NCBI GenBank assembly: GCA_964373675.1 | Contig: CAYJVO010000001.1 | Span: forward strand, 4,327-68,326 | Origin: an uncultured Candidatus Saccharibacteria bacterium | Lineage (GTDB): Bacteria; Patescibacteriota; Minisyncoccia; UBA6257; WO2-44-18 | DNA: 64,000 nt | Direction of reading: 5' to 3' | Shown: positions 1 through 64,000 of the stretch, piece after piece | Layout: every line of letters starts with the position of its first letter | How positions within the stretch are numbered: position 1 is the first letter of the stretch | Translations under genes and position numbers: made by a program | The notes under the pieces: generated by a model | What the model saw: the letters and a program-made list of their open reading frames with translations, nothing else | Database searches by the model: none | Told to the model about the DNA's origin: nothing

Positions 1-69
1 GGCAATGACTGTCAGTATTGCCAAGGAAATTAAAAAATTATTTAAAACTCGGTTCATTCGCGCTGTAAG

Positions 70-789
70 TTAACCCCAAAGATTGAATTTTAATATATGC
101 CAAATTGCCGCCACGCCGTCTTTCCAATTAATTTTTTTACCCTCAGCGTAGGTACGACCGCTGTAAGCGATTCCGACTTCATAAACCCTTAATTTTTCTC
201 CGGCAACTCTGGCGGTAATTTCCGGTTCAATACCGAAGCGGTTGGAGGTAAGCTTGGGAAGGATTTTCCTCAGGCCATCTTTAGTAAATGCTTTGTAGCA
301 AGTCTCCATATCTGTAAGATTTAAATCGGTAAGCATGTTAGAGAGCATGGTAAGAATTTTGTTGGCAACATAATGCCAGAAATACAAAACGCGGTGCGGT
401 TCACCGCCGATAAAACGGGAACCATAAACTACATCCGCTCGGCCATCCATGAGGGGGGCAAGGATTTTCGGATATTCATTCGGGTCATATTCCAGATCGG
501 CATCTTGGACGATAATAAAATCGCCGGTGGCTTGCGTAAAACCGGTTCTTAAAGCGGCGCCCTTTCCCATATTTTGCGGCTGATAAACGATTTTGTGCTT
601 ATTTTCGTAGTTTTTCACTATTTCTCGGGTTTTATCGGTGGAGCCGTCGTCAACAATAATTATTTCTTTTTTAAAGTCCCGGACCAATTTTACCGCTTCA
701 ACTGCGGATAGGAGTTTTTCAATGGTTTTCTCCTCGTTGTAGATAGGTATAACAATAGAAAGAGTTTTCATTTTTTTATCGTACCACAA
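70..789 (-). CDS. Family 2 glycosyltransferase (dolichol-phosphate mannosyltransferase-like)
   Basis: 239 aa ORF. N-terminal LSIVIPIYNEE...DDGSTD and a QDADL(DxD-like) motif are typical of GT2 DPM1-like enzymes. It overlaps the upstream ORF by 14 nt, suggesting an operon. Confidence 0.8.
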   Translation of the reverse strand: MWYDKKMKTLSIVIPIYNEEKTIEKLLSAVEAVKLVRDFKKEIIIVDDGSTDKTREIVKNYENKHKIVYQPQNMGKGAALRTGFTQATGDFIIVQDADLEYDPNEYPKILAPLMDGRADVVYGSRFIGGEPHRVLYFWHYVANKILTMLSNMLTDLNLTDMETCYKAFTKDGLRKILPKLTSNRFGIEPEITARVAGEKLRVYEVGIAYSGRTYAEGKKINWKDGVAAIWHILKFNLWG

Positions 790-2203
790 AATGAACCAAG
801 GTTAAGAATCTTCCGGAATAAGGCGCGGGCATATTGCGCAGATTAGGGTTGGTATCTAATATCGGAGTGGGGAGAATTAACCAAAACGGAGGATTTACCG
901 CTACCGTATCCTCGCCAAATTGAATAACGTCCAGTTCTTTTTGAGAATAATACCTAAGCGTTTGAAGATGCCGCCAATTAAATACTCTGATATCCTCATC
1001 ATTGTGCTGATTTGCCAAGTAAAGCCCAATCGCTTTTTCGTCTATGGAGATATCCAGCGCATAAATTTTTGGTCTTACAAACGCTTCTCTAAAAGTTGTG
1101 AGGACCGCCGGAATCATCAATAAAATAAAAATAAAACGAGGGATCCAGCCCCGTTTTTCCGGGAAGAACCCGCGAATTAGTAGATAAGTCGCGGCTATCG
1201 CGCCAGCCGCGAATGGATACATTGTAGTGAAGTAGGGAAGCAAACGAGTTTTTACTATGGCAAAAAACCCAAAAACAAAGAAAGCGGCCCCAAAAACGGC
1301 AAAAACTGCCGGCAGATAGCTCTTAATTTTTTTCCGGGCAAGGGGGTAAAGTAACAAAAATCCAACACCTATTAGAGAATTAATAAAAACTGCGGTCCAG
1401 GGCTGGGAGTATTTCCAAAGCACCCACAAGTAATAATTCAGAGATACGCTGTTGCTTAATATATTTTGGGTCGCTCTTTGGATTAAATGATAACCAAAGT
1501 AGTCGTTCAAAAAAACTGATCCAAACTTAATAATTTGATAAATATGCCAGGGAGCGACAATGACAACCATTAATAAAATACCCAGCCAAAAATATTTATT
1601 TTTTAACCAGCCCCATTGTTTAAATATAAAACTCCAAATCAAAATTATCGGCACTCCTAAAAGACCGATGACGCTTTTTAACATGATGCCGATTCCTAAA
1701 CTAATGCCAATACCCGACAAGAAAAGAGGATATTTTTGCCCTTTTAGATAAAAATATACGGCCGCCAAAGCCGCCATTGTTACTGGAACATCTATTCTAG
1801 AATGCCTAGCCGCGGCCAGGAAAAACGGCATGGTTATTAATATAAGCCCGCTAAAAAATGCAATTTCCCGATCGCGTGTTAACTCCAGCATAATCAAAAA
1901 TGTAAAAATTACTCCTAAAATACCGAAAAGCGCTGATGGCAGCCGCATGGCAAATTCATTTAAACCAAATACTTTAATAGCCCCCGCCATTAACCACATG
2001 TATAAAGGAGGTTTTTCAAACCAAGGCTTATTCAGATAGGTTTGAGTAAGATAGCGATTATTTTGAACCATTTCTCTGGCCACAATCGCATAGCCGGCTT
2101 CGTCATAATCGTCCAATGGCAATCTTCCTAACGAAATAAAATAAAACCCAGAAGCCGCAATAATCAATATCAAAATTAAATACAGAGTTATTTTTTTTGA
2201 CAT
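776..2203 (-). CDS. GT-C fold ArnT/PMT-like (GT83/GT39) membrane glycosyltransferase
   Basis: 475 aa polytopic membrane protein. The first periplasmic loop carries DDYDEAGYAIVAREM...KPPLYMWLMA, matching the ArnT/PMT_2 signature (DE...KPPL). Confidence 0.7.
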   Translation of the reverse strand: MSKKITLYLILILIIAASGFYFISLGRLPLDDYDEAGYAIVAREMVQNNRYLTQTYLNKPWFEKPPLYMWLMAGAIKVFGLNEFAMRLPSALFGILGVIFTFLIMLELTRDREIAFFSGLILITMPFFLAAARHSRIDVPVTMAALAAVYFYLKGQKYPLFLSGIGISLGIGIMLKSVIGLLGVPIILIWSFIFKQWGWLKNKYFWLGILLMVVIVAPWHIYQIIKFGSVFLNDYFGYHLIQRATQNILSNSVSLNYYLWVLWKYSQPWTAVFINSLIGVGFLLLYPLARKKIKSYLPAVFAVFGAAFFVFGFFAIVKTRLLPYFTTMYPFAAGAIAATYLLIRGFFPEKRGWIPRFIFILLMIPAVLTTFREAFVRPKIYALDISIDEKAIGLYLANQHNDEDIRVFNWRHLQTLRYYSQKELDVIQFGEDTVAVNPPFWLILPTPILDTNPNLRNMPAPYSGRFLTLVHFVVR

Positions 2204-3748
2204 TTATTTTATTAAATAAACTAAAGCATCGCGGCTTTCCAGTTTTTTCTCAAAGCGAGAGTCGTTTTCTAGGAAGAAATTTACCGCCGGGTTTTGGTTT
2301 TTATTCAAAATGATATACTTAGCATTAAAATTGCTTTTTAAAACCTCATAAGTGTCCTCCAGCATTTCCCGCGTGCAGGCCTCGGCACCGCAGGTTTTTT
2401 TAGTCACTAAATCAGCGGACAGATAATGAAATTTCCAGTAAAGTTCGGGCGAATAAGCGTATTGGAAAATCGGGTCTAGGCCGCCGACATAATAGTTATG
2501 CCGGTTCCAATAAAAAAGCGGCGAAAAATGACTCCAATGCAAGTTAAAAACGATTTCGTTCAACCGGCTGCTTTCTTTTAGCCATAATGCCCCCTCCTTT
2601 AAGTAATCCGACGGATAGGCAAAACGATTAATGGAATTAATACTTTGATAAGCGGAGTAAGTAACGGAATACAGAGAAAAAATTATTAAAATCGTCGCCA
2701 CCCATTGCTGTGGTAAGTCCCGTCTAAAGGTTTTTAATGCTGGCAAAAGATAACTGACAACGGCGGCAATTAAAATCCATCCAAAAGCAACCCATAAGTT
2801 ATAAGTTCTGCGAGCGACAATAATGGACAGAAGAAACGAAATTATAGAAATAGCACCAGAGCTTAAAAGAATTGTTTTTTGCCAATTTTCCGCCCGATGA
2901 ATCCGTTTGGTTAATATCCAAGCCATTAAAACAGCCGCGGCTATCCAAATCAATAAATAAAGACCAAAATTAGAAAATAAAATTTTTAACCCCAGCGGAA
3001 AATTTTCTTCTCCAAAAAGCAGTGGCAAGCCGCTCTGTTTTTCAATGATCTGCCGCAAAACTTGGATGTAAAAAAGTTTGATTGCGTCGATAGGATTGGG
3101 TCTGGCTAGCCAGCCGACTGTAACTCCGAAAAATGCGCCCAAGCCGACTAGCCAAACAAAACGCTTTTCTATCAACAATTTAACCCCCAGTACTGCGGCG
3201 GCGATAAAAATTGGCAGCCACACGAAATTAAGATGGACCCAGGCAATGCCAAATGAAGCAAGAAACGCCCCCCAAAAATTTTCTTTGACAAAAAAATAAA
3301 ACAAAAGCGGCGCCAGCGCCAGAGAAATTAATTGGGGACGAACCATCAAAAGCTGGGTTAAAACATTGGGAGCGGAAAAAAAGAGTAAAACCGGCCATAA
3401 AAGTGGCCATTTAAAATTCAGCCGGCGCGCGATTAAAAAGTACAGTATTAAAAGTCCGGCCGTGAAAACTATACCCGCAATTTTAAATGACCAAGGTTCG
3501 GGGAGCCAGGAGAAGGGGATTAATAAAACTCCGAAACCGTGCCAAAGAGAAGCGGAAAAGGTTTTCATAACCGAGTACTGGGTCCAAGGGAAATCAACTG
3601 TAAAAATTCCCTTCTCGGTCAAAAGCCGGCTGAAGCCAAAATAGTAAAAAGTATCAGGGTCGGCGATATTGGCAGAGGCAAAATGAAAAACTGCCGAAAC
3701 AATAATCAGTAATAACAACGCAACCGGCCAATGATATTTTTGCGCCAT
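2204..3748 (-). CDS. Polytopic membrane protein, putative GT-C-like glycosyltransferase or hypothetical
   Basis: 514 aa with many predicted TM helices followed by a C-terminal soluble domain. Co-oriented and abutting the two glycosyltransferase genes. No diagnostic motif recognised. Confidence 0.4.
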   Translation of the reverse strand: MAQKYHWPVALLLLIIVSAVFHFASANIADPDTFYYFGFSRLLTEKGIFTVDFPWTQYSVMKTFSASLWHGFGVLLIPFSWLPEPWSFKIAGIVFTAGLLILYFLIARRLNFKWPLLWPVLLFFSAPNVLTQLLMVRPQLISLALAPLLFYFFVKENFWGAFLASFGIAWVHLNFVWLPIFIAAAVLGVKLLIEKRFVWLVGLGAFFGVTVGWLARPNPIDAIKLFYIQVLRQIIEKQSGLPLLFGEENFPLGLKILFSNFGLYLLIWIAAAVLMAWILTKRIHRAENWQKTILLSSGAISIISFLLSIIVARRTYNLWVAFGWILIAAVVSYLLPALKTFRRDLPQQWVATILIIFSLYSVTYSAYQSINSINRFAYPSDYLKEGALWLKESSRLNEIVFNLHWSHFSPLFYWNRHNYYVGGLDPIFQYAYSPELYWKFHYLSADLVTKKTCGAEACTREMLEDTYEVLKSNFNAKYIILNKNQNPAVNFFLENDSRFEKKLESRDALVYLIK

Positions 3749-3751
3749 ACT

Positions 3752-4738
3752 TTATTTCACTACTTCGCGAAGTTTCTGAAGCACTGAGATTAGAGATTCC
3801 AAAACCGAGGCCAACTCTTTTTTAATAGCCGAGACAGACTGAGTGGAGGCGCATAAACTGCTGAAGTTTGAACCGCCGGATTCGTCATACCAATAGCGGT
3901 AGTGCAGCTTGCTTTCCGTATCAACGTTTTCCGGATCAATTGCTCCGTAAATATCGCCTTGCTTAAACAGTAAAATTCCTTGGTAGCAAGAACTAATTCT
4001 ATTGGTGGTTGGATTAACGATGAGAGCTGAAGGATCATAAAGCCGAACGGCTTCTTTATGCTTTGTAAAAGTATAATTAGCGGCATCAGTAAAATTGCAA
4101 ATATTTGAAATGCCTTGGTAGCCAATTATCTCAACATTCTCGCACGCGGAGAATTGCGAGCGAGTTTGATTGGCAATGAAAGCAGCCGGATCGCCCGGCG
4201 TAAGATAGCCGCGATGTTCGCGGGCATAACCGCCAGTATAAACAAATTTAGCCGGCCCGATGCTGAAAGTTCGGTTATTATCCACAATCCCGGTGCCGGT
4301 TTTGATTAACGGTCCTACAGGCGCGAGGACGGGTGGGGGTGGCGTTGGGGCTGTAGTCGCGGTCGGTTGTTCTTCTACAGGAGGCGTTAGTGTCGGTGTT
4401 GGAGCGGCTGGAACTTGGGCAAGCTCTGCTAATTTGGCACGGGTTTTTGGACCAACAATTCCTACTGGTTCAATGCCGTTTTTTGTCTGAAATCTTTTTA
4501 CTGCCGCTTCAGTTAGTTTACCAAAATAACCAGTTGCCAAACCTTCGGGATAAAGTTCTTTGTCTTGAGCTAAATACTGCTGAATGGCCTTTACATCATC
4601 TCCGCGCGTGCCCAAAAACAAAGCCCGATTTATCACCGGCGCGACTATAGAAGGAGTTGTAGTTTGAGCTAGCGCTGTAATGCCGATTGCCAGCGTTAAA
4701 ATCAGACCCAATAATCTTTTAACACCCATTGGTTTCAT
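3752..4738 (-). CDS. Secreted protein with peptidoglycan-binding (PG_binding_1-like) domain and Pro/Thr-rich linker
   Basis: Signal peptide MKPMGVKRLLGLILTLAIGITALA. The LFLGTRGDDVKAIQQYL...GYFGKLTEAAVKRFQTKNGIEPVGIVGPKT motif matches the PG-binding repeat. A PT-rich linker is followed by an unknown C-terminal domain. Confidence 0.7.
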   Translation of the reverse strand: MKPMGVKRLLGLILTLAIGITALAQTTTPSIVAPVINRALFLGTRGDDVKAIQQYLAQDKELYPEGLATGYFGKLTEAAVKRFQTKNGIEPVGIVGPKTRAKLAELAQVPAAPTPTLTPPVEEQPTATTAPTPPPPVLAPVGPLIKTGTGIVDNNRTFSIGPAKFVYTGGYAREHRGYLTPGDPAAFIANQTRSQFSACENVEIIGYQGISNICNFTDAANYTFTKHKEAVRLYDPSALIVNPTTNRISSCYQGILLFKQGDIYGAIDPENVDTESKLHYRYWYDESGGSNFSSLCASTQSVSAIKKELASVLESLISVLQKLREVVK

Positions 4739-4782
4739 TATAATAATTTCAAAGTAAATACACTACCTAAGTTATTCCTTAT

Positions 4783-4859
4783 TGGCTGGGGAGCTAGGGC
4801 TCGAACCTAGAAGTCTCCTGCTCCAAAGGCAGGCGTGTTACCAATTACACCACTCCCCA
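4783..4859 (-). tRNA. tRNA-Gln (anticodon UUG)
   Basis: The reverse complement folds as a cloverleaf: acceptor UGGGGAG/CUCCCCA with the U1:A72 pair typical of bacterial tRNA-Gln. Anticodon stem CCUGC/GCAGG, loop CUUUGGA, T-loop TTCGAGC, encoded CCA. Confidence 0.85.
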
Positions 4860-4976
4860 ATATTTGCATAAAGCATCTACTTTGAGAATAACTAAATCGA
4901 GCACTAAATGTGCTCGATTTAGTTTACCTTTTTTCTTACCCTTCGTAAATCCCAGACCTGTAGAGGTATTCATTAC

Positions 4977-5058
4977 TTTATTCTCCTTCGCCGAAAACCC
5001 CGGGCGGCCTACTCCGCCGAAGTAGCTTCAGCTACGAAGGCTGGATAAGGCCGTGGAG
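4977..5058 (+). repeat. Dispersed ~85-bp element, family A copy 1 (candidate structured RNA)
   Basis: Near-identical copies at 22721-22810 and 32015-32105, all on the + strand. Contains palindromic hairpins GTAGCTTCAGCTAC. Confidence 0.6.
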
Positions 5059-5068
5059 CTACATTTAT

Positions 5069-5096
5069 TTGACATAATTCGTCAAAGCGCTATAAT
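5069..5096 (+). promoter_or_regulatory. Sigma70-like promoter (TTGACA-16nt-TATAAT)
   Basis: Exact -35 and -10 consensus hexamers with a 16-nt spacer, about 50 nt upstream of the CDS at 5148. Confidence 0.5.
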
Positions 5097-5147
5097 TTAT
5101 AATATATAGAAAGGTCGGAAAAATCAGTATATGTTTTTAATTTAAGT

Positions 5148-5906
5148 ATGCGTTTTCGCGTTTTATTTATTATAGGAACACTTGCTGTTCTTTTAGTCGT
5201 CGGTGTCGCTCAGGCGAACCATTCTTGGGGAGGGTATCACTGGGCGCGTACCGCCAACCCATTCACCTTGAAGCTTGGCGACAACGTTGGAGCGGTCTGG
5301 GACGGCCACCTTACTACCGCATCAGGCGATTGGAGCGTGTCTTCGGCGTTAGACACCACAATTATTGCCGGTCAATCCAAAGGGAATTGTCGGCCCACCA
5401 ACGGGCGGGTAGAGGTTTGCAACAGAACCTACGGTTTCAATGGCTGGCTTGGTTTGGCGCAGATCTGGGTTACCAGCGATCAGCATATCACCAACGGTGT
5501 GGTCAAACTCAACGACACTTATTTCAACACCCCGACTTATAACACTCCGGCCTGGCGAAATCTTGTAGTGTGTCAGGAAATCGGCCATACGATTGGCCTT
5601 GATCATCAAGACGAGAATTTCAGCAATCCACCACTCGGCACTTGCATGGATTACTCAAGCGATCCTACGCCCAACCAGCATCCTAATCAGCATGACTACG
5701 ACCAACTGGAAGCGATCTACGCTCACCTTGATTCAGTAACCACGCTTTCCCAATCAAACGTTTCTAATAGGCGTGATGCCAATCACGAAGATTCGGGAGA
5801 ATGGGGTAAGTCCAGGAAGCGTGACGCTCGCGGCCGAACATCCATCTACGAACAAGATCTCGGCAAAGGCGAAAAGGTGTTCACCTTTGTATTCTGGACA
5901 GAATAG
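5148..5906 (+). CDS. Secreted metzincin-like protein (putative zinc metalloprotease, non-canonical motif)
   Basis: Signal peptide MRFRVLFIIGTLAVLLVVGVAQA. The QEIGHTIGLDH stretch fits HExxHxxGxxH with Gln in place of the first His. A downstream Cys/Met segment (GTCMDYSSDP) resembles a Met-turn, snapalysin-like. Confidence 0.5.
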   Translation: MRFRVLFIIGTLAVLLVVGVAQANHSWGGYHWARTANPFTLKLGDNVGAVWDGHLTTASGDWSVSSALDTTIIAGQSKGNCRPTNGRVEVCNRTYGFNGWLGLAQIWVTSDQHITNGVVKLNDTYFNTPTYNTPAWRNLVVCQEIGHTIGLDHQDENFSNPPLGTCMDYSSDPTPNQHPNQHDYDQLEAIYAHLDSVTTLSQSNVSNRRDANHEDSGEWGKSRKRDARGRTSIYEQDLGKGEKVFTFVFWTE

Positions 5907-5934
5907 GTACGCAGGAAAAACCTTCGTAAAAAAA

Positions 5935-5964
5935 ACAGCCCGCAGACAAGGGGCTGTTTTTTTT
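5935..5964. terminator. Bidirectional rho-independent terminator
   Basis: CAGCCCGCAGACAAGGGGCTG hairpin flanked by an A-run upstream and a T8 run downstream, between convergent genes. Confidence 0.7.
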
Positions 5965-5966
5965 GC

Positions 5967-6115
5967 TTCATCCCGCCGTCGGCGGGATGAAGCCCGAAAC
6001 CACGGGCCGCCACGCCCCGCCAAAGGCGTGGGGCTCCGCCGAGTCTGACTCGGCGGAGCCGAGTCTGACTCGGCTCCGCTTACAGCGAGGCCAAGGGTAA
6101 GGTCGGGGAGTGGCT
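5967..6115. repeat. Cluster of GC-rich perfect palindromic hairpins
   Basis: CTTCATCCCGCCG-TC-GGCGGGATGAAG, CCACGCC...GGCGTGG, and CTCCGCCGAGTC-T-GACTCGGCGGAG followed by a second CCGAGTCTGACTCGG unit. Local GC is far above surrounding DNA. Confidence 0.6.
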
Positions 6116-6595
6116 TCATAAACTAATCACTCCAGGCTCCACGGCATCTTTATCAATTATAAATTGCATCATAAATGGTTCTCCATCCTTATTAGTAATG
6201 GGTAGGTCGTTTGCCGAATTAAACACTTGATCGCCATCATCTCGATGAAGCATTGCAAAAAGTGTTTCGCCGTCTTGCGACATACGCGAGATAGGTATTG
6301 AGAAATTCTCGTTATCGCCGGCAGAAAGAAGGCGGCTTTTGCCGATTACAGCGCCTGGATTTCCGTTTTTTTCTTCGTGGATAACCACAAAACCGTCCGC
6401 CTCAAACGCGGCAAAACTAACCGCAATTTTTTCTCCAGGTATCTGGTCCGGAACATAAATCGCGTTCGCTCCCAAACGAAAACCACTCGTTGTTTCTTTG
6501 GTATTTTCAAAACCAATTTTATATCCAAAGTAATAACTGAATCCGATTCCAAGCGTAAAAACCGCGATTAACAAGAAAAGAACTTTTGTTTTCAT
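6116..6595 (-). CDS. Hypothetical membrane-anchored protein
   Basis: 159 aa with N-terminal TM helix MKTKVLFLLIAVFTLGIGFSYYFGY. No recognisable domain. Confidence 0.5.
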   Translation of the reverse strand: MKTKVLFLLIAVFTLGIGFSYYFGYKIGFENTKETTSGFRLGANAIYVPDQIPGEKIAVSFAAFEADGFVVIHEEKNGNPGAVIGKSRLLSAGDNENFSIPISRMSQDGETLFAMLHRDDGDQVFNSANDLPITNKDGEPFMMQFIIDKDAVEPGVISL

Positions 6596-6671
6596 AATAT
6601 ATTTATGACCCTATTCTTTCAAATTTTCAATAATCGCCACTTCCAGCGGCCCAATCGCCCTTCGACGCGGC

Positions 6672-7784
6672 TCAGGACTGTTGTAAGTTTTCTATGATGG
6701 CAATTTCCAAAGGTACAACAGCAAACGGGCTGTAGCGCATTTCGCTGTAAGCCCGGATTAAAGATTTTAGCAAGTTAATATGTTTTGGAACATTGATCTG
6801 TCGGCTGTGTTCTTTTAATTGCTCCAGCTCTTTTTGAGTGAATTCTTTTTTAAAAAGATTCTCCAGCGCCGGATCAAATTTCAAACTTAAAGTACGCCGC
6901 AGGTAGTGAATTAATTCTTTGTTTAAATCAACAAGGTTGTATCCGCCCTCATTGATTTTTGCCAAATACTCTAAAGCGCCATTGAGGTTGCTTTTCAAAC
7001 AAAAATCAGCCAATTTTGCGGTTCGGGTAAATCCCACTTGCCCTAAAATTTTTTCTACTGTTTCGGTATCTACCGCGGTTTCCAAAGAAGCGAGCTGATC
7101 CAACAGCGATTCGGCGTCCCGCAAGCTGCCCTCGGCAGCGGCAGCGATTAGCTCAATTGCGTCTTCAGTAATCCTCAATTTTTCCACCGACGCTATTTTC
7201 CGAAGTTTACCGACAATCTGATCAATCGCCAGTTTATGAAAGTGGAATCGTTGGGTGCGTGAAACAATAGTCGGTAAAACTTTTTCGTATTCGGTGGTGG
7301 CTAAAACAAAGACTACGTGAGCCGGCGGCTCTTCCAAAGTTTTTAACAACGCGTTAAAAGCGTCTTTAGTAAGCATATGAGTTTCGTCAATGATAAAAAC
7401 TTTATGCGGATAGGAAGTGGGGGAGAGTCTGGAGCTTTCTTTTAAATTTCGGATTTCATCTATACCGCGATTAGAAGCAGCATCAATTTCAATCACATCC
7501 AGCGCCTGACCAGTGTCTATATCTGCGCAGGGCTGACAGTTGTTGCAAGGTTCTCCATTAAGGCGAAATTTTTCATTTTTCTGCCGCAGAGCACAGTTAG
7601 CAAGTTTGGCAACGAGGCGAGCAGCAGTAGTTTTGCCAGTGCCGCGCGGCCCGTAAAATAAATAAGCATGCGCCAGTTTATTTTGTTTGGCGGCATTTTT
7701 AAGAACAGTTACTATGTGATCTTGGCCAAGGAGGTCTTCTAAAAGTTTCGGCCGATATTTGCGGTAAATCGCTAAAGCCATCAC
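6672..7784 (-). CDS. dnaX: DNA polymerase III subunit gamma/tau (short form)
   Basis: YRKYRPKLLEDLLGQDHIV, Walker A GPRGTGKTT, a Zn-binding C..C..C cluster and an SRC-like motif. At 370 aa it lacks the tau C-terminal domains. Confidence 0.85.
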   Translation of the reverse strand: MMALAIYRKYRPKLLEDLLGQDHIVTVLKNAAKQNKLAHAYLFYGPRGTGKTTAARLVAKLANCALRQKNEKFRLNGEPCNNCQPCADIDTGQALDVIEIDAASNRGIDEIRNLKESSRLSPTSYPHKVFIIDETHMLTKDAFNALLKTLEEPPAHVVFVLATTEYEKVLPTIVSRTQRFHFHKLAIDQIVGKLRKIASVEKLRITEDAIELIAAAAEGSLRDAESLLDQLASLETAVDTETVEKILGQVGFTRTAKLADFCLKSNLNGALEYLAKINEGGYNLVDLNKELIHYLRRTLSLKFDPALENLFKKEFTQKELEQLKEHSRQINVPKHINLLKSLIRAYSEMRYSPFAVVPLEIAIIENLQQS

Positions 7785-7859
7785 TTGAAATTATAAACGA
7801 CTCTTGATGGTATCTCAAACCTTATTCCTTAATCTTGCCCTTCCTTTTATAATAAAAAG

Positions 7860-9047
7860 GTGAGGATCGGATACGTTATAATTTTTACTTCATTAATTCT
7901 GATTTTGGCAGGCCTTTTTTTATTTTTAGGCAAACCAACCGTATTTAAGATTACGGCTGAGTTTCAAAATAGCATCGGTACCAATCTGGATATTGAATCT
8001 CAAAAACCGCTAGCCAATCCGCCAGCAATTATCAAAGCCATCTATGCCACTAATTGGTCGGCCGGCAGCCCCAAGAAGCTGAATTATCTTATTAACCTTA
8101 TCAAAGAAACGGAACTAAATGCCATAGTTATTGATGTTAAAGATTTTTCCGGCTATGTGGGCTACAACACGCATTTGGAACTACCACAAAAATACAAGGC
8201 CGTGGAACTTCGCATCCCTCAGCTTAATAAACTGGTAAAGCGTCTTCATGATGAAAATATTTATGTTATTGGCCGCATCTCGGTTTTTCAGGACCAGCGT
8301 TTGGCGCTGGCGCGGCCAGATCTCGCGCTGCACAGCAGTTCCACCGGCGCAGTTTGGAAAGACAATAAAGGTTTGATGTGGCTAGACACCGCCTCCAAAG
8401 AAGTTTGGGATTACAATATTGCTATTGCTAGAGAAATTTTGGATCGGGGGTTTGATGAAGTAAACTTTGACTATGTACGATTTGCCTCTGACGGCAATTT
8501 GAATGACATTAAACACCCATTTTGGGATGAGAAGACTTTAAAAACGCTGGTGGTCCGAAATTTATTTAAATATATGCGTGAACAGCTGCCGAGCGCTAAG
8601 CTTTCCGCCGACCTTTTTGGTTTGGTAACGGTAAACACTGACGGTTTAGGAATCGGTCAGCATTTGGAATACGCCCTGCCTTACTTTGATGCCATTGCCC
8701 CAATGGTCTATCCATCGCACTATTTTAAGGGATTTATTGGATACGAAAATCCAGCGGAGTACCCGTATCAAATCGTGAAATATTCCTTGGATACGGCGGC
8801 TGCCAGAATTAAAAATTATAAATTAAGAATTAAGAATGAGGTAGGGACAACTACGCCAATCAAAATTGCCAAGCTTCGGCCGTTCCTTCAGGATTTTGAT
8901 CTAGGCGCCGATTATAACGAACAAAAAATCCGCGCTCAAATCCAGGCAGTCTATGACACGGCCAGTTCTTCACCGGAACTCTTTGACGGCTGGATGCTGT
9001 GGAACGCATCAAATATGTACACGAACGATGCATTGTCGCCAGAATGA
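7860..9047 (+). CDS. Membrane-anchored putative glycoside-hydrolase-like TIM-barrel protein (GHL/DUF4015-like)
   Basis: GTG start, N-terminal TM, and AIVIDVKDFSGYVGY...FDEVNFDYVRF motifs resembling COG1306/GHL families. Family assignment is tentative. Confidence 0.5.
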   Translation: MRIGYVIIFTSLILILAGLFLFLGKPTVFKITAEFQNSIGTNLDIESQKPLANPPAIIKAIYATNWSAGSPKKLNYLINLIKETELNAIVIDVKDFSGYVGYNTHLELPQKYKAVELRIPQLNKLVKRLHDENIYVIGRISVFQDQRLALARPDLALHSSSTGAVWKDNKGLMWLDTASKEVWDYNIAIAREILDRGFDEVNFDYVRFASDGNLNDIKHPFWDEKTLKTLVVRNLFKYMREQLPSAKLSADLFGLVTVNTDGLGIGQHLEYALPYFDAIAPMVYPSHYFKGFIGYENPAEYPYQIVKYSLDTAAARIKNYKLRIKNEVGTTTPIKIAKLRPFLQDFDLGADYNEQKIRAQIQAVYDTASSSPELFDGWMLWNASNMYTNDALSPE

Positions 9048-9050
9048 ATA

Positions 9051-9144
9051 GACTACGAAAATAGGCTACGAAATACGAAAAAGTACGAAATTTATTAAGT
9101 TTTATGCTTTTCGTATATTCGTAAAAATTTCGTATTTCGTAGCC
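9051..9144. repeat. Family B palindromic 'TACGAAA' element, copy B1
   Basis: GGCTACGAAATACGAAA...TTTCGTATTTCGTAGCC terminal inverted repeats around an AT-rich core. Fills the spacer between the GH-like gene and scpA. Confidence 0.7.
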
Positions 9145-9152
9145 AACTTATT

Positions 9153-9863
9153 ATGGATTACGAAGTTAAACTTGAACAATTTTCCGGGCCGCTGGATAAA
9201 CTGCTCCAATTGATTGAGGAGCGTCATTTAGACATTACCCACATCAGTTTGGCAGAGGTAACCGCCGATTTTTTAAATTATGTTAAAAAACTCGGAGCAA
9301 CCGCCGAGCCAAAAATTTTAGCCGATTTTCTGGTAGTGGCGGCTCATTTGGTTTTGATAAAATCAAAAACTCTTCTTCCTTCACTGGAACTAACTGAAGA
9401 AGAAAAAACTGACATCAAAGATTTGGAGAGTCGCCTTAAGCTTTATCAGGAATTCAAACGAGCCGGCGAAGCAATAAGAAAACTTTGGTTAAAGAACAGC
9501 CGTTCGTTCGGTCGGCCGCTGTTTATGAACTTGGGAGACGAATCATTTTTTTATCCGCCTAAAAAATTGACTACTCAAGATTTAATAAACAGTCTTCGCA
9601 AAATACTTTCCGCTTTGCAGGATCTGGTTCCAAAAATAGCAAAAATTAAAGAAACAGTCATCAGTATTGAAAGCAAAATCCGGCATCTTCTCGCTCGCTT
9701 CCAGGAGACAGCTGAACACAGCTTTAAAAAAATTGCCGAAAAAGGATCGCGTAAAGAGATAATTGTGATTTTCTTGGCAGTCCTGCATTTATTAAAAGAT
9801 CGTTTGATTCAAGCAGAGCAAGAAAAACAATTTGGGGATATAATATTAAAAAAATCTAAATGA
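9153..9863 (+). CDS. scpA: Segregation and condensation protein A
   Basis: 236 aa, LEQFSGPLDKLLQLIEERHLDITHISLAEVTADFL matches ScpA. The stop overlaps scpB. Confidence 0.85.
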   Translation: MDYEVKLEQFSGPLDKLLQLIEERHLDITHISLAEVTADFLNYVKKLGATAEPKILADFLVVAAHLVLIKSKTLLPSLELTEEEKTDIKDLESRLKLYQEFKRAGEAIRKLWLKNSRSFGRPLFMNLGDESFFYPPKKLTTQDLINSLRKILSALQDLVPKIAKIKETVISIESKIRHLLARFQETAEHSFKKIAEKGSRKEIIVIFLAVLHLLKDRLIQAEQEKQFGDIILKKSK

Positions 9864-10447
9864 AAGAACTAATTGTTAAAATTGAAGCTCTACTATTCAT
9901 CTACGGTGAGCCAATGCCTTTTAAAAAAATTGCCAAGACTTTAGGCATCTCAGAATCCGAAGCTAAAGAAGCCGTGGATCAGCTTGCTGAAAAATTAAAG
10001 AATCGGGAAAGCGGATTGTGGCTGGTGAGCGATTTGGAGAAAGTTCAGCTTGTTACCAAGCCAGAATTTTCTGACTTACTTGAACAAATGATTAAAGAAG
10101 AGCTTAAGGAGGAACTTTCGTCGGCTTCTCTGGAAGCGCTCTCTATTATTGCTTACTCCGCCCCGGTTTCCCGGGCGGAACTGGATTACATCCGAGGCGT
10201 CAATTCCAGCTTTATTTTGCGCAGCTTGCTGCTTCGGGGGCTGGTAGAAAGAGAGATGGATCCTAAAGGAGGCAATGCTTTTGTCTATCGCCCCAGCCTG
10301 GACTTGCTTAAATACCTTGGTGTCTCTAGATCAGGAGACTTGCCGGAGTTCTCCAAATTTTCCCAGCTGATAGCAGCCGTCCGTCAAACTGACGAAAAAC
10401 CGGCGGAAGTACCGATTCAACCCGATGCTCAAAACCCAACACCTTAG
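9860..10447 (+). CDS. scpB: Segregation and condensation protein B
   Basis: 195 aa, EALLFIYGEP...LEALSIIAYSAPVSRAELDYIRGV winged-helix ScpB motifs. Confidence 0.85.
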   Translation: MKELIVKIEALLFIYGEPMPFKKIAKTLGISESEAKEAVDQLAEKLKNRESGLWLVSDLEKVQLVTKPEFSDLLEQMIKEELKEELSSASLEALSIIAYSAPVSRAELDYIRGVNSSFILRSLLLRGLVEREMDPKGGNAFVYRPSLDLLKYLGVSRSGDLPEFSKFSQLIAAVRQTDEKPAEVPIQPDAQNPTP

Positions 10448-11312
10448 CTTAATTTTTACCGGATTGATTTTTCTTTTAGTTCTGTTTGGCAACATAAATT
10501 ACGGCGCTCGTGAATCCGAATGGCCGACTTTACAAGAGTCGGTTAATTCCACTGCCTTGAGTGAAAGCGCGCAGGTCATTCCAGGACCCTTTCCGCAGTT
10601 GATTGCTGTTCCGCCGACAGTTTCCGCAGAAGCGGTTTTAGTTCTAGAAGTAAAATCCGGCAAAAAATTGCTAGACAAAAATTCTTACAAACAATGGCCG
10701 ATCGCGTCTCTAACTAAATTAATGACGGCGGTAATCGCTTTAGAAAAAATCGGTCCTGACAAAATCATCGTTATTGACGAGCGGGCCGTTTCCGCCGAGG
10801 GAATTGCCGGCGGATGGCAGATAGGAAATCGGGCTTCAGTTCAAGAATTAATTGAAACTATGATGCTAGTTTCCAGTAATGATGCGGCAATGGCGCTTGC
10901 CAATTTTTATGGCTATGAGGTTTTTGTAAATGCTATGCGCGAAAAGGCCAATGCGCTGGGAATGAAAAATATGACCTTTGCCGATCCGATGGGATTATCA
11001 TTGTTAAACCAGTCGTCATTGGAAGATATGGCTAAACTCGCGGTTTATGTCTATGAAACCCATTCGGAGATTTTAGCTTGGAGCCGCCAGCCAGAAATTG
11101 AAATTTTAGACAGAAAATTGTTAAATATAAATAAGTTTGCCAACCGGCCGGATTGGCTTGGTGGCAAGACCGGTTTTATTGACGAGTCCGGCGGAAATTT
11201 AATATCTTTTTTTGAATACAACAATCAACCCATTCTTATAATTATTTTCGGAGCTCAAGACCGTTTCGTTGAAACCGAAGTAATATATAATTGGGTAAAA
11301 AGCTTTTTATGA
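10425..11312 (+). CDS. D-alanyl-D-alanine carboxypeptidase (S11 family, PBP5/DacC-like)
   Basis: Signal/TM at the N-terminus, SxxK active-site ASLTK, SxN (SSND) and KTG motifs. Confidence 0.8.
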   Translation: MLKTQHLSLIFTGLIFLLVLFGNINYGARESEWPTLQESVNSTALSESAQVIPGPFPQLIAVPPTVSAEAVLVLEVKSGKKLLDKNSYKQWPIASLTKLMTAVIALEKIGPDKIIVIDERAVSAEGIAGGWQIGNRASVQELIETMMLVSSNDAAMALANFYGYEVFVNAMREKANALGMKNMTFADPMGLSLLNQSSLEDMAKLAVYVYETHSEILAWSRQPEIEILDRKLLNINKFANRPDWLGGKTGFIDESGGNLISFFEYNNQPILIIIFGAQDRFVETEVIYNWVKSFL

Positions 11313-12334
11313 TTGCCCTCCAAGCTATTCGCATTTTGGCTTTTTCCGTTGTCGCTTTCTTGACGGCGATGTTTTTAACGTCTTTTATCATCCGGATTCT
11401 TTATAAATTTCATTTTTATAAACAGATTAGAACAAAAGAACAAACGCCTATATATTCCAAACTTCACGAAAAAAAATCCGGCACACCCACTATGGGCGGC
11501 GCGATCATCTGGCTTACGGTTTTGGGTTTGGCGCTGGTCTCCGCGCTGATTGGTAACTATTTTAATTTTGTGGACCGCGCTCAAACTTATTTGCCGATCG
11601 CCGCCATGTTTATTGCCGCCATTTTAGGGCTTACTGATGACCTGCTGGGGGTTTTAAAAATCGGGCCTCACGGCGGCGGATTGAGGGTGAGTCAAAAACT
11701 GGTTGTTTATCTCTTGATTGCGCTGATCGGCGCTCTTTGGTTCTACTACCGTTTAGACTGGAATGTCTTGAATATTCCTTTTGTCGGTAATGTGGAAATC
11801 GGCTGGCTCTATGTTCCTTTTTTTGTATTTATAATCGTTGCCAGCGCGTTTTCCGCAAATGAAACCGATGGCTTGGACGGTTTGTTGGGCGGAGTAATGC
11901 TTTTTGCATTCATTGCCCTGACCGTCGTGGCTTTTGTGCTTGGCCGCTATCATCTGGCAGTTTTTGGCGGCGTCACTGCGGGAGCGCTGCTCGCATTTCT
12001 GTGGAACAACATTTATCCGGCGCGATTTTTTATGGGAGATACCGGGTCAATGTCTTTAGGAATAACTATGGGAGTTATTGCCATGCTCACTAACACGACC
12101 CTTTTACTTCCCTTCTTCGCTTCTATTCTAGTGATTGAATCTCTATCGGTAATAATCCAAGTTGCCAGCAAAAAACTTCGCAATGGCAAAAAAGTGTTCT
12201 TGTCCGCGCCGATTCATCACCATTTTGAAGCTATTGGCTGGCCGGAAACCAAAGTTACTATGAGGTTTTGGATTATTTCGGCAGTCTTCAGCGCCTTAGG
12301 TTTAGTGATTTTCTTTTTGGACAGATACCTATAG
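11291..12334 (+). CDS. mraY: Phospho-N-acetylmuramoyl-pentapeptide transferase
   Basis: 347 aa polytopic. DDLLGVLKIGP, NETDGLDGL and HHHFE motifs are diagnostic of MraY. Confidence 0.9.
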   Translation: MGKKLFMIALQAIRILAFSVVAFLTAMFLTSFIIRILYKFHFYKQIRTKEQTPIYSKLHEKKSGTPTMGGAIIWLTVLGLALVSALIGNYFNFVDRAQTYLPIAAMFIAAILGLTDDLLGVLKIGPHGGGLRVSQKLVVYLLIALIGALWFYYRLDWNVLNIPFVGNVEIGWLYVPFFVFIIVASAFSANETDGLDGLLGGVMLFAFIALTVVAFVLGRYHLAVFGGVTAGALLAFLWNNIYPARFFMGDTGSMSLGITMGVIAMLTNTTLLLPFFASILVIESLSVIIQVASKKLRNGKKVFLSAPIHHHFEAIGWPETKVTMRFWIISAVFSALGLVIFFLDRYL

Positions 12335-12368
12335 GTTCAAAGTTAAATGACGGTGTTATAATTGAATT

Positions 12369-13862
12369 ATGGTACTGCTTAAAGGCGTCCAAGTAGTTGA
12401 CGGTTCCGGGAGACCGCCGTTTAAAGCCGAGGTTTTGTTAAAAGACGACAAAATCTCCGCCATTGGAAATTTCCCAAACAAAAAAGCCGACCTTATTCTA
12501 GATGGCCTTGGCAGTTATTTAATGCCGGGATTTATTGATATCAATACCGATTCTGACCACTATCTTTCTCTTTTTACCAATCCGGCCCAAAAAGATTTTA
12601 TTGCCCAAGGTGTCACTACTATTATCGGCGGCCAGTGCGGATCTTCGTTGGCGCCCTTACTTTACGGCACTCTGGAATCAATCCGCAAATGGACCGACAC
12701 CAATTTAATAAATGTTAATTGGCACACCGTGGACGAATTCTTTAGAGTTTTAGCCCGCATTAAACTCGGCGTTAATTTCGGCACTTTAGTTGGTCATTCC
12801 ACTATCCGCCGCGCTTTGATTGGTGAAGATCTGCGCCGCCTCACAGCGCAAGAAACAGTGATTTTTAAAAAACTGCTGATGGACGCACTGACTGAAGGAG
12901 CGCTGGGTCTTTCTAGTGGATTAAGTTACGCGCATTCACGCAACACTCCTTACGAAGAATTGAAAGAATTAGCAGATGTCGTGGCGAAACACAACGCCGT
13001 GTACACCACTCATTTAAGAAGCGAAAGAGAGGGGCTGACGGCGGCGGTTAATGAAACTTTAAAGTTGGCTCACGAAACCGGCGCCACAACTATCATCAGC
13101 CATTTTCGTCCCCACATTGGATTTGAAACAGATTTTGAAGAAGCTCTGCAAATGATTAATGAAACCTCGGAGCACACACCGATTTATTTTGATGTTTATC
13201 CTTTTGACACCAGCATTATGCCAATCTATACCCTTTTGCCGCTCTGGGCGCAAAATGGCGGTTTGGAAGTAATGAGATCAAATATTGAAACACCGACGAT
13301 TCGGGAAAAAATTCTTAAAGAACTGCCACCGCTTAAAAAAGATGACTTGGTAGTGGCTCAAGCTTTTAATGCACCTTATCTGGTAGGAAAAACTTTAGGA
13401 ATGGTTTCGGAAAATCAAAATCTCAATCTTAATGAAGCGCTGCTGAAAATAATGTCCGCCACCGATCTGCGCGCCTTAGTTTTTTATAAAAATCTTAACC
13501 TTGACTTGATTGTCAAAAGTTTAGAGAGCGGGAAATCGTTAATTGCTTCTAACGCCGCCAGTCTTCCGGAAAACGCACAGACGGTGAAGCACGAACGATT
13601 TGTCAATACTTTCCCAAAATATCTGAGTATGGCCGCTCAAAAAGAAGTGAGATTGATAGAAGAAGCGGTTAAAAAAATAACCTCCCAGCCAGCCAGCATC
13701 TTTAATATTAAAAATCGGGGATTAGTTAAGGAAGGTTATTTTGCTGATTTGGTTCTTTGGAAAAACAATAAAATTCAAGCAACTTTTGTCAATGGCCAGT
13801 TGGTTTACGATGAAGGAAAGTTTTTAGACGCATACGCGGGAACAATCGTTAAAAGCCACTAG
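12369..13862 (+). CDS. Amidohydrolase-superfamily N-acyl-D-amino-acid deacylase (D-aminoacylase)-like
   Basis: 497 aa. VQVVDGSGRP...LMPGFIDINTDSDHY metal-binding start typical of the D-aminoacylase family. Confidence 0.7.
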   Translation: MVLLKGVQVVDGSGRPPFKAEVLLKDDKISAIGNFPNKKADLILDGLGSYLMPGFIDINTDSDHYLSLFTNPAQKDFIAQGVTTIIGGQCGSSLAPLLYGTLESIRKWTDTNLINVNWHTVDEFFRVLARIKLGVNFGTLVGHSTIRRALIGEDLRRLTAQETVIFKKLLMDALTEGALGLSSGLSYAHSRNTPYEELKELADVVAKHNAVYTTHLRSEREGLTAAVNETLKLAHETGATTIISHFRPHIGFETDFEEALQMINETSEHTPIYFDVYPFDTSIMPIYTLLPLWAQNGGLEVMRSNIETPTIREKILKELPPLKKDDLVVAQAFNAPYLVGKTLGMVSENQNLNLNEALLKIMSATDLRALVFYKNLNLDLIVKSLESGKSLIASNAASLPENAQTVKHERFVNTFPKYLSMAAQKEVRLIEEAVKKITSQPASIFNIKNRGLVKEGYFADLVLWKNNKIQATFVNGQLVYDEGKFLDAYAGTIVKSH

Positions 13863-13909
13863 AGGTTAGAGACTAGTAGCTAGGGACTATTCCCTAGTGG
13901 CTAAAAATA

Positions 13910-15001
13910 ATGAAACGCTACGGCTCTCCAGATTACGTCATTATTACAATCATCGGCCTGCTGGTAATTTTCGGTCTGGTAATGCTGGCCAGCGCTTCTT
14001 CTAATTTAGGACAAAGCCGATTCAACGATACTTATTACTATCTCAAGCATCAAGTACTGTACGGCCTCAGTTTGGGATTAGTAGGATTTGTTTTAGCATC
14101 TAAGATTTATTACCGCTGGTACCAAAAGACGGCTTTTTTGATGGTGCTAATCAGCATCGGTTTGTTAGTATTAGTCTTTTCACCTTTAGGAATAGGCGTC
14201 AGCAATGCCGACCGGTGGCTTAAATTAGGACCGATTACTTTTCAGCCAGCCGAACTTTTAAAAATAACTTTCATTTTATATTTGACCGCTTGGTTAAGTA
14301 AAGATCAAAGCCGATCACAAAGCTTCACTAAGGGATTTCTGCCGCTTTTGTTAGTAACGGCGATTATTAGCGGATTACTGCTGAAGCAGCCGACCACCAG
14401 CATGGCAGTATTGTTGCTGGCGACGGCTTTTATTATTTATTACGCTAGCGGAGCTAAGCTGGCTTATCTGGCTGGTCTAACGCTTGCCGGCATCATAGCC
14501 GTTTCACTGGTAATCTTTACTACCCCTTACCGGTTCAATCGGATTATGAATTTTTTAAATCCGGAGGCTAACCCTCTGGCCGGCGGGTATCATTTAACTC
14601 AAGCGTTGATCACTATTGGCTCCGGAGAATGGTTAGGTGTGGGTTACGGCCAGTCAACTACAAAAATAAAATATCTACCCGAACCGGTGGGCGATTCTAT
14701 CTTTGCTGTCATTGCCGAAGAATTAGGATTTATCGGTTCATTATTTCTTATTACGTTATTCACGGTGCTGATTCTGCGGATTTTTATGCTAGCCAGAAAA
14801 ACTTCTGATCGCTTTGCTAAGCTTACACTTATCGGTTTTAGTTCTCTGATTGCTATTCAAGTTTTTATGAACATAGGCGCCATCTCCGGACTAATACCGC
14901 TCACTGGCGTGCCCCTTCCTTTTATCAGCTATGGCGGCACGGCTTTAGCGGTTTTTATGACCATGAGCGGAATAATCGTCAATATCTCAAAATATTCTTA
15001 A
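13910..15001 (+). CDS. ftsW: SEDS family peptidoglycan glycosyltransferase FtsW/RodA
   Basis: 363 aa, 10 predicted TM helices. QPAELLKI and PLTGVPLPFISYGGTA motifs. Confidence 0.85.
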   Translation: MKRYGSPDYVIITIIGLLVIFGLVMLASASSNLGQSRFNDTYYYLKHQVLYGLSLGLVGFVLASKIYYRWYQKTAFLMVLISIGLLVLVFSPLGIGVSNADRWLKLGPITFQPAELLKITFILYLTAWLSKDQSRSQSFTKGFLPLLLVTAIISGLLLKQPTTSMAVLLLATAFIIYYASGAKLAYLAGLTLAGIIAVSLVIFTTPYRFNRIMNFLNPEANPLAGGYHLTQALITIGSGEWLGVGYGQSTTKIKYLPEPVGDSIFAVIAEELGFIGSLFLITLFTVLILRIFMLARKTSDRFAKLTLIGFSSLIAIQVFMNIGAISGLIPLTGVPLPFISYGGTALAVFMTMSGIIVNISKYS

Positions 15002-15022
15002 TTCCTTGATATAATTTAATAA

Positions 15023-16195
15023 ATGAATAAAGAAACCCGAATTTTGTTAACCGGCGGCGGAACCGGCGGGCACATTTATCCGCTGTCGGCCGTCGCCAAA
15101 AAAATTCAGGAACAGACCCCGAATGCGGACATTGCTTATGCCGGCCAGCCAGGCGGTTACCGCGGCATTTTAGAACAGCACAATATAAAAATTTTAAGTG
15201 TGGTCTCCAGCAAGTGGCGCCGTTATTTTTCGCCTTTAAATGTCCTGGAGGTTTTCCGTTTTTTTATTGGCTTCTTGCAGGCGTTTTGGAAGATTTATTG
15301 GTTTATGCCGGACGCTCTTTTTTCCAAAGGCGGTCCCGGCGCCTTACCAATAATTCTTGTCTGCCGATTTTATCTGATACCAATAGTAATTCATGAGTCT
15401 GATGTCATTCCCGGTTTGACCAGCATAATTTCTGCCCGGTACGCTAAAAAAATTTTCCTTGCTTTTGAGGAGGCCGAAGGTTATTTCCAAAATAAAAATA
15501 CTGAGGTTGTGGGACAGCCGGTTAGAGATGAAATCGCCTCTGGCGGATTGCCACCATCGGAAACCAGAAAAATGCTTGGTTTTTCCGCCGATCTACCAAT
15601 GATTTTGGTTATAGGCGGTTCACAAGGATCAACGCGAATTAACGATTTTATTCTTTCTAATCTCAAACTTCTGCTGGAGAAATTTCAAATCTTGCATCAA
15701 ATCGGAGAAAATAATTATAAAGATTACAACCAAGAATATGAAGTGGAAAGCCGGCGATTGAGTCCGTTGCTAAAAAGCCGTTATCATTTTGCCGCTTATT
15801 TAAACAATAGTCATCCATTCACGATGGCCAGTGCTTTGTCAGCGGCAGACGCGGTAATTTCCCGCGGAGGAGCGAGCGCAATATTTGAAATTTCCGCTTT
15901 AGGTAAACCATCAATTCTGATTCCTCTGCCTGAATCCGCCCGCAATCATCAGGAAGCTAACGCTTATGCTTTCCAAAAAACTGGCGCCGCTATTGTAATT
16001 GAAGAAGAAAACCTGAAACCCAATCTCTTTGAAAGTATTTTGGAAAATCTTTTTTCCGCCTCCGGAGGCGGAAAAAATCTCCAGAAATTACAGATGATGT
16101 CCGAAGCGGCTAAAAGATTTTATAAACCCCAAGCAGCAGAAAAAATCGCCTCTTATATATTGAAATTGCTTAATGAAAATAAATATGGCCATTAA
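15023..16195 (+). CDS. murG: UDP-GlcNAc--MurNAc-pentapeptide-undecaprenol GlcNAc transferase
   Basis: ILLTGGGTGGHIYPLSAVA N-terminus and a GT-B fold C-terminal GGSQGS motif. Confidence 0.9.
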   Translation: MNKETRILLTGGGTGGHIYPLSAVAKKIQEQTPNADIAYAGQPGGYRGILEQHNIKILSVVSSKWRRYFSPLNVLEVFRFFIGFLQAFWKIYWFMPDALFSKGGPGALPIILVCRFYLIPIVIHESDVIPGLTSIISARYAKKIFLAFEEAEGYFQNKNTEVVGQPVRDEIASGGLPPSETRKMLGFSADLPMILVIGGSQGSTRINDFILSNLKLLLEKFQILHQIGENNYKDYNQEYEVESRRLSPLLKSRYHFAAYLNNSHPFTMASALSAADAVISRGGASAIFEISALGKPSILIPLPESARNHQEANAYAFQKTGAAIVIEEENLKPNLFESILENLFSASGGGKNLQKLQMMSEAAKRFYKPQAAEKIASYILKLLNENKYGH

Positions 16196-16206
16196 AATGA
16201 GCAGGT

Positions 16207-16332
16207 CTACAAAATACGAAATCTTACCAATATACGAAACCGATTTGGTATATTCGCCTGCCTGCCGGCCTTGCTCCGCCGAAGCGCTACGCGAAGGCGA
16301 TGCAGGCAGGTACTATTTTCGTATTTAGTAAC
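16207..16332. repeat. Family B element, long variant with GC-rich inner palindrome, copy B2
   Basis: Near-identical to 46728-46858. Outer arms CTAC.AAATACGAAA/TTTCGTATTT.GTAG and inner arms CCTGCCTGCC...GCAGGCAGG. Fills the murG-gltX spacer. Confidence 0.75.
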
Positions 16333-16338
16333 TTATAG

Positions 16339-17790
16339 ATGATTACAAAATTAAAAAAAATCCGAACCCGCATCGCGCCTTCGCCAACGGGTTATTTTCA
16401 TATTGGCACTGCCCGAACCGCGCTTTTTAACTGGCTTTTTACCAAACAGCAGGGCGGGAAATTTATTTTGCGCATTGAGGATACTGATTTAGAGCGATCC
16501 GATAAAAAATTTGAAAAGGATATTATGGAGAATCTTAAATGGCTTGGCCTGGATTGGGACGAAGGACCAGTCGCAGCTGCGACTGGTCAAAGATCAAAGA
16601 TCAAAGGTCAAATGTATGTAGGCGACTGCGGGCCGTATCGGCAAAGTGAACGATTAGAAACCTATAAAAAATATATAAACAGACTACTGGATCAAAAACT
16701 TGCTTATTATTGCTTTTGCACCCCGGAAGAACTGGAAGAACAGCGGCAAGCAATGTTGGTTCAGGGATTAGCCCCTAAATACAGCGGAAAATGCAGCGCC
16801 TTGAGTGCAATAATAACCAAAAAGAATCTAGCAGTTCAAAAATCGCACATTATTCGTTTTCGGGTGCCGCAAACAACCGTAACTTTTAAGGACATTATTC
16901 GCGGCCCCATCAGCTTTGATGCCTCATTGATTGGAGATATCGCTATCGCTAAAGATCCGGAAATTCCGCTTTATAATTTCGCCGTGGTGGTGGACGACTA
17001 TGAAATGGAAATTTCTCATGTGATTCGCGGCGAAGACCATGTTGCCAATACCCCAAAACAAATCTTACTTCAAAAAGCTTTAGAATTTCCCCAGCCGGAA
17101 TACGCCCATCTCCCTCTTATTTTGGACCCGGATCGGCATAAAATGTCCAAAAGATATTCCGCTGTTTCGGTAGCCGAATATCGCAACCAGGGATATTTGC
17201 CGGAAGCAATGATTAATTTTATGGCGCTGCTTGGCTGGCATCCCGGACCGGTAACACCAAAAGGTTTTGAAAGAGAAATTTTCAGCTTACAAGAATTAAT
17301 TCAAGAGTTTAATTTGGAGCGAGTGCAAAAAGCCGGCGCGGTTTTCAATATTGAAAAACTAAACTGGATTAACGCGCAGTATATTAAAAAACTTTCAGAT
17401 AAAGAGCTGGCGAAAATGCTTAATTTTAAAAACCTTAAAGTGATTGCTTTAGCGAAAGACAGAATGAAAAACCTTTCGGATTTTCACGAATTAGCTGACT
17501 GGGCAATAAAATTGCCGGATTATTCCGCAGACCTTTTAATCTGGAAGCAAACATCGAAAGAGGTGATAAAGGAAAATTTAAGGCGGGCGCTGGAAATTTT
17601 AGAATCCGGAGAAAGAAATGACTTAATGAAGCTGGCAGAAGAACGGGGCAGGGGTGAGGTATTGTGGCCGGTCCGCGCCGCTCTATCCGGCAAAGACGCG
17701 TCTCCGGGCCCGCTGGAAATGATTGAAGCTTTGGGTAAAAAAGAAGCAATCAAGCGGCTGAAAATCGCCATCAAAAAACTTGAATCATGA
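16339..17790 (+). CDS. gltX: Glutamyl-tRNA synthetase
   Basis: Class I HIGH-type SPTGYFHIGTART and a KMSKR motif. 483 aa. Confidence 0.9.
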   Translation: MITKLKKIRTRIAPSPTGYFHIGTARTALFNWLFTKQQGGKFILRIEDTDLERSDKKFEKDIMENLKWLGLDWDEGPVAAATGQRSKIKGQMYVGDCGPYRQSERLETYKKYINRLLDQKLAYYCFCTPEELEEQRQAMLVQGLAPKYSGKCSALSAIITKKNLAVQKSHIIRFRVPQTTVTFKDIIRGPISFDASLIGDIAIAKDPEIPLYNFAVVVDDYEMEISHVIRGEDHVANTPKQILLQKALEFPQPEYAHLPLILDPDRHKMSKRYSAVSVAEYRNQGYLPEAMINFMALLGWHPGPVTPKGFEREIFSLQELIQEFNLERVQKAGAVFNIEKLNWINAQYIKKLSDKELAKMLNFKNLKVIALAKDRMKNLSDFHELADWAIKLPDYSADLLIWKQTSKEVIKENLRRALEILESGERNDLMKLAEERGRGEVLWPVRAALSGKDASPGPLEMIEALGKKEAIKRLKIAIKKLES

Positions 17791-17807
17791 ATCAAGAATT
17801 ATGAATT

Positions 17808-19034
17808 ATGAAGCGACTATTTCAACTTATTTTTATTTGTACATTCTTTATTCCCGCTGTGGTTGCGGCTGTTCCCGAGAATCTGAATAAAGCCATTGAA
17901 GAAAAAGTACGAGCACTCCAGGAAATCAATACCCAAATAGAAAAAACCCAAAAAGAAATTGACTCCGCCCAAATTCAGCAAAAAACCCTCAAGAGAGAAT
18001 TAGGCAACCTGAACTATGGCATTAACCAGCTTAATCTTTCCATTAAATCCAGCGAAATTGGCATTGAAAAACTAAATTTAGAGCTGGAAGTTCTTCAGTA
18101 CGATATTCAGGATACCGAAATAACAATTCAAACTAAACAGTTGGCAGTCATTAAATTCCTGCGTGAATTGCAACAAAAAGACAATGAATCTCTTCTCTTG
18201 GCAATGCTGAAAAAGAAAAGCTTGGCGGACAGCTTCTTTGAACTGCAAAGCATTGATGCCCTTAATAACCAGCTTTCTTTGGAAGTTAAAAACCTCCAAC
18301 AGCTTCAAAGCAAGCTCCAAGACAAATTTAACAAAAGGAGTGTTAAAAAACAGCAATCAGTCCTAGAAAATAATAATTTAAAGAATCGTCGGGAAATTTT
18401 TACTGACCAAAAAAGTGCTCGCGTCACTCTTCTATCCCAAACCCAAAATCAGGAGAAAATTTATCAGCAGCAGCTGAGCGAACTGGAGAAAAAACAACGC
18501 GCTATCAGCGATGAAATCGGCGTAATTGAAGACGAATTGAGGCGCACTTTTGATCCCAGTATTTTACCGATTAAAAGGCCTGGGGTTTTAGGAAAACCGG
18601 TAGCAGGCCCCTTAAGTCAGGAGTACGGGCAAACGGCCGTCGGGCGCCGCCTTTATAAAAATGGATTTCACAACGGCGTGGATTTCCAAGCGGCGATTGG
18701 CACTCCGGTTTTTTCTGCTGAGGGCGGCGAAATTATTGCAGTCGGCAACAATGGCCGACTGCAATACGGAAAATATGTCTTGATCAACCATCCTAATAAT
18801 TTAACCACTCTCTATGCCCATTTGTCCCGTCAGCAAGTTAATAAAGGCGATTTTGTAAAAAGAGGCGATTTGATCGGCTACAGCGGCAACACCGGTTACT
18901 CCTTTGGCCCCCACGTCCATTTAACGGTTTATTGGGCGCCCAGCGTTCGCTTAGAAAACTTCCCCAGCTGCAACTGCGGTTTAGTACCGCTCGGCATTAC
19001 CATTAATCCTTTAGATTATTTAGAACGTTTATAA
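17808..19034 (+). CDS. M23 family metallopeptidase with N-terminal coiled coil (EnvC/murein hydrolase activator-like)
   Basis: Signal peptide, long Q/L/E-rich coiled coil, and a C-terminal HxxxD / GVDF...NHPNNLTTLYAHLS...HVHL LytM motif. Confidence 0.8.
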   Translation: MKRLFQLIFICTFFIPAVVAAVPENLNKAIEEKVRALQEINTQIEKTQKEIDSAQIQQKTLKRELGNLNYGINQLNLSIKSSEIGIEKLNLELEVLQYDIQDTEITIQTKQLAVIKFLRELQQKDNESLLLAMLKKKSLADSFFELQSIDALNNQLSLEVKNLQQLQSKLQDKFNKRSVKKQQSVLENNNLKNRREIFTDQKSARVTLLSQTQNQEKIYQQQLSELEKKQRAISDEIGVIEDELRRTFDPSILPIKRPGVLGKPVAGPLSQEYGQTAVGRRLYKNGFHNGVDFQAAIGTPVFSAEGGEIIAVGNNGRLQYGKYVLINHPNNLTTLYAHLSRQQVNKGDFVKRGDLIGYSGNTGYSFGPHVHLTVYWAPSVRLENFPSCNCGLVPLGITINPLDYLERL

Positions 19035-19074
19035 ATATAAATCAAAATCCGATTAGTTTGCTATAATAAAATAA

Positions 19075-19437
19075 ATGGCTCTGAAGAGACTTATTTTAGC
19101 GACCTTTCTCTTGTCGTCTTTTTATTTACCTCAAGAGAAAGATGGCCGGTTGGCGGCTATTTCCGAATCTTTTCCGAATGCGCCAATAAATTTTCTTCAG
19201 GGCTTAAAAGCCGTTAACGACGCTATTCAGAAACCTTTTAGAAATCTTCCTTTGTTTAAAAAAGCTACCGAGATTGTCTTAGCGCCCGATGTTCAAGTTT
19301 TCGGCTGGCTTAAATCAACAGGTACTTTCTTTAAAAAAATTTGGGGGGGTCTCTCCGGGGTTTTCAAATTTATTGGCCAGATCTTTGTTTGGCTGCTGGA
19401 ATTTATGGCAAAGTTAATCAGGATTGGTATTAACTAG
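19075..19437 (+). CDS. Hypothetical small secreted or membrane protein
   Basis: 120 aa with an N-terminal hydrophobic segment. No domain recognised. Confidence 0.4.
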   Translation: MALKRLILATFLLSSFYLPQEKDGRLAAISESFPNAPINFLQGLKAVNDAIQKPFRNLPLFKKATEIVLAPDVQVFGWLKSTGTFFKKIWGGLSGVFKFIGQIFVWLLEFMAKLIRIGIN

Positions 19438-19562
19438 AACCTATCTCAATAATAATCCTCAAAGAAGCATGACAACGAAATTTTCAATTTAGATAGCAAC
19501 CCAAAGGGATTCTGAAGAAAATTTACTAATATCGCGTTAGGAATTATTATTGAAATAGGTTC
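19438..19562. repeat. 20-bp inverted repeat pair bracketing an intergenic spacer
   Basis: GAACCTATCTCAATAATAAT at 19438-19457 versus AATTATTATTGAAATAGGTTC at 19542-19562, 19 of 20 complementary. Confidence 0.5.
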
Positions 19563-19563
19563 T

Positions 19564-20304
19564 ATGCCCAAACCATTCCTGTCTGTCATTATACCCGCAT
19601 ATAACGAGGCCGAGCGCCTGCCGCTGACTTTGATTGATGTTGATAAGCATTTGTCCGAGCAAGAATACTCTTACGAAATTATTGTCATAGACGATGGGTC
19701 ATCGGATAACACGACGGAAATCGTTGAACGGTTTATCCCGATGATAAAAAACTTAAAAATCCTAGACAATAAAGAAAATCAAGGAAAAGGTGCGGCAGTA
19801 AAACAAGGAATGCTTATTGCTAAGGGTAACTGGCGGCTTTTTATGGATGCGGACAATTCAACCTCTATTTCCGAATTTAATAAAATGCTCCCGTATTTAA
19901 AAGAAGGTTACGATATTGTTATTGGTTCCAGGGCTATACGCGGGGCCCAGTTAAGACCGCCGCAGCCGTTTTATAAAAGAATGCTGGGGCGATTTAGTAA
20001 TTGGTTTGTTCGCCTGATTTTAGGCCTGAAAATAAAAGATACCCAATGCGGATTTAAATGCTTTTCTGAAGAGTCTGCCGAACGGATTTTTTCTTCAATT
20101 AAAATTAAAGGATGGGGGTTTGATATTGAATCGTTGGCTTTAGCAAAATTATTTGGCTATCGGATTAAAGAAATGCCGGTATTGTGGGTTAATAATCCGG
20201 TCAGCCGTGTGAAATTTTCCGGTTATTTCAAAACTTTATGGGAAGTTATCAAAATCCGTTGGTGGCTGTGGAGAAAGATTTACAAAATCAATACAGTGAG
20301 GTAA
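19564..20304 (+). CDS. Family 2 glycosyltransferase (dolichyl-phosphate glucosyl/mannosyltransferase-like)
   Basis: LSVIIPAYNEAERL...DDGSSDNT, a DADNS (DxD) motif and a C-terminal TM. Confidence 0.8.
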   Translation: MPKPFLSVIIPAYNEAERLPLTLIDVDKHLSEQEYSYEIIVIDDGSSDNTTEIVERFIPMIKNLKILDNKENQGKGAAVKQGMLIAKGNWRLFMDADNSTSISEFNKMLPYLKEGYDIVIGSRAIRGAQLRPPQPFYKRMLGRFSNWFVRLILGLKIKDTQCGFKCFSEESAERIFSSIKIKGWGFDIESLALAKLFGYRIKEMPVLWVNNPVSRVKFSGYFKTLWEVIKIRWWLWRKIYKINTVR

Positions 20305-20314
20305 CATCAACGAA

Positions 20315-20770
20315 ATGGATTACTATTTAACCCCCGAACGGCTTGAGGAATTAAAAAAGGAATTGGAAGAGTCTAAAACTAAAAAACGTGCCGAGGTGGC
20401 CGAGCGGCTGAAAAGAGCCAAAGAATTAGGCGACCTTTCGGAAAATGTGGAGTATCAGGAGGCTCGCGAGGAACAAGCGCAGGTTGAGGGCCGCATTTTG
20501 GAATTAGAAGAGATTATTAAAAACGCTTCGGTAATTCAGAAAACCGGCAAGCAAGGCGTGGTTCAAATGGGTTCAACGGTAATAGCAGAAAAAAATGGCC
20601 AAGAAATAAAATTCCGAATTGTCGGTTCCAATGAAACCAAACCCGAGGCCGGTCAAATCTCTAACGAATCTCCTTTAGGGAAGGCATTTATGAACCGAAA
20701 AATAGGGGAAGTCGTAAAAGTCAAAACACCCTCGGGCGAAGCGACTTATAAAATTATAAAGATTGAATAA
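20315..20770 (+). CDS. greA: Transcription elongation factor GreA
   Basis: 151 aa. N-terminal coiled coil with the acidic pair D41/E44 (GDLSENVEYQEA) and a C-terminal FKBP-like domain. Confidence 0.85.
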   Translation: MDYYLTPERLEELKKELEESKTKKRAEVAERLKRAKELGDLSENVEYQEAREEQAQVEGRILELEEIIKNASVIQKTGKQGVVQMGSTVIAEKNGQEIKFRIVGSNETKPEAGQISNESPLGKAFMNRKIGEVVKVKTPSGEATYKIIKIE

Positions 20771-20778
20771 GTCCCAGT

Positions 20779-22119
20779 ATGCTTGAAGACATTATTAAAG
20801 AACGGTTAAAAACGAGAAAACCGGAATATTATCCGGCGCGAGTGAAACGGACTCATTTAATTAGTGATGCAGTAAAAAACTTCGGTTCCTTGGCTAAACA
20901 AAAAAAAACCATCTGGATCACAGGCCGAATTATGGGTCTGCGTACCCAAGGAGGGTTGATGTTTTGGGACGTTCAAGACGGCGGCGGCCCCTCGACTCGG
21001 CTCGGGACAAATAAGATTCAGGCCGTAGTCAAGAAAGACAACCTCGCCAACTTTTCCGAACTGAAAAACAATATTAACCTAGGAGATTTTGTTGGGGTGG
21101 CTGGCCCGCTTTTTAAAACTCAAAGCGGCGAAAAAAGTCTTGAAGTAAAAAACGCTCAAATTATCGTTAAATCACTGCGTCCACTCCCGTCAGTTTGGCA
21201 CGGATTAAAAGATGTGGAAGAAAGGTTTCGGAAACGCTACTTGGACATTTTATTAAATCCGGAGGTAAAAGAAAAAATTATTCAGAGATCCCAAATCGTA
21301 GAATATCTGCGGACGGCACTGATTCAAGAAGGATTTTTGGAGGTAGAAACGCCAATACTTCAGCCAATCCCGGGCGGCGCTAAAGCCCGGCCATTTGTTA
21401 CTCATTATAATGCTTTGGATGCGGATTTTTACCTTCGGATCGCGCCGGAGCTTTATCTAAAACGGCTTCTCGTCTCTGGATTTGAGAAAATTTTTGAAAT
21501 CGGCCGCAATTTTCGCAATGAAGGCCTTGACCGCGACCATAATCCGGAATTCACCATGCTAGAGCTTTACTGGGCTTACCAGGATTACAAAAGCCTGCTT
21601 AAATTCATTGAAAAAATTCTTAAAAACTTTATCTCCGCAAAGTGGGAAAAGACGACTTTTGCTTCAATATTTAAAAAACATTCGGGACGGGATTATAAAA
21701 GCGTAAAACCGGCTGAACTGGATGAAGTTTTTAACCACAAAATCCGCCCCAAAATTATCAAACCGACGGTAATTTTAGATTATCCCGAATCCGTAATGCC
21801 GTTAGCTAAACTAAAAACTGACGATCCGGCGCTAACGGAAAGTTTTCAGCTGATTGTTAATGGAGCGGAAATCGTCAAGGGCTTTTCCGAACTGAATGAT
21901 CCGGTAATTCAACGCCAGCAAATGGAGCGCCAAGAAAAAAACTTTCGTGCTGATAATGAAGTATTCTCACGATTGGATAAAGACTTTTTAGAAGCATTGG
22001 AATATGGGATGCCTCCGGCCGCCGGCTTAGGAATCGGTATTGATCGTCTTGCCGCCTTAGCCGCTCACACTCATTCTGTAAAAGAAATAATAATTTTTCC
22101 TACCCTCCGTCCCAAATGA
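20779..22119 (+). CDS. lysS: Lysyl-tRNA synthetase, class II
   Basis: N-terminal OB fold, FRKRYLDILLNPE, and class II motifs 2 and 3 (FRNEG...; GLGIGIDRL). Confidence 0.9.
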   Translation: MLEDIIKERLKTRKPEYYPARVKRTHLISDAVKNFGSLAKQKKTIWITGRIMGLRTQGGLMFWDVQDGGGPSTRLGTNKIQAVVKKDNLANFSELKNNINLGDFVGVAGPLFKTQSGEKSLEVKNAQIIVKSLRPLPSVWHGLKDVEERFRKRYLDILLNPEVKEKIIQRSQIVEYLRTALIQEGFLEVETPILQPIPGGAKARPFVTHYNALDADFYLRIAPELYLKRLLVSGFEKIFEIGRNFRNEGLDRDHNPEFTMLELYWAYQDYKSLLKFIEKILKNFISAKWEKTTFASIFKKHSGRDYKSVKPAELDEVFNHKIRPKIIKPTVILDYPESVMPLAKLKTDDPALTESFQLIVNGAEIVKGFSELNDPVIQRQQMERQEKNFRADNEVFSRLDKDFLEALEYGMPPAAGLGIGIDRLAALAAHTHSVKEIIIFPTLRPK

Positions 22120-22197
22120 AACTCCCTGGGCTTGCCCACGGAGTTTCAGAGTTTCATCCGCCAAAATTTTCGCTTCGCGAAAAATTAGGCGGCGGCC

Positions 22198-22226
22198 TTG
22201 ACAACTTAATAATTATTTGATAATAT
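22198..22226 (+). promoter_or_regulatory. Sigma70-like promoter (TTGACA-17nt-TAATAT) with GAGGTGA RBS
   Basis: Consensus -35 and near-consensus -10 hexamers upstream of the NUDIX gene. Shine-Dalgarno GAGGTGAT sits 3-6 nt before the GTG/ATG start. Confidence 0.55.
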
Positions 22227-22250
22227 AGGAGCAGTTTTTTGAGGTGATAA

Positions 22251-22700
22251 GTGGATGCTTCAGCGTTCATTCGTCTTTGGGGAAACGAAGGACAGATTTA
22301 TTTAGTACTGAACGATCAGAAAAAAATAATTAACAAACTATCCAGTGATGTAATCGGAATGAAACCGATCGGCTGGGGACTGCCCGGCGGGGGAGTTAAA
22401 GACGGAGAAGATCCTTTGCAGGCGGCTCTAAGAGAACTGCGCGAAGAAACTCCGTTTAATGCGCGCAGAATTAACCCAAAGCCGGTGATAGTAAATAAAA
22501 AAAATGGCCATCATATCAATTTTGTGTTTGACGCTTATGATCCGGAGGAAATTAAACCCGATTGGAAACCGACGGATGATCCTAAACTGGGAGTGATCGG
22601 CGGCAGATGGTTTACAATTGAGGAATGCGAAGCCGAGGAGCGTGACGGCATACTCATTTATAAATCACACCTTCGTTATATTTTTCATAGGGAACAATAA
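22251..22700 (+). CDS. NUDIX hydrolase
   Basis: Nudix box GGGVKDGEDPLQAALRELREETPF (Gx5Ex7REUxEExGU). Confidence 0.8.
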   Translation: MDASAFIRLWGNEGQIYLVLNDQKKIINKLSSDVIGMKPIGWGLPGGGVKDGEDPLQAALRELREETPFNARRINPKPVIVNKKNGHHINFVFDAYDPEEIKPDWKPTDDPKLGVIGGRWFTIEECEAEERDGILIYKSHLRYIFHREQ

Positions 22701-22725
22701 TCCCGCCACGGCGGGATTATTTATT
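22699..22725 (+). terminator. Rho-independent terminator
   Basis: ATCCCGCC-ACG-GCGGGAT hairpin followed by ATTTATT. Confidence 0.6.
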
Positions 22726-22810
22726 CTCCTTCGCCGAAAACCCCGGACGGCCTACTCCGCCGAAGTAGCTTCAGTTACGAAGGCTGGATAAGGCCGTGGA
22801 GTTTCATTTG
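22721..22810 (+). repeat. Family A element, copy 2
   Basis: Differs from copy 1 by a few substitutions, including C to T giving GTAGCT/AGTTAC, which stays G:U-compatible. Confidence 0.6.
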
Positions 22811-22838
22811 TGTAAAAGAGTAGGTTAGAATAAAAACT

Positions 22839-24038
22839 ATGTTGGATATCAATCTTATTCGCGACAATCCTAATCTGGTAAAAGAAAAAGTTGTTCAAAG
22901 AACCATTGATCCGGCGGTGGTTGACCAATTCTTGGCTTTAGATAACCGCTGGCGGGAATTAGTTAAAAAAACCGAAGAACTCCGCGCCAGATTGAACTTT
23001 TTAAGCAAGGAACGAAAAATAGAAGAGGCGAAAGCAGTAAAAGAGGAATTAAAAACTGCTGAAAAAGATCTGCCGAAAATTGAAACAGAAAGAGAGACGG
23101 CATTGAATAAAATTCCCAATCTGCCTCAAGACGGCTGGCCGGTTGGCAAAGACGAAACGGGGAATAAAGTTTTACGCGAAGTGGGGAAGAAGCCGAATTT
23201 CAAATTTCCGCCGCAGGAGTATCTCACTATTGCACAAAAGCTTGGGATTATTGATGTTGAACGCGCTGCCAAAGTCGCCGGCGCTCGCTTTGGCTATCTT
23301 TTTAAAGAGGCGGCTCTTTTGGAATTCGCCTTGATCAAATTGGTTTTTGATAAGCTAACAAAAAAAGGATTTATTCCGGTGATTCCGCCAGTAATGATTA
23401 AACCGGAAATATTGAAAGGGATGGGGCGGCTGTCCGGCAGACAAAAAGAAGAAAGATATTATCTGCCCAAAGACGATCTTTATTTAGCGGGCAGTGCCGA
23501 ACACACTATGGGACCGATACATGCCAATGAAATTTTGGAAGAAAGAGATCTACCCCGGCGCTATGTGGGATTTTCTACCTGTTTCCGCCGTGAAGCCGGA
23601 TCTTACGGCAAAGACACTAAAGGAATTTTACGGGTTCACCAGTTTGATAAAGTAGAAATGTTTTCTTTCACTAAACCGGAAAATTCCCAAAAAGAACATC
23701 AATTTTTGCTTTCTCTGCAAGAAGAATTAATGCAGGAATTGAAGCTGCCTTATCGGGTAGTGCAAGTTTGCACTGGCGATATGGGCTGGGTTGATGCGGC
23801 TCAATATGACATTGAAACCTGGCTTCCCGGACAAAATCAGTATCGCGAAACCCATTCTTGTTCCAATACCACGGATTTCCAAGCTCGGGGAATTAATGTC
23901 AAAGTCCAAAGTCATTACTTACATATGTTAAACGGCACCGCTTTTGCCATCGGCCGAATGATTATTGCCATCATTGAAAATTATCAAACCAAGAAAGGAA
24001 TTTTCAAAATACCAAAGGCATTGACGAAATATATCTAG
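22839..24038 (+). CDS. serS: Seryl-tRNA synthetase
   Basis: N-terminal coiled-coil arm, and class II motifs (FRREAGS...; GTAFAIGR). Confidence 0.9.
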   Translation: MLDINLIRDNPNLVKEKVVQRTIDPAVVDQFLALDNRWRELVKKTEELRARLNFLSKERKIEEAKAVKEELKTAEKDLPKIETERETALNKIPNLPQDGWPVGKDETGNKVLREVGKKPNFKFPPQEYLTIAQKLGIIDVERAAKVAGARFGYLFKEAALLEFALIKLVFDKLTKKGFIPVIPPVMIKPEILKGMGRLSGRQKEERYYLPKDDLYLAGSAEHTMGPIHANEILEERDLPRRYVGFSTCFRREAGSYGKDTKGILRVHQFDKVEMFSFTKPENSQKEHQFLLSLQEELMQELKLPYRVVQVCTGDMGWVDAAQYDIETWLPGQNQYRETHSCSNTTDFQARGINVKVQSHYLHMLNGTAFAIGRMIIAIIENYQTKKGIFKIPKALTKYI

Positions 24039-24053
24039 CTAGGTTTAAAGCCG

Positions 24054-24737
24054 CTATTTAGCGGCTTTTTTATAAAATACCCAATCTTTCAAACTCTGAA
24101 TTATTAGCCAACCGTCAGTAGCCGTATCAGGAAGTTGAAAAAGTTTTATTTTCCATGGAGGAAAAGGAAAAAAGAGATAAATATTAATGGGTAAAATTCT
24201 GATTGGAATGAATAAATTGCTAAGCTCATTAATAATTACGAAGATTAGGCAAAGAATCAAAATGGTGGGTATGGAAAATCCAAACCAAACACTTTGCAAG
24301 TAATAAGCGGCAGCGATCAATCCAGCGACCGCAAGAGTCAAAAGCGGACCGAATAAAGAAATAATCAATCGCTCTCTGGGATGTCTATGCAGATAATAGA
24401 AAGCTCTTGGATTATTTTCTTCTTGGACGCGTTCATCAATTTCTCCAACCGTCCTGGATTCGGCGCCGATGATTGGAATTCCTAAAATAAAATAAGTACC
24501 GTTAGGCAGTTGCTTTTGCCACAGTTTGCCGATTCCTATACGAAAAAATTTAACGTCCAACCTCAATCTTCTTTGCCAACAGTAATGCCCAAGCTCGTGA
24601 ATAATCATTTCTATAGGCACAAATAAACAAAAATAAAGCAGAATTGCTGTTAATAATTGCCCGTCGGTGAGAAAATTTAGCCATTCGGCGGGAATTACAT
24701 TGATCAGATCTGCTAACCTTTCTAGCAGCCAATCCAT
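24054..24737 (-). CDS. M50 family (site-2 protease / RseP-like) membrane zinc metalloprotease
   Basis: HELGHY inside a TM helix, followed by RRLRLDVKFFRIGIGK and GIPIIGAES, closely resembling the RseP N-terminal core. No PDZ domains seen. Start at M43 (24737) is preferred over 24863 to avoid overlapping alr. Confidence 0.65.
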   Translation of the reverse strand: MDWLLERLADLINVIPAEWLNFLTDGQLLTAILLYFCLFVPIEMIIHELGHYCWQRRLRLDVKFFRIGIGKLWQKQLPNGTYFILGIPIIGAESRTVGEIDERVQEENNPRAFYYLHRHPRERLIISLFGPLLTLAVAGLIAAAYYLQSVWFGFSIPTILILCLIFVIINELSNLFIPIRILPINIYLFFPFPPWKIKLFQLPDTATDGWLIIQSLKDWVFYKKAAK

Positions 24738-24774
24738 ATTGTTTCTGAATTTGAAAGAGCGTATAATAATTTTA

Positions 24775-25878
24775 ATGAATTTAAAAACATTTGTCAAAAT
24801 CAATGCTGCCGCCGCTAAACATAATTTCAAAAGAATTAAATCCCTCTTAACTCCCAGAACCAAACTTTGGGCAGTGGTTAAGTCAAATGCTTACGGCCAC
24901 GGCCTATTAAATTTTTCTAAATTAACCGATTCTCTTGGGGTGGCGGGTTTCTGTGTAGATAGTGTAATTGAGGGAATTAAATTGAGGGAAGAAAAAATCA
25001 AAAAACCGGTTCTGGTTCTTGGGCCAACCTTGCCTAATTTATTTAAAGAGGCTGAGAAAAAACAAATCGCTATCACCATATCTGCACTGGAACAGTTAAA
25101 TTCTTATCTGAAATCAAAATACCGGCCGGATTTCCATCTCAAAATTGACACCGGAATGCATAGGCAAGGTTTTTTCCTCCCAGAGCTTAAAAAGGCAATC
25201 CGGCAACTCAAAACTCATCAACTCAATAACTCCTTAACTGGAACCTATACTCACTTCGCTTCCGCAAAAGATCTCAATTACCCAACTTTTACAGAACAAC
25301 AGTTTGCTGACTTCCAAAAAGCGGTAAAAATTCTGGGGAGGGCCGGCTATAAAAACTTAATTAAGCATTGCGCCGCTACCGGAGCAGTTATGATTGACAA
25401 GAAATACCATTTAGACGCCGTGCGAATCGGTATTGGCCTTTATGGACTTTGGCCGTCCAGAGAACTGGAAATGCAGCTGGGTGATAAAATTAAACTAAAA
25501 CCAGTTCTTTCTTGGCACAGTATGATCAGCGAAATTAAAAATCTTAAAAAGGGTGATTATGTTGGTTATGATTTGACCGAGAGAATGCAAAAACCAACCC
25601 AAGCGGCTGTTATTCCCATTGGCTATTGGCACGGTCTTGATCGCCGGCTATCCAGTATTGGGGAAGTTCTGATAAAGAACAAACGGGCAAAAATTTTAGG
25701 CCGGGTTTCTATGGATTTGATCGTAGCCGACATTTCGGGAATTAAATGCGGAGTGAGGGATAGAGTTACAATCATCGGCGGCGCAATTACTGCCTCTGAA
25801 TTAGCTCAAAAAGTTGGCACTACCCATTATGAAATAGTGACTCGGATTAATCCGCTTATTGAAAGGGTGGTGGTGTAA
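24775..25878 (+). CDS. alr: Alanine racemase
   Basis: PLP-lysine motif AVVKSNAYGHG. Internal ATG at 24775 chosen, because the upstream extension overlaps the divergent M50 gene. Confidence 0.85.
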   Translation: MNLKTFVKINAAAAKHNFKRIKSLLTPRTKLWAVVKSNAYGHGLLNFSKLTDSLGVAGFCVDSVIEGIKLREEKIKKPVLVLGPTLPNLFKEAEKKQIAITISALEQLNSYLKSKYRPDFHLKIDTGMHRQGFFLPELKKAIRQLKTHQLNNSLTGTYTHFASAKDLNYPTFTEQQFADFQKAVKILGRAGYKNLIKHCAATGAVMIDKKYHLDAVRIGIGLYGLWPSRELEMQLGDKIKLKPVLSWHSMISEIKNLKKGDYVGYDLTERMQKPTQAAVIPIGYWHGLDRRLSSIGEVLIKNKRAKILGRVSMDLIVADISGIKCGVRDRVTIIGGAITASELAQKVGTTHYEIVTRINPLIERVVV

Positions 25879-26668
25879 CGGGATGGATCTCTATACTTCC
25901 GAAGAACAAATAAAGAAAAAGCGCCATTCTTGGAGGATCAAACTTTATATTCTCGGAGGAGGCATTGGTCTTTTGGGAATTTTAATTTTTTATGTAGTTT
26001 CTGTATCGCCGATTTTCAAAATCAAAGTAGAAATTATTGGCCATCAGCGTCTATCTCAAGAGCGCCTGCTGGAAGAAATCTACGACAATTTTTCCCAAGG
26101 TTTTTTAGGTAAAATTTTGGGCCCGGAAAATTACTTAGCTTGGCCGAAAAAAATCTCCTTAAAAAATCCTTTGTTAGCAAAACTAACAGTGGAAAAATCG
26201 ATCACTGATAAAAAAATAACTCTTATTGTTGAAGAACGTCAGCCATCCGGCATCTGGTGTTTTAATAGCCAAAAGGAACCGGATTGTTATTGGTTTGACA
26301 AAGAAGGGGTGCTTTTTGAATCGGCGCCTGCGCCGGAAGGACATCTTATTTTGCATGTTGACTACGATCAAAATAAAAAAGTTCCGCTTGGCGAATCTCC
26401 GATAAAAAAAGAGTGGCTGTCTGTTTTAAATGAAGCGGTCAATTTTTTTCAAAACCAAAACATTCCTATCAAATCTTACTCAATTATGGACTCGCTGGAA
26501 GAATTGCGCGCCAAAACTCTTATCGGCGCGGACATCCGCTTCAGTCTCCGCTTCAGCCCCCAAAATAGTCTTGCCGCCCTCGTCTTATATTTGCAAAAAA
26601 ATAATCTTAGAAACGTCGGGTACATTGATTTAACGGTAGAAAACCGGATGTATGTCAAATCCGAGTAG
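25859..26668 (+). CDS. FtsQ/DivIB-like cell division protein (TM + POTRA)
   Basis: Single TM helix (ILGGGIGLLGILIFYVVSV) followed by a POTRA-like beta-alpha region. An alternative start at 25883 would remove the overlap with alr. Confidence 0.6.
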   Translation: MKGWWCNGMDLYTSEEQIKKKRHSWRIKLYILGGGIGLLGILIFYVVSVSPIFKIKVEIIGHQRLSQERLLEEIYDNFSQGFLGKILGPENYLAWPKKISLKNPLLAKLTVEKSITDKKITLIVEERQPSGIWCFNSQKEPDCYWFDKEGVLFESAPAPEGHLILHVDYDQNKKVPLGESPIKKEWLSVLNEAVNFFQNQNIPIKSYSIMDSLEELRAKTLIGADIRFSLRFSPQNSLAALVLYLQKNNLRNVGYIDLTVENRMYVKSE

Positions 26669-26723
26669 AAGGTAAAAAGTCTATAAAGTCCCTAAAGTAA
26701 TTTATAAACTTTATAGAGGTGAG

Positions 26724-26812
26724 GGTATTCTATTTTTGCGATCGCTGGGATAAAATACCTAAATACTTAACTAACTAATAGGCTTTAAGGACTTGATGGA
26801 CTTTTCACTAAA
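26724..26812 (+). repeat. Family C ~90-110 bp element, copy C1
   Basis: GGTATTCTATTTTTGCGATCGCTGGGATAAAATACCTAAATACTTAACTAACTAAT...GGACTTGATGGACTTTTCACTA. An inverted copy lies at 40163-40249 and a partial copy at 61014-61070. Contains the 8-bp palindrome GCGATCGC. Confidence 0.7.
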
Positions 26813-28706
26813 ACTTATAGATAAATATAGATTTCCCGGCTCTTGCGTAAGGTTTATATGGTTCGGTGAGCCATTCGTATTCATCAGCCGGATTGCGCTG
26901 ACCGGCACCCAGTCTTCCTTTCGCCCCCTGAATCGTATTTATGGAAACCGCTAGCCATTCTATGCCGGCTTCTTCTTTGGGATTTCCCTTCGCAGAATTC
27001 CATAATTCCGCCGTTTCACCTAAATAATAATTTGGGTTGCTGCCGCCAAAATAGTCCACCGCAATCTTCTTAATGTCATTGTCCTGGCCATTGTCATTGT
27101 TTTGTTCAGCTACCCATGTCGCTAATCGCTTAAGATCTTGTCCCCAATCATAGTTGGAATCCACAACCCGCAAATAACCCTTGGAAGCGCCGCCGCCCAG
27201 AAAGTTAAAGTAAGAAAGAAAATTGGGGTAAACGATAATCGTTGATGCCAGAAACCAACCCAGTAAAATCGCCAAAACAAGGGCTTTAATTACCAAACCG
27301 GTAAATTCGCCAATCACCGCCATCAGCCGGACAATTTTGTTTTTATAACTCAAAACCTCTTCCAAGCTGAAAAATCGTTTTAAAACTCCGACGGCCAGGA
27401 TGTACGTAAACGGCATAGTCGGCAAAAGATGCCGGACACCGATGTTCAAAATACTGGTTATACTGGAGAGCCAGTAGATTACTACAAACAAAATCATCGC
27501 AAATTCGCTAAAATGAGTAGTCAGATACTCAAACACAATCAGCGATCTTTTAAATAGGGTGGCGAAGAGGCCGCGAAAAACTCCCGCTAGTCCTGTTATT
27601 ATGCCAAAAATAATGATTAAAAGACTCGGTAGGGGTTCTTTCAGCAAAAAAACAACCGGAAAATAATACCACCATCCTTCGTTGGAAACCTCGTCAAGAA
27701 AATAAGCAGTATTGCCGCCAGCCGCCCGCTGGGAAACCATTAAAAGGCCGAGCAAATATTCGCCGATTGGTCGTAAAACATGGTTACTGCTCATCCAGGC
27801 GACGGAATCGGCTAAAAACCGCGGCGTGAAAGTTCTTAGCAAGTTTTCAGCGTCACCAACTTGTTTTTCAATTGGGTAATTCCAAGTTAAAATCCCATAA
27901 ACTAAATAAACGGCGGCGAAACCTATCAAAAAAATCATTGCCAAAGAACGAAAATAGCGGTAAAAACGGATGGCGAAGCGCCGCATACGGCCTCGCTGAA
28001 GGTCCGTCATCTGCCAATCCCGAAAAACGCTCACTGCATAAAAAACCGTCATTAAAATAATAAAATATGGCCCAAGCAAAAAATTGGAAAATTTGAAAAG
28101 CTGGGCGATTCCAAATGCTAAGCCGGCAAAAATCAGATGCCGGCGAATGGGTGAAGATAAAAATTTTAAGAAAAAATAAACTGCCAAAAATACTCCCAAA
28201 GCGGCACCGATATCAGTAGTAACATAATGACCGTGAGCCAGTACGGTAGGAGAGAAAGCAAATAAAAAAACCGGCAGCAGCGCCCACCAGCGGCCGATCA
28301 ATTCTTTGGCAAATAAATAAATCAATATGGTTAAAATCAGTGTCAGTAAAATTGGCCCGAGACGGGACGAAAAAATAATCTTGTCTGCGTTATTGCCGCT
28401 TTCGTAAAGAAATTTAGTTCCGAGCGTCCATTGTTCATTAATGCCGGTTTGCCATTCTGCCACATCTCGCGAAAAATTCAGGTTCTGAAAAAGCAGGGGC
28501 AATCCTGCAAGAATTTTAACTAAAGGCGGGTGTTCTGGATTCAACCGGTAGTCCAAATAACGCACGTAACCGTAGCCCGCTGGTATATGGGCGAGTTCGT
28601 CCATAATCGCTGAATCGCCTCGGCTAGCACCTAGCATCCATAGACCGCTTACTATGACCATAACGATGACCAATGACCAACGAATAAAAGTGGAAAGGCG
28701 ATGCAT
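26808..28706 (-). CDS. GT-C fold ArnT/PMT-like (GT39/GT83) membrane glycosyltransferase
   Basis: 632 aa polytopic protein. First loop DELAHIPAGYGYVRYLDYRLNPEHPPLVKIL carries the DE...PPL signature of PMT/ArnT enzymes. Confidence 0.75.
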   Translation of the reverse strand: MHRLSTFIRWSLVIVMVIVSGLWMLGASRGDSAIMDELAHIPAGYGYVRYLDYRLNPEHPPLVKILAGLPLLFQNLNFSRDVAEWQTGINEQWTLGTKFLYESGNNADKIIFSSRLGPILLTLILTILIYLFAKELIGRWWALLPVFLFAFSPTVLAHGHYVTTDIGAALGVFLAVYFFLKFLSSPIRRHLIFAGLAFGIAQLFKFSNFLLGPYFIILMTVFYAVSVFRDWQMTDLQRGRMRRFAIRFYRYFRSLAMIFLIGFAAVYLVYGILTWNYPIEKQVGDAENLLRTFTPRFLADSVAWMSSNHVLRPIGEYLLGLLMVSQRAAGGNTAYFLDEVSNEGWWYYFPVVFLLKEPLPSLLIIIFGIITGLAGVFRGLFATLFKRSLIVFEYLTTHFSEFAMILFVVIYWLSSITSILNIGVRHLLPTMPFTYILAVGVLKRFFSLEEVLSYKNKIVRLMAVIGEFTGLVIKALVLAILLGWFLASTIIVYPNFLSYFNFLGGGASKGYLRVVDSNYDWGQDLKRLATWVAEQNNDNGQDNDIKKIAVDYFGGSNPNYYLGETAELWNSAKGNPKEEAGIEWLAVSINTIQGAKGRLGAGQRNPADEYEWLTEPYKPYARAGKSIFIYKF

Positions 28707-28714
28707 ATTTTTAT

Positions 28715-28743
28715 TATAAACAAAAAACCGGCTTTATGCCGGT
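28715..28743 (-). terminator. Putative rho-independent terminator (minus-strand reading)
   Basis: ACCGGC-TTTAT-GCCGGT hairpin with T7 downstream on the minus strand, directly after the small ORF at 28815-28994. Confidence 0.4.
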
Positions 28744-28814
28744 ATTGTTTATTAGCCGTGGCGTGATAGAGTCCCAGAGCCCGGGCCCGGATTGTCTATC
28801 TTAGGCAATTCTCT

Positions 28815-28994
28815 TTAGGGAAGATAATAAACCAAAACATAAACCGTTCCATCTGTGTGTTCACCGTGCCCGACAGCTGATAAAGCTATAGAAAGTATCT
28901 CGGGCTGTTCTTGCATAATCCAATCATTTATAGAATCCTCAAGCGTCTTAGTACTACCGCTCCCTGCTGCAAAAACTTTTACTCTTTCGTACAT
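28815..28994 (-). CDS. Small hypothetical protein (59 aa), absent from the ORF track
   Basis: Open frame MYERVKVFAAGSGSTKTLEDSINDWIMQEQPEILSIALSAVGHGEHTDGTVYVLVYYLP with ATG start and TAA stop. Followed by a hairpin plus T-run. Confidence 0.35.
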   Translation of the reverse strand: MYERVKVFAAGSGSTKTLEDSINDWIMQEQPEILSIALSAVGHGEHTDGTVYVLVYYLP

Positions 28995-29100
28995 TCAAAC
29001 TCACTCTTAAAATACCTGTGGTAGTGTAACAATTTACCAGTGAATTTGCAAATCATAAAACTCGCTTGTCATCGTTATAGTCATTTGTCATAGTCAATTT

Positions 29101-29499
29101 GTGATAAAGTTTCCTAAAAACACAAAAGAATATCACTGGACCCAGCATATTAAAAATAAGATGCTTTTTTACCGCCTTTCGGAGCAAAAAATCCGGTCAA
29201 TTTTAAAATCCTACGACCGCAAAGAAGGGGGGATCGCGGCCAACACAATGGCAGTTATGAAACGCAACGATACGCCAAAACGACAGGAGGAAATTTGGCT
29301 CATGTACGCCATTAGTGGAATGGGTAATGCGACAAGTAAAACGGCTAAACCGATTCGTCCGTTTAACATGTCGCGTTCTGCATTTAACAAACTAACCATG
29401 ATTAGCGCTTGGCGATATCCGGGGAAAAGCAAACCGGGGAAACTGATTCCCATACCGGACGATATTTTACAGGAAATTAAAGATGTTTGGTTCGTTTAG
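29101..29499 (+). CDS. Hypothetical protein
   Basis: 132 aa, GTG start immediately after the TGTCATAGTCA motif. Basic, with no recognisable domain. Confidence 0.4.
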   Translation: MIKFPKNTKEYHWTQHIKNKMLFYRLSEQKIRSILKSYDRKEGGIAANTMAVMKRNDTPKRQEEIWLMYAISGMGNATSKTAKPIRPFNMSRSAFNKLTMISAWRYPGKSKPGKLIPIPDDILQEIKDVWFV

Positions 29500-29540
29500 T
29501 TTCTTATGCTAAAGTTATATTGGTTCTTTAGAAGTAAAAT

Positions 29541-30479
29541 ATGAAACTGCCGTTGCCGGAAGTGAAGTACCTTTTGCGACAATCTTTTTGCAAGGATACC
29601 AGTTTCACGCCAGACAAATGGGCGCCCGAGAATCCGACCTACGGTCATTGCGCGGTTGCAGTTCTTATTGCGCAAGATATTTTAGGAGGCGAAATTCGCC
29701 GCGGACTTTTGCCTAAAGAGTGGGCGGAAAAGCTCGGATACCGGTCGCATTATTGGAATGTCGGACTAGAAGCAAAGCCTAACTATTTTGATATTACCGC
29801 GGAGCAATTCCCCAAAGATTTTCCTTATGACGATTTTATTAATGGAATGTTTGAAGAAAACCCCGATCTTGCCGACAAGCGTGAGTACCTATTGTCCAAT
29901 CCTGAAACTAAGAAGCGCTATAAAATACTAAAAGAGCGGTTCGAGGCAACGCTTCGTTCCAATCCATTGTATCTGGACGAAAAGTTTCAGCTTTGCTGGG
30001 AAACGGCTTTTGCCGGCGGACCGCGCTGCAAGAAAATGGTCTTTGCTTGTCTCGTTTATGATGGCAATCGGCTGATCTCGTGGGAAGTCAATCGGCTGAT
30101 GACCGAACGGTTCGGCCAGCCGCGATTCTGCGCCATTGATGGCTCGGAGTGCATCCGGGTGAATATCCAAAGCCGAATGGACGCGACGGTTGGTGATTGC
30201 GGACATGCCCCGGTTTGGTCGCTGGCCAGAGTTTTCGAACTCGGTTACAAACCGGGCGATCTCCCGAAACTCGACTTCTACGAAGCCGGTTTCCGCCCGG
30301 ACGGATCTCCTTGGTGGCGAAATGAACCCAGCTACTCCTGCACTTATTGTCAGAATATATTTGCGATTTTCGGACTCGACAAGATTTGGGGCACTTGCTA
30401 CAACCAGTGGATGCCTCTCCGGACGCAAGACTCTTTTTATTCCTCCGGCAAATACGCCCTTGGGGAAAAGAAAGTTTAG
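29541..30479 (+). CDS. Cys/His-rich hypothetical protein; C-terminal half weakly deaminase-fold-like
   Basis: 312 aa. GC visibly higher than neighbours, and long shadow ORFs lie on both strands. The C-terminal segment ACLVYDGNRLISWEVN...CGHAPVW...SCTYCQNIFAIFG resembles the CDA-fold layout (H-A-x ... C-x2-C) but has Pro where the catalytic Glu would be. Confidence 0.55.
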   Translation: MKLPLPEVKYLLRQSFCKDTSFTPDKWAPENPTYGHCAVAVLIAQDILGGEIRRGLLPKEWAEKLGYRSHYWNVGLEAKPNYFDITAEQFPKDFPYDDFINGMFEENPDLADKREYLLSNPETKKRYKILKERFEATLRSNPLYLDEKFQLCWETAFAGGPRCKKMVFACLVYDGNRLISWEVNRLMTERFGQPRFCAIDGSECIRVNIQSRMDATVGDCGHAPVWSLARVFELGYKPGDLPKLDFYEAGFRPDGSPWWRNEPSYSCTYCQNIFAIFGLDKIWGTCYNQWMPLRTQDSFYSSGKYALGEKKV

Positions 30480-30492
30480 AGAAAAAGACCCG

Positions 30493-31608
30493 CTAAACGG
30501 GTCTTTTTGCTAAATCATAATTTCTCCAGCCGGGTTCTCCGGTAATTTCGCGTACTTCGCCAAGCCAATCAGGAATTTCTACCCGATCGTTTTCTTTTGT
30601 AAGCTCCACTTCCAAAAGCATTAGTCCCCAACAATGATACGGCTCCAGGAATAAATCCAGTTCAAAATACTGGTTTTTCCAGATAAAACAGCATCTTTCT
30701 TTGTGGATTGTTTTCCGTTCGGGGTCCCTCTGCGATAAAAGTTCATAATATCGCTGGGCGCTGATTTGAGTTTCCCGCTCTTCCCGCGCTTTTGCTGAAG
30801 CCGACGGTATTTTAAAAGTCTGGTAATAATCTGCCGCTTCGCCTTGCTTTCGCTTTCTGATCCTGCCAGCGGTTGCCCCGCCGTCTTTGCTAACAAGATA
30901 CGCCTGATCAATGTTTAACCGTTGATAAGGAACCGGCAGTTTTTGAATACTGAATCCTTTTACTAAAAACTTTCTTTTAATTTCCAGCGAAACTGGCATG
31001 CCGATGGATTTTTGCGCCGCTCTTATCAACCGCTTCATTTTTTCTTCAAACAAGAAGGAATTATCAATAATTACCAGGTGCGGATGACCGACCCAGGCTT
31101 CCTGGGTGCGCTTATCGGTCTTACGCGCCTCTTCCGGAGTTTCATAGCGAGTAGGATTATCTAAATTATAAAATTTTTCTTTGCCATCAGCAGCCGTTAC
31201 TAAATGAAAAACCGCCTCATAACGCTTATCCCTCAAACCCACTAAACTCCAGTGATTTTTATTCAGCAGTAGCTCAAATTCTTCGGGACGCAAATAAGCA
31301 GCCATGTCCATACAACCGCGATCCATCAATAAAACCTGCTTTTTCCCACCTTTAGCACGGAGTAAATTACCGTAATGCCGCTCGTCGGACATCTGCTTTT
31401 TAATAATAGTTTCTTCAAACTTCAAATAATCCCGGCGTGAAACCCGCCGCAAAAGCTCTTGCGGCCCTATACCGCCATTAATAATTTGTGTAGCTACCTC
31501 GGGAACAACCACTACTGACAATCCATAATCGGAGAGTTTTTCATAAAGATAGTGAAGTCCAGTAGTCTTTCCAGAGCACGGCCCGCCAGTCAGGACTATT
31601 CGCTTCAT
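30493..31608 (-). CDS. P-loop NTPase (AAA_28/NadR-kinase-like) fused to a C-terminal CYTH (triphosphate tunnel metalloenzyme) domain
   Basis: N-terminal Walker A IVLTGGPCSGKTT...VVVVPEVATQII and Walker B LLMDRG. C-terminal LEIKRKFLV ... LLEVELTKENDRVEIPDWLGEVREITGEPGWRNYDLAK matches the CYTH N-terminal signature (ExExK-like) and C-terminal signature (EhEh...P.W.G.EVT..P.Y.N..LA). Confidence 0.7.
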   Translation of the reverse strand: MKRIVLTGGPCSGKTTGLHYLYEKLSDYGLSVVVVPEVATQIINGGIGPQELLRRVSRRDYLKFEETIIKKQMSDERHYGNLLRAKGGKKQVLLMDRGCMDMAAYLRPEEFELLLNKNHWSLVGLRDKRYEAVFHLVTAADGKEKFYNLDNPTRYETPEEARKTDKRTQEAWVGHPHLVIIDNSFLFEEKMKRLIRAAQKSIGMPVSLEIKRKFLVKGFSIQKLPVPYQRLNIDQAYLVSKDGGATAGRIRKRKQGEAADYYQTFKIPSASAKAREERETQISAQRYYELLSQRDPERKTIHKERCCFIWKNQYFELDLFLEPYHCWGLMLLEVELTKENDRVEIPDWLGEVREITGEPGWRNYDLAKRPV

Positions 31609-31713
31609 TAATTAACTGTCAAAAGACTATAACCATTATATATTGACCTCTCTCCACCGTCCAAATTTATTTAAAAATCTGCTATACTGGAAGCAGTTCC
31701 TTTGAAGTGTTAA

Positions 31714-32001
31714 ATGGCGTTTAAAAAGGAATGCTTGATAGAAAAAGCTACAGAAGTAGAGATATTGGACGCGCTTCGTAAAGCAGGCCATCCGTTGGAT
31801 AGACACGAATTTTTTTTACACATTTTTCTTAATAGATGCGAACTTATTGGCTACGATGGCAGTAATATAGAAAGATCGGTGACTCTTTTGGAATTTTACG
31901 ATAAATGCATAGCGGGGAATGTATTACAGACAGTATGGGCTATGATTGACCAAGGGAAAATCTGCTTAAACTTTGATAGAAAATTGGAATTGCCCAAATA
32001 A
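31714..32001 (+). CDS. Hypothetical protein
   Basis: 95 aa with no recognisable domain. Followed directly by family A copy 3. Confidence 0.4.
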   Translation: MAFKKECLIEKATEVEILDALRKAGHPLDRHEFFLHIFLNRCELIGYDGSNIERSVTLLEFYDKCIAGNVLQTVWAMIDQGKICLNFDRKLELPK

Positions 32002-32014
32002 CATTGGGCTTTTT

Positions 32015-32105
32015 TATTCTCCTTCGCCGAAAACCCCGGGCGGCCTACTCCGCCGTAGTAGCCTACGGCTACGAAGGCTGGATAAGACCGTGGAGCTTCA
32101 TTTCC
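32015..32105 (+). repeat. Family A element, copy 3
   Basis: Carries the CCGTAG/CTACGG and GTAGCC/GGCTAC variants, which are compensatory relative to copies 1 and 2. Confidence 0.6.
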
Positions 32106-32131
32106 AACTGCTATCCCGCGGGATAGCAGTT
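32106..32131. repeat. Family D 'CTGCTATC' hairpin, copy D1
   Basis: AACTGCTATCC-CGCG-GGATAGCAGTT perfect hairpin. The same stem sequence recurs in D2 and D3. Confidence 0.6.
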
Positions 32132-32223
32132 TCGGGCTACTGAATTATTCATTAAAGTAAAATTTACCCGCCCCCTAAGACGGTTTTTTGTTTTTCAAAA
32201 AGAAAAACCGGAAATGTTCGCAC

Positions 32224-32275
32224 TTTGACGCGTCAAAACACTGCTATCATGCGTGATAGCAGTGTTTCTTTTACG
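32224..32275 (+). repeat. Family D composite: TTGACGCGTCAA palindrome plus CACTGCTATCA hairpin (D2), terminator-like
   Basis: TTTGACGCGTCAAAACACTGCTATCA-TGCGT-GATAGCAGTGTT then TCTTTTAC. Near-exact inverted copy at 36231-36279. Confidence 0.65.
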
Positions 32276-32464
32276 TGTGGAAGAGATACAAATTGAAAGA
32301 TACTGGCATTAACTCTTCTACGATTATTGTTTTCCCCCAAAAGCCAAGCGTTAACGGCTTTACTCAAATTGACTAAGCGCCGTACAAATTAGGCGCAATT
32401 TGGTTTCTTTTATTAAAGACATCCGTTCTCTGGTAGTGTCAAATTCGCGGTTTTTTATTTACTT

Positions 32465-32496
32465 TTGTCATCGTCATTGTTATAGTCATGGTCATG
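32465..32496 (+). repeat. Family E 'TGTCAT(C/A)GT..ATAGTCAT' motif abutting a start codon
   Basis: TTGTCATCGTCATTGTTATAGTCATGGTCATG, with the ychF ATG inside it. Related copies at 29066-29098 (before the GTG at 29101) and 46145-46174 (before rplR, opposite orientation). Confidence 0.4.
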
Positions 32497-33504
32497 AAAT
32501 TATCCATCGGCATCGTCGGGCTGCCGAACGTCGGCAAGTCCACCCTGTTCAAAATCCTCACTAAAAACGAGGTGAATATCGCTAATTATCCGTTTTGCAC
32601 CATTGATCCGAATGTGGGTATCGTGACTGTTCCAGATGAACGGCTACAGAAACTCGCGGCCATGAGCAAATCCGCCAAGATCATTCCGGCCGTGGTGGAA
32701 TTTTATGATATTGCCGGCCTAGTTAAAGGCGCTTACAAAGGCGAGGGGTTGGGAAATCAATTTTTGTCTCATATTCGCGAAACCCAGGCGATCGTGATGG
32801 TTCTCCGCTGTTTTGGAGGAGAAGAAATTATCCACGTGGAAAATTCCGTGGACCCAATCCGCGATATGGATATCATCAACGCCGAATTAGCGCTGAAAGA
32901 CCTGGATACTATTGAAAAAGTTTGGAAAAAAGCGGAAGGAGAAGCGAAAACCGGAAACAAACAATCGCAAAAGGATCTGGAAGCGCTTAAGCTCGCGAAA
33001 GCCGCCCTAGAACAAGGAAAAAACCTAACCGAGAAAAATCATTCTGACATTCTTGAGAATGTAAGAATGAAAGAACTCAATCTTTTAATGTCTAAAAAAC
33101 AGCTGTATTTACTGAACGGCAAGCCAGAAGATGTTTCCGAAGAATTAAAAAAGAAAATCGCCGAACGGGGGGGGGATTATATTGTTGTAGACTTATCAGC
33201 TGCCGTGGATATTCCGGAATTGGTAAAAAAAGCGTACGAAATTCTAGATTTAATCAGCTTTTTCACCACCGGCGAGGACGAAACCCGCGCTTGGACTATC
33301 AAGCGGGGGACTAAGGCGCCGCAAGCCGCCGGTGTCATCCACACTGATTTTGAAAAAAAGTTCATTCGTGCTGAAACGGTAAATTGGCAAAAATTGTTGG
33401 AAACCGGCTCTTGGTCCGCCGCCAGGCAAAAAGGATTATTGCGCCAAGAGGGAAAAGAATACATCGTCCAAGACGGCGATGTAATAGAGGTTAAACACGG
33501 GTAA
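32488..33504 (+). CDS. ychF: Ribosome-binding ATPase YchF (Obg-like ATPase)
   Basis: G1 GLPNVGKST, NYPFCTIDPN, DIAGLVKGA, a C-terminal TGS domain, and AWTI..G..APQAAG.IHTDFE.GFIRAE. Confidence 0.9.
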   Translation: MVMKLSIGIVGLPNVGKSTLFKILTKNEVNIANYPFCTIDPNVGIVTVPDERLQKLAAMSKSAKIIPAVVEFYDIAGLVKGAYKGEGLGNQFLSHIRETQAIVMVLRCFGGEEIIHVENSVDPIRDMDIINAELALKDLDTIEKVWKKAEGEAKTGNKQSQKDLEALKLAKAALEQGKNLTEKNHSDILENVRMKELNLLMSKKQLYLLNGKPEDVSEELKKKIAERGGDYIVVDLSAAVDIPELVKKAYEILDLISFFTTGEDETRAWTIKRGTKAPQAAGVIHTDFEKKFIRAETVNWQKLLETGSWSAARQKGLLRQEGKEYIVQDGDVIEVKHG

Positions 33505-33534
33505 TTGGTTTTTAAAATGTTATAATAATTTATT

Positions 33535-33942
33535 ATGGCGGAAGTGAAAAGCCCCGAACAAAAACATTCTGCTTTAGAACGGGAAATTCAAATCCTCTCG
33601 GCCGAATTAAAAACTCTTAAACCTGAAACGGAAGCGGAAAAAGAAGCGCTGAAATCGCTTTTAAAAAGCCGAATTTATGGCTCCGCAACTCCCTCAATAC
33701 CAGGGGTACTTAAAAAAACCGAAGTTAAAGACAGACCAAAAATTCTTCCCGAATATTTAGAAACCGCCCCTAAAGACATCAAATTAGAAGTTGAAAAACT
33801 GCTGGATCTTGCTTGGCATAAAGGCATCGCTGCTGCTGCCCAAGAAGCGAAAAAAAACGAACCCTTAATAATTGATGGTTTTCATGATGCTCTTACTGAC
33901 AAACTTTACGAAGAATTCAAAAAGCGAAAACTGATTAAATGA
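33535..33942 (+). CDS. Hypothetical coiled-coil protein
   Basis: 135 aa, K/E-rich. The stop overlaps the start of the downstream coupling-ATPase gene, indicating translational coupling. Confidence 0.45.
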   Translation: MAEVKSPEQKHSALEREIQILSAELKTLKPETEAEKEALKSLLKSRIYGSATPSIPGVLKKTEVKDRPKILPEYLETAPKDIKLEVEKLLDLAWHKGIAAAAQEAKKNEPLIIDGFHDALTDKLYEEFKKRKLIK

Positions 33943-36218
33943 GCGTTTTGATTATTGGGTATCTAGCCGTAATTATTCTGGCAATCGGGGCCGCGGTATT
34001 TTTTATTCGCCGCTGGGCCTTACGAAAAACTTTTTTAGCGACCTTAAATTTAAAACTGCTCTTAATTCGTCTGTCAAAAAAACCCTTACCAGCGGGCGCA
34101 ACTGCCGAGGAACCGCTAAAAGAAATTAATGTTTCTGGCCAGCTATTCAGCATTTTAGCCGGCTCTAAAATACCGGTCGCTTTTGAATTAGCTGTTCATA
34201 ATGTTGGCGAGGAAATCCATTTTTATGCGGCAGTGCCGGTTAACGCGATTGAATTTGTCAAAAGACAAATTCAAGGATTCTGGCCGGATGCGCAGGTAGA
34301 GTTAAGCGATGATTACACGATTTTTAATTCTGCCGGCGCAATAGAGGCCGTGTATCTTAAACAAAAACGGGAATATTTTCTGCCGGTCCGCACTTACGCC
34401 GAAGCGCAAATAGACACTTTTCTGCCGATTTTAAGCGATTTTTCCAAACTGCAGACAATTAGCGAAGGATTGGCAATTCAAGTCATTATTAAGCCGGCGC
34501 CTTCATCGGTTAAAAAAGCGTTCATTGCTCATATTATCAACCTTAAAAAAAAGCAGGAAAAAGAACCTTCGCCGGAGGACGCGGAAAATATTAAATTATC
34601 CGAACAAAAAATTTCCAAACCGCTATTTTCAGCCAATTATCGCATTATTGCCTCTGCGCCTATACCGCTTAGAGCTCGGGAAATTCTGGATGGCGCGCTG
34701 ACTTCTCTGGTTCAATTTAGCGCGCCGCTCCGCAACGAATTTAAAGCCATTAGAGTCAAAAATCCCAAAAACCTGATAGCCAAATTTGTTTTTCGGCAAT
34801 TTGATGATCGCGAAACGATGATTTTAGGACTGGATGAACTGGTCAGCATCTTTCATTTGCCGACTTCTGCTACCGAAGTACCGCGTATTACGTGGGTAAA
34901 AGCGAGAGAGGCTCCTGCGCCGGCCGACCTGCCCAAATCAGGGGTTTTAATCGGGGAAAATATTTTCCGCGGCGATGCCAAACCGGTACGTATTGACGAC
35001 GATGATCGCCGCCGTCATGTCTATATCGTCGGTCAAACCGGCACCGGCAAGTCCAACCTTTTAATTAATATGGCCGCCAACGATATTGAAGCCGGAAAGG
35101 GGGTGGCGATTATTGATCCTCATGGCGATTTGATTGATTATCTAATCGGTCTCATTCCAGTTGACCGGAGAAACGATGTAATCTTGTTTGATCCCGGCGA
35201 TCTTCTGCGTCCCATCGGGCTTAATATGCTGGAATACAGCCCCGATCGGCCGGAGGAAAAAACCTTTATTGTCAATGAAATGCAGAGTATTTTTAACAAA
35301 CTCTTCTTGGCTGAAACGATGGGACCGATGTTTGAACAGTATATGCGCAATGCTCTTGTTCTCCTTATGGATGATATTACGCATCCAGCGACCTTGATGG
35401 AAGTGCCTCGTATATTTACCGATGCCGACTTTCGTCAAAGAAAACTCGCTCAAGCCACCAATCCGGCGGTGATAGATTTTTGGACTAAAGAAGCGCCCAA
35501 AGCCGGCGGTGAAGCGGCGCTTGCCAATATGACGCCTTATATTACTTCTAAGTTCAATAATTTTATTGCCAACGATTATGTCCGGCCGATCATTGGCCAA
35601 AAAAAATCATCTTTTAATTTCCGCCAAGTGATGGATGAAGGAAAAATCTTGCTGGTTAATCTTGTTAAAGGCAAAATAGGGGATATTAACGCCAATCTTT
35701 TAGGTATGATTGTTGTCGGTAAACTGCTGATGGCGGCACTCTCCCGCGTTGATCTGCCAGAAATTAAAAGACGCGACTTTAATTTGTATATTGATGAATT
35801 TCAAAACTTTACTACTGAATCCATTGCTACCATTCTTTCTGAAGCTCGCAAATACCGTCTTAATTTAGTCATTGCCCATCAATTTATCGCTCAACTCAGC
35901 GAAAAAATCCGCGATGCCGTTTTCGGCAATGTCGGCTCCAGTATTGCTTTTAGAATTGGCGCGGATGACGCAGAGTATTTAGATAAACAATTTGCGCCAG
36001 TTTTTTCCAAAGATGATTTGATAAATATTGATAACTTCAACGCTTATGTAAAGCTTTTGGTTGGCGGCAAAACCACTAAACCATTTAATATCCGTACTCT
36101 TCCGGCTCCAGTAGGGGATGAAGCTGTAAAACGAACTATCCGGGAATGGTCCAGTCAAACCTACGGCCGCGACCGACAGGAAGTAGAGACAGAGATTTTA
36201 ACCCGTTTGCGCACATAA
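33939..36218 (+). CDS. Type IV secretion/conjugation coupling-protein-like ATPase (TrwB/TraD/VirD4 family, TM-anchored)
   Basis: N-terminal TM (VLIIGYLAVIILAIGAAVFFI). Walker A HVYIVGQTGTGKSNLL...GVAIIDPHGDL...DVILFDPGD matches the TrwB_AAD_bind pattern. Walker B LYIDEFQNF is followed by AHQ. Confidence 0.7.
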   Translation: MSVLIIGYLAVIILAIGAAVFFIRRWALRKTFLATLNLKLLLIRLSKKPLPAGATAEEPLKEINVSGQLFSILAGSKIPVAFELAVHNVGEEIHFYAAVPVNAIEFVKRQIQGFWPDAQVELSDDYTIFNSAGAIEAVYLKQKREYFLPVRTYAEAQIDTFLPILSDFSKLQTISEGLAIQVIIKPAPSSVKKAFIAHIINLKKKQEKEPSPEDAENIKLSEQKISKPLFSANYRIIASAPIPLRAREILDGALTSLVQFSAPLRNEFKAIRVKNPKNLIAKFVFRQFDDRETMILGLDELVSIFHLPTSATEVPRITWVKAREAPAPADLPKSGVLIGENIFRGDAKPVRIDDDDRRRHVYIVGQTGTGKSNLLINMAANDIEAGKGVAIIDPHGDLIDYLIGLIPVDRRNDVILFDPGDLLRPIGLNMLEYSPDRPEEKTFIVNEMQSIFNKLFLAETMGPMFEQYMRNALVLLMDDITHPATLMEVPRIFTDADFRQRKLAQATNPAVIDFWTKEAPKAGGEAALANMTPYITSKFNNFIANDYVRPIIGQKKSSFNFRQVMDEGKILLVNLVKGKIGDINANLLGMIVVGKLLMAALSRVDLPEIKRRDFNLYIDEFQNFTTESIATILSEARKYRLNLVIAHQFIAQLSEKIRDAVFGNVGSSIAFRIGADDAEYLDKQFAPVFSKDDLINIDNFNAYVKLLVGGKTTKPFNIRTLPAPVGDEAVKRTIREWSSQTYGRDRQEVETEILTRLRT

Positions 36219-36230
36219 GACCCTTTTTTC

Positions 36231-36279
36231 CACTGCTATCATACATACTAGCAGTGTTTTGACGCGTCAAAACACTGCT
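36231..36279. repeat. Family D composite (D3), inverted relative to D2
   Basis: CACTGCTATCA-TACATAC-TAGCAGTG hairpin plus the perfect 30-bp palindrome AGCAGTGTTTTGACGCGTCAAAACACTGCT. The palindrome encodes the last 4 codons and stop of the downstream minus-strand gene. Confidence 0.65.
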
Positions 36280-38015
36280 TTAACAGTTTCCCAATACTCC
36301 GGATAACCCTTTTCTTTCATAAAGTACCACCACTCCGCGCCCCAGAGATAAAATTTATCAAAACCGGTCTTGCGGGCAAAATTTAAATTGGAACGTAATC
36401 GTTGAAGATCAAACAGTTTTAATTGCTTATTTAAAGATAAATCTGGTAAAAGTTTTGGTCCCCACGGCTCGGCTTGCAGTTCTACCACCGCATAAGGGTG
36501 CGCTAGCAAAGTTTTTAAACGATAATACCAAGCAGGAAAAAGTTGTGTAATTTGTCCAAAAGTATCGTTGTAAACATAACGATAAAGTGTGATGCCCAGC
36601 AAATCCCCGTATTTAAGCGCCCGATTCCAACTGCCAAATTCTCCGCTTTCCGTCACCATCACTGGATGCGTCAGATCCAGCGACTTAACCAATGATACTT
36701 CGTTTTTAAAAAGTCTCGGATCAAACTCACCGCATTCTCCAAACATAAAATATGGCTCGTTTTCTACCTGCCAAACTTCTAAAGTCGGGTGGTTTTTGTA
36801 GCGATCAACCAACGTTTTTAAATACTCAAGTAATTCCTGATTCCTAGTTCCTAATTCATTATTTTTTATCCACTCAGGTTTAAAGCACTCGGGCCAGCGT
36901 GGGACTTTCTGTCCGATCGCCAAAATTACTTTCGCGTCGCGCTTCGCCGCCTCATTCATCTGCCAATCTAAATCGGTGAAATTAAACTTATCATCTTCCG
37001 GTTCAATCTCGTCCCAGTAAGCAACCAGTCTTAAATTTTTAATTTTTAAATCGTCCAGTAAAGCAAGGTAGTTCTCTTTCCAGTCCAAATCCAAATTCCT
37101 GCTGAATCTTGCAGAAAAAGTGACTCCCCATTGGATATCCTGTTCTGCGGCTATTGGAATACTTTTTAGGTAACTGGCTACCACAAGAACAATGATGCCG
37201 ATGACAACAAGAGTAGTAGCGGCAATTTTTTCTTTCAAAATCCGGCCGTGAAAACTTGCTTTGAGTATTAAAAGCGCGGCGGCGAAAATTATCAAAAAGC
37301 GAAAGCTGGAACTCGCATCCACCAACGCCGGGTGACCCAAAAACAAAGCCATTGTAACCAAAAAAGCTCCGCCGGCTGACGCCGCGCGGTTTAAAAGATA
37401 CAAAATGATGTTTTTAGGTTTTTCAACGGATTTAGTAATGAGTGCCTGCCGAATTTTTGGAAACAAAAGCAAAGAAATAGCGGAAAGAAACACGCCGGCC
37501 TGTACGGCTACTAAACCGGTAATGAAGTTGGTTTGCAAGAAAACCGATTTATGCAGAGCGTTGCTTAAACCAAAAAGACCGCTGGCTGTTAGCGCCGTAC
37601 CAATGAAACGCCAGGAAAAAATCGCGCTGCCGACTGCCAAAAGACCGAATGCCACTAGCTCGCCAGTTGAAAGGTCTACGCCTAAAATAAAAAATGAAAA
37701 GATTAAAGTAAAAATAGGGGAGAAGCCGCTGATGGCCGAAAGTGCTTCAATGGCTTCCGCGTTTTTTAATGCCTTAAAACCAAAATAAAGTGCCCAAAAA
37801 AATGCCGCTCCTGCCACAAAAGCCATTACTGTTGCAATCAACGAAGGCAGCTGAAATCCAAAAGGCGCCAAAAACAGCGGCAGGAACGCTAAAATACCTA
37901 CTCCAAATGCGTACTGCAGCGGACGAGGGACAGCTCGTTTAAGTAAAACCTTATCAAAAATCGCAGATATCGCGATTAAAGCTTGGCCAAAAAGCGCTGA
38001 TAATAACCAAATCAT
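36267..38015 (-). CDS. Fusion of N-terminal polytopic membrane domain and C-terminal clan GH-A (GH5-like) glycoside hydrolase
   Basis: About 8 TM helices over the first ~280 aa. The TIM-barrel domain then carries acid/base VWQVENEP (NEP) and candidate nucleophile VMVTESG. Confidence 0.6.
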   Translation of the reverse strand: MIWLLSALFGQALIAISAIFDKVLLKRAVPRPLQYAFGVGILAFLPLFLAPFGFQLPSLIATVMAFVAGAAFFWALYFGFKALKNAEAIEALSAISGFSPIFTLIFSFFILGVDLSTGELVAFGLLAVGSAIFSWRFIGTALTASGLFGLSNALHKSVFLQTNFITGLVAVQAGVFLSAISLLLFPKIRQALITKSVEKPKNIILYLLNRAASAGGAFLVTMALFLGHPALVDASSSFRFLIIFAAALLILKASFHGRILKEKIAATTLVVIGIIVLVVASYLKSIPIAAEQDIQWGVTFSARFSRNLDLDWKENYLALLDDLKIKNLRLVAYWDEIEPEDDKFNFTDLDWQMNEAAKRDAKVILAIGQKVPRWPECFKPEWIKNNELGTRNQELLEYLKTLVDRYKNHPTLEVWQVENEPYFMFGECGEFDPRLFKNEVSLVKSLDLTHPVMVTESGEFGSWNRALKYGDLLGITLYRYVYNDTFGQITQLFPAWYYRLKTLLAHPYAVVELQAEPWGPKLLPDLSLNKQLKLFDLQRLRSNLNFARKTGFDKFYLWGAEWWYFMKEKGYPEYWETVKAVF

Positions 38016-39028
38016 ATAGGGATATAGAATTTAGGATTTAGGATTATTTTTTGGTAATCAAAGTAACTCTGCCGTGGTTTTCTGGCTAAATTATTGTCAT
38101 AATCAATTTCTACTAATCCATAGCGCGGTTTAAAACCTCTGTGCCATTCAAAATTATCAATTAACGACCAGTGGAAATAACCGCGTAGATCTATGCCAGT
38201 TTGCACCGCTTTAGCCATATTTTCTGTCATTTCCGCCAGCAGTTTTTGCCTTTTTTGATCTAAGGAATCATCAATACCGTTTTCAGTTATATAAATTGGC
38301 TTTTTATAAACATCATTTAGCCATTGTAATAATGGGATTAGTTTTTGAGGCCTGCCATAATAATTTACGCCGATAAAATCTTGAGTGCTGGCGACTCGGC
38401 TAAAAAATCTTTTACTGGTATTATTTTCCGCAATACCAACCTGCGCATCTGGATTAATTGATTTGATAATTTTATAAGCTAATCCGTGAGCCCGGGCCAA
38501 ATTTTTTAAAACCTTAAAATAGGCGAGGGAGGCGATCTTTTGTGGCGGCCAGCGGCCGACTAAGTACGAATTATTGGCGTAAACCGTCGGCTCGTTAATG
38601 GTTATCCAAAAATGCACGCTCTCCCCGAAATTTTCCGCTACCAATTTCACAAACCGCTCAAAGTAGGGGAGTATGTCCGGATTTGCCCAGCCGCCCATTT
38701 TTGCAACCCATATTGGAAAAGTAAAATGCCAAAGCGTAAGCCATGGTTCCGGACCGCGCTGTTTTAAGGCGGAGATGTATTTTTTGTAATGTTCTATCGC
38801 GAGATCGCTAAATCGGCCTTCTTCCGGCTCAATCCGCGCCCACTCAATGGAAAAACGAAAGGCATTTAATCCCAATTTTTTTGCTAAATCAAAATCCTCA
38901 TCGTAGCGGTTATAGTGATCCACGGCTTTTCCGACGTCGTAGCTCGCCGTCCAATCGTTAGTTATTCCGCCCTCCGTCTGATAGGCGGAAATCGCCGCGC
39001 CCCAAAAAAAATTTTCCGGAAAATGCAT
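38012..39028 (-). CDS. Glycoside hydrolase family 1 (beta-glucosidase-like), short form
   Basis: FFWGAAISAYQTEG, acid/base TINEP and nucleophile YITENG. At 338 aa it is shorter than typical GH1 (~450 aa). Its stop overlaps the upstream GH-A gene. Confidence 0.8.
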   Translation of the reverse strand: MHFPENFFWGAAISAYQTEGGITNDWTASYDVGKAVDHYNRYDEDFDLAKKLGLNAFRFSIEWARIEPEEGRFSDLAIEHYKKYISALKQRGPEPWLTLWHFTFPIWVAKMGGWANPDILPYFERFVKLVAENFGESVHFWITINEPTVYANNSYLVGRWPPQKIASLAYFKVLKNLARAHGLAYKIIKSINPDAQVGIAENNTSKRFFSRVASTQDFIGVNYYGRPQKLIPLLQWLNDVYKKPIYITENGIDDSLDQKRQKLLAEMTENMAKAVQTGIDLRGYFHWSLIDNFEWHRGFKPRYGLVEIDYDNNLARKPRQSYFDYQKIILNPKFYIPI

Positions 39029-39079
39029 ATACTTTAAAGTATATCAACAAATTTTTACCCCGCCATGGCGGGGTTTATA

Positions 39080-39292
39080 TTATAAAATGCCTCTTTTTAC
39101 AAAACTGAAGATGATTTCTTCGCCATCGGGCGCAGACTTAACCCTTGTCAAGATTTCCTCAAATTCATCCGGCGGCATTTCCAGCAAAATCGTCCTAATT
39201 TTTGTAGCTTTCTGGAATTCTTGAGCGTCACCGCACACAACTAATGCCCAAATATCTTTACTCGCGGGCTTTCTACTTCCATTACCACTCAC
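39080..39292 (-). CDS. Small hypothetical protein
   Basis: 70 aa ORF just downstream of the nuclease gene on the same strand. No motif recognised. Confidence 0.3.
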   Translation of the reverse strand: MSGNGSRKPASKDIWALVVCGDAQEFQKATKIRTILLEMPPDEFEEILTRVKSAPDGEEIIFSFVKRGIL

Positions 39293-39369
39293 ATTAAAAC
39301 CTAAAATAAAATAGCTAACTAAATATTACTATAAATAACCGATTTTTCGCAACCAAGCGTTGGACGCCT

Positions 39370-40155
39370 TTACTTCAAATACCCGATCCTTCTAAGCCAA
39401 TGTGCATTTTCCCATTCCCACAACCTCTTTGCCGCTAAAAATGCTTCAAAATCTTCGCGCCAATAAGGTTCTTCTTTAGTTTGTACAACTCCCTTGAGTT
39501 CGCCCCATGCGTGTTCCTCCGGCTGGCAGGGGACTGCGCCCCGAACTGGTGGATAAGCCTTGCGAATTTTTTGCCGACCGCCTTTTTCCCGCAGAGTGGA
39601 TCCGCAACGCAAACAGGTCTTGATTTGATCAATCCGCAAAATCCAGCGGGTTTGAGGATCGGGGACAGCCGGATCTTTAATCAACGCGTCCATATAAGCG
39701 GCGGTTTGCAGATTGTAATCCCGATAAAAATCTAACGAGGTCTTAATATCCATTACGCCGAATTTACCTTGATATAAGGCCATTGTGTCAATAGTGCCGG
39801 CGTAGCCGTGATCTAAATTTAAAATCCGACGTTCCACATGCTCGGGATCAACTTGAATATTGTTTTGCTCAAGAAAATCCACAAAAGCGCTGACGGCCGG
39901 AGCAATCTGAGGATTAATCTCTGGATTTTGGCCAACCATTAATTTTTCCACCGCTTCATGAATTTTTGTGCCTTCCTCGGCTGATTTTTTGGTTTGCTCT
40001 GCTGCCGCCGCGAAACTTGCCGCTTCGGCATAATAACGATACAGTGCTGGCTTGGCTTTAATGCCGACAATTTTCGTTACCCGCGGATACCAAAAGCCAT
40101 TTATCTCATAGCCGCACTGTTCTTTAAAATCTTCGGTGTCTTTATAGTCGTACAT
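39370..40155 (-). CDS. RecB-family PD-(D/E)xK nuclease with Cas4-like cysteine cluster
   Basis: Motif II GTID, motif III VMDIK, a QTAAY (QhxxY) motif, an N-terminal Cys (EQCGYE) and a C-terminal C-x2-C...C. No cas genes or CRISPR array in the window. Confidence 0.65.
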   Translation of the reverse strand: MYDYKDTEDFKEQCGYEINGFWYPRVTKIVGIKAKPALYRYYAEAASFAAAAEQTKKSAEEGTKIHEAVEKLMVGQNPEINPQIAPAVSAFVDFLEQNNIQVDPEHVERRILNLDHGYAGTIDTMALYQGKFGVMDIKTSLDFYRDYNLQTAAYMDALIKDPAVPDPQTRWILRIDQIKTCLRCGSTLREKGGRQKIRKAYPPVRGAVPCQPEEHAWGELKGVVQTKEEPYWREDFEAFLAAKRLWEWENAHWLRRIGYLK

Positions 40156-40162
40156 GAAGTTT

Positions 40163-40249
40163 TAGTGAAAAGTCCATCAAGTCCTTAAAGTCCATTAGTT
40201 AGTTAAATATTTAGGTATTTTATCCCAGCGATCGCAAAAATAGAATACC
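40163..40249 (-). repeat. Family C element, copy C2 (inverted orientation)
   Basis: Reverse complement of C1 over about 87 bp. Abuts the nuclease start codon on one side and the murC stop on the other. Confidence 0.7.
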
Positions 40250-40256
40250 TCCACAA

Positions 40257-41570
40257 TCATATTTCTTGCTTTAATAATCGGTTGGTGTATTTAACAATAT
40301 CTCCGGCGCCCATCATCGCAACGATAAAGTCGTTGCGAGAGAATAGGGGATAGTATTTAGAGATTAGTTTTTTTAGAATCGGTTTTAGCTCTTTTTGTGG
40401 GTGCTGGACATAAATTGCGTCAATTGCTTTAGCTAATCTTGCCGAAAGATCACTTTTCTCTATCCTCTTTTCTCTATCCTCTCTACCAGCAACGTGATAT
40501 GTCGGCAATACAATGACCTTATCAGCGTCTTGAAACGCCCCCAGAAACGATTTAAAGAGCGTTTTAAGACGTTCTTCTTGATGGGGCTGAAAAACGCAAA
40601 TAAGGCGGTTTTTAGGGTATTGTTCACGAAATGCGGCTAAGGTAGCTTTAATCTCGGTCGGGTGATGAGCGTAGTCGTCGTATACCTTTGCTTGATACCT
40701 GATACCTGATACCTGATACCCAAAATCACCTCGAAATTCCATCCGACGCCAGGCGCCAGTGTATTTTCCTAAACCTCGCAAAATTATTTTGTGTGGTATT
40801 CCTAAGTATTTTGCGACAGCATACGCGCAGCTGGCGTTATAAACATTGTGCTGGCCGGGAACTTTTAAAACCCTTGTAATCTCGTCCAGAATCTTTTTAT
40901 CTTTAACCGCTGAAACTACTGTGCCGCATTGCGTTTTAAATTTTTCAAAAGATTTTTTGACATTGGTAAGATTGTTATAAAAATCTAGATGCTCTTTATC
41001 AACGTTTGTAATCACTGCCACGGCGGGGAAGTAGTGCCAAAACGCGCCGCCAAACTCGTCTGCTTCCAACACCAACAGCCCCGAATTCCCTCGTCGAAAA
41101 TTCGACGACCCTGAGCCAGTCAAAGGATTACGGAATTCTTTCAACTTCGTTCCAAGAATTACCGTCGGATCCATACCGGCTTCAATTAGAACCAGCGCGG
41201 TCATGCCAGTAGTGGTGCTTTTCCCATGCGCTCCGGCGATAGCAATAGTTTTATATTTTTTAGTCAGTTCGCCAATCATTTCCGGATACGATCGGCAGGG
41301 AAGCCCCGCTTTTCTAGCCGCCCTCAATTCTGGATTGTTTTCTATGATTGCCTGATTATAAATTACTAGTCCGGATAACTTGCTAATGGCGATCGGCTTA
41401 TGACCAATAGTTATTTGAATTCCTTCTTTTTTTAACTCATCCGTAATTTCAGAAGGGGATATATCCGACCCGGAAACTGTCCATCTAGCTGACAAAAAAT
41501 AACGCGCTAAAGCGCTCATGCCAATTCCACCGATACCGATAAAGTGGGCTCTATTGCCATTTCGCTTCAT
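40257..41570 (-). CDS. murC: UDP-N-acetylmuramate--L-alanine ligase
   Basis: HFIGIGGIGMSALA N-terminus, GKSTTT P-loop and DDYAHHPTE. Internal start MKRNGNRAHFIGIGG (41570) is preferred over the 28-aa upstream extension. Confidence 0.9.
   Translation of the reverse strand: MKRNGNRAHFIGIGGIGMSALARYFLSARWTVSGSDISPSEITDELKKEGIQITIGHKPIAISKLSGLVIYNQAIIENNPELRAARKAGLPCRSYPEMIGELTKKYKTIAIAGAHGKSTTTGMTALVLIEAGMDPTVILGTKLKEFRNPLTGSGSSNFRRGNSGLLVLEADEFGGAFWHYFPAVAVITNVDKEHLDFYNNLTNVKKSFEKFKTQCGTVVSAVKDKKILDEITRVLKVPGQHNVYNASCAYAVAKYLGIPHKIILRGLGKYTGAWRRMEFRGDFGYQVSGIRYQAKVYDDYAHHPTEIKATLAAFREQYPKNRLICVFQPHQEERLKTLFKSFLGAFQDADKVIVLPTYHVAGREDREKRIEKSDLSARLAKAIDAIYVQHPQKELKPILKKLISKYYPLFSRNDFIVAMMGAGDIVKYTNRLLKQEI
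40694..40721. repeat. Heptanucleotide tandem repeat (GATACCT x3 plus one imperfect unit) inside the murC coding sequence
   Basis: Read directly. It encodes GYQVSGIRYQ in frame (21 bp = 7 aa). Confidence 0.8.
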
Positions 41571-41796
41571 TTGAGTATAATTATAACGGTTCTTTGGTGA
41601 GGATGAAATGTACCGGGACCTGAAACTCATTAACCGGATTCTAAAATTGATCAAAAATGGCGTTATAACCGGTTGGACTGATGATAAAAAATAGTAGAAG
41701 GGGAAATTTTGAACAAAGTGATGGACAGAGCTACGACTTGCAGAGAAGGCGACTGTAATTGCGGCTTTGGCGTGGCCGAGTAACCGCTAATGTTGT

Positions 41797-41836
41797 GTAG
41801 TGAAAGGCGCTGGGGGGGACAGCGCCTTTTTTGTTT
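41797..41836 (+). terminator. Orphan rho-independent terminator (plus strand)
   Basis: AAAGGCGCTG-GGGGGGA-CAGCGCCTTT hairpin followed by TTTGTTTGTT. No annotated plus-strand gene upstream, only a 20-codon Cys-rich mini-ORF at 41721-41783. Confidence 0.5.
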
Positions 41837-42067
41837 GTTATAGTGTCGCACATTATACCTTTTGTAACAGGAGACGACTATAAACTCACTACCCTGCCAG
41901 GGGTTTATTTTTATCAAGCCAGCGCCATTCTGGAACCCTACTTTTGTATTCTTTCATTAAACGGTGTGTCTCTTCTAGTTTTTCTAAATCTGCCGGATCC
42001 CAAACTTTGCATCTTGCGCCTCTGGGATTGCCAGTTGAACTTATGTTGGTCTTAAGGCCCTTATTTT

Positions 42068-42826
42068 TTATTCCGTCAACACTTCCGGGCCGTTTTCGGT
42101 GATTACTACCGTGTGTTCAAAGTGAGCCGATAATGAACCGTCGGCAGTGGCGTAGCTGTCGTCTTTTAATTGAATGATTTGCGGCGAGCCGGCGCTGACC
42201 ATCGGCTCAATAGCCAGCACCATTCCAGCTTCTAGCTTTATTCCTTTGCCTTTCTGGCCATAGTTATATACGCTTGGATCTTCATGAAGTTCTTTACCAA
42301 TGCCGTGGCCTGTTAAACCTTGAACAATCCTAAACCCGCGCCGCCGGACATAACTGCTGATAGTAAAACCGATATCGCCTAATGTTTTACTTGTTTTACA
42401 TTGTTTCACTGCCAATTTCAAAGCATTGCTGGTTGTTTCTATAAGTTTTTGGGCCAGCGGCGAAATTTTACCGATCGGGATTGTCCAAGCCGCATCCGCA
42501 TGGTAGCCGTCATAACGAACCCCGAAATCCAGCTTTAAAATATCGCCGGACTTCAATTTATAATTGTTTGGCACGCTATGAACTACTACTTCATTAACTG
42601 AAGTACAAATAGAAGAGGGGTAAGGTTTTTTTGCGCCGTAGGGACAATATCCTAAAAAAGCCGGTTGGGCACCGGCTTGAAGAATTAAACGTTTTGCGGT
42701 CTCGTCTAAACTTTTCAAATTAACACCGACATTTGCTAGAGCTATTATTTCTTTTACTATTGAAGACAAAATCTTTCCGGCAATTCGCATCTTTTTAATT
42801 TCTTCAGGGGTTTTAATAACAATCAT
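42068..42826 (-). CDS. map: Methionine aminopeptidase type I
   Basis: 252 aa. The metal ligands are conserved: D in DFGVRYDGYHAD, H in HGIGKELHE, and E in LAIEPM and FEHTVV. Confidence 0.9.
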   Translation of the reverse strand: MIVIKTPEEIKKMRIAGKILSSIVKEIIALANVGVNLKSLDETAKRLILQAGAQPAFLGYCPYGAKKPYPSSICTSVNEVVVHSVPNNYKLKSGDILKLDFGVRYDGYHADAAWTIPIGKISPLAQKLIETTSNALKLAVKQCKTSKTLGDIGFTISSYVRRRGFRIVQGLTGHGIGKELHEDPSVYNYGQKGKGIKLEAGMVLAIEPMVSAGSPQIIQLKDDSYATADGSLSAHFEHTVVITENGPEVLTE

Positions 42827-43527
42827 CTAGTATTTAGCTTCAACTGTCGCAAAATATTTTCATGAACTTTACAAGGCGCGGGTTCGCCATCTATCTCAAT
42901 CAGTTTATATCCCCTCTTTTTTAATCCATCAAATATCGGAAATGTTCGTTCCTCGTATTCCTTCAAACGGGTTTTCATAGTTTCCGGATTGTCTAAAACT
43001 CTTTTCCGTAAAGGAGCGCCGCAAATTGGGCAAGTTGTGTGATTATGGGTCTGATCAGTATATAAAATAGCGTTGCCGCAAACTGTGCAGATTTTGCGAT
43101 TTACATTGCGATGCACGGAACTCTCCGGTTTCACTGTAAGCAAAATCGGGTAAATGTTGTCTTTTCCATACGCCCTCTCTAAAACACTTATTAAACCCTC
43201 TTGGTCCGCGTCATCGCTAAAGGCCTCAAAAACCGTCCTCGGCGAGCCGCTGAAAACAATACTCATGCCGGCTTTGGCCAACTCTTGAGTTTTTTTGCTG
43301 ACAATTTTTAAAACCCAAGCGGGGGTGTTCAATTTTCCGGTATCAAAAAGTTCGCGCTCTTTTTGAACTACTGAATCACTTTGGTTTGCCGGATCATGAA
43401 CTACCTGTTCCAAAAAACGGCCGGTGTCAAAATGCACAAATCCCTGCGTCCAAGATAAAAGGTTAGCCTGAGTCCCCTTCCCTGCCCCCGGCGGACCAAA
43501 AATCATTACTGCTTTCATAATTATCAT
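42823..43527 (-). CDS. adk: Adenylate kinase (Zn-lid type)
   Basis: P-loop GPPGAGKGTQ and a lid with C-x2-C ... C-x2-C (CTVCGN...CPICGA). Confidence 0.9.
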   Translation of the reverse strand: MIIMKAVMIFGPPGAGKGTQANLLSWTQGFVHFDTGRFLEQVVHDPANQSDSVVQKERELFDTGKLNTPAWVLKIVSKKTQELAKAGMSIVFSGSPRTVFEAFSDDADQEGLISVLERAYGKDNIYPILLTVKPESSVHRNVNRKICTVCGNAILYTDQTHNHTTCPICGAPLRKRVLDNPETMKTRLKEYEERTFPIFDGLKKRGYKLIEIDGEPAPCKVHENILRQLKLNTR

Positions 43528-43580
43528 TTTATCAAAAAGCTGACTTTAATAATACACTAATTTTAATAATTATGAAAACC

Positions 43581-44852
43581 TTATTGAATAGTCTCGTATT
43601 CGCGCAGAACTAATTGAGAGTCAATTTGCTTCATAGTTTCCAAAGCGACCGACACCACAATCAAAATTGCCGTGCCGCCAATAGTTAAAGTTTGAATACC
43701 GGTTAAAATTTGAGTAATAGTTGGCAGAATAGCCACTAAACCAAGGAAGATTGCGCCAAATAAAGTTATTCGTCCTGTCACTTTAGATAAAAATTCTCCC
43801 GAAGGGTCTCCGGGCCGAATGCCGGGAATAAATCCGCCACTGCGCTGAAGATTTTTAGAAATTTCTTTAGGATCAAAAGTGACTGAAGTATAAAAATAAG
43901 TAAAAACAAATACTAAAGCAAAATAAAGTGCGCCGTACAGGAACTGATTATTTAAAAACCGGTTAACTAATTCCTGAAGACGAACAGAAAGGTCGGGGGA
44001 GAAAACTGAAAATAATTGAGCGAAGAATTGCGGAAAAAGCAAAATGGAAATGGCAAAAATAATCGGGATAACTCCGGCTTGGTTGACCTTTAAGGGTAAA
44101 TAGCTCATAGCGCCGCCGTAGATTCTATTGCCGCGAATCCTTTTCGTATAAGAAACAGGGATCTTGCGCTCGCCTTCATTAATAAATACTACTCCGGCAA
44201 TCACTAAAACTGCCAAAATCACAAAGGCCAAGTAAACAGGTAGGTTGCTAGGATCATAAGAAACCACCACGCCACGCACTAAATTCGGCAAACCACTGAC
44301 AATGCCGGCAAAAATGATTAGAGATACGCCGTTACCAAGCTTTTGCTCGGTAATCAGTTCGCCTATCCAAGTTAAAATCAGGGAACCGGCGGCAATAACC
44401 AGAATATTTTGCAGCATATCAAAAAGACCTAATGGAGCCAGCACTTGCTGGCTGATCAAAAGATTTAAAAATCCGTATCCCTGCAAAGCCGCAAGCGGCA
44501 CCGTTAAATAACGGGACATCCGGCTGAATTTTGCTTTGCCCGCAGCTCCCTCTTCGTAATATAAAGCTTTGAGCGATGGGAAAATCATTGTTAAAAGCTG
44601 CATAATAATGGTCGCGGTAATATAGGGTCCAACACCCAGCATGACGATGGAAAGATTGTCCAAGCCGCCTCCGGAAAAAAGGTTAAAAAAACCAAACAGC
44701 TGGTTTGATGATAAGAGGGCTTGAAGCCGCGCCGGGTCAATACCTGGAACAGGAATAGCTGCTAATAAGCGAAAAACGATCAGCCAAAATGCCACTATAA
44801 TAACTTTTTTTCTGATATCCGGAATTCTGAAAATTTGTAGTAATTTGTTCAT
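43581..44852 (-). CDS. secY: Preprotein translocase subunit SecY
   Basis: 423 aa with 10 TM helices. Sits immediately after rplO in the spc operon. Confidence 0.9.
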   Translation of the reverse strand: MNKLLQIFRIPDIRKKVIIVAFWLIVFRLLAAIPVPGIDPARLQALLSSNQLFGFFNLFSGGGLDNLSIVMLGVGPYITATIIMQLLTMIFPSLKALYYEEGAAGKAKFSRMSRYLTVPLAALQGYGFLNLLISQQVLAPLGLFDMLQNILVIAAGSLILTWIGELITEQKLGNGVSLIIFAGIVSGLPNLVRGVVVSYDPSNLPVYLAFVILAVLVIAGVVFINEGERKIPVSYTKRIRGNRIYGGAMSYLPLKVNQAGVIPIIFAISILLFPQFFAQLFSVFSPDLSVRLQELVNRFLNNQFLYGALYFALVFVFTYFYTSVTFDPKEISKNLQRSGGFIPGIRPGDPSGEFLSKVTGRITLFGAIFLGLVAILPTITQILTGIQTLTIGGTAILIVVSVALETMKQIDSQLVLREYETIQ

Positions 44853-45244
44853 AGGATTTTTCCTCCTGCTTTTTCAATTTTTTCTTGCGCTGATTTAGAA
44901 ACCTTTATTCCTTTTACCGTAAAGGCTTTCTTTAATTCACCATCGCCTAAAATTTTGTTTATGTCCGGCAATACATTCGGATCCACCATATTGCCGCTGA
45001 CTCGCTTTTCTAAATCACCAACATTAATTACCGCCCTTTCTTTTTGAACTAATCTTAAATTCTGAGAACCGCGCAGCTTAGGTAAACGCTGAATGTAGTC
45101 GCGTTCTGCCGGACGAATCCGGTGTCCGGAGCGAGACTTTTGTCCTTTTTGACCGCGGCCCGATGTGGTACCGCGTTTGCCGCCGCGTCCTACCCGCGGT
45201 TTCGGATATTTTCGGTGATTTGATTTTAGTTGGTGTAATTGCAT
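44849..45244 (-). CDS. rplO: 50S ribosomal protein L15
   Basis: RVGRGGKRGTTSGRGQKGQKSRSG glycine/basic N-terminal region. Confidence 0.9.
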   Translation of the reverse strand: MQLHQLKSNHRKYPKPRVGRGGKRGTTSGRGQKGQKSRSGHRIRPAERDYIQRLPKLRGSQNLRLVQKERAVINVGDLEKRVSGNMVDPNVLPDINKILGDGELKKAFTVKGIKVSKSAQEKIEKAGGKIL

Positions 45245-45249
45245 ACTAT

Positions 45250-45315
45250 TTTGTTAAATGGTTAATGCGACAGGCGACATGGAAACCCATTTTACATGCC
45301 GCATTTTACATTAAA
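45250..45315. repeat. Family F element, copy F1, occupying the rpsE-rplO spacer where rpmD (L30) is usually found
   Basis: Shares the blocks TGTTAAATGGTTA, AATGCGACA and CGCATTTTACATT with 49760-49848. Confidence 0.6.
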
Positions 45316-45323
45316 CATCGTTG

Positions 45324-45785
45324 CTACTTCTTGACTTTTAATTTCTGCAACGCCGTCAAAGCCGCTAAAGCATTGGTTAATTTATTAGGCGTGCGCCCCA
45401 AACATTTGGCAGTAATGTCTTTTATTCCAGCCAACAGCAAAACTGCCCGAACAGATCCCCCCGCTCTTAAGCCGTGCCCTTCTTTTGCCGGTTTTAACTT
45501 AACCCGTGCCGCGCTGAATTTCGCTTCAACTTCGTGAGGAATGGTTCTTCCGATCAAATTAACTTTCATTAGATGCTTTTTTGCCCGCTCTTTAGCTTTT
45601 CCTATTGCCAAAGCAACATCCGCGCCCTTTCCAATGCCAATGCCAATTCTGCCGTTTTCATCGCCAATTGCTACGGCGGCTCGGAAACGAATGCGCTTAC
45701 CCCCTGCCACTACCCTGGTTACGCGCCGCAAATCCAAAGTTTTATCTTTAAATTCGCTTTTTGGTTTTTGTTCTCTAGGAATCAT
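45324..45785 (-). CDS. rpsE: 30S ribosomal protein S5
   Basis: 153 aa with a dsRBD-like N-domain and GRRFRF-like/VAVGDENGRIGIG motifs. Confidence 0.9.
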   Translation of the reverse strand: MIPREQKPKSEFKDKTLDLRRVTRVVAGGKRIRFRAAVAIGDENGRIGIGIGKGADVALAIGKAKERAKKHLMKVNLIGRTIPHEVEAKFSAARVKLKPAKEGHGLRAGGSVRAVLLLAGIKDITAKCLGRTPNKLTNALAALTALQKLKVKK

Positions 45786-45787
45786 AA

Positions 45788-46144
45788 TTAAAATTTTAAT
45801 CCGGCTTCTCTTGCGCTTTCAGCGATTGCTTTTATTCTACCGTGGAACTTATAAAAACCGCGGCTAAAAACTACTGACTTGACGCCTAGCCGCTTAGCTT
45901 TCTCAGCCACTAATTCGCCCAAAAATTTAGCCTGCCCGGTTTTTGTTTTCGCCCCCTTTTTCAATTCTTTGGTAGAAGCCGAAGCCAAGGTATGTCCTTT
46001 ACTATCGTCTATTAATTGGGCGTAGGTATAGCGGTTGCTTCGAAAAACCGAAAGTCGCGGCCGATCAGCGGTGCCAAAAATCTTAGCCCGACTCCGGCGC
46101 TTTCTCAACTCTCTATTAAAATTTCTTTTAGTAGTCGTGGCCAT
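45788..46144 (-). CDS. rplR: 50S ribosomal protein L18
   Basis: [20 protein letters not shown] motif. Confidence 0.9.
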
Positions 46145-46169
46145 AGTTATTTGTCATAGTCATTTGCCA

Positions 46170-46721
46170 TTATGCCGCTGTCCCAGCTCCCGCGACTTTT
46201 TTGCCTTCCTTGCGGCGGATAACTTCGCCTTTATATCTAATACCCTTGCCTTTGTACGGTTCCGGCTTTTTGATTTTTCTAATCTTTGCCGCCGCTAAAC
46301 CAACGAGGTTTTTATCAATACCGGAGACAGTAATCGTACCCTTCTCAACTGCTATTTTAATGCCGGCTGGAGGCGTAAATTTGGCTGGGTGAGTAAAACC
46401 TACATTTAAAACCAGGGAATTTCCTTCCATGGTGGCGCGAAAACCCACTCCCTCAATTTCCAAAGATTTACTGAACCCGCCGGCAACGCCCTGAATGGCG
46501 TTTTTCAATAAAGCGGCTGCCGTGCCCCAATTTGCCAATGCCTGCTTATGGCTTGCTGAAGGTTTTAATAATGCTTCTTTATCTCTCAGCTCCGCGAAAA
46601 TAAAAGGCGGCAATTTCAATTCCAACGCACCTTGCTTACCTTTAACCTGCAACGTTCCAGCCGCTTCTTTTACTTCCACGCCCTCTGGTATTACAATTGG
46701 TTTTTTAGCTAGTTTACTCAT
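46170..46721 (-). CDS. rplF: 50S ribosomal protein L6
   Basis: 183 aa, two alpha/beta repeats, GKGIRYKGEVIRRKEGK at the C-terminus. Confidence 0.9.
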   Translation of the reverse strand: MSKLAKKPIVIPEGVEVKEAAGTLQVKGKQGALELKLPPFIFAELRDKEALLKPSASHKQALANWGTAAALLKNAIQGVAGGFSKSLEIEGVGFRATMEGNSLVLNVGFTHPAKFTPPAGIKIAVEKGTITVSGIDKNLVGLAAAKIRKIKKPEPYKGKGIRYKGEVIRRKEGKKVAGAGTAA

Positions 46722-46727
46722 TGTAAA

Positions 46728-46858
46728 TGACTACGAAATACGAAATCTTACCAATATACGAAACCGATTTGGTATATTCGCTTGCCTGCCGGCCTTGCTC
46801 CGCCGAAGCGCTACGCGAAGGCGATGCAGGCAGGTACTATTTTCGTATTTGGTAGCTA
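46728..46858. repeat. Family B element, long variant, copy B3 (between rplF and rpsH)
   Basis: About 95% identical to 16207-16332. Fills the 137-bp rplF-rpsH spacer from start codon to stop codon. Confidence 0.75.
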
Positions 46859-47239
46859 CTACCATATTTCAAATAGTATTACTCCCCCGACCTTGGCTTT
46901 GCGCGCATCTTTAAAAGACATGATGCCTTGGGGTGTGGAAATCACTCCTAATCCATAACCCTGTCTTACCTTTTTTAAATCGCGGTAGCCCGCATATATT
47001 CGGCGCGACGGTTTGCTCACAAATTTAATTTCTTCAATTATGCCCCCGCCGTCTTTGTATTTTAATTTAATTTCAATAATTCTCTTGGGCATCCTCCCTT
47101 TCTTTTCTGCCGATTCTATAAACTTATTTTCGGCCAGAATTTGAGCAATAGCTAAATCCATACCAGAATAAGCCGTTTTTACGGTTTCTTTTTTCGCCTT
47201 TTGGGCGTTTTTGATTTTAATTAAGAGATCTGTGTACAT
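46859..47239 (-). CDS. rpsH: 30S ribosomal protein S8
   Basis: MYTDLLIKIKNAQKAKKETV N-terminus. Confidence 0.9.
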   Translation of the reverse strand: MYTDLLIKIKNAQKAKKETVKTAYSGMDLAIAQILAENKFIESAEKKGRMPKRIIEIKLKYKDGGGIIEEIKFVSKPSRRIYAGYRDLKKVRQGYGLGVISTPQGIMSFKDARKAKVGGVILFEIW

Positions 47240-47263
47240 GGTTTTTTATAAGTCCCTAGTGGC

Positions 47264-47449
47264 TTACCAACTAGCCTTTTTTACTCCGGGTATTTCGCCG
47301 CGACTGGCTAATTCCCGAAAACAAATCCGGCAAAGACCGAATGCTCTCATAAAGCCCCGCCGTCTGCCGCAGCGAAAACAACGTCTTACTAATCGGGTAG
47401 AAAATTTTGGTTTCTTTTTTGATCTTGCGACTACGGATTTTTTAGCCAT
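47264..47449 (-). CDS. rpsZ: 30S ribosomal protein S14, type Z (zinc ribbon)
   Basis: 61 aa with [20 protein letters not shown] (C-x2-C...C-x2-C). Confidence 0.9.
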
Positions 47450-47450
47450 G

Positions 47451-47945
47451 CTAAGATTTCTTTAACGGCAACCCGAGTTTTTTGTAGAGCTGAATTGCTT
47501 GCTCGCGTCCCTTAACGGTTTTGGGCACTATTGTTGCTTGCAGCCCAAAGACTTTGGTATTTTCCGGATTAATTTCTGGGAAGACAATATGCTCTTTTAT
47601 TCCTATTGTCAAATTACCATTCTCATCCACATTTTTTAGATTAATGCCTCTAAAATCCCGAATGCGAGGAAGCACCGCCTTAATCAATTTATCTAAAAAA
47701 TCAACCATTAGTTTTCTACGCAAGGTGGCTTTTAATCCAACGATCATCCCTTCCCTGGTCTTAAAACCGGATATAGATTTTTTGGCGGGACGGATTGCGG
47801 GCTTTTGTCCGGTAATTGCCGCCATATCCCTAATAATTTCCGGCAAAATTTTTTCCGCAAAGCCCGGCGTTGTTGATAAACGACCGATTCCGGTATTAAT
47901 TACTATCTTTTCCAGATTCTCCTTTATTTTATTATCTTTAGTCAT
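47451..47945 (-). CDS. rplE: 50S ribosomal protein L5
   Basis: 164 aa, NTGIGRL...GQKP motifs. Confidence 0.9.
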
Positions 47946-47964
47946 ACAAAGAGATGTTTATCCC

Positions 47965-48005
47965 CACACCTTCTCGCGAGGTATTACACTCCGCGAGAAG
48001 GTGTG
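47965..48005 (-). promoter_or_regulatory. Strong hairpin in the rplX-rplE spacer (candidate translational-control or processing structure)
   Basis: CACACCTTCTCGCGAG - 11 nt - CCGCGAGAAGGTGTG, 15 of 16 bp, starting 20 nt upstream of the rplE start. No T-run follows on the transcribed strand. Confidence 0.45.
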
Positions 48006-48013
48006 AAGATTTA

Positions 48014-48319
48014 TTAAAACACGCTTTTACACTTTTTGCAATACCGTACCTTTTGTTCGCCTTCGGCGCGATAACCGACGCGAACTGCTTCTTTGCAATT
48101 AGCACAAACCGGCATCGCCTTTGATTCTTTTAGTGGCCGAATGTTGTTAACTATTTCCCCCTTCCCCCCTTGTTTTTTTGGACGCTGATGTTTTTTATAA
48201 ACATTAAAGCCTTCCACCGTAACAGTTGCTTTGCTGTGATCAACTCTTAAAACTCTGCCCGTCTTCCCCCGGTCTTTGCCAGAAATTATTTTAACCGTAT
48301 CGCCTTTCTTTATCCTCAT
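48014..48319 (-). CDS. rplX: 50S ribosomal protein L24 with C-terminal C4 zinc-ribbon
   Basis: KOW motif GDTVKIISGKDRGKTGRVL. The C-terminus is PVCANCKEAVRVGYRAEGEQKVRYCKKCKSVF (C-x2-C...C-x2-C). Confidence 0.85.
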   Translation of the reverse strand: MRIKKGDTVKIISGKDRGKTGRVLRVDHSKATVTVEGFNVYKKHQRPKKQGGKGEIVNNIRPLKESKAMPVCANCKEAVRVGYRAEGEQKVRYCKKCKSVF

Positions 48320-48428
48320 ATTTTTTACCGCTCCAAATCTACGAATTTGTCCGAAGTTAACGAATAGAATCCAAATAATTTTCGTGAAATGTTCGGCATC
48401 TTCGGATATTTCGGATTATTCGGATCGG

Positions 48429-48797
48429 TCATACTATTTCTTCCGCCATTGAAAAAATGGTTTCAAATCCCTTTTCTTTCAGCTCTCTGGGTATTGGCCC
48501 GAAAATACGGGTTGCTCGAGGTTCCCGCTTTTCATCAATTAAAACAGCCGCATTTTCGTCAAAGCGCACTCTTGTTCCATCGGTACGCCGCAATGGATGG
48601 CGCTGGCGAACTATTACTGCCTTGATTATATCTTTTTTCTTTACCGGTTTTCTTGGCTCAGCCGCTTGAACAGAAGCAATGATAATATCGCCGATGCGGG
48701 CATAACGCTTTCTGCTACCGCCCAAAACTCTAAAACAGCGGACGGTTTTTGCTCCGGAGTTATCCGCCACTTTTAATATGGATCTTTCTTGAATCAT
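48429..48797 (-). CDS. rplN: 50S ribosomal protein L14
   Basis: MIQERSILKVADNSGAK N-terminus. Confidence 0.9.
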   Translation of the reverse strand: MIQERSILKVADNSGAKTVRCFRVLGGSRKRYARIGDIIIASVQAAEPRKPVKKKDIIKAVIVRQRHPLRRTDGTRVRFDENAAVLIDEKREPRATRIFGPIPRELKEKGFETIFSMAEEIV

Positions 48798-48894
48798 AGT
48801 GCTTACGCAGATAACACGAACAATACTAATTTTTACGCGAATGACCCAAATTTTTGTTTTCGTGTCATTCGTGTATACGTTCGTGTTATTAGTG

Positions 48895-49146
48895 TTAAGT
48901 TAATTTACTAACAATTCTCCATCTTTTCTCTTTGGACATCGGCCTAGTTTCTTCAATCACTACCTTATCCCCTATCTTGTACTCATTGTTTTCGCTATGG
49001 GCTTTAAATCTCTTAGTTACTTTGTAGTACTTCAGATAGCGCGGGTGTTTTTTTAACCGCGTTATGGCCACCACTACTGTTTTGTTCATCTTGTCCGACA
49101 CTACAACTCCTTCCAGTATTCGTTTTTTACCCTGTTGATTAGTCAT
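48895..49146 (-). CDS. rpsQ: 30S ribosomal protein S17
   Basis: 83 aa, [16 protein letters not shown]-fold start. Confidence 0.9.
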
Positions 49147-49151
49147 ACTAA

Positions 49152-49346
49152 TTATTTATTTTGGCTTAGTATCGTCAGGATTCGGGCAATATCTTTTTTA
49201 ACTTTATGAATTTCTTTTACATTCTTAACTTTGCCGCCAGCTAAATCGTTTTTTAAATTCCACAAATTGTCGCGAAGTGAGGCCAGTATTTGTTTTAACT
49301 CTGCCCCCGGCTTAGTTTTTAATTGTTCAAATTCTTTTTTCTTCAT
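49152..49346 (-). CDS. rpmC: 50S ribosomal protein L29
   Basis: 64 aa helical protein ([17 protein letters not shown]). Start overlaps the rplP stop. Confidence 0.85.
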
Positions 49347-49756
49347 GCTTTTGATATGATTCTAGTCTTTATCGGCAATTTATGACTGGCTAAACGCAAG
49401 GCCTCCTTGGCTAATTCCGGAGCAACGCCGTCCATTTCAAACAAAATTCTGCCCGGTTTTACCGGAAAAACATAGTGATCCACCGATCCCTTGCCGCCCC
49501 CCATAGTTATTTCCGGCGGCCGTTTGGTAACTGGCTTATCCGGGAAAATCCGAATCCAAAGTTTTCCTTCCCGTTCAATAAAATTTCTAATGGTCTTGCG
49601 GGCGGCTTCAATCTGACGGGAATTAATCCACGCAGAACTCTCGGCTTTTAGTCCAAAGCTTCCGAACATAAGGGTGGTGCCGCGTGTTTCAACAGCCCGA
49701 TCTTTAGACCGTCCCTTTTGCCATTTTCTATGTTTTACTTTTTTTGGTACTAACAT
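49343..49756 (-). CDS. rplP: 50S ribosomal protein L16
   Basis: [17 protein letters not shown]-terminus. Confidence 0.9.
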
Positions 49757-49759
49757 AAT

Positions 49760-49848
49760 TATGTTAAATGGTTATATGTTCAATGCGACATGTGTAAAAT
49801 TAATTTTTAAACTTGCTTGCCACTTGTCGCATTTTACATTTCACTTTT
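49760..49848. repeat. Family F element, copy F2 (rplP-rpsC spacer)
   Basis: Shares sequence blocks with 45250-45315 and has internal inverted symmetry (AATGCGACATGTG...CACTTGTCGCATT). Confidence 0.6.
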
Positions 49849-50520
49849 TTACTTTTCGTTAAATATTTCCCCTTTATAAATCCAGACCTTGACTCCGACG
49901 GTTCCATAATTGCAAAAAGCTGTTGCTTCTCCATAATCAATATCTGCTCTTAAAGTTTGCAGCGGAAGTTTTCCCTTTGAAACCCATTCGCGCCGAGAAA
50001 TTTCCGCTCCATCAATGCGGCCGGACAATCTAATCTTCGCCCCTTGCGCATCTTTGTACTGCATGATGTTTTCCAAATATTTCTTCATGGTGCCGCGGGC
50101 AGGCCGACGCTTTTCTAAATCCCAAGCTATATTTTGAGCCATATTTTGAGCGGAAACCTCAGCTCTTTTTAACTCCTCTACATTTAAGCTGATGGAGAAT
50201 TTCGTCTTTTTTTCTTTGCGTTCTTTAAAAAGTCTAATGAGTTTTTTTTCAATCTGCTTATTAAGTTCCTCAATTCCTTTTCCGCCGCGGCCGATTATTA
50301 AACCGGGGCGGGCGGCTTTAATAAAAATCCGATAAGTTTCGCGGCTCCCCCTCTCAATGTCAATTTTCACAATGCCAGCGGGCTCCAGTTTTTCTTTAAT
50401 AATTCTGCGAATCAAAACATCCTCTTCCAGCTGATATTTATAATCTCCGCCAAACCACCTGGATGACCAGTTTTTCGTAATCCCGAGCCGTAATGAATAT
50501 GGTTTAATTTTCTGTCCCAT
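49849..50520 (-). CDS. rpsC: 30S ribosomal protein S3
   Basis: MGQKIKPYSLRLGI N-terminus and a KH domain. Confidence 0.9.
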   Translation of the reverse strand: MGQKIKPYSLRLGITKNWSSRWFGGDYKYQLEEDVLIRRIIKEKLEPAGIVKIDIERGSRETYRIFIKAARPGLIIGRGGKGIEELNKQIEKKLIRLFKERKEKKTKFSISLNVEELKRAEVSAQNMAQNIAWDLEKRRPARGTMKKYLENIMQYKDAQGAKIRLSGRIDGAEISRREWVSKGKLPLQTLRADIDYGEATAFCNYGTVGVKVWIYKGEIFNEK

Positions 50521-50528
50521 TGTAATAT

Positions 50529-50604
50529 GGCTACGAAATACGAAATTTTACTAATATACGAAATTGGTTTTGTATATTCGTACTATTTTCGTATTTAGTG
50601 GCTG
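50529..50604. repeat. Family B element, short variant, copy B4 (rpsC-rplV spacer)
   Basis: GGCTACGAAATACGAAATTTTACTAATATACGAAATTGGTTTTGTATATTCGTACTATTTTCGTATTTAGTGGCTG. Near-identical to 52366-52438. Confidence 0.75.
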
Positions 50605-51105
50605 TTATACGCTTTTCCTTCTAAATAATCTCTTGAAGAATCCCGGCCTTTCTTGTTTGACTTCTTTTTCTTTTTGCTGCTGCGGTTTTAGAGCCTTCGC
50701 CTTCGGTACTTTCTTTTTCTTTGCTTTTTTTGGAGGCGGCATAATTACAAACCGGCTCGCCAGTGGCTGAGCCGCTTCCTCCAAAGTTAAAATTACATGG
50801 CTCATTTTTTTCTGAATCGGGGTCGCTCGTCCCTGGGCCCGCGGCATGAATCTTTTGAGCATTGGGCCCTGATTAACAATGATTTGCTTAATAAACAGCC
50901 GGCTAGCATCCAGTTTTTGATTATTTTTTGCATTAGCAACCGCTGAATGCAGTAACTTTAATAATGGCTTGGCAGATCGCTGACTTCTCATTAATAATTG
51001 GGCTTCGGCTTCCTGAATCGGCAAACCTCGTAAAATATCGGCGATCAACCTGACTTTGCGAGGCGCAATACTCAAATTGTTTAATTTTACTGTTTCTTGG
51101 TTCAT
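50605..51105 (-). CDS. rplV: 50S ribosomal protein L22 with Lys-rich C-terminal extension
   Basis: L22 core (APRKVRLIADILRG), then ~55 aa of extra K/P/Q-rich sequence. Confidence 0.85.
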   Translation of the reverse strand: MNQETVKLNNLSIAPRKVRLIADILRGLPIQEAEAQLLMRSQRSAKPLLKLLHSAVANAKNNQKLDASRLFIKQIIVNQGPMLKRFMPRAQGRATPIQKKMSHVILTLEEAAQPLASRFVIMPPPKKAKKKKVPKAKALKPQQQKEKEVKQERPGFFKRLFRRKSV

Positions 51106-51109
51106 AAAT

Positions 51110-51454
51110 CTATTTTTTTACCCCCTCAGCTGTCGCCTGAACCGCCTTGGCTTTTTCTGTCTCCGATTGCGCTTGCGCCGCCTCCAGTTCACGCTGCATC
51201 TTGCCACCATGTCTGACGAATTTTCTGGTCGGCGCAAATTCTCCAAGCCGATGGCCGACCATTTCTTCTTTAATTGAAACTTCCACGAAATTCTTGCCAT
51301 TATGGACTCCAAAAGTAAATCCCACCATTTCGGGAGCAATCTCCGAACCGCGAGACCAGGTTTTGATAACCGTCTTATCGCCCGGCTTTAAATTGGCTAT
51401 CTTCTTTAATAGCTTCGGATCAACATATGGGCCTTTCTTGCTTGAACGAGTCAT
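51110..51454 (-). CDS. rpsS: 30S ribosomal protein S19 with C-terminal extension
   Basis: [11 protein letters not shown]...[13 protein letters not shown] core plus ~25 extra residues. Confidence 0.9.
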
Positions 51455-51526
51455 TTTGTGTCATGTGTCAGGTGTCAGGTGTCATGTACCGTTTTCTTGA
51501 TACTTGACACCTGATACCTGGCACGT
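51455..51526 (-). promoter_or_regulatory. Large hairpin built from heptamer repeats (GTGTCAK x4 opposite TGACACC/TGATACC) in the rplB-rpsS spacer
   Basis: GTGTCATGTGTCAGGTGTCAGGTGTCATGTACC...TGATACTTGACACCTGATACCTGGCAC. Arms are complementary over ~16-20 bp, allowing G:U pairs. Confidence 0.6.
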
Positions 51527-52357
51527 TTAGCGTATTTTTGGCCGCCTCTGCAAAATCAATTTACTTGACCATTTCTTTTTGTTGCGCGTCTTGTGGCCGC
51601 CGGTGACTTTCCCCCATAAAGTTTTCGGCCGGCGAGTGCCGCGCGGCTGTTTTCCTTCGCCGCCTCCATAAGGGTGGTCTACCGGATTCATTGCCGTCCC
51701 CCTTACTGTCGGTCTAATGCCTAGCCAGCGGGAACGCCCGGCCTTACCAATATTTACCAGATTATAATCGGGATTAGAAACTTGTCCAATGGTCGCCAAA
51801 CCGCTGGACGATACCTTACGAACTTCTTTGGAAGCAAGTTTGAGGGTGGTAAAACCGCCATCGTGCCCCAAAATTTCTGCAAAAGCACCGGCTGAACGCG
51901 CTAATCTTCCGCCGCTGCCGGGACGAATTTCTATATTATGAACTTGATAGCCGATGGGAAGATTCTTTAAAGGCAGCCGGTTGCCGACTTTTAACGGCGC
52001 ATTTTCCGAAGTAATAACAGTATCCCCCGCTTTTAGGCCTTTTGAAGCTAAAATATAACTGCGTTTGCCATCTTTATAAATGATTAAGGCGATGAAGGCG
52101 GAACGATAAGGATCGTATTCCAAGGTTTCAACTTTTGCCGGAATATTCATCCGGTTTTGTTTAAAATCTACCAAACGGTACAGTTTTTTATTTCCGCCTT
52201 CTTGGTGACGAGTGGCAATTACGCCGCGATTGTTGCGGCCGGCATTCGCGCGCAAACGAACCGTAAGCGGTTTGTACGGCTCGGTTTTGGTCAAAACCGA
52301 ATAATCAACTGAGGTCATTTGCCTTCTTGATGGACTTGTTGGTTTGTAAGTTTTCAT
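51527..52357 (-). CDS. rplB: 50S ribosomal protein L2
   Basis: 276 aa with GRNNRGVIATRHQEGG and VDHPYGGGEG motifs. Confidence 0.9.
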   Translation of the reverse strand: MKTYKPTSPSRRQMTSVDYSVLTKTEPYKPLTVRLRANAGRNNRGVIATRHQEGGNKKLYRLVDFKQNRMNIPAKVETLEYDPYRSAFIALIIYKDGKRSYILASKGLKAGDTVITSENAPLKVGNRLPLKNLPIGYQVHNIEIRPGSGGRLARSAGAFAEILGHDGGFTTLKLASKEVRKVSSSGLATIGQVSNPDYNLVNIGKAGRSRWLGIRPTVRGTAMNPVDHPYGGGEGKQPRGTRRPKTLWGKVTGGHKTRNKKKWSSKLILQRRPKIR

Positions 52358-52365
52358 TGAGATCT

Positions 52366-52438
52366 AACTACGATACGAAATTTTACTAATATACGAAATT
52401 GGTTTTGTATATTCGTACTATTTTCGTATTTGGTAGCC
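52366..52438. repeat. Family B element, short variant, copy B5 (rplB-rplW spacer)
   Basis: Near-identical to B4. Fills the spacer from the rplW stop to the rplB start. Confidence 0.75.
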
Positions 52439-52439
52439 A

Positions 52440-52721
52440 TTAATGTGGTAATATATCTAATTTTTGGCCTTCTTTCAGTGTAACGATAGCTTTCTTGTAC
52501 CCGGGCTTTATTCCAACCATTTTTCCCAGCCGGCGCGGCTTAGGCCGAGTATTTACGATATTAATCCGAATCACATCAACTTTATAAATCTCCTTGATGG
52601 CTTTTTTTATTTCCGGGCTTGCGGCTTTATCATCAACCAAAAAGATGTATTTGCCAAAAGCGCTCATCCGAGTTGCTTTTTCAGTAATAATTGGTCTTTT
52701 GACTAAAAATTTGTTGATCAT
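52440..52721 (-). CDS. rplW: 50S ribosomal protein L23
   Basis: 93 aa, KRPIITEKAT...KYIFLVD motif. Confidence 0.85.
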   Translation of the reverse strand: MINKFLVKRPIITEKATRMSAFGKYIFLVDDKAASPEIKKAIKEIYKVDVIRINIVNTRPKPRRLGKMVGIKPGYKKAIVTLKEGQKLDILPH

Positions 52722-53332
52722 TTTATTTCATTAATTGCCCGTTGATCCATTAAAATCTGCTTATATTTCAAAATATCCTCTACATTCAAAGAATTAGGGT
52801 GCGAGCTTTTCACTTTTGGCAAATTGGCTGAGGCCCTGAAAATTGTTTTATTGTCCATGGCTGGAAGCAAAAGCGCATTAAGAGTCGCATTTAAGATGCC
52901 GCTTAATTGGCTAACTAATTCCTTGGTTTTAGGATTGGCTATCACCAGTGAATCCACAATTTTTAACTCGCCATCAGCTAAACGCCGTGATAAAGCGGCG
53001 TAAATGGCGGCGCGAAGCATCTTTTTATTTATTTTTTGGGTAAAAATTTTTTCGCTGGTCGGGCCATGCGCTACTCCGCCGCCGCGCCAAATCGGTGAAC
53101 GAATGGAACCGTGACGAGCCCGGCCGGTGTGTTTTTGTCGCCAAGGTTTCCTGCCGCCGCCGCTCACCTCACCTCTACCTTTGGTGTTGGCCAGGGACCG
53201 ACGGCGATTAGCCTGCTGAGCAACAACTGCCTGATACACCAAATCAGCATTCCATTTATGCCTAAATATTTTGTCCGGCAAATCAATCTCGCCAACACTC
53301 TCCCCTCTTAAATTGTAAATTTTAGTAATCAT
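52718..53332 (-). CDS. rplD: 50S ribosomal protein L4
   Basis: 204 aa with QANRRRSLANTKGRGEVSGGGRKPWRQKHTGRAR. Confidence 0.9.
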   Translation of the reverse strand: MITKIYNLRGESVGEIDLPDKIFRHKWNADLVYQAVVAQQANRRRSLANTKGRGEVSGGGRKPWRQKHTGRARHGSIRSPIWRGGGVAHGPTSEKIFTQKINKKMLRAAIYAALSRRLADGELKIVDSLVIANPKTKELVSQLSGILNATLNALLLPAMDNKTIFRASANLPKVKSSHPNSLNVEDILKYKQILMDQRAINEIK

Positions 53333-53350
53333 GACGCTATTTGTAAATTT

Positions 53351-53773
53351 CTATTTTCTAATTTCTATCTTCCCGCTGTTATTCCCGGGCACCGCGCCTT
53401 TCAAAAAAACCAGCTTCTGTTCTTTATCTACATTAACAACCAACAAATTTTTAATCGTTGCCCGTCCGCCGCCCATTCGGCCAGGCATCCGCCTGCCCGG
53501 AAGTACTCTTTGCGCCGCAGTATTGCCGATTGATCCCGGAGCGCGGTGACGATTTTTTTGGCCGTGAGTTTTTGGGCCGCCGGCAAAACCATGCCGCTTA
53601 ACCACGCCCTGAAATCCTTTTCCTTTGGTAATTCCACTCACTTTTACAAGGTCGCCCTTCTTTACGAATTCTAAATCTGCCCCGTTTTCTAATTTTATCG
53701 GAGTGACAGCAATCGCTCGGTCATTATCAAACGTTTGAGTCATTTTTAACTTTTTACCGCTAACTTTGTTCAT
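53351..53773 (-). CDS. rplC: 50S ribosomal protein L3, unusually short (~140 aa)
   Basis: MNKVSGKKLKMTQTFDNDRAIAVTPIKL aligns with the canonical L3 N-terminus (MKGLLGKKVGMTQIF...). TKGKGFQGVVKRHGFAGGPKTHG...PGSIG aligns with the conserved central and C-terminal region. The ~60-70 residues normally between these blocks are absent. The track ORF starts 15 codons upstream (53818). Confidence 0.8.
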   Translation of the reverse strand: MNKVSGKKLKMTQTFDNDRAIAVTPIKLENGADLEFVKKGDLVKVSGITKGKGFQGVVKRHGFAGGPKTHGQKNRHRAPGSIGNTAAQRVLPGRRMPGRMGGGRATIKNLLVVNVDKEQKLVFLKGAVPGNNSGKIEIRK

Positions 53774-53844
53774 TGGATTTTTACAAAAACAACCGCTAGA
53801 CAGCGGTTGTTTTTGCACTACTGACTAGCCAGAATATTGTACGC

Positions 53845-54171
53845 CTAAACCATCTTGATTTCAATATCTACGCCGGCGGGTAAATTAAGTTTAGATAAAG
53901 ATTCTATAATTGCCTGGTTTGGATTAAGAATGTCAATTAGTCTTTTATGAACCCGCAGCTCAAACTGCTCCCGAGAGTCTTTATGAACGAAAGTTGAACG
54001 GTTAACGGTATACTTTTTAATCTCGGTGGGCAGCGGAATCGGACCAATAACCTCCGCATCCTGACGCTTAGCGGCTTCTATAATCTGCTTGCAGGAATTA
54101 TCAATTAATTTATGGTCATAGGCTTTAATCCGAAGCCGTAATTTTTCTTTTTCAACTTCCTTCTTTACCAT
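53845..54171 (-). CDS. rpsJ: 30S ribosomal protein S10
   Basis: [15 protein letters not shown]...[20 protein letters not shown] motifs. Confidence 0.9.
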
Positions 54172-54174
54172 TGC

Positions 54175-54253
54175 GATCCGCTACTAAATACGAAATTTTT
54201 ACGAATATACTAAATGTTTTTCGTACTTTCGTAAATTTTCGTATTTAGTAGCC
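54175..54253. repeat. Family B element, short variant, copy B6, directly abutting the rpsJ start codon
   Basis: CTACTAAATACGAAATTTTTACGAATATACTAAATGTTTTTCGTACTTTCGTAAATTTTCGTATTTAGTAGCC. The same element with the same junction sequence (GCGATCCG-CAT) precedes rpsG at 58218-58295. Confidence 0.75.
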
Positions 54254-54289
54254 AATGAACTTATTGTTTGATCCGTATATTGGAGCAGT

Positions 54290-55489
54290 TTACTTGAGGA
54301 TTTTGACAACAACGCCAGCGCCCACGGTCTTGCCGCCTTCGCGGATGGCAAACCGCTGTTTTTCTTCCAAGGCAACTGGCGCAATTAATTTAATGACGAG
54401 TTTGATGGTATCGCCAGGCATAACCATTTCCATACCTTGGGGCAGGGTTACCTCGCCAGTAACATCAGTGGTCCGGATGTAAAACTGAGGTTTATATCCT
54501 TTAAAGAATGGGGTGTGGCGTCCGCCTTCTTCTTTACTTAACACATAAACTTCGCTGTCAAATTCCGTATGTGGCGTCACGCTGCCCGGTTTGGCAATCA
54601 CCTGGCCGCGTTCTACATCTTCTTTTTTCAAACCGCGCAGCAAAATGCCCACATTGTCGCCGGCCCGACCCTCGTCCAAAAGCTTATTAAACATTTCAAT
54701 GCCGGTTACCACGGTTTTTTGAGTTGGCTTCAAACCTATAATTTCCACTTCTTCATTAAGCTTCACGATGCCGCGTTCCGCTCTTCCGGTTACTACCGTA
54801 CCGCGGCCCTCAATAGAAAAAATGTCTTCTATGGGCATCAAAAACGGTTTGCTGATGTCGCGAACCGGTTCAGGAATATATTCATCTAAAGCTTTGACTA
54901 AATCTAAAATCGGCTTAGCAACAGGATCGTCAGCAGACTTAGCATTAAGCGCATTTAAGGCCGAACCGCGAATGACTGGCGTAGTATCCCCCGGAAATTC
55001 GTATTTTTTTAAAAGTTCGCGAACCTCGGATTCTACCAAATCAATAAGTTCCGGGTCGTCAACTGCATCAACTTTGTTTAAGAAAACAACTAAAGCTGGC
55101 ACGCCGACTTGGCGGGCGAGCAGAATATGCTCTCTAGTTTGAGGCATCGGGCCGTCAGCCGCGGAAACTACCAGAATCGCGCCATCCATCTGAGCCGCGC
55201 CGGTAATCATATTTTTGATATAATCAGCGTGTCCGGGAGCGTCAATGTGAGCATAGTGACGCTTGTCTGATTCATATTCAGAATGGTGAAGAGCAATAGT
55301 AATGCCGCGGGCTTTTTCTTCCGGAGCATTATCAATGTCATCAACCGACTCCTCTTTTTTAGCCAAACCTTTTAAGAAAAGAATGTGGGTCAAAGCCGCA
55401 GTAAGCGTGGTTTTGCCATGATCAACGTGCCCAATAGTACCAACATTGACATGAGGTTTGGTTCTAACAAATTTTTCTTTTTCCGCCAT
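54290..55489 (-). CDS. tuf: Elongation factor Tu
   Basis: [18 protein letters not shown] and NKVD G-motifs. 399 aa. Confidence 0.95.
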
Positions 55490-55528
55490 ACTTTTTTATT
55501 TATTATTTATTCACGACAATAATCCGAT

Positions 55529-55556
55529 TTTATAGGAAACCCCCTTAATATGTCAA
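55529..55556 (-). promoter_or_regulatory. Sigma70-like promoter (TTGACA-16nt-TATAAA) in the fusA-tuf spacer
   Basis: Minus-strand reading: CTTGACATATTAAGGGGGTTTCCTATAAAATC, about 40 nt upstream of the tuf ATG. Confidence 0.5.
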
Positions 55557-55584
55557 GAGGTAAAAGGTGTAAACAAAAAACTTC

Positions 55585-57717
55585 TTATTTCTTACCTTCA
55601 ATAATCAATTGAGCCACGCTCTGAGGAACTTCCTCATAATGACTGAACTCCATGTTAAAAGTTCCGCGGCCCTGCGTCATAGAACGCAGCTTGGTCGCAT
55701 AGCCAAACATTTCTGAAAGCGGCACCTTGGTATCAATAACTTTTATGGTTCCCATTCGGTCACTCATTGCTTCAATTTTGCCTCGTTTGGAGCTTATATC
55801 GCCGGTAATGTCACCTAAAAATTCCGTCGGCATAATCACCTGCACCTTCATAATTGGTTCCAAGATCACCGGTTTGGAGCGCTTAGCGCCTTCTTGAAAG
55901 GCAATTGATCCAGCCACCTTGAAAGCCATTTCCGAAGAATCCACTTCGTGATAGGAACCGTCGTAAAGAGTAACTATAACGTCTGTCATCGGGTAGCCGG
56001 CAACAATACCTTTATTCATCGCTTCCTTAATACCTTTTTCCGTCGCCGGAATGTATTCTTGTGGAATCACGCCTCCTTTAATGGCGTTAATAAACTCAAA
56101 TCCCCTGCCGCGTTCATTGGGCTCTAATTTTAGGCGCACGTGGCCATATTGGCCGCGGCCGCCTGACTGACGGATATACTTCCCCTCTGCCTCGCCATTA
56201 GCTTTAATAGTTTCTTTATAAGCAACTTGAGGGCGACCGGTGTTGGCCTCTACATGAAACTCGCGCTTCATGCGCTCCACAATGATTTCCAAATGCAGTT
56301 CGCCCATGCCAGATATAATGGTTTCTCCGGTTTCAAGATCGCCAGCAACCCGAAAAGTCGGATCCTCTTCTCCAAGACGACGTAAAGCCACGCCCATTTT
56401 CTCCTGATCGACTTTAGTCTTTGGTTCAATGCGCATACTGATAACCGGTTCCGGAAAAATAATTTTTTCCAAAATTATTGGGTTTTCGGGGTCGCATAAA
56501 GTATCGCCGGTGGCAGTGTCTTTCAAACCGACAATGGCGCCCAAATCTCCCGCCGGAATTTCCTCAACTTCTTCACGCTTGTTAGCATGCATCCGCACCA
56601 AACGGCCCACCCGTTCCTGAAAATTCTTCGCGGAATTATAAATGTAACTGCCACGCTTCATTACGCCGGAATAAACTCTTAAAAAGGTTAAAGAGCCCAT
56701 AAACGGGTCAGCCGCGATTTTAAACGCCAAAGCTGCCATCAGCTCTTCATCTTTGGAATGACGCAGGAGTTCGGCTCCGGTTTTAGGATCAATCCCTTTC
56801 ACCGGCGGAATGTCCAGCGGCGAAGGCAGGTAATCTATAACTGCGTCCAGAACTAGCTGAACCCCTTTGTTTTTTAAGGCCGAACCGGCCAGTACCGGAA
56901 TAATTGTTCCGGCAATAGTCGCTTTACGCAAAAGCTTTTTTAATTCCTCCAATGGCGGTTCTTTGCCTTCCAAATAAGCGCTCATAGCCGCATCATCCTG
57001 CTCAACAATTTTTTCAATCAGTTCATGGCGCCGTTTTTCCGCGGCCTCCGTGTACTCTGCCGGAATATCCGTTTCCACTACTCGCTCCCCTTTTTCTCCC
57101 TCAAAATAAAATGCCTTCCTCCGTAAAAGATCTATTAACCCTTTAAACTCGGCTTCTAGTCCGATAGGAATCTGCAATGGAAGAGCGAGGGGATTTAAAC
57201 GTTCGCGAATAGACTGCAGACTCCCCTCAAAACTTGCGCCTGTCCGGTCTAATTTATTGATAAAACAAAGTCTGGGCACGCCATATTCATCCGCGTATCG
57301 CCAATTAGTTTCCGACTGCGGCTCCACGCCTGATACTCCATCAAAAACCACTACTGCGCCATCCAAAACGCGCAAAGAACGCTTCACTTCAATCGTAAAA
57401 TCAATGTGGCCCGGCGTATCAATCAGATTAATACGGTGCTCAAATTCTTTTCTGCGTTGGTCCGCGTTTAAATCCGCGGAAGTCCGCGCCACGTATGTGG
57501 GGGTCCAAAAACAAGTCGTAACGGCAGCCGTAATGGTGATGCCGCGCTCTCGTTCCTGTTCCATCCAGTCCATTACCGTATCACCGGTATGCACTTCTCC
57601 GATCCGATGAGCAACACCGGTATAAAAAAGAATCCGTTCCGAAACGGTTGTCTTTCCGGCATCAATATGGGCAATGATGCCGATATCTCTGACCTTCTCA
57701 ATAGGATAAAGCCTCAT
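55585..57717 (-). CDS. fusA: Elongation factor G
   Basis: [18 protein letters not shown] and NKLD. 710 aa, domains I-V. Confidence 0.95.
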
Positions 57718-57746
57718 GAATTCGTACTCATTTCGTATTTCGTAGC
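57718..57746. repeat. Family B half-element (single arm) in the rpsG-fusA spacer
   Basis: TTCGTACTCATTTCGTATTTCGTAGC. Right-arm sequence only. Confidence 0.5.
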
Positions 57747-58214
57747 CTACCAGGCGAAGTGCGCAAAAGCCCGGTTGGCTTCTGCCATTCTATGAGTATC
57801 CTGCTTCTTTTTAATCGCGGCTCCCTCGTTTTTAACTGCAAGCAGCAGCTCTTCCGCTAACTTCCGGGCCATTGGTTTGCCTTTTTTGGCCCGGGCAGCC
57901 CCAATCAGCCATCGGGCGGCTAAAACAAATCGCCGGTCAACGCGAACCTCGCGGGGAACTTGATAATTGGCGCCACCGATTCTTCGGGAAACGACTTCCA
58001 CCGCTGGAGCGGTATTTTCTAAGGCTTTCTCAAAAACCGAAAGAGGGTCCTGCTTGGTCTCTTTTTTTATAATATCAAAGGTGTTGTATAAAACTTTCTC
58101 TGCAACGGTTTTTTTACCCTCCTTCATTAAATAATTAATAAAGCGTCCAACAGCCACGCTTTTATACTCTAAATCCGGCGTATGTTCTCTTTTGTAATTG
58201 CGTTTCTTACGCAT
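57747..58214 (-). CDS. rpsG: 30S ribosomal protein S7
   Basis: 155 aa with [11 protein letters not shown]...[11 protein letters not shown] motifs. Confidence 0.9.
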
Positions 58215-58217
58215 TGC

Positions 58218-58295
58218 GATCCGCTACTAAATACGAAATTTTTACGAATATACTAAGTGTTTTTCGTACTTTCGTAAATTTTCGTATTTCGTAGC
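58218..58295. repeat. Family B element, short variant, copy B7 (rpsL-rpsG spacer)
   Basis: Differs from B6 at 2-3 positions. Confidence 0.75.
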
Positions 58296-58298
58296 TAA

Positions 58299-58721
58299 TT
58301 AACTTGTTGCTTCCTTCGGCATCTTCGCGCCATACCCCGACCGTTGCTGCCTTCTTGCTTCCACGCCAGAGGCGTCCAGGACGCCGCGCACAATATGATA
58401 ACGGACGCCCGGCAAATCTTTTGCGCGTCCGCCGCGAACCATAACCACTGAGTGTTCCTGTAAATTATGACCTTCTCCCGGAATATAAGCGGTTATTTCC
58501 ATTCCGTTGGTTAAACGCACGCGCGCCACTTTGCGCAAAGCAGAGTTTGGTTTTTTTGGCGTCGTAGTAAAAACCTTCAAACAGACGCCGCGCTTAAATG
58601 GCGACGCCACCTTGACCGGTTTATTTTTAAGCGTGTTGAAATAACGCCTCATGGCCGGCGCTTTGGACTTATACACAGTCACTTTTCTTCCCTTTTTAAT
58701 AAGCTGCCTGATGGTCGGCAT
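58299..58721 (-). CDS. rpsL: 30S ribosomal protein S12 with short C-terminal extension
   Basis: [12 protein letters not shown]...[11 protein letters not shown]...HNLQEHS motifs. 140 aa. Confidence 0.9.
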
Positions 58722-58760
58722 ACCGAAAAGATTAACAAATTATAAAGCTCAAAGTCAAAC

Positions 58761-59417
58761 ATGTTATACTTAAAATTAATGAATTATTTAACCGTTTTGC
58801 TGTTTCAGCTCTTCGTGCTCGTCTTTTCCGTTATCATTCACGAAGTATCTCATGGTTTAATGGCTTTACGCTTGGGGGATACTACTGCTAGAGACGCCGG
58901 CCGATTGACTTTAAACCCCTTAAAACACCTGGATTTTTTTGGTTCATTTATCGTGCCGATCACGCTTTTTCTGCTCTCCGGAGGCACTCTAGTTCTGGGT
59001 TGGGCAAAACCGGTTCCTTACAATCCTTACAATTTAAAAAACCCCAAATTAAGCGCCGCCCTTATCGGTCTGGCTGGTCCATTAAGCAATATTCTGGTGG
59101 CGCTGATTTTCGGATTGCTGATTCGCGTACCTCTGCCAGCAGAACTTGTTGTTCCCTTAACCCTGATGGCTTTTTTCAACTTTATAGTTTTTATAAATGT
59201 TTTGCTGGCGGTTTTTAATCTTGTACCTATTCCGCCGCTGGACGGTTCCAATATCCTCTTTTCTCTGATGCCGCGGCAGCTGGCTGCCATTCAAAGATTT
59301 TTGGAGCGCTACGGAATTTTTATTCTTATTTTCTTTATCTTTTTTGGATTTCAGTTTATTTTTCCGGTCGTCTACGCGCTCTATCGCCTCATTGTTGGCG
59401 GAGAAGTTGCCTTCTAA
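58761..59417 (+). CDS. M50 family membrane metalloprotease (SpoIVFB/site-2 protease-like, short)
   Basis: HEVSHGLMA (HExxH) inside TM1, and a second conserved LDG motif (PIPPLDGSNIL) in a later TM. Confidence 0.75.
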   Translation: MLYLKLMNYLTVLLFQLFVLVFSVIIHEVSHGLMALRLGDTTARDAGRLTLNPLKHLDFFGSFIVPITLFLLSGGTLVLGWAKPVPYNPYNLKNPKLSAALIGLAGPLSNILVALIFGLLIRVPLPAELVVPLTLMAFFNFIVFINVLLAVFNLVPIPPLDGSNILFSLMPRQLAAIQRFLERYGIFILIFFIFFGFQFIFPVVYALYRLIVGGEVAF

Positions 59418-59433
59418 AATCAGTGCGGGATAT

Positions 59434-59455
59434 TTACCCCCACACCTAGTTAGTT
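59434..59455. repeat. Left inverted repeat flanking the GIY-YIG mini-gene
   Basis: TTACCCCCACACCTAGTTAGTT. Its partner at 59666-59692 is AACTAACTAGGTGTGAGGGTTTACCCC, with a 15-bp perfect core CACACCTAGTTAGTT. Confidence 0.7.
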
Positions 59456-59463
59456 TCAATAGT

Positions 59464-59640
59464 ATGTTTTATGTTTATCTAATACAAAGCAAAAAAGATG
59501 ACGAATTGTATACTGGTTCTACAAATGATTTAAAAAGGAGGCTTTTGGAACATAATCAAGGATTAAATAAATCCACTAAACATCGCGGGTCATTTGAATT
59601 AATTTATTATGAAGCTTACAAATGCTTTGGGCCAACTTAA
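59464..59640 (+). CDS. Stand-alone GIY-YIG domain protein (58 aa)
   Basis: FYVYLIQSKKDDELYTGSTNDLKRRLLEHNQG is the classic GIY-YIG signature (Y.YIL.....LYVG.T.NL.RR..EH). Confidence 0.8.
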   Translation: MFYVYLIQSKKDDELYTGSTNDLKRRLLEHNQGLNKSTKHRGSFELIYYEAYKCFGPT

Positions 59641-59665
59641 ACGTCGGGTATCCAAAAGCCTCAAA

Positions 59666-59692
59666 AACTAACTAGGTGTGAGGGTTTACCCC
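59666..59692. repeat. Right inverted repeat flanking the GIY-YIG mini-gene
   Basis: Reverse complement of the left repeat, with the two differences noted there. Confidence 0.7.
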
Positions 59693-59735
59693 TTAGGTAT
59701 TTTAACTTATAATATTCTCGGTTCTTTAATAGTGG

Positions 59736-60977
59736 TTGATGAAGATAGGCATCCTCTTATCTCTATCAATATTTTCTCAAGATTCGGAATCCGTATTTAA
59801 AGCCGCCGCCGAATCAACAGTAATTATGCCCGCAGAAAATGTCTTAATGGGCGGCTTCAGCCCGAACCGGATGTCCACCGGCGTTCACGATGATCTTTTT
59901 GCCCGTTGTATTGTTTTTGAAAAGAACAATCAAAAAATGGCTTGGGTTAGCTTAGATCTACTGGGATTTTTGCGCTATGATGTGTTTCTTGTTAAAAAGG
60001 AGCTGGCTGAAAGAAGAACCCTTGATCCTTCATCGGTATTTATTTTCAGCACCCATCAGCACTCCGGTCCGGATACCCTCGGTCTTTGGGGCAGGATACC
60101 GATAGCCACGCCAGGACGCAATGAAAAATACTTGGCGGAAGTCCGACAGAAAATCGTTAAACTGATTGCCGAAACAGCGGCCAAAACCGAGCCGGCCAAT
60201 CTAAAAATAATCAAAACGGTCAGCAAGGAATTTTCCAAAAACCGACGCGAACCTGATCTCTTGGATAAAGACATCACGATACTGCTGGTAAGCAATGAAA
60301 AAAAACATATTGCCACGATTGTAAACTTCGGCTGCCATCCGGAGGTGATGTTTCGCAGCAATACCCTGATTTCCGCTGATTTTCCGGGCGTATTGGCAAA
60401 ACACCTGGAAGCTGCGATGGGCGGGACAACAATTTTCATTAACGGCATTTTAGGCGGGATGGTAACGCCGAATACGGCTGTTCTTAAAACCAATTACAGC
60501 GGCTTTGACAAATGTGAAGCAATGGGGAAATTACTGTCCCGTTGGGTAATTGATGCGGTGATTCAAAATCAAAAAGAAAAAATAAAACCTGACTGGACTA
60601 TAAAAACCGAGCACATCAAAATCCCGCTGGAGAATCACGCTTTTAAATTAGCCGTAAAGCACGGAGCGATTCCCAAATCTGAAGAAGTATTTCAAGACTG
60701 GCATCTTATAACCGAGGTGAGCGTTATAAACCTTGGTGGCGTATCAATTTTGCTGGTTCCCGGTGAAATCCTTCCCAAACTCGGTTTAGAAATCAAGGCA
60801 ATGTTTCCGGGTAAATACACAATGATGTTTACTTTGGCCAACGATGAGATTGGCTACATCATTCATCCTGATGATTGGTCGCGCGATCTTTACCGCTACG
60901 AACGCTCCATGTCCGTCGGCCCGAAAGCGGGAAAAATAATTTTGGAAACATTCAAAAAAATAGCGGTTGATAAATAG
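59736..60977 (+). CDS. Neutral/alkaline ceramidase-like hydrolase (short)
   Basis: Signal peptide. The N-terminal region ...IMPAENVLMGGF...GVHDDLFARCIVFE...WVSLDLLG follows the neutral ceramidase N-domain pattern. At 413 aa it is shorter than typical. Confidence 0.5.
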   Translation: MMKIGILLSLSIFSQDSESVFKAAAESTVIMPAENVLMGGFSPNRMSTGVHDDLFARCIVFEKNNQKMAWVSLDLLGFLRYDVFLVKKELAERRTLDPSSVFIFSTHQHSGPDTLGLWGRIPIATPGRNEKYLAEVRQKIVKLIAETAAKTEPANLKIIKTVSKEFSKNRREPDLLDKDITILLVSNEKKHIATIVNFGCHPEVMFRSNTLISADFPGVLAKHLEAAMGGTTIFINGILGGMVTPNTAVLKTNYSGFDKCEAMGKLLSRWVIDAVIQNQKEKIKPDWTIKTEHIKIPLENHAFKLAVKHGAIPKSEEVFQDWHLITEVSVINLGGVSILLVPGEILPKLGLEIKAMFPGKYTMMFTLANDEIGYIIHPDDWSRDLYRYERSMSVGPKAGKIILETFKKIAVDK

Positions 60978-60991
60978 CCGCTATTTATTTT
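60961..60991 (+). terminator. Rho-independent terminator overlapping the stop codon
   Basis: TAGCGG-TTGATAAATAG-CCGCTA followed by TTTATTTTT. Confidence 0.55.
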
Positions 60992-61013
60992 TAATGGAGG
61001 CGATGGAAGCAAA

Positions 61014-61070
61014 GGTATTCTATTTTTGTGATCGCTAGGATAAAATACCTAAATATTTAACTAACTAATA
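61014..61070 (+). repeat. Family C element, partial copy C3, immediately 3' of tRNA-Ser on the opposite strand
   Basis: GGTATTCTATTTTTGTGATCGCTAGGATAAAATACCTAAATATTTAACTAACTAATA. Only the first half of the family C consensus is present. Confidence 0.65.
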
Positions 61071-61085
61071 GTCACGCTAAGGAAG

Positions 61086-61170
61086 CGGAGGGGGCGAGAT
61101 TCGAACTCGCGAACCCTTGCGGGTTGCACGCTCTCCAAGCGTGTGCACTAGACCACTATGCGACCCCTCC
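61086..61170 (-). tRNA. tRNA-Ser (anticodon GGA), class II with long variable arm
   Basis: Reverse complement: acceptor GGAGGGG/CCCCUCC, 3-bp D stem, anticodon stem CACGC/GCGUG with loop UUGGAGA, variable arm ACCCGCAAGGGU, T-loop TTCGAAT, discriminator G. CCA is not encoded. Confidence 0.85.
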
Positions 61171-61180
61171 AGCTTTATAA

Positions 61181-61214
61181 AGTTTAAAACAAAAAATCCC
61201 GCTTCTCAAGCGGG
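61181..61214 (-). terminator. Rho-independent terminator overlapping the stop of the upstream gene
   Basis: Minus strand: CCCGCTTGAGAAGCGGG followed by ATTTTTTGTTTT. Confidence 0.6.
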
Positions 61215-62003
61215 GTTTTCGTTTTTCTTAATCAATTCAGCAATCTTTTCAAACGCAATTGTGGATTCTTTAAAACGTTTTTCAATGATCGCGAGGCACT
61301 TTTGACAACCGCTTTCCAAGTGTTCCATAAATTCTTTTTCTGTTTCCCCAGTCTCCAGACATTTAACTACGGCGCTCCGCCATTTTTCTTCTACGGCTAA
61401 AATCATATTCGTCGCCTGCAAAACCTTATTGGATTGATACCAGGATTCCACAGTGTCCGGATGCCACCAACCAGTTAACTGCGGCTGAATTATTTTTTCC
61501 GGCATATGAAATGGCGCCCGTCCCGGAGACAAAATCATGCTTAATTCGTGGTTGCCTTTTTCTTGCCGGATTCTTATAGGTTTTTGTCCCTGAAACCAAG
61601 TCCCGAATCTAACAACACACCGACGAATCGCAATATCCTGCATATGCGTGCGCTTAGTTTCTTGGGCTAAGAAATTAAGCCCGGAAGTAATATTGCTTGG
61701 CTCATCGTCATAAACCTCCGATGCTTCGCTGACCAACCGACCTAAAATCTCCGGCCGTAATTTTAAAAAGTTAAAATACGCATCCTCATAAATCATGCAG
61801 GCGCCGAGAAAATCTAAAGTTTGATCGCCCCACTGCCATACTAATTGCCAATTTCCTTTCCCATATTTTTGGTCCCACTCTTTTTGTTTTTCATCACGAT
61901 GTTTTCCTAAATACCCTGGCCGCTCAATCGTAATCCACACATTCATTATTAAACTCAAAAACGCTTTCAGTAGTATAAAATAGCTAACCGCTCCACGCAA
62001 CAA
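61206..62003 (-). CDS. Hypothetical protein directly downstream of thyA
   Basis: 265 aa (246 aa from the alternative start at 61946). Trp-rich, no motif recognised. Stop-to-start distance from thyA is 30 nt. Confidence 0.5.
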   Translation of the reverse strand: MLRGAVSYFILLKAFLSLIMNVWITIERPGYLGKHRDEKQKEWDQKYGKGNWQLVWQWGDQTLDFLGACMIYEDAYFNFLKLRPEILGRLVSEASEVYDDEPSNITSGLNFLAQETKRTHMQDIAIRRCVVRFGTWFQGQKPIRIRQEKGNHELSMILSPGRAPFHMPEKIIQPQLTGWWHPDTVESWYQSNKVLQATNMILAVEEKWRSAVVKCLETGETEKEFMEHLESGCQKCLAIIEKRFKESTIAFEKIAELIKKNENPA

Positions 62004-62032
62004 AAACCGCCGTTATCGGCGGGTTCCCAAAT

Positions 62033-62854
62033 TCACACTGCCATCGGGGCAGAAATCGCCGGATGATGTCTGTAGTTAATCAATTGAATGTCGTCCATTT
62101 TAAAATTGTCAATGCTGGTTACAGCCGGGTTTAGCCAAAGTTTCGGCAATGGCAACGGCTCGCGCTGTAACTGCGTCTTCGCCTGCTCAAAGTGATTTAA
62201 GTATATATGAACGTCGCCAAGAGTGTGAATAAATTCCCCCGGCCTCAAACCGGTTGTTTGAGCAACCAGGTGTAAAAGAAGCGCATAAGAAGCGATGTTG
62301 AACGGAACGCCTAAAAACATATCGCAGCTTCGCTGATACATTTGGAGCGACAGCCGGCCATTGGCAACGAAAAACTGAAAAAAAGCGTGGCAGGGAGGCA
62401 AGGCCATTTGCTCCAACTCGCCTGGATTCCAAGCCATCACGATAAGGCGACGATCGGACGGATTTTTCTTAATCCGGTTAATCACATCCCCCAGCTGATC
62501 GTAGGCAGTGCCGTCAGAGCGGCGCCATTTTCGCCATTGCACTCCATAAATGCGGCCAACATCGCCTTCAAATTCGGCTTTCACTTTCCAATATTCGGCA
62601 TTGGCATTGGCGTCCCAAATGTGACATCCAAGTTTCTGGAGCTCTTTTACGTCTTGGCTGCCACTGATAAACCACAAAAGTTCCGCCTTTACGAGGTCGA
62701 ATGCCACTTTTTTAGTCGTAATAATTGGGAATCCCTCGGCTATATCAAAACGCATTTGCCTTACAAACACCGAACGGTTCCCTATTCCAGTCCTATCCGG
62801 CCGATCAACCCCCCTTTCTAACACTTCCCGCAAGACATCCAAGTACTGCTTCAT
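62033..62854 (-). CDS. thyA: Thymidylate synthase (ThyA, folate-dependent)
   Basis: RTGTG-like RTGIG, PPCH (ALPPCHAFFQF), DMFLGVPFNIASYALL and HTLGDVHIYLNH motifs. Internal start MKQYLDVLREV (62854) is preferred over the 27-aa extension. Confidence 0.9.
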   Translation of the reverse strand: MKQYLDVLREVLERGVDRPDRTGIGNRSVFVRQMRFDIAEGFPIITTKKVAFDLVKAELLWFISGSQDVKELQKLGCHIWDANANAEYWKVKAEFEGDVGRIYGVQWRKWRRSDGTAYDQLGDVINRIKKNPSDRRLIVMAWNPGELEQMALPPCHAFFQFFVANGRLSLQMYQRSCDMFLGVPFNIASYALLLHLVAQTTGLRPGEFIHTLGDVHIYLNHFEQAKTQLQREPLPLPKLWLNPAVTSIDNFKMDDIQLINYRHHPAISAPMAV

Positions 62855-62949
62855 TTCCCATGCCCCTGTATCAAAAATGCTTTCGTAATAATAGCAAAAA
62901 CCAAAAAAACTTACCAAGTGGCGGGTTTCTTTCAATTCCCAATTCCTAA

Positions 62950-64000
62950 TTACATCATATCCATTCCCGGATTCGGAGCCGGCGGGGTTTTATCTTCTTT
63001 TTTTGGAATTTCCGATACTGCCGCGCCGATCGTTAAGTAGTTGGAAGCTACGGAAACGGCATTTAAAAATGCCACTTTAGTTACCTTTAGCGGATCTAAG
63101 ATGCCGGCTTGCTTAAGGTCAGTCACTTTCTGCTTATTGGAGTCAAACCCTTTCCAAAGATCCTTACTGGAAAGTTGGCTAATTACCTCAGCTGCCGATT
63201 GACCGCTATTAGCGATGATCGCTTTTAATGGCGCTTCCGCGGCGGCCATTAAAATCTGACCGGCCGGCTCTTTTGAATTCCGAAATGCTTCTCCGGCATG
63301 ATACAAAGCCATGCCGCCGCCGGGCACAATCCCCTCTTCCATCGCCGCGCGGGTAGCTGCCACTGCGTCCTCCACTCTTTGTTTCAATTCTTGCTGCGCG
63401 GATTCCGTTGGCGCGCCGACTTTAATTACGGCAACGCCGCCAGACAACTTACCCAACCGTTCCTGTAATTTCTCTTTGTCAAATTCGGAATCAGTTTTTT
63501 TAAGCTGGGCTTTAATTTGGGCAATTCGCTGATTGATCTCATCTTTTGATCCTTTGCCGCCGACAATCGTGGTGTAATCTTTATTGGAAACCACCCGATG
63601 CGCCGAACCCAACGAGTGAATATCCGCTGATTCCATTTTTTTGCCTACATCTTCAGAAATAAATTCTGCGCCGGTCACTATCGCAATATCCTGCAGCATT
63701 TCTTTTCTGCGATCGCCAAAGCCCGGCGCCTTGACTGCCAACACCGTAAATATGCCGCGCAGTTTATTGACTACCAAAGTTGCTAGCGCTTCACCATCAA
63801 CTTCATCGGCAATAATTACTAATTCTTTCTTTCCGCTCTGAACTATCTTTTCCAAAAGCGGCAGAATATCATTAATTGCCGAAATTTTTCGGTCGGTTAC
63901 TAAAATATATGGTTCTTCTAAAGCTGCTTCCATTTTCTCGGAATTAGTAATCATATACGGAGAAATGTAGCCGCGATCAAACTGCATCCCCTCCACGACT
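62950..64000 (-). CDS. groL: Chaperonin GroEL (60 kDa), C-terminal ~350 aa; N-terminus lies beyond the window
   Basis: Apical and equatorial C-terminal domain motifs (GGVAVIKVGA, the PGGGMALY variant of GGG(V/T)AL) and a GMDMM-type C-terminal tail. Confidence 0.9.
   Translation of the reverse strand, partial: VVEGMQFDRGYISPYMITNSEKMEAALEEPYILVTDRKISAINDILPLLEKIVQSGKKELVIIADEVDGEALATLVVNKLRGIFTVLAVKAPGFGDRRKEMLQDIAIVTGAEFISEDVGKKMESADIHSLGSAHRVVSNKDYTTIVGGKGSKDEINQRIAQIKAQLKKTDSEFDKEKLQERLGKLSGGVAVIKVGAPTESAQQELKQRVEDAVAATRAAMEEGIVPGGGMALYHAGEAFRNSKEPAGQILMAAAEAPLKAIIANSGQSAAEVISQLSSKDLWKGFDSNKQKVTDLKQAGILDPLKVTKVAFLNAVSVASNYLTIGAAVSEIPKKEDKTPPAPNPGMDMM

Follow-up and report, generated by a model that had tools for sequence, protein, structure and literature searches.

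Insertion sequences of the IS200/IS605 type insert downstream of a conserved T-rich pentanucleotide, with their target specificity lying 5' and not 3'. They produce no target duplication and possess no terminal inverted repeats, and the ORF A transposase binds their subterminal palindromes. The pentanucleotide of group A IStrons is TTGAT, ATTAT or TTTAT (PMC4227781), and IS606 inserts next to TTTAT or TTAT (PMC3154945). REP sequences, which are also palindromic, are species-specific, and an unpaired GTAG or GTGG precedes their hairpin foot by 0-2 nt on the 5' side (PMC6006769; PMC3733652). The repeat described here, family A, inserts 3' of the same TTTAT as IS606 and the group A IStrons, lacks target duplication and terminal inverted repeats, has subterminal hairpins with strand-specific structure, and ends on the right in TTCAT, which resembles the target. 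Insertion 3' of TTTAT without duplication, together with strand-specific hairpins, is the IS200/IS605 signature, which makes an ORF-less derivative of that group the best reading of family A: probably a non-autonomous miniature transposable element comparable to a PATE or MITE. Unlike a classical MITE, which is derived from a DDE element and moves by cut and paste, it has neither terminal inverted repeats nor a target-site duplication.

The window, meaning the whole stretch of 64,000 nt that was analyzed, is part of a CPR/Patescibacteria contig with a typical S10-spc ribosomal operon. The nearest named relatives of its SerS, from Candidatus Harrisonbacteria and Paceibacteria, were approximately 68% identical. 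A sequence-only reading of the window had proposed three same-strand copies of more than 90% identity. We recovered all three on the plus strand at 4977-5066, 22720-22809 and 32013-32103 (flank included), with identities across the element proper of 95.2% (copies 1 and 2), 92.9% (copies 1 and 3) and 90.5% (copies 2 and 3). The start proposed for copy 1, 4977, was correct, but the proposed end, 5058, was approximately 6-8 nt too short. Copies 1 and 2 have the sequence CCGAAGTAGCTTCAG(C/T)TACGAAGG, and copy 3 has the sequence CCGTAGTAGCCTACGGCTACGAAGG. When up to 3 mismatches were allowed, a 33-nt core occurred 3 times in the window versus 0 times in 100 dinucleotide shuffles. GC skew was weak across 4-36 kb, where the three plus-strand copies lie. 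The neighbors agreed with that reading: tRNA-Gln beside copy 1, a NUDIX gene with its terminator upstream of copy 2 and serS downstream of it, and ychF approximately 385 nt downstream of copy 3. Both copies 2 and 3 begin directly after plus-strand terminators, the T-tracts of which end in TTTAT at the left ends of the copies; in two relatives (L122 and L123), the terminator is followed by serS without the element. Copy 1 lies upstream of, and outside, the transcript of a perfect promoter. Coordinates are given in the table.

Table. Positions of family A copies, parts of the copy 1 fold, and neighboring or other repeated features in the window.
Feature	Position	Strand	Remark
tRNA-Gln	4783-4859	-	beside copy 1
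TTTAT left flank of copy 1	4977-4981	+	target-derived, outside the inserted DNA; TTTAT is kept in empty sites
Family A copy 1, element proper, TCTCCTTCGCC...GGAGCTACAT, 83 nt	4982-5064	+	sequence, fold
Copy 1 fold, CUCC with GGAG	4983-4986 with 5055-5058		closes the structure
Copy 1 fold, 7-bp stem	5004-5010 with 5048-5054		
Core module CCTAC-TCCGCC-GAA-[GTAGC TTCA GCTAC]-GAA-GGC-T-GGA in copy 1	5009-5045	+	elsewhere also in unrelated frames, in either orientation
Copy 1 fold, UCCGCC / GGC-U-GGA	5013-5018 with 5039-5045		
Copy 1 fold, symmetric GAA/GAA internal loop	5019-5021 and 5036-5038		
Copy 1 fold, apical hairpin	5022-5035		on top
Perfect sigma-70-like promoter, TTGACA/16-nt spacer/TATAAT	5069-5096	+	just 3' of copy 1, pointing away
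ORF, probably spurious	5754-6119	-	starts inside the multi-hairpin run
Candidate diverged, expanded multi-hairpin relative, right end ...GGGGAGTGGCTTCAT	5961-6119	+	after a terminator T-tract; resembles metagenome element L157; lower confidence
AT-rich palindromic repeat copies	9064-9147, 16205-16349, 46729-46873, 50529-50607, 52373-52442, 54161-54269, 57720-57750, 58204-58312		
AT-rich repeat with nested core variant TCCGCC-GAA-GCG CTA CGC-GAA-GGCG	16207-16349	+	
NUDIX gene terminator hairpin	22696-22721	+	T-tract ends in TTTAT adjoining copy 2
TTTAT flank of copy 2	22720-22724	+	
Family A copy 2, element proper, 83 nt	22725-22807	+	
69-nt direct repeat	26713-26781 and 61003-61071		
Terminator hairpin	31992-32009	+	T-tract TTTTTTAT adjoining copy 3
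TTTAT flank of copy 3	32013-32017	+	
Family A copy 3, element proper, 84 nt	32018-32101	+	
Terminator-like hairpin CACTGCTATC-N-GATAGCAGTG	32106-32134, 32239-32267, 36231-36259		
Second AT-rich repeat copy with nested core	46731-46873	+	92% identical; rpsH-rplF spacer
tRNA-Ser	61085-61170	-	

Filled and empty versions of a site were found in two cases, and in both the insertion was 3' of TTTAT. A 136-nt element of Candidatus Uhrbacteria (L201) lies between the stop codon of an amino-acid permease gene and the folD terminator, and four orthologous loci of other Uhrbacteria genomes (L248-L251) were exactly without it, with a gap of 0; their DnaB proteins belong to the same 90% cluster and their flanks are 75-89% identical. 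The empty junction reads ...GATTTTTTAT^CGCAC and the filled one ...GATTTTTTAT|TCTCC...CTTCAT|CGCAC. The second case is a pair of Nitrospira loci, filled with 86 nt in L161 and empty in L213, with the junction TTTAT^TTGG and again a gap of 0; the empty site may be paralogous rather than orthologous to the filled one. TTTAT, being present in the empty sites, belongs to the target, which leaves TCTCC...TTCAT as the element proper, the inserted DNA spanning TCTCCTTCGCCGAA... to ...GGAGCTTCAT. No flank duplication was found in 75 sites, as at the two empty sites, although an AT at the junction leaves its position uncertain by 2 nt and a 2-nt duplication is formally possible. In 58 of the 75 elements, the base after the right end is T. 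The two ends, TCTCCTTCGCC and GGAGCTTCAT, share only CTCC/GGAG, so that true terminal inverted repeats are absent. For the metagenome copies, the search pattern itself required the TTTAT flank, and unbiased support for it comes from the two empty sites, L125 and the three copies in the window. Other orthologous comparisons (L252, L255 and L256-L259) yielded no extra empty site. Terminator adjacency was only modestly enriched among the matches listed (15 of 116 sites versus 5 in a shuffled control). Copies 2 and 3 of the window would lie directly behind terminators because TTTAT is common at the ends of T-tracts in AT-rich CPR genomes.

Two other features were seen among the loci. In one Nealsonbacteria genome, a different insertion of approximately 100 nt (L257, 15424-15525) consists of two tandem units GAACCTGCCCTTCGGGCAGAACCTTG-TTCTTCGCCAAAGCTCGAA, with the words TTCGCCAA.GCT common to composite family members; it is missing in two other genomes (L256 and L259). 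The flanks of L161 and L213, and positions 2100-2300 of the Nitrospira-type locus L073, contain odd simple repeats, with GGTCTGTCTG/CAGACAGACC words and runs of a CAGTGAG heptamer.

Beyond the window, the invariant 19-nt end TTCGGCGAAGGAGAATAAA (minus strand) had at least 120 matches in metagenomes. Among the matches listed, the elements fell into size classes of about 44, 86, 136 and 160-220 nt, and 75 unique full-length elements had the common ends TCTCC... and ...GGAGCTTCAT. The basic 44-nt unit is TCTCCTTCGCCGAATA-CCCCGYAG-CTTG-CTRCGGGG-AGCTTCAT. The 86-nt class, which includes the window copies, is this unit with a 42-nt core in its loop in either orientation, and the classes of approximately 136 and 160-220 nt are composites with 2-3 hairpins. 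The 42-nt core is TCCGCC-GAA-hairpin-GAA-GGC, and the hairpin loop may hold the core or further hairpin modules. In L125 the outer frame is that of family A with the core inverted; the core was thus seen in both orientations inside one and the same outer frame. The central 40 nt, CCTAC-TCCGCC-GAA-[hairpin]-GAA-GGC-N-GGA, were also found in unrelated GC-rich IMG/VR contigs. Elements were often located at contig ends, as is expected of a high-copy repeat.

The hosts could be named for several loci. One was Nitrospira, the ClpC of L242 being 94-98% identical to named Nitrospira proteins; others were Candidatus Uhrbacteria (L201, L232 and L173), Candidatus Sungbacteria (L146 and L164), Candidatus Nealsonbacteria (L233) and an Elusimicrobia genome (L152), in addition to the Harrisonbacteria-like window. 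Hosts from at least three phyla, with GC contents of 32-62%, thus share these ends. An exact scan with the 5' 23-mer, a pattern that held a variable stem, returned only a chance coding match (L001) in genome contigs and none in metagenomes. The core pattern CTCCGCCGAAG-N-CGAAGGC was rejected as a search string: it gave more than 120 matches in GC-rich viral contigs, mostly chance, with a few true cores among them. There was no family match in the plasmid and cultured-phage collections, and a literature search by sequence strings and by topics (CPR or Nitrospira with REP or MITE) did not find a description of the family. With no Rfam model either, family A is apparently undescribed. Its modular nesting, its GAA/GAA loop motif and its spread over CPR, Nitrospira and an Elusimicrobia genome make it notable.

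The fold of copy 1 is a nested structure (table), and both strands of the window copies give the same nested shape, with no clear strand asymmetry in folding among the three window copies by themselves. Fold z-scores were -3.1 for copy 1, -3.3 for copy 2 and -5.9 for a 139-nt composite. The base differences quoted earlier were all present (GAAG..CTTC with GTAGC/GCTAC in copies 1 and 2; GTAG..CTAC with GTAGCC/GGCTAC in copy 3), and the C to T change in copy 2 does convert GCTAC to GTTAC, a G.U pair on the plus strand. Hairpin-preserving change also proved to be family-wide: in 24 distinct sequences of the terminal hairpin, 99% of cells were paired and 5 of 8 pairs had changed on both sides, a value reached by 0 of 500 shuffles and not approached by any slid register. 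The apical stem of the core alternates between GUAGC/GCUAC and GCAGC/GCUGC, with pair 2 being TA in 14 cases and CG in 13. Single mismatches, when read in the minus-strand orientation of the window, were C.A or A.C in 21 cases and G.T or T.G in 0; they are therefore wobble pairs in the plus orientation (5'-TTTAT|TCTCC...), and only the TTTAT-bearing strand, the plus strand of the window, tolerates G.T/G.U pairs. This top strand had the lower MFE in 67 of 95 representatives, as in an 86-nt example (-40.3 versus -32.6 kcal/mol) and a 44-nt example (-15.4 versus -11.6 kcal/mol). The hairpin starts 16 nt from the left end and stops 8 nt from the right end. The stem of the terminal hairpin, CCGUAG...CUGCGG with a U.G pair (for example in L140 and L161), presumably resembles 16S rRNA helix 45 (CCGUAGG-GGAA-CCUGCGG), and its left arm holds CUCCUU, which we take to be like the anti-Shine-Dalgarno tail; both likenesses may be coincidental.

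The sequence-only reading had taken compensatory change as the mark of selection on RNA. The covariation stands, but the step to an RNA gene or to RNA-level selection is unsupported: family A is inserted DNA in 2 filled/empty pairs, and hairpins read as single-stranded DNA by a transposase would be expected to give the same signature. An RNA gene is no longer needed to explain the covariation, although secondary RNA effects of the kind that REPs have are possible. Covariation of the kind looked for in a novel structured RNA was found, and by itself it does not separate RNA from single-stranded DNA. A dedicated structured-RNA gene is not what the evidence indicates; no Rfam family matched the window copy at the gathering threshold or at E <= 10, and none matched any of 9 loci at E <= 0.1.

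The elements could instead act in cis as structured RNA transcribed by read-through at gene 3' ends or in operons, as REP stabilizers are. They would then shield transcripts from 3' exonucleases or influence how transcription ends or how translation proceeds, with the hairpins and GAA/GAA loops under RNA-level selection. We consider this role unlikely; it may coexist with DNA mobility. It would accommodate the covarying stems and the strand-specific wobble pairs, but G.T tolerance and stable GAA loops suit single-stranded DNA equally. In its favor, the core and the outer frame alike keep the purine-rich GCC-GAA-[helix]-GAA-GGC motif on a single strand; against it, the core lies in both orientations within one frame. 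The rarity of elements between divergent genes also favors the role; however, the folding strand was co-directional with neighboring genes at 30 of 51 informative sites and opposite at 21 (p = 0.26), copies 2 and 3 follow terminators, and copy 1 precedes the next promoter, so that the consistent placement and orientation in transcription units looked for in a novel RNA was not seen. The core of the AT-rich repeat copy at 46731-46873, being within the minus-strand ribosomal operon, is antisense to local transcription, which also argues against the role. The significant folds argue for the role in RNA, as does an orthologous Nitrospira copy conserved at approximately 95% between flanks 79-89% identical, whereas the lack of an Rfam family argues against it.

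It is quite unlikely, in our estimation, that the family is more than selfish DNA, in that the top-strand modules (GCC-GAA-helix-GAA-GGC) are transcribed as omega-RNA-like or other guide or scaffold RNAs acting in trans with a TnpB- or TnpA-type protein, or that the ends record recent DNA exchange across phyla. The likeness to TnpB omega-RNA, the guide RNA scaffold derived from IS200/IS605 right ends, is that the family A RNA would be top-strand and right-end, with TTTAT as the candidate transposon-adjacent motif. Unlike that system, family A has no TnpB gene near it and no Rfam match, and its elements are mostly shorter than known scaffolds. Were the exchange to be true, it would have taken place in groundwater communities, for example between CPR cells and their hosts, and would be recorded in ends that CPR episymbionts, Nitrospira and an Elusimicrobia genome share almost unchanged.

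The IS200/IS605-type reading suggests how family A might move. A Y1 HUH (TnpA-like) transposase supplied in trans would bind the hairpins on the single-stranded top strand and would cut after TTTAT at the left and after TTCAT at the right. The single-stranded circle thus freed would be re-inserted 3' of another TTTAT. Compensatory changes would then result from selection that keeps the DNA strand foldable, or from hairpin-templated correction to the same effect, and the nesting and inversion of the core could come about by hairpin-loop inversion or by separate insertion. Family A differs from known IS200/IS605 elements in several respects. The ends of such elements normally carry one hairpin each, whereas the smallest family A elements, the 44-nt minimal units, possess a single hairpin only. 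Family A is also strongly modular, with its nested, invertible 42-nt core, and has the same ends in three phyla including CPR. Finally, neither the window nor approximately 1 Mb of loci yielded an autonomous partner (tnpA or tnpB within matching ends). Candidates for an autonomous parent between distant left and right ends were only chance pairs and were rejected, as were recurrent neighboring proteins as a partner; the top clusters of these were spurious ORFs through the repeat, and the RAYT-like genes among them were unlinked.

Those genes bear on whether family A is an element of the REP/BIME (REPIN) type, mobilized or maintained by a RAYT (TnpA-REP) transposase. Family A resembles the REP/BIME-RAYT system in having short palindromes outside genes that form mosaic clusters and reach a high copy number; recognition of a single strand by a Y1 HUH enzyme is presumed for both, with secondary RNA roles possible. 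The intergenic location, the copy number (contigs often break at the element), the BIME-like modularity and the presence of GTAG/CTAC words would all suit such an origin. The GTAG of family A, however, is inside stems or 3' of the palindrome, so that the unpaired 5' GTAG/GTGG tag is lacking; the ends are conserved across three phyla rather than being species-specific; and the element has a defined TTTAT insertion site. Y1/RAYT-like genes were present in 3 of the 120 loci listed, in Nitrospira, but in L130, L209 and L217 the repeats on either side of these genes are inverted repeats of their own, unrelated to family A, and the window has no RAYT gene. Without the 5' GTAG tag and RAYT linkage, membership in REP/BIME fails, and we regard such an origin as improbable. 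The genes in L217 (4780-5760) and L130 (7230-8290) encode proteins of approximately 290-310 aa with an HYHL or HVHL motif, and their 18-22-nt inverted repeats, unrelated to family A, are as in the TIRYT type.

Pneumococcal BOX and Neisseria Correia elements resemble family A in their reusable modules, intergenic location and stable hairpins, often near terminators or promoters. Unlike family A, Correia elements end in terminal inverted repeats and duplicate a TA, and BOX lacks a defined insertion signature; family A has no sequence similarity to either.

The opposite strand was also considered as coding, for a small protein or leader peptide running from ATGAAG... to ...AAGGAGAATAAA, with the element serving as a micro-ORF or as a Shine-Dalgarno sequence for the downstream gene. 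Many metagenome copies are spanned exactly by ATG...TAA, and remain in frame after insertion of the 42-nt core, but the window copies stop after 1-10 codons. The residues vary freely with stem covariation (PAASYG, PVASYG, LRPASRSV), which argues that the structure is kept and the peptide is not. An AAGGAG lies at the element end and an ATG 9 nt after copy 1; however, the 42-aa ORF that follows copy 1 overlaps tRNA-Gln, and ATG right after AATAAA shows no enrichment (6 cases among the roughly 120 copies listed versus approximately 7.5 expected). Given the short window ORFs, the free change of residues and the lack of ATG enrichment, we rejected this coding role as extremely improbable.

If family A is an ORF-less IS200/IS605-type element, a testable transposition mechanism replaces an unsupported call of a new structured RNA, and compensatory changes in repeats can arise from transposition of single-stranded DNA. 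The family is abundant enough to break metagenome assemblies and also creates spurious ORFs. Its occurrence in both streamlined CPR genomes and Nitrospira is unusual, as REP-like repeats are normally species-specific, and it could be used in groundwater communities to trace the activity of transposases or the exchange of DNA. TTTAT gives a defined target with which to look for the cognate TnpA or TnpB.

Other repeats were observed in the window and loci. The multi-hairpin run at 5961-6119 is GC-rich, has four or five hairpins and a duplicated CCGAGTCTGACTCGG unit, and lies between convergent genes. A second, AT-rich palindromic repeat family has the arms GGCTACGAAATACGAAA ... TTTCGTATTTCGTAGCC; many of its copies separate adjacent ribosomal-protein genes in the S10-spc operon, which is on the minus strand, and two hold a nested GC-rich core related to family A. 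Two of the three CACTGCTATC-N-GATAGCAGTG hairpins are between family A copy 3 and ychF. The two copies of the 69-nt direct repeat are 88% identical and hold GCGATCGC, the second copy being 14 nt from tRNA-Ser. In the Nitrospira contig L156, a group II intron (3744-5525; Rfam D1-D4, 118.6 bits, plus domain V/VI) starts approximately 75 nt 3' of the 139-nt composite element.

Follow-up and report, generated by a model that had tools for sequence, protein, structure and literature searches.

We propose that the 126-nt element found twice in the analysed stretch of 64,000 nucleotides (hereafter the window) from an uncultured Candidatus Saccharibacteria bacterium is probably a composite of two nested, non-autonomous repeats of the REP/MITE kind, i.e. 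selfish DNA rather than a gene-specific regulatory RNA. The two long-form copies (16207-16332 and 46731-46856) agree at 122 of 126 positions (97%), with mismatches at 16211, 16258, 16327 and 16331, and their similarity is lost abruptly at both ends, where the flanks are unrelated. Copy 1 occupies the spacer between murG (15023-16195, + strand; its product matches Pfam Glyco_transf_28) and gltX (16339-17790, +), and copy 2 the spacer between rpsH (46859-47239, - strand) and rplF (46170-46721, -). Both are placed on the + strand, so that they have opposite orientations with respect to local transcription and operon sense. The rpsH-rplF spacer is 137 nt long here, versus 7 nt in one relative (L163) and 24 nt in another (L166); in protein L6 the organism is only about 68% identical to its closest relatives.

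Could the second copy be an artefact of assembly or binning, i.e. a chimeric join at a repeat? Short-read assemblers are known to break or mis-join at repeats, and the Logan contigs of run ERR3478686, whose genes are identical to those of the window, do break inside both long copies, as expected of a true repeat. However, independent Logan contigs (L168, L169 and L001) enter the element from the unique murG, rpsH and rplF sequences and carry the copy-specific bases, and the gene order around copy 2 is that of a canonical spc operon, which makes an artefact extremely improbable.

Copy 1 begins with an AT-rich left arm (16207-16256, + strand, 32% GC), delimited by alignment to shorter copies of the same repeat and by the folds, and composed of the terminal inverted repeat CTACAAAATACGAAA and an inner AT hairpin (AATATAC...GTATATT). 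It is followed by a GC-rich hairpin of 54 nt (16257-16310, +, 72% GC), in which the outer stem CCTGCCTGC/GCAGGCAGG surrounds a 33-nt module, CCTTGCTCCGCCGAAGCGCTACGCGAAGGCGAT (16269-16301, +), recognised as conserved by an exact 26-mer in other metagenome-assembled genomes (MAGs), by metagenome loci and by a covarying apical stem. The right arm, TACTATTTTCGTATTTAGTAAC (16311-16332, +, 23% GC), ends 6 nt before the ATG of gltX. In copy 2 the left arm (46731-46780, +) starts 9 nt from the start codon of rplF on the - strand, the GC-rich hairpin (46781-46834, +; module 46793-46825) carries in its outer stem a single C-to-T difference that leaves a G-U/G-T pair, and the right arm (46835-46856, +) ends 2 nt from the stop codon of rpsH.

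On both strands, both copies are predicted to fold as RNA into nested hairpins of -47 to -49 kcal/mol (z from -4.7 to -6.1), a stability attained by none of 200 shuffles, and as DNA at about -28 kcal/mol (z about -5); the 54-nt GC hairpin alone accounts for -32 kcal/mol as RNA. The picture drawn in the sequence-only reading, namely two nearly identical copies of about 125 bp with nested palindromes, is thus borne out by the identity, the sharp ends and the folds (about -47 kcal/mol, z about -5 to -6) that it had recommended calculating; the coordinates and letters that it quotes are likewise accurate. Its characterisation of the core as foreign to an AT-rich genome stands in part: the core does exceed the adjoining DNA by about 30 percentage points of GC, but the genome, at 43% GC, is not AT-rich (42.9% in the window, 43.3% in coding and 38.0% in intergenic DNA).

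The arms of the long form belong to an AT-rich, palindromic repeat of about 73 nt, which we call the B element. It ends in 16-nt inverted termini, GCTACGAAATACGAAA / TTTCGTATTTCGTAGC, found in seven complete copies that measure 70-79 nt in the short form and 126 nt in the long one. Besides the two long copies the window contains five short ones and one half copy; for this strain the analysis covered the window and three short Logan contigs. The short copies are situated upstream of scpA (9065-9143) and in the spacers rplV-rpsC (50530-50602), rplW-rplB (52368-52437), tuf-rpsJ (54180-54252, reversed relative to the other copies) and rpsL-rpsG (58223-58295), while the half copy, a right arm only, lies between rpsG and fusA (57720-57746). 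The rpsL-rpsG copy is 92% identical over 109 nt to the segment 54161-54269, the downstream start-codon context included. All five short copies lack the 54-nt GC hairpin at exactly the same junction, between GTATATTCG and TACTATTTTCG, and can be regarded as empty sites, the 73-nt copy between rplV and rpsC serving as the reference. No target-site duplication was detected at the flanks of the seven B copies or at the insertion of the 54-nt core; the terminal inverted repeats named in the sequence-only reading are present, and the flanking direct repeats for which it had advised a search are not.

Both long copies share arm substitutions that have no counterpart in short B elements (ATCTTACCAATATACGAAACCGATTTGG versus ATTTTACTAATATACGAAATTGGTTTTG), and there is more diversity among the short copies than between the two long ones. 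Because of these private substitutions, the 97% identity and the unrelated spacers, we conclude that the composite was copied as a unit, and recently, in agreement with the recent duplication or transposition initially suspected. The opposite history, with an ancestral long form that gave rise to the short copies through exact loss of the GC hairpin, e.g. by slippage across the palindrome, appears very unlikely. Palindromic inserts are prone to deletion, and the two forms do differ by a clean 54-nt block; however, five independent, identical and precise deletions would be needed, many unrelated genomes have the module but no B arms, B also exists without the module, and the long copies make up a young subfamily; the data from the window already point to long forms nested within the diversity of the short form.

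The GC module has the architecture CGCC / GAA / apical stem-loop / GAA / GGCG and is preceded by CCTTGCT. Its exact 26-mer was found in four MAGs labelled Saccharibacteria, Bacteroidetes, Planctomycetota and Phycisphaerales, with the caveat that these labels rest on binned short contigs of about 8-14 kb. In metagenomes the module was detected at at least 120 loci, and 99 copies with usable flanks represent 89 distinct flank contexts among the matches listed; the exact-match search pattern itself accounts for some of the invariance that the core seems to show. Also among the matches listed, 35 of 126 module copies are situated no more than 250 nt from the end of a contig. In genomes labelled as other phyla the module is found without B arms, which, together with the empty sites, substantiates the earlier notion of the core as a separate entity. 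The outer-stem form CCTGCC.../...GGCAGG recurs on three further contigs (L003, L096 and L087), the last of which is assigned to Parcubacteria by its RNase Y (85% identity). Upstream of rny, L087/L175 and the relatives L172-L176 are too diverged to be aligned, and the comparison yielded no clean pair of an occupied and an empty site in close strains. Metagenome copies are nested in larger palindromic composites, and other GC modules occupy hairpin loops.

RNAalifold, applied to 104 copies, recovered the invariant inner pairs alone because the outer arms are out of register, and was replaced by a per-copy test of complementarity. According to this test, the flanking arms are variable yet self-complementary, the longest complementary run being 6.9 within a copy's own arms versus 5.3 between copies. 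The apical stem exhibits covariation (CG versus UA, 7:6; GC versus AU, 7:5), and 95.6% of its cells are paired, a value reached by none of 500 shuffles.

The assertion that only two copies are present holds for the long form in the window, but not for the superfamily of the GC core, of which there are three more members, the 90-nt D2 repeats, which the sequence-only reading had not connected with it. The first (4977-5066, + strand) reads CTCCGCC-GAA-[stem-loop]-GAA-GGC with the apical stem GUAGC/GCUAC, the second (22720-22809, +) directly follows a terminator-like hairpin downstream of a NUDIX gene, and the third (32013-32102, +) has the compensated apical stem GUAGCC/GGCUAC. The genes of the window change orientation along its length, yet all five members of the superfamily found in it have the same strand, + (two-sided p about 0.06 for n=5); GC skew in the window simply tracks gene orientation and is therefore uninformative with respect to the replication strand. 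In IMG/VR the D2-type core was found on three contigs, and the general module motif gave 37 matches, mostly due to chance in GC-rich coding DNA, of which about seven look genuine; the B element had no match there.

In four ORFs of other contigs (L004, L005, L104 and L132) the 33-nt module is inserted in frame and always read as SPSRSASAE(R/Q). In a MobA-like protein (L004) it corresponds to an 11-residue insertion relative to the structures 2we9 and 2waw in the PDB, and another of the ORFs (L005) encodes an FG-GAP protein. This in-frame palindromic insertion is a property of the module in those contigs and not of the copies in the window.

The location of the B elements raises the question of whether they are retained as cis-acting RNA structures in polycistronic transcripts, e.g. 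as REP-like stabilisers of mRNA, sites for RNase III or RNase Y, partial attenuators or modulators of translation, with the GC insertion strengthening a weaker B hairpin. Each B copy ends 6-13 nt upstream of the next start codon, most of the copies reside in ribosomal-protein operons (str, S10, spc) of a window whose genes mostly lack Shine-Dalgarno sequences, the long form is very stable whichever strand is transcribed (a short B copy folds at -19 to -29 kcal/mol), and relatives possess other AT-rich 'word' palindromes in comparable spacers, such as tuf-rpsJ. However, four B copies are in the sense and three in the antisense orientation relative to the mRNA, and the two long ones differ in sense. 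Moreover, 60 intergenic metagenome copies of the module show, among the matches listed, no preference for orientation or context: with co-directional neighbours 17 have the same and 15 the opposite orientation, and 16 lie between divergent and 12 between convergent genes; the module also occurs inside ORFs. Consequently, we regard a cis-acting RNA as a rather unlikely reason for the presence of the element; as a secondary effect it can be reconciled with a mobile origin.

Searches for known RNAs and signals bear on the same issue. At gathering score Rfam 15 recognised two tRNAs and nothing else in the window, and even at E <= 5 none of its families overlapped a long copy, a D2 repeat or a B element. 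The families covered include the ribosomal-protein leaders and the T-box that can be expected before some gltX genes. Scans for terminators and for the sigma-70-like promoter consensus called no site in either long copy; with respect to termination, copy 2 is antisense in the middle of the spc operon, and metagenome copies are not enriched between convergent genes among the matches listed. Derivation from a tRNA, rRNA, SRP RNA or RNase P RNA was considered and rejected, there being no Rfam signal. Integron attC sites, CRISPR repeats and domain V of group II introns were dismissed on inspection, as their defining motifs are absent, and a sequencing adaptor or MDA artefact was discounted in view of the diverse contexts, the variable arms and the presence of the module in data from different projects.

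Alternatively, B could act at the level of DNA, with the TACGAAA/TTTCGTA words serving as operators of ribosomal-protein and cell-envelope genes or as an unusual promoter, and with the long variant being a site incidentally disrupted or altered by the GC hairpin. The word ATACGAAA does occur 24 times versus 3.65 expected, 20 of the 24 occurrences falling in the eight B loci, the elements are concentrated just ahead of start codons within the str, S10 and spc operons, and relatives have other word-rich palindromes at comparable positions. Nevertheless, no sigma-70-like promoter was called in the elements, their -10-like hexamers stand 13-14 nt from the ATG as opposed to 5-7 nt for the typical TATAAT promoters of the window, the copies between murG and gltX and upstream of scpA suggest no obvious shared regulation, and both the abrupt ends and the inverted termini mark out a repeat unit. 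We therefore consider a regulatory DNA site improbable.

For the composite of two nested selfish repeats, which we prefer to these explanations, a mobilising enzyme would be expected somewhere. Pfam searches revealed no transposase or other mobilising gene among 20 ORFs of the window, and no full-length IS or transposase partner for the B termini was found in the window ORFs tested or in IMG/VR. In metagenomes, all-versus-all clustering of 580 ORFs neighbouring the module produced no recurrent family, and Pfam found neither a transposase nor a recurrent family among 150 small neighbouring ORFs, in both cases among the matches listed; the ORFs bracketed by two modules in L003 and the neighbours in L160, L002, L096 and L087 also contained no transposase according to Pfam. 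It must be noted that the search for RAYTs or transposases near the roughly 120 loci was a test for recurrent neighbours, which could miss a single occurrence. The long composite had no BLAST match among the plasmids of PLSDB.

How does the element compare with known repeats? REPs are defined as GC-rich stem-loops of 20-40 bp with a stem of 6-13 bp and a terminal GTAG (GYRG-type) or CGTC tag (PMC3733652). The GC core resembles REPs and REPINs in that it is a short, GC-rich, imperfect palindrome, mostly intergenic, with conserved unpaired bases and without target duplication, and in that it sits in a larger palindromic 'host' sequence. REPs within longer AT-rich palindromes have been described as GTAG-15 of Anabaena variabilis, GTAG-23 of Thermomicrobium roseum and CGTC-1 of Halothiobacillus (Di Nocera et al. 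2013, PMC3733652), and REPs are occasionally inserted in ORFs (PMC3733652). In its dimensions the comparison is mixed: a 9-bp outer stem closes the GC-rich 54-nt hairpin, but the interior is large and structured, and the 33-nt module alone has stems of only 4 bp and 3 bp. On the other hand, the termini of the core, CCTGCC.../...GGCAGG, carry no GTAG or CGTC tag, CTAC/GTAG being confined to the apical loop; the GTAC that adjoins the core stem on the reverse strand is part of B, and the metagenome copies have no terminal tag. Furthermore, the tip of the core is conserved and the base of the hairpin variable, the reverse of typical REP families, and the same core is found in several phyla. REPs and REPINs are mobilised by Y1 transposases (RAYT/TnpA-REP), whose gene is flanked by the cognate repeats, often in inverted doublets; here, inverted doublets of the module are absent from the window, and no RAYT turned up among the window ORFs tested or the recurrent neighbours of the module. 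A point of resemblance is that Y1 subclasses of Bacteroidetes and Planctomycetes are reported to have atypical REPs that lack GT[AG]G (PMC6006769).

The B element, in turn, resembles MITEs: it is an AT-rich palindrome of 70-80 nt located in transcribed spacers beside coding sequences, its inverted termini of roughly 16 nt agree with the ~15-30 bp characteristic of non-coding, AT-rich MITEs of 70-300 bp, and its longer variant results from an internal insertion at one fixed site. Bacterial MITEs with long variants due to internal insertions include ERIC/IRU, Correia/NEMIS and RUP; PMC3733652 offers an overview. It differs from MITEs in having no detectable target-site duplication, and we know of no transposase or full-length IS related to it. 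Of MITE clusters, 97% are specific to a genus (PMC11602168), a pattern to which B conforms and the GC module does not. The element is thus neither a classical MITE nor a classical REP, as it lacks both a target-site duplication and a terminal tag.

There are further parallels among small repeats. The small dispersed repeats (SDRs) of Nostoc and Anabaena, for which PMC3116915 refers to Elhai et al. (2008, Genome Res 18:1484), are reportedly cyanobacterial, mobile, hairpin-forming sequences of 21-27 nt without coding capacity, often nested in one another or in other palindromes and mobilised by an unknown mechanism. The module shares with them the very small size (<40 nt), the non-coding, presumably mobile hairpin character and the nesting, but not the sequence, and to our knowledge identity of SDRs across phyla has not been reported. 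The GC clusters and double-hairpin elements of fungal mitochondria are GC-rich palindromic mini-elements that lie in AT-rich spacers, nest in one another and occasionally enter genes. These elements are organellar and unrelated to the module in sequence, and provide an analogy only. Rickettsia palindromic elements (RPEs) are about 100-150 nt long. They are selfish repeats present in frame in functional protein genes as well as in intergenic DNA (PMC3733652), to which the module is similar in adding SPSRSASAE(R/Q) in frame to four different ORFs; however, RPEs have been reported in Rickettsia (PMC3733652), whereas the module is a 33-nt, GC-rich sequence distributed across phyla.

We envisage the following scenario for the origin of the long form. 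A genome-specific AT-rich B element would have filled spacers between tightly packed genes, and the 54-nt GC hairpin, itself layered, with the 33-nt module at the tip of the CCTGCCTGC/GCAGGCAGG stem, would have been inserted without target duplication at a single-stranded junction of the B fold (TTCG^TACTA). The shared arm variants suggest that the B+GC composite was then copied once more, into the second spacer. The module family appears to spread within genomes and apparently between phyla, probably moving, much as REP/RAYT or IS200/IS605 elements do, as a hairpin in single-stranded DNA with the help of an enzyme supplied in trans by a gene located elsewhere; it may land preferentially where a palindrome already provides a loop or junction, and within ORFs it seems to be tolerated in one reading frame. 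Each long copy, being located inside an operon, is presumably transcribed, in opposite senses. In each case a start codon without a Shine-Dalgarno sequence would be preceded, at a distance of a few nucleotides, by a structure of about -47 kcal/mol. Any effect on the stability, processing or translation of the mRNA would, we infer, be a by-product and not the reason for the existence of the element. Alternatively, a selected function, e.g. as a recognition site for a protein or RNA, could explain why the unpaired GAA/GAA loop and CCTTGCT are so strictly conserved.

It is tantalizing to consider the GC core, tentatively and at somewhat less than even chances, as the representative of an undescribed superfamily of tiny mobile hairpins (CTCCGCC-GAA-[variable mini-hairpin]-GAA-GGCG, about 33 nt at minimum) that have spread across phyla, home to palindrome loops or junctions, occur in frame in proteins and are mobilised in trans, possibly by an atypical Y1/HUH subclass. 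Such a superfamily would extend over Patescibacteria, Planctomycetota and contigs resembling those of Bacteroidota, with D2-type copies in contigs of about 60% GC. Homing to palindromes would generate nested, 'Russian-doll' repeats such as the long variant of B.

Selfish DNA is usually considered scarce in small, reduced genomes like those of Patescibacteria. Here, repeats fill spacers of the str, S10 and spc operons. They fragment short-read assemblies in the most conserved operons, which matters for the quality of MAGs and for phylogenies based on ribosomal proteins. If mobile, a 33-nt hairpin would be among the smallest mobile units described, and the trans-acting machinery would have to cross phylum boundaries or be universally present. 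The sequence handle of the family, CTCCGCCGAAG...CGAAGGCG, may be used to seek this machinery, and to explain and mask odd low-complexity inserts in proteins (SPSRSASAE, LPTGQAG).

Finally, we looked for prior descriptions. No paper was matched when the literature was searched for either strand of the core sequence, written as DNA or as RNA. D2 resembles the REP motif of E. coli, GGATAAGGC, and was for this reason compared by BLAST with all complete E. coli genomes, in which it had no match. The REP tables that supplement PMC6006769 do not list the core; their sole partial match is to the GCC-GAA-GGC apex of a Pseudomonas stutzeri REP.

The 126-nt element at 16207-16332 (+ strand), the sequence of which had been quoted correctly in the sequence-only reading, is a composite of two repeat families, an AT-rich palindrome of ~73 nt (the B element) and a GC-rich core, and each part also exists independently. 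In a repeat search its sole long partner (family D3) was the copy at 46731-46856 (+), which bears out the presence of two near-identical long copies in the window. They agree at 122 of 126 positions (mismatches at 16211, 16258, 16327 and 16331), and because the 40-nt flanks on each side are unrelated to each other, the unit is sharply bounded. The murG-gltX spacer (murG 15023-16195, +, with Glyco_transf_28 domains; gltX 16339-17790, +) is filled by copy 1 and the rpsH-rplF spacer (rpsH 46859-47239, -; rplF 46170-46721, -) by copy 2; since both copies are on the + strand, they are oppositely oriented with respect to their operons. Three Logan contigs (run ERR3478686), with murG, rpsH and rplF genes identical to those of the window, each stop within the element at the point where the two copies become identical, which independently supports both the existence of the two copies and their repeat nature. 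RNA folding of both strands of both copies gives nested hairpins (-47.3, -48.1, -49.2 and -48.6 kcal/mol; z-scores from -4.7 to -6.1, with no shuffle as stable), in agreement with the nested palindromes originally described, and DNA folding parameters return an identical topology. A scan of both copies found no terminator-like or promoter-like site.

Alignment of the long copies with other AT-rich family members reveals a short B form of 70-79 nt at 9065-9143, 50530-50602, 52368-52437, 54180-54252 and 58223-58295, plus half of one at 57720-57746. Its termini are inverted (GCTACGAAATACGAAA / TTTCGTATTTCGTAGC), and it has an AT hairpin inside. Of the 24 occurrences of the word ATACGAAA (3.65 expected), 20 fall within the eight B loci. 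The long form differs from the short one by a single clean 54-nt block (16257-16310) between ...GTATATTCG and TACTATTTTCG..., inserted, in terms of the fold, at the junction of the inner AT hairpin with the 3' strand of the outer stem. The block has no duplicated flanking bases in this alignment, and no target-site duplication was found around the B copies in the window; terminal inverted repeats are present, target duplications are not. Both long copies have arm variants that are absent from every short copy, hence the composite was copied as a unit. Together with the 122/126 identity, this makes the proposed recent duplication or transposition essentially right, save for the missing target duplication. 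The GC content is 72% in the core and 23-34% in the arms, and the description of the core as foreign was likewise essentially right, since the same module occurs in other genomes. The accompanying description of the genome as AT-rich was overstated, its GC content being 43% (42.9% for the window; 43.3% coding, 38.0% intergenic).

The window comes from a bacterium of the Patescibacteria/Parcubacteria group, whose L6 protein has named homologues in Patescibacteria-group, Parcubacteria-group, Harrisonbacteria and Wolfebacteria bacteria (nearest 68-69% identical). The rpsH-rplF spacer, 137 nt long in the window, measures 7 nt and 24 nt in the contigs of two relatives, L163 and L166, respectively. 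The element is missing from this orthologous spacer in the nearest relatives examined, and judging from the spacer comparison copy 2 is an insertion relative to them. Neither B elements nor the GC module occur in L163 and L166. Their ribosomal-protein spacers contain AT-rich "word" palindromes of their own (GCGAAT/ATTCGC, TAATTAG; L166:2300-2410 and 4025-4150, L163:2985-3085), which in spacers such as tuf-rpsJ and rplD-rplW reach the start codon and parallel the TACGAAA-based B elements of the window.

The GC core belongs to a wider family. It has CTCCGCC-GAAG...CGAAGGC in common with the GC-rich D2 repeats of ~90 nt (4977-5066, 22720-22809 and 32013-32102, all +), the core of which, CTCCGCC-GAA-hairpin-GAA-GGC, is as in the long-B insert. 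A fuzzy search of the window returned exactly five sites (two long B and three D2), all on the + strand, while 20 shuffles gave none. Two of the D2 copies follow immediately on T-run-bearing terminator-like hairpins. Four MAG contigs of species-representative genomes, titled Saccharibacteria, Bacteroidetes, Planctomycetota and Phycisphaerales, contain the exact 26-mer CTCCGCCGAAGCGCTACGCGAAGGCG, and the Bacteroidetes-titled contig has an additional module copy, longer by one base. A metagenome scan with the pattern TCCGCCGAAGCG[N]CTACGCGAAGGC yielded at least 120 loci; 126 copies among the matches listed, pooled from metagenome and genome-contig loci, were analysed. Across them the block CCTTGCTCCGCCGAAGCG(G)CTACGCGAAGGCG hardly varies, even at CCTTGC and the trailing G, which the search pattern did not require. 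One bearer (L087) is a Parcubacteria contig, since its RNase Y has 85% identity with proteins named as Parcubacteria, and many module-bearing contigs of ~40% GC resemble Bacteroidota, judging from a fused SecDF equivalog and a SusC-like N-terminus, which is suggestive rather than proof. A D2-type core is found in three IMG/VR contigs of 59-67% GC (L170, L171, L026); the B element is absent from IMG/VR.

Variation among the copies preserves the hairpin. The arms flanking the module differ between copies and nonetheless complement each other (CCCCCC/GGGGGG, CCCCCGCTG/CAGCGGGGG, GTCGC/GCGAC, ATCACCCGA/TCGGGTGAT), the CCTGCC.../...GGCAGG arms of the window core recurring in contigs L003, L096 and L087. 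Among the matches listed, the two arms of a single copy share a longest complementary run of 6.9 on average, compared with 5.3 when the arms come from different copies and 4.7 after shuffling. In the apical stem of 13 variants 95.6% of cells are paired, a value reached by none of 500 shuffles, and the pairing is lost when partners are slid. The first apical pairs covary (CG versus UA 7:6; GC versus AU 7:5), deeper pairs change with complementarity kept (GCG/CGC, GCGC/GCGC, GCGG/CCGC, GUAGC/GCUAC, GUAGCC/GGCUAC), and the GAA/GAA internal loop is conserved and unpaired.

The module is dispersed without gene linkage. Among the matches listed, 89 of 99 copies with usable flanks have distinct flank contexts, and of the 126 copies 77 fall between genes, 35 are no more than 250 nt from a contig end and 14 overlap a called ORF. 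In this set no protein family is found repeatedly beside the module (the biggest cluster spans eight loci and is transporter-like), and Pfam assigned at most three members per family to 150 small neighbouring ORFs, with no transposase in the recurrent families; nor are the ORFs bracketed by or adjoining modules (contigs L003, L160 and others) transposases. Many metagenome copies are embedded within larger palindromic composites, and other GC modules are nested in hairpin loops (contigs L135, L095, L045/L113). Between co-directional ORFs the module has the same sense 17 times and the opposite sense 15 times, and it lies between divergent genes 16 times and between convergent genes 12 times (among the matches listed). 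The core thus behaves like dispersed DNA rather than gene-linked RNA. The element might still act in RNA, by stabilising the mRNA, by serving as a processing site or by influencing the downstream start codon, which is 6-9 nt away and without a Shine-Dalgarno sequence. A mobile origin would leave room for such a role, but the mixed orientations argue against this role as the reason for the element's existence.

The module also occurs in frame within protein genes. Among the matches listed, its minimal 33-nt form CCTYGCTCCGCCGAAGCGCTACGCGAAGGCGAG lies within long ORFs in four copies, all on the reverse strand and in a single frame, reading (D/G)SPSRSASAE(R/Q): in a MobA-like nucleotidyltransferase (L004, 7190-7240), an FG-GAP repeat protein (L005, 5950-6000) and ORFs of contigs L104 (11180-11230) and L132 (245-295). 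The four ORFs are unrelated to each other. Alignment of the L004 protein with the MobA-related structures 2we9 and 2waw has an 11-residue gap exactly at the SPSRSASAE site, and the module may account for odd Ser/Ala-rich inserts in metagenome-predicted proteins. Ribosomal protein L24 of L166 has a 26-residue in-frame insert (...SLPTGQAGLPTGQA...; L166:8752-8792), missing from L24 of the window (48014-48319) and of L163 and encoded by tandem GC-rich CCTGCCTACCGGACAGGCAGG hairpins. As their arms are those of the outer stem of the window core, the 54-nt core may itself consist of the 33-nt module within a CCTGCC/GGCAGG hairpin.

No known Rfam family matched the element even at E <= 5, searches of E. 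coli genomes and of plasmids gave no match, and the core sequence was found neither in a literature search nor in the REP tables of PMC6006769. We classify the element as a REP/MITE-like nested palindromic repeat. It resembles the GC-rich REPs nested in longer AT-rich palindromes for which there is precedent (PMC3733652), but it has neither the terminal GTAG/CGTC tag by which the two REP superfamilies are defined (PMC3733652) nor the target duplication expected of MITEs. Since MITE families are normally genus-specific (PMC11602168), the cross-phylum core is the unusual feature, and the GC module is possibly an undescribed cross-phylum mini-element. We propose that a GC hairpin was inserted into a B element and the composite then copied, and that the element would move as a hairpin of single-stranded DNA on which an enzyme acts in trans. 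Such a mechanism is consistent with the lack of target duplication, with the same-strand placement of the five window copies (weakly, as n = 5) and with the atypical REPs without GT[AG]G that are reported for the Y1 subclasses of Bacteroidetes and Planctomycetes (PMC6006769).

The window holds further repeats. At least four adjacent GC-rich perfect or near-perfect hairpins (e.g. GCTTCATCCCGCCGTCGGCGGGATGAAGC, GGCTCCGCCGAGTCTGACTCGGCGGAGCC) form a BIME-like cluster at 5964-6115, between the convergent genes 5148-5906 (+) and 6116-6595 (-); weak sub-threshold Rfam matches there (Thr_leader, PreQ1-III) are probably due to chance. A third family of ~60-100 nt with GCGATCGC (...AGGTATTCTATTTTTGCGATCGCTGGGATAAAATACCTAAATA...) occurs in both orientations at 26713-26816, 40157-40254 and 61003-61071, the arms 26719-26816 and 40157-40254 being 95% complementary, and the inverted pair 32224-32264 / 36231-36271 (90% complementary) comprises two palindromes, TTTGACGCGTCAAA and CACTGCTATCA...TGATAGCAGTG, to which the CCACTATCATTGATGATAGTGG palindromes in arrays at 16700-17800 of L166 are similar. 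The sequence in front of most start codons (e.g. 7860, 12369, 15023, 19075, 26808-28706(-), 33535) is almost devoid of Shine-Dalgarno sites, and a TATAAT hexamer precedes the ATG or GTG of many genes. As it lies only 5-7 nt from the start codon, leaderless or near-leaderless transcripts may be widespread in this organism. Short word repeats also stand directly upstream of start codons, at 51455-51490 (gene 51110-51454, -), 29068-29099, 46134-46165 and 32460-32487; such words include TGACACC/TGACACA heptamers (...acatgacacctgacacctgacacatgacacaaaATG) and GTCAT/ATAGTCAT words (...gtcatcgttatagtcatttgtcatagtcaattt).

Follow-up and report, generated by a model that had tools for sequence, protein, structure and literature searches.

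A YunG and deaminase-fold fusion protein with an exchanged active-site glutamate, encoded in a chromosomal gene block of an uncultured CPR bacterium

Is a group of four genes, one of them compositionally unusual, in an uncultivated CPR bacterium an acquired defence or toxin module, and what might its most unusual product do? The group lies in a 64,000-nt stretch of DNA, here called the window, and consists of a conserved hypothetical gene for a 132-aa protein (29101-29499, + strand), divergently paired with a PMT_2 glycosyltransferase gene; a gene for a 312-aa protein (29541-30479, +), a fusion discussed below; a gene for a 371-aa P-loop-CYTH protein (30493-31608, -); and an orphan 95-aa ORF (31714-32001, +) with a terminator-like hairpin at 31992-32009. 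The 312-aa gene also has two “shadow” ORFs, of 166 aa (29928-30428, -) and 107 aa (30190-30513, +). These four ORFs and two shadow ORFs are all present at the coordinates given in the initial annotation, which had taken the block to be a compositionally distinct, repeat-delimited island of foreign origin.

Gene order, base composition and repeats

Part of the compositional claim stands. The 312-aa gene is GC-richer than its neighbours by both windowed GC and GC3: GC peaks at 0.547 at 30000-30399 (window mean 0.429), and the whole gene has a GC of 0.497 (z +2.2) and a GC3 of 0.546 (z +2.8), the highest GC3 among 66 ORFs. The anomaly is mainly in its C-terminal half, with a GC3 of 0.61 (0.47 expected from the amino acids), above all 445 equally sized coding windows; the N-terminal half has a GC3 of 0.47. 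The other three genes have GC values of 0.424, 0.441 and 0.368, and the GC peak does not extend into a block-wide island. The gene-level synonymous excess is similar in ychF and rpsL, and amino-acid composition explains about 40% of the amount by which GC in the C-terminal half exceeds the window mean.

Gene order argues against foreign origin for the block. In one related locus, L003, the 132-aa, 312-aa and P-loop-CYTH genes occur in the same order within a longer syntenic stretch, so that three of the four genes are syntenic, at about 55-60% protein identity; in six relatives, the homologous fusion gene matches its host's composition. Because of this synteny and host-like composition, the stretch is best described as a resident part of the chromosome of a Parcubacteria-type CPR bacterium and not an island, foreign origin is rejected for the block as a whole, and its genes are mostly ordinary and vertically inherited. 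Conservation is not uniform: the syntenic slot of L010, where the kinase-CYTH gene has its closest relative, lacks the 312-aa gene, the sole block gene noted as missing there, and in the closest fusion relatives and in Giovannonibacteria the fusion gene is located elsewhere, in other contexts. The 132-aa gene adjoins the PMT gene in both L003 (58% identity) and L010 (60%); its product has no match in Pfam, NCBIfam, PADLOC or PHROG. A homologue of the 95-aa ORF was found neither in L003, L010 and L012 nor in protein-family libraries or phage records. Usual signs of a genomic island (an integrase, an adjacent tRNA, block-specific flanking repeats) are absent from the block, and the only tRNAs in the window are at 4783 and 61085.

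The repeats are real and lie where they had been placed, but they are not specific to the block. The “E” element (29066-29094, +; repeat unit at 29066-29084) is a promoter-like box, TTGTCA-17-CATAGT with TG, and the start codon of the 132-aa gene follows it after 6 nt. Sister copies precede ychF directly (32458-32486, repeat relative at 32471) and, in minus-strand orientation, the kinase-CYTH gene (31617-31636); a further relative is at 28654. The “A” element (32013-32102, +) is the third copy of a dispersed 90-nt intergenic repeat, also found at 4977-5066 and 22720-22809, which folds into a long hairpin (z about -3) and has no match in Rfam. The palindromic “D” hairpins (32107-32130 and 32236-32267, +), the second of which scores as terminator-like, have a third copy between two convergent genes at 36231-36259. 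The repeats are thus promoter-like boxes, terminator-like hairpins and a dispersed 90-nt element, and as island borders they were rejected, since the same families occur across the window at promoter and terminator sites.

A YunG domain fused to a deaminase-fold zinc domain

The 312-aa protein consists of a YunG domain fused to a zinc domain of dCMP/cytidine-deaminase fold. Its C-terminal half had been recognized as deaminase-like, and this is upheld; the YunG domain, and the replacement of the missing catalytic Glu elsewhere in the fold, had been overlooked. The description “Cys/His-rich” is half right: the protein has 11 Cys and 10 Trp, but only 3 His.

The YunG domain (aa 1-140; 29541-29960, +) matches Pfam PF24585 with 72.3 bits (cutoff 27), over model positions 4-115 of 116. 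Cys37 (29649-29651), His70 (29748-29750), Asn73 and Asp84 (29790-29792) are invariant, and are common to standalone YunG proteins and to fusions of the “HAE” type described below; the AF2 model puts Cys37 at the N-terminal end of a helix and His70 in a strand. The domain shares with the Bacillus subtilis YunG family the invariant W, NP, G-x-C, H, N, D and QF positions, but known YunG proteins are standalone and of about 115 aa, whereas this one is joined to a deaminase-fold domain. A word-indexed search for homologues of the YunG domain by itself gave 2 proteins, and a literature search on the fusion family and YunG found no studies, the YunG query matching only authors' names.

The second domain (aa 141-312; 29961-30479, +) has the three-layer alpha/beta/alpha fold with a five-stranded sheet of the CDA superfamily. 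The spacing H222-A-P224 ... S266-C267-x2-C270, without Glu at H+2, is present as previously described. In the AF2 model the zinc ligand H222 (30204-30206) directly precedes helix 223-233, and the ligands C267 and C270 (30339-30350) are at the start of helix 268-277; P224 (30210-30212) replaces the catalytic Glu, and a new Glu, E248 (30282-30284), is on strand 3. Zinc-ligand residues are 94-100% conserved in the clade with H-A-P (“HAP type”). Four further cysteines, C163, C197, C204 and C220, are invariant and placed as in the second site of dCMP deaminase/ComE, although the insert at 197-203 is the model's least confident part (pLDDT < 50); according to PMC3239186, such an insert restricts access to a soluble base. 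The helix 4 that separates strands 4 and 5 in dCMP deaminase/ComE (helix-4 division) is absent from the model, strands 281-286 and 289-294 being joined by a tight turn as a hairpin. Because this CDA-like hairpin coexists with a dCMP-deaminase-type zinc insert, the placement of the modelled domain within the deaminase superfamily is ambiguous.

Neither the window protein nor its isolated C-domain has a deaminase match in Pfam (E <= 1 or 0.01), and PDB sequence searches with the 312-aa protein and the family profile gave nothing relevant; among the aligned sequences, however, PF00383 matches 64 of 73 (YunG 22 of 73). The C-domain family is very rare, comprising 98 clusters in a set of 1.84 billion representatives; the subfamily of the window protein was found in 6 of 185,579 species genomes. 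The family is CPR-restricted and, as far as found, unstudied, and its combination of YunG and deaminase fold undescribed.

Within the family, the canonical relatives carry C-x-H-A-E-E where the window clade has H-A-P, and the two glutamates are mutually exclusive: the strand-3 Glu is absent from all 66 H-x-E sequences and present in all 47 sequences without the H-x-E Glu, a perfect correlation that is weaker than the counts imply, as the swap may have been one ancestral event inherited by all 47. Position 224 is P in 35 of 41 close family members, otherwise V, S, I or Q, and is P, Y, L or V in the nearest outliers; it is never E in either. Both types have the zinc ligands, Asn184, Arg206 and Arg212, and the changes from HAE to HAP are A219D, E224P, V248E, F265Y, M274F and A298S. 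Among HAP-type proteins the C-domain is more conserved than the N-domain (55-82% and 34-68% identity, respectively), which points to selection and not decay. Both domains of the window protein have their nearest relative in L008 (68% and 65%). L003 and L012, on the other hand, share 60% identity in kinase-CYTH and 59% in the YunG domain, but only 29.5% in the C-domain, which is of different types in the two; this discordance suggests that a domain was swapped or that change came in a burst.

Known deaminase-fold proteins match these features only in part. Members of the dCMP deaminase/ComEB clade (PF00383; T4 Cd 1VQ2, S. mutans 2HVV, PBCV-1 bi-DCD 7FH4) have H-A-E, in contrast to the H-A-P and strand-3 Glu of the window clade, in which a 15-residue insert also separates strand 3 from CxxC; the window protein differs further in its modelled strand 4-5 hairpin, its N-terminal YunG domain, and a score below every Pfam deaminase model. 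Homotetrameric CDA (3DMO, 1JTK) and blasticidin-S deaminase are a second related group; CDA is single-domain, with C/H-A-E and PCxxCR, and without the zinc-binding insert. ADAT3/Tad3, the Glu-less partner of the tRNA deaminase ADAT2, is eukaryotic, acts only as a heterodimer and has no compensating Glu, whereas the window clade has a new invariant Glu and Asp. A precedent in the same fold for a proton-transfer Glu on a beta-strand, rather than on helix 2, is the JAB/MPN metalloprotease domain (PMC3239186); its zinc ligands are HxH plus Asp, it cleaves isopeptide bonds, and it has no sequence relationship to the window domain.

Active, inactive or acquired?

The reading that we favour, at roughly even confidence, is of a two-domain cytoplasmic enzyme with a rebuilt, functional, nucleotide-acting zinc site, encoded in a resident stretch and separate from its kinase-CYTH neighbour. 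The zinc domain would descend from dCMP/cytidine deaminases, having kept the catalytic-zinc ligands (H222/C267/C270), the second cysteine cluster (C163/C197/C204/C220) and strand-2 Asn184; in the HAP clade the proton-shuttle Glu of H-x-E would have been lost and a strand-3 Glu (V248E) gained along with A219D, the active site being rebuilt and not inactivated. It could then carry out zinc-dependent hydrolysis of a free nucleotide or nucleoside, either pyrimidine or purine, in salvage. The YunG domain (Cys37/His70/Asp84) may be a thiol-dependent hydrolase or transferase, processing the substrate or delivering it to the zinc domain. A narrower version, which we hold only tentatively, has the HAP domain as an active zinc hydrolase in which E248 on strand 3, perhaps assisted by D219, has taken over as general acid/base from the former position on helix 2. 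This domain and a thiol-dependent YunG domain would then act together on something other than plain (d)CMP or cytidine. Such use of E248 would be a catalytic layout undescribed in the deaminase superfamily; a speculative example would be two-step salvage of N-acylated or modified cytosine nucleotides, in bacteria without de novo nucleotide synthesis. Some fusion loci do have nucleotide-salvage neighbours (an adjoining cytidine deaminase in L012 and L015, IMPDH nearby in L001 and, by sequence inspection, L016, and adenosine deaminase, also in L001), but neighbourhoods differ among loci and no partner gene is universal.

The main rival is that the C-domain is a dead pseudo-deaminase, which has kept zinc and fold and serves an active deaminase as its substrate-binding or regulatory subunit, in the manner of ADAT3/Tad3 with ADAT2. 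This is possible, if doubtful: E248 and D219 were gained and no member has since lost them, and a Glu buried on a strand would be costly unless used. A partner is also hard to find, as the 64-kb window contains no second deaminase, whether HAE-type paralogue or cytidine deaminase, and most HAP-type loci are without an adjacent one.

Far less probable is the proposal of the initial annotation, a horizontally acquired defence or toxin module in which the deaminase-like and P-loop-CYTH proteins act jointly on nucleotides. The record GC3 of the C-terminal half, the empty L010 slot and the other locations of the fusion in its closest relatives and in Giovannonibacteria would fit acquisition, as would the different C-domain types of the related L003 and L012; against these stand the synteny of three genes in L003, the native composition of homologues in six other genomes, and the lack of integrase, adjacent tRNA or block-specific repeats. 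Nor does a defence or toxin role find support: the 312-aa protein has no match in PADLOC, PHROGs or phage records (plasmid records match only standalone YunG genes), the only PADLOC match among the four block proteins is to the P-loop alone (E 0.035), no immunity-like neighbour recurs, and polymorphic-toxin features are missing, the N-terminus being YunG without an identifiable trafficking domain and the downstream genes differing over about 18 loci. The acquired-module reading is thus largely refuted. What of joint action with kinase-CYTH? In the window, L003 and L012, a convergent kinase-CYTH gene directly adjoins the fusion or stands one gene away, but about three quarters of the examined contexts lack this adjacency; because it is confined to these three, of which L003 and L012 are mutually related, and because the genes converge and hence are not co-transcribed, a two-gene module is a weak possibility. 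The GC3 rise near the domain junction (0.47 to 0.61), together with the disagreement in identity between the two domains when L003, L012 and the window are compared, could instead reflect recombination, a HAP-type deaminase-domain cassette from a GC-richer relative having taken the place of the 3' half in a resident YunG-deaminase gene. We think this unlikely: the change point is not significant (p = 0.08), which also counts against acquisition, both domains share L008 as nearest relative, C-half GC3 is mildly higher in four of the six relatives too, and amino-acid composition accounts for the share of the excess given above.

Deaminase-fold enzymes drive nucleotide salvage, RNA/DNA editing and base-editing tools, and each new active-site design has broadened the known scope of the fold. 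In one subfamily of the present family, loss of the canonical catalytic Glu goes with the gain of a Glu elsewhere, with no exceptions among the available sequences. If the subfamily is active, this would be a natural migration of a catalytic residue, perhaps with new specificity; if not, bacteria would have their own version of the ADAT2/ADAT3 arrangement. Recognizing that the locus is not a defence island removes a false lead.

The kinase-CYTH neighbour

The 371-aa protein had been described as a NadR-kinase-like (AAA_28) P-loop fused to a CYTH tunnel, and this proves correct: it is a common CPR fusion (about 1990 homologues) of a NadR/TMPK-like nucleoside or nucleotide kinase with a NeuTTM-like triphosphatase. 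The kinase domain (aa 1-200; 31009-31608, -) has an above-threshold AAA_28/NadR-type Pfam match, a Walker A motif (GGPCSGKT) and a kinase fold. The CYTH, or triphosphate-tunnel, domain (aa 205-371; 30493-30996, -) has an eight-stranded tunnel fold with intact basic tunnel residues and an intact ExE (E333, E335) on the last strands, as in the triphosphatase type and not the cyclase type with Ala. The ExExK motif is not intact in the window protein, which reads E209-I-K211-R-K213: position 211 (codon AAA, 30976-30978, -) is Glu in 45 of 46 aligned members, and E211K is unique to this protein. In SaTTM both ExExK glutamates bind metals (PMC8233210), and the substitution probably weakens metal binding in the tunnel. 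From NeuTTM (NE1496; 2FBL/3TYP) and SaTTM, both inorganic triphosphatases, the window's CYTH domain thus differs in its fusion to a kinase as well as in the change of the second ExExK Glu to Lys.

A parallel in domain order and logic, P-loop kinase then CYTH tunnel, is found in Arabidopsis TTM1 and TTM2, in which a P-loop uridine/cytidine-kinase-like domain is joined to a TTM domain; the AtTTM1 tunnel is catalytically incompetent and has been proposed to regulate the kinase (PMC9582702). The plant kinase is UCK-like, however, not AAA_28/NadR-like, and a coiled coil and a membrane anchor are further features of TTM1 and TTM2; the plant and CPR fusions probably arose independently. P-loop kinase-CYTH fusions have been described as unique to plants (PMC9582702); contrary to that description, they are common in CPR bacteria.

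A rare YunG-deaminase-fold family with a displaced glutamate

Worth keeping from this region is a rare, uncharacterised, CPR-restricted family of YunG-deaminase-fold proteins, represented by the 312-aa gene (29541-30479, plus strand), with a subfamily in the window that has a relocated putative catalytic Glu; the neighbouring gene encodes a kinase-triphosphatase fusion that is common among CPR bacteria (30493-31608, minus strand), here with a private E211K change. Residues 7-138 of the 312-aa protein match Pfam YunG, and for the rest the Pfam, NCBIfam, PADLOC and PHROG libraries gave no match. Among 5.8 billion proteins searched there were 41 close relatives, mostly full-length and none with a name; when 185,579 species-representative genomes were scanned for the motif, just six loci of the subfamily were confirmed (three Giovannonibacteria, one Paceibacteria and two bins labelled Saccharibacteria). 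The deaminase-like spacing noted in the initial annotation is borne out: H222 lies directly before helix 2 and C267/C270 at the start of helix 3, the zinc-ligand layout common to all deaminases. The description of the protein as Cys/His-rich holds for Cys (11 residues) but not for His (only 3); there are also 10 Trp.

A profile of the C-terminal domain (aa 141-312) recovered only 98 clusters from 1.84 billion representatives. Among 73 aligned sequences of this wider family, 64 match PF00383 and 22 also have YunG, so the fusion of YunG to the deaminase fold predates the window's subfamily. The canonical motif (HAE type) is G-A-C-x-H-A-E-E … L-Y-V-A-G-F … [FH]-[TS]-C-x-R-C; in the window's clade (HAP type) it is G-D-C-G-H-A-P-x-W … F-Y-E-A-G-F … Y-[ST]-C-x-x-C. 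The H-x-E Glu and the strand-3 Glu are mutually exclusive: the latter is absent from 66/66 H-x-E sequences and present in all 47 lacking the H-x-E Glu (7 in alignment A4, the window's included, plus 40 further members of A1), a swap that may be one inherited event. Both types share C163, K165, N184, C197, C204, R206, R212, C220, H222, C267, C270 and W290; the fixed switches from HAE to HAP are A219D, E224P, V248E, F265Y, M274F and A298S.

The Cys before strand 1 and the Cys-bearing insert before helix 2 correspond to the signature given for the dCMP deaminase/ComE clade, in which the insert is described as a cap over the site that admits only a soluble base (Iyer et al., PMC3239186). For a strand-borne Glu there is a precedent in the JAB domain of the deaminase-like fold, where such a residue serves in proton transfer (PMC3239186). 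Within the HAP type the C-terminal domain is more conserved (55-82% identity) than the YunG domain (34-68%). Glu swap, shared residues, ComE-type insert, JAB precedent and C-domain conservation together favour, but do not prove, an active site that has been rebuilt, is under selection and has a free nucleotide or nucleoside as its substrate. Another possibility is that the HAP domain is an inactive subunit partnering an active paralogue. The best argument for this is a Giovannonibacteria locus (L015, 3847-6411) in which a cytidine deaminase (197 aa) comes next after the HAP-type fusion, then a 98-aa ORF, then a standalone HAEE protein of canonical type (165 aa) from the same wider family; a search of the 64-kb window, however, found no such paralogue. 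This three-deaminase-fold cluster lies just before rpsL-rpsG-fusA.

In L012 a cytidine deaminase gene comes after an HAE-type fusion and is itself followed by a convergent kinase-CYTH gene; in L001 IMPDH is upstream of the fusion, with adenosine deaminase beside it, and in L016 the upstream gene resembles IMPDH on sequence inspection. The cytidine deaminase, IMPDH and adenosine deaminase neighbours point to nucleotide salvage. In the YunG domain, W27, N31-P32, G35, C37, H70, N73, D84 and Q89-F90 do not vary between standalone YunG (a Lysinibacillus plasmid gene) and the two kinds of fusion, HAE-type and HAP-type, and the predicted model places Cys37 at a helix N-terminus and His70 on a strand, as in papain-like or transglutaminase-like thiol enzymes.

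The convergent kinase-CYTH gene

The reading of the 371-aa neighbour as a P-loop-CYTH fusion was upheld: Pfam AAA_28 spans residues 3-189, and the inorganic triphosphatase NeuTTM of Nitrosomonas is matched (E 2e-16) by a profile built from 46 members of the family. About 1990 clusters belong to the family, with Harrisonbacteria, Giovannonibacteria and unnamed CPR bins contributing many of them; one member, P0120 (631 aa), has an extra Ser/Thr protein-kinase domain (PF00069/PF07714). By the criteria of PMC8233210, the ExE motif and the basic residues of the tunnel are of triphosphatase rather than cyclase type. The second Glu of ExExK, present in 45/46 family members, is Lys in the window protein alone (codon 211, AAA at 30976-30978), a single G-to-A change. 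In SaTTM both ExExK glutamates coordinate two metal ions (PMC8233210), so the tunnel may be impaired, as in Arabidopsis TTM1, also a kinase fused to a tunnel, whose incompetent tunnel is proposed to regulate the kinase (PMC9582702). E211K could be a tunnel inactivation, or an assembly or population variant.

Four genes rather than an island

The four ORFs and both shadow ORFs lie exactly where the initial annotation placed them, and the 312-aa gene is, as described, GC-richer than its neighbours (peak 0.547 at 30000-30399, window mean 0.429), with the highest GC3 of 66 long ORFs (0.546; mean 0.427, sd 0.043). A compositionally distinct island does not follow: the other three genes are ordinary or AT-rich (GC 0.424, 0.441, 0.368). 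When expected GC was recomputed from protein sequence and codon usage in the window, amino-acid composition accounted for about 40% of the excess that the C-terminal half shows over the window mean, the remainder being synonymous; GC3 of this half is 0.61 observed versus 0.47 expected, exceeding 445/445 equal-sized windows in other genes. Over the whole gene the synonymous excess (+0.096) is similar to that of ychF (+0.093) and rpsL (+0.089), and a two-segment change point within the gene was not significant (p = 0.08). In six relatives (locus GC 0.27 to 0.49) the homologue matches host composition (|z| <= 0.9).

Gene order in L003 is that of the window, apart from two unrelated insertions: SerRS (54% identity), alanine racemase (59%), PMT_2 glycosyltransferase (62%), the 132-aa gene (29101-29499; 58%), the 312-aa gene (53%), the convergent kinase-CYTH gene (47%), YchF (74%), a 135-aa gene (46%) and a 759-aa T4SS-like ATPase (61%). 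Conservation of the block between glycosyltransferase and ychF thus extends to three genes in L003; the 95-aa ORF (31714-32001) is not conserved, and in L010, home of the closest kinase-CYTH relative (58%), alanine racemase, PMT, 132-aa and kinase-CYTH genes are kept but the 312-aa gene is absent from its slot. The closest relatives of the latter (66%, 62%) have other gene contexts; in Giovannonibacteria it is flanked by an M50 peptidase gene on one side and rpsL-rpsG-fusA on the other. The corresponding window genes, M50 (58761-59417) and rpsL (58299-58721), are 39 bp apart, with no fusion between them. Given this synteny and the host-like composition, the "block" falls into four separate parts: the 132-aa gene, which keeps company with the PMT gene; the kinase-CYTH gene, stable in its position; the 312-aa gene, a lineage resident that can move or be lost; and the orphan 95-aa ORF.

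Fusion and kinase-CYTH genes converge as direct neighbours in the window and in L003, are separated by one gene in L012, and are unlinked in the other relatives' loci examined. Between L003 (8001-8963) and L012 (2005-2985) the kinase-CYTH proteins are 60% and the YunG domains 59% identical, yet the deaminase domains, HAP versus HAE type, only 29.5%, which implies either a swap of the C-terminal domain within a conserved locus or a burst of change in it. Of the suggestion that the 312-aa gene is foreign, there remain only this discordance, the L010 loss and the GC3 of the window protein's C-terminal half, and these concern a single domain in a single gene rather than a module; the island or defence reading is not supported. 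No integrase family matched the four block proteins in Pfam, and a tRNA scan of the window found none near the block.

A better candidate for foreign insertion is a 252-aa ORF (5148-5906) with the second-highest GC3 in the window (0.542; GC 0.509), no Pfam match, and a position just after tRNA-Gln (4783-4859) and a 90-nt repeat copy. A 59-aa ORF absent from the initial gene list (MYERVKVFAAGSGS…; 28815-28994, minus strand; no PHROG match) occupies the 394-bp gap between the PMT and 132-aa genes.

Repeats and promoter-like sites

The repeats taken as borders of the block read differently. E (GTTATAGTC core) is promoter-like, directly upstream of the 132-aa, kinase-CYTH and ychF genes, and one copy on the opposite strand lies inside the PMT coding region at its 5' end; the copies at 29066-29094 and 32458-32486 were detected as TG-extended promoter-like sites. 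The D palindromes (32107-32130, 32236-32267) are terminator-like hairpins, with a third copy at 36231 between two convergent genes. The 90-nt A repeat (4977-5066, 22720-22809, 32013-32102, all plus strand) is dispersed and intergenic, has a predicted long imperfect hairpin (z about -3) whose apical stem differs yet still pairs in copy 3, and matched no Rfam family; REP-like element and small RNA are possible identities.

Many further dispersed intergenic repeat families occur in the window. Among them are four long pairs (16207-16349/46731-46873, 54161-54269/58204-58312, 50538-50607/52373-52442, 26713-26781/61003-61071; 69-143 nt, 88-94% identical); many contain ATACGAAAT-type motifs and are located near genes for ribosomal proteins and translation, and one copy adjoins tRNA-Ser. 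TG-extended TATAGT/CATAGT boxes (32458-32488, 29066-29101, 31608-31636) end 1-17 nt before start codons, which suggests that this organism has mRNAs with no leader or a very short one; the ychF box, for instance, runs to 32486, with the ATG at 32488.
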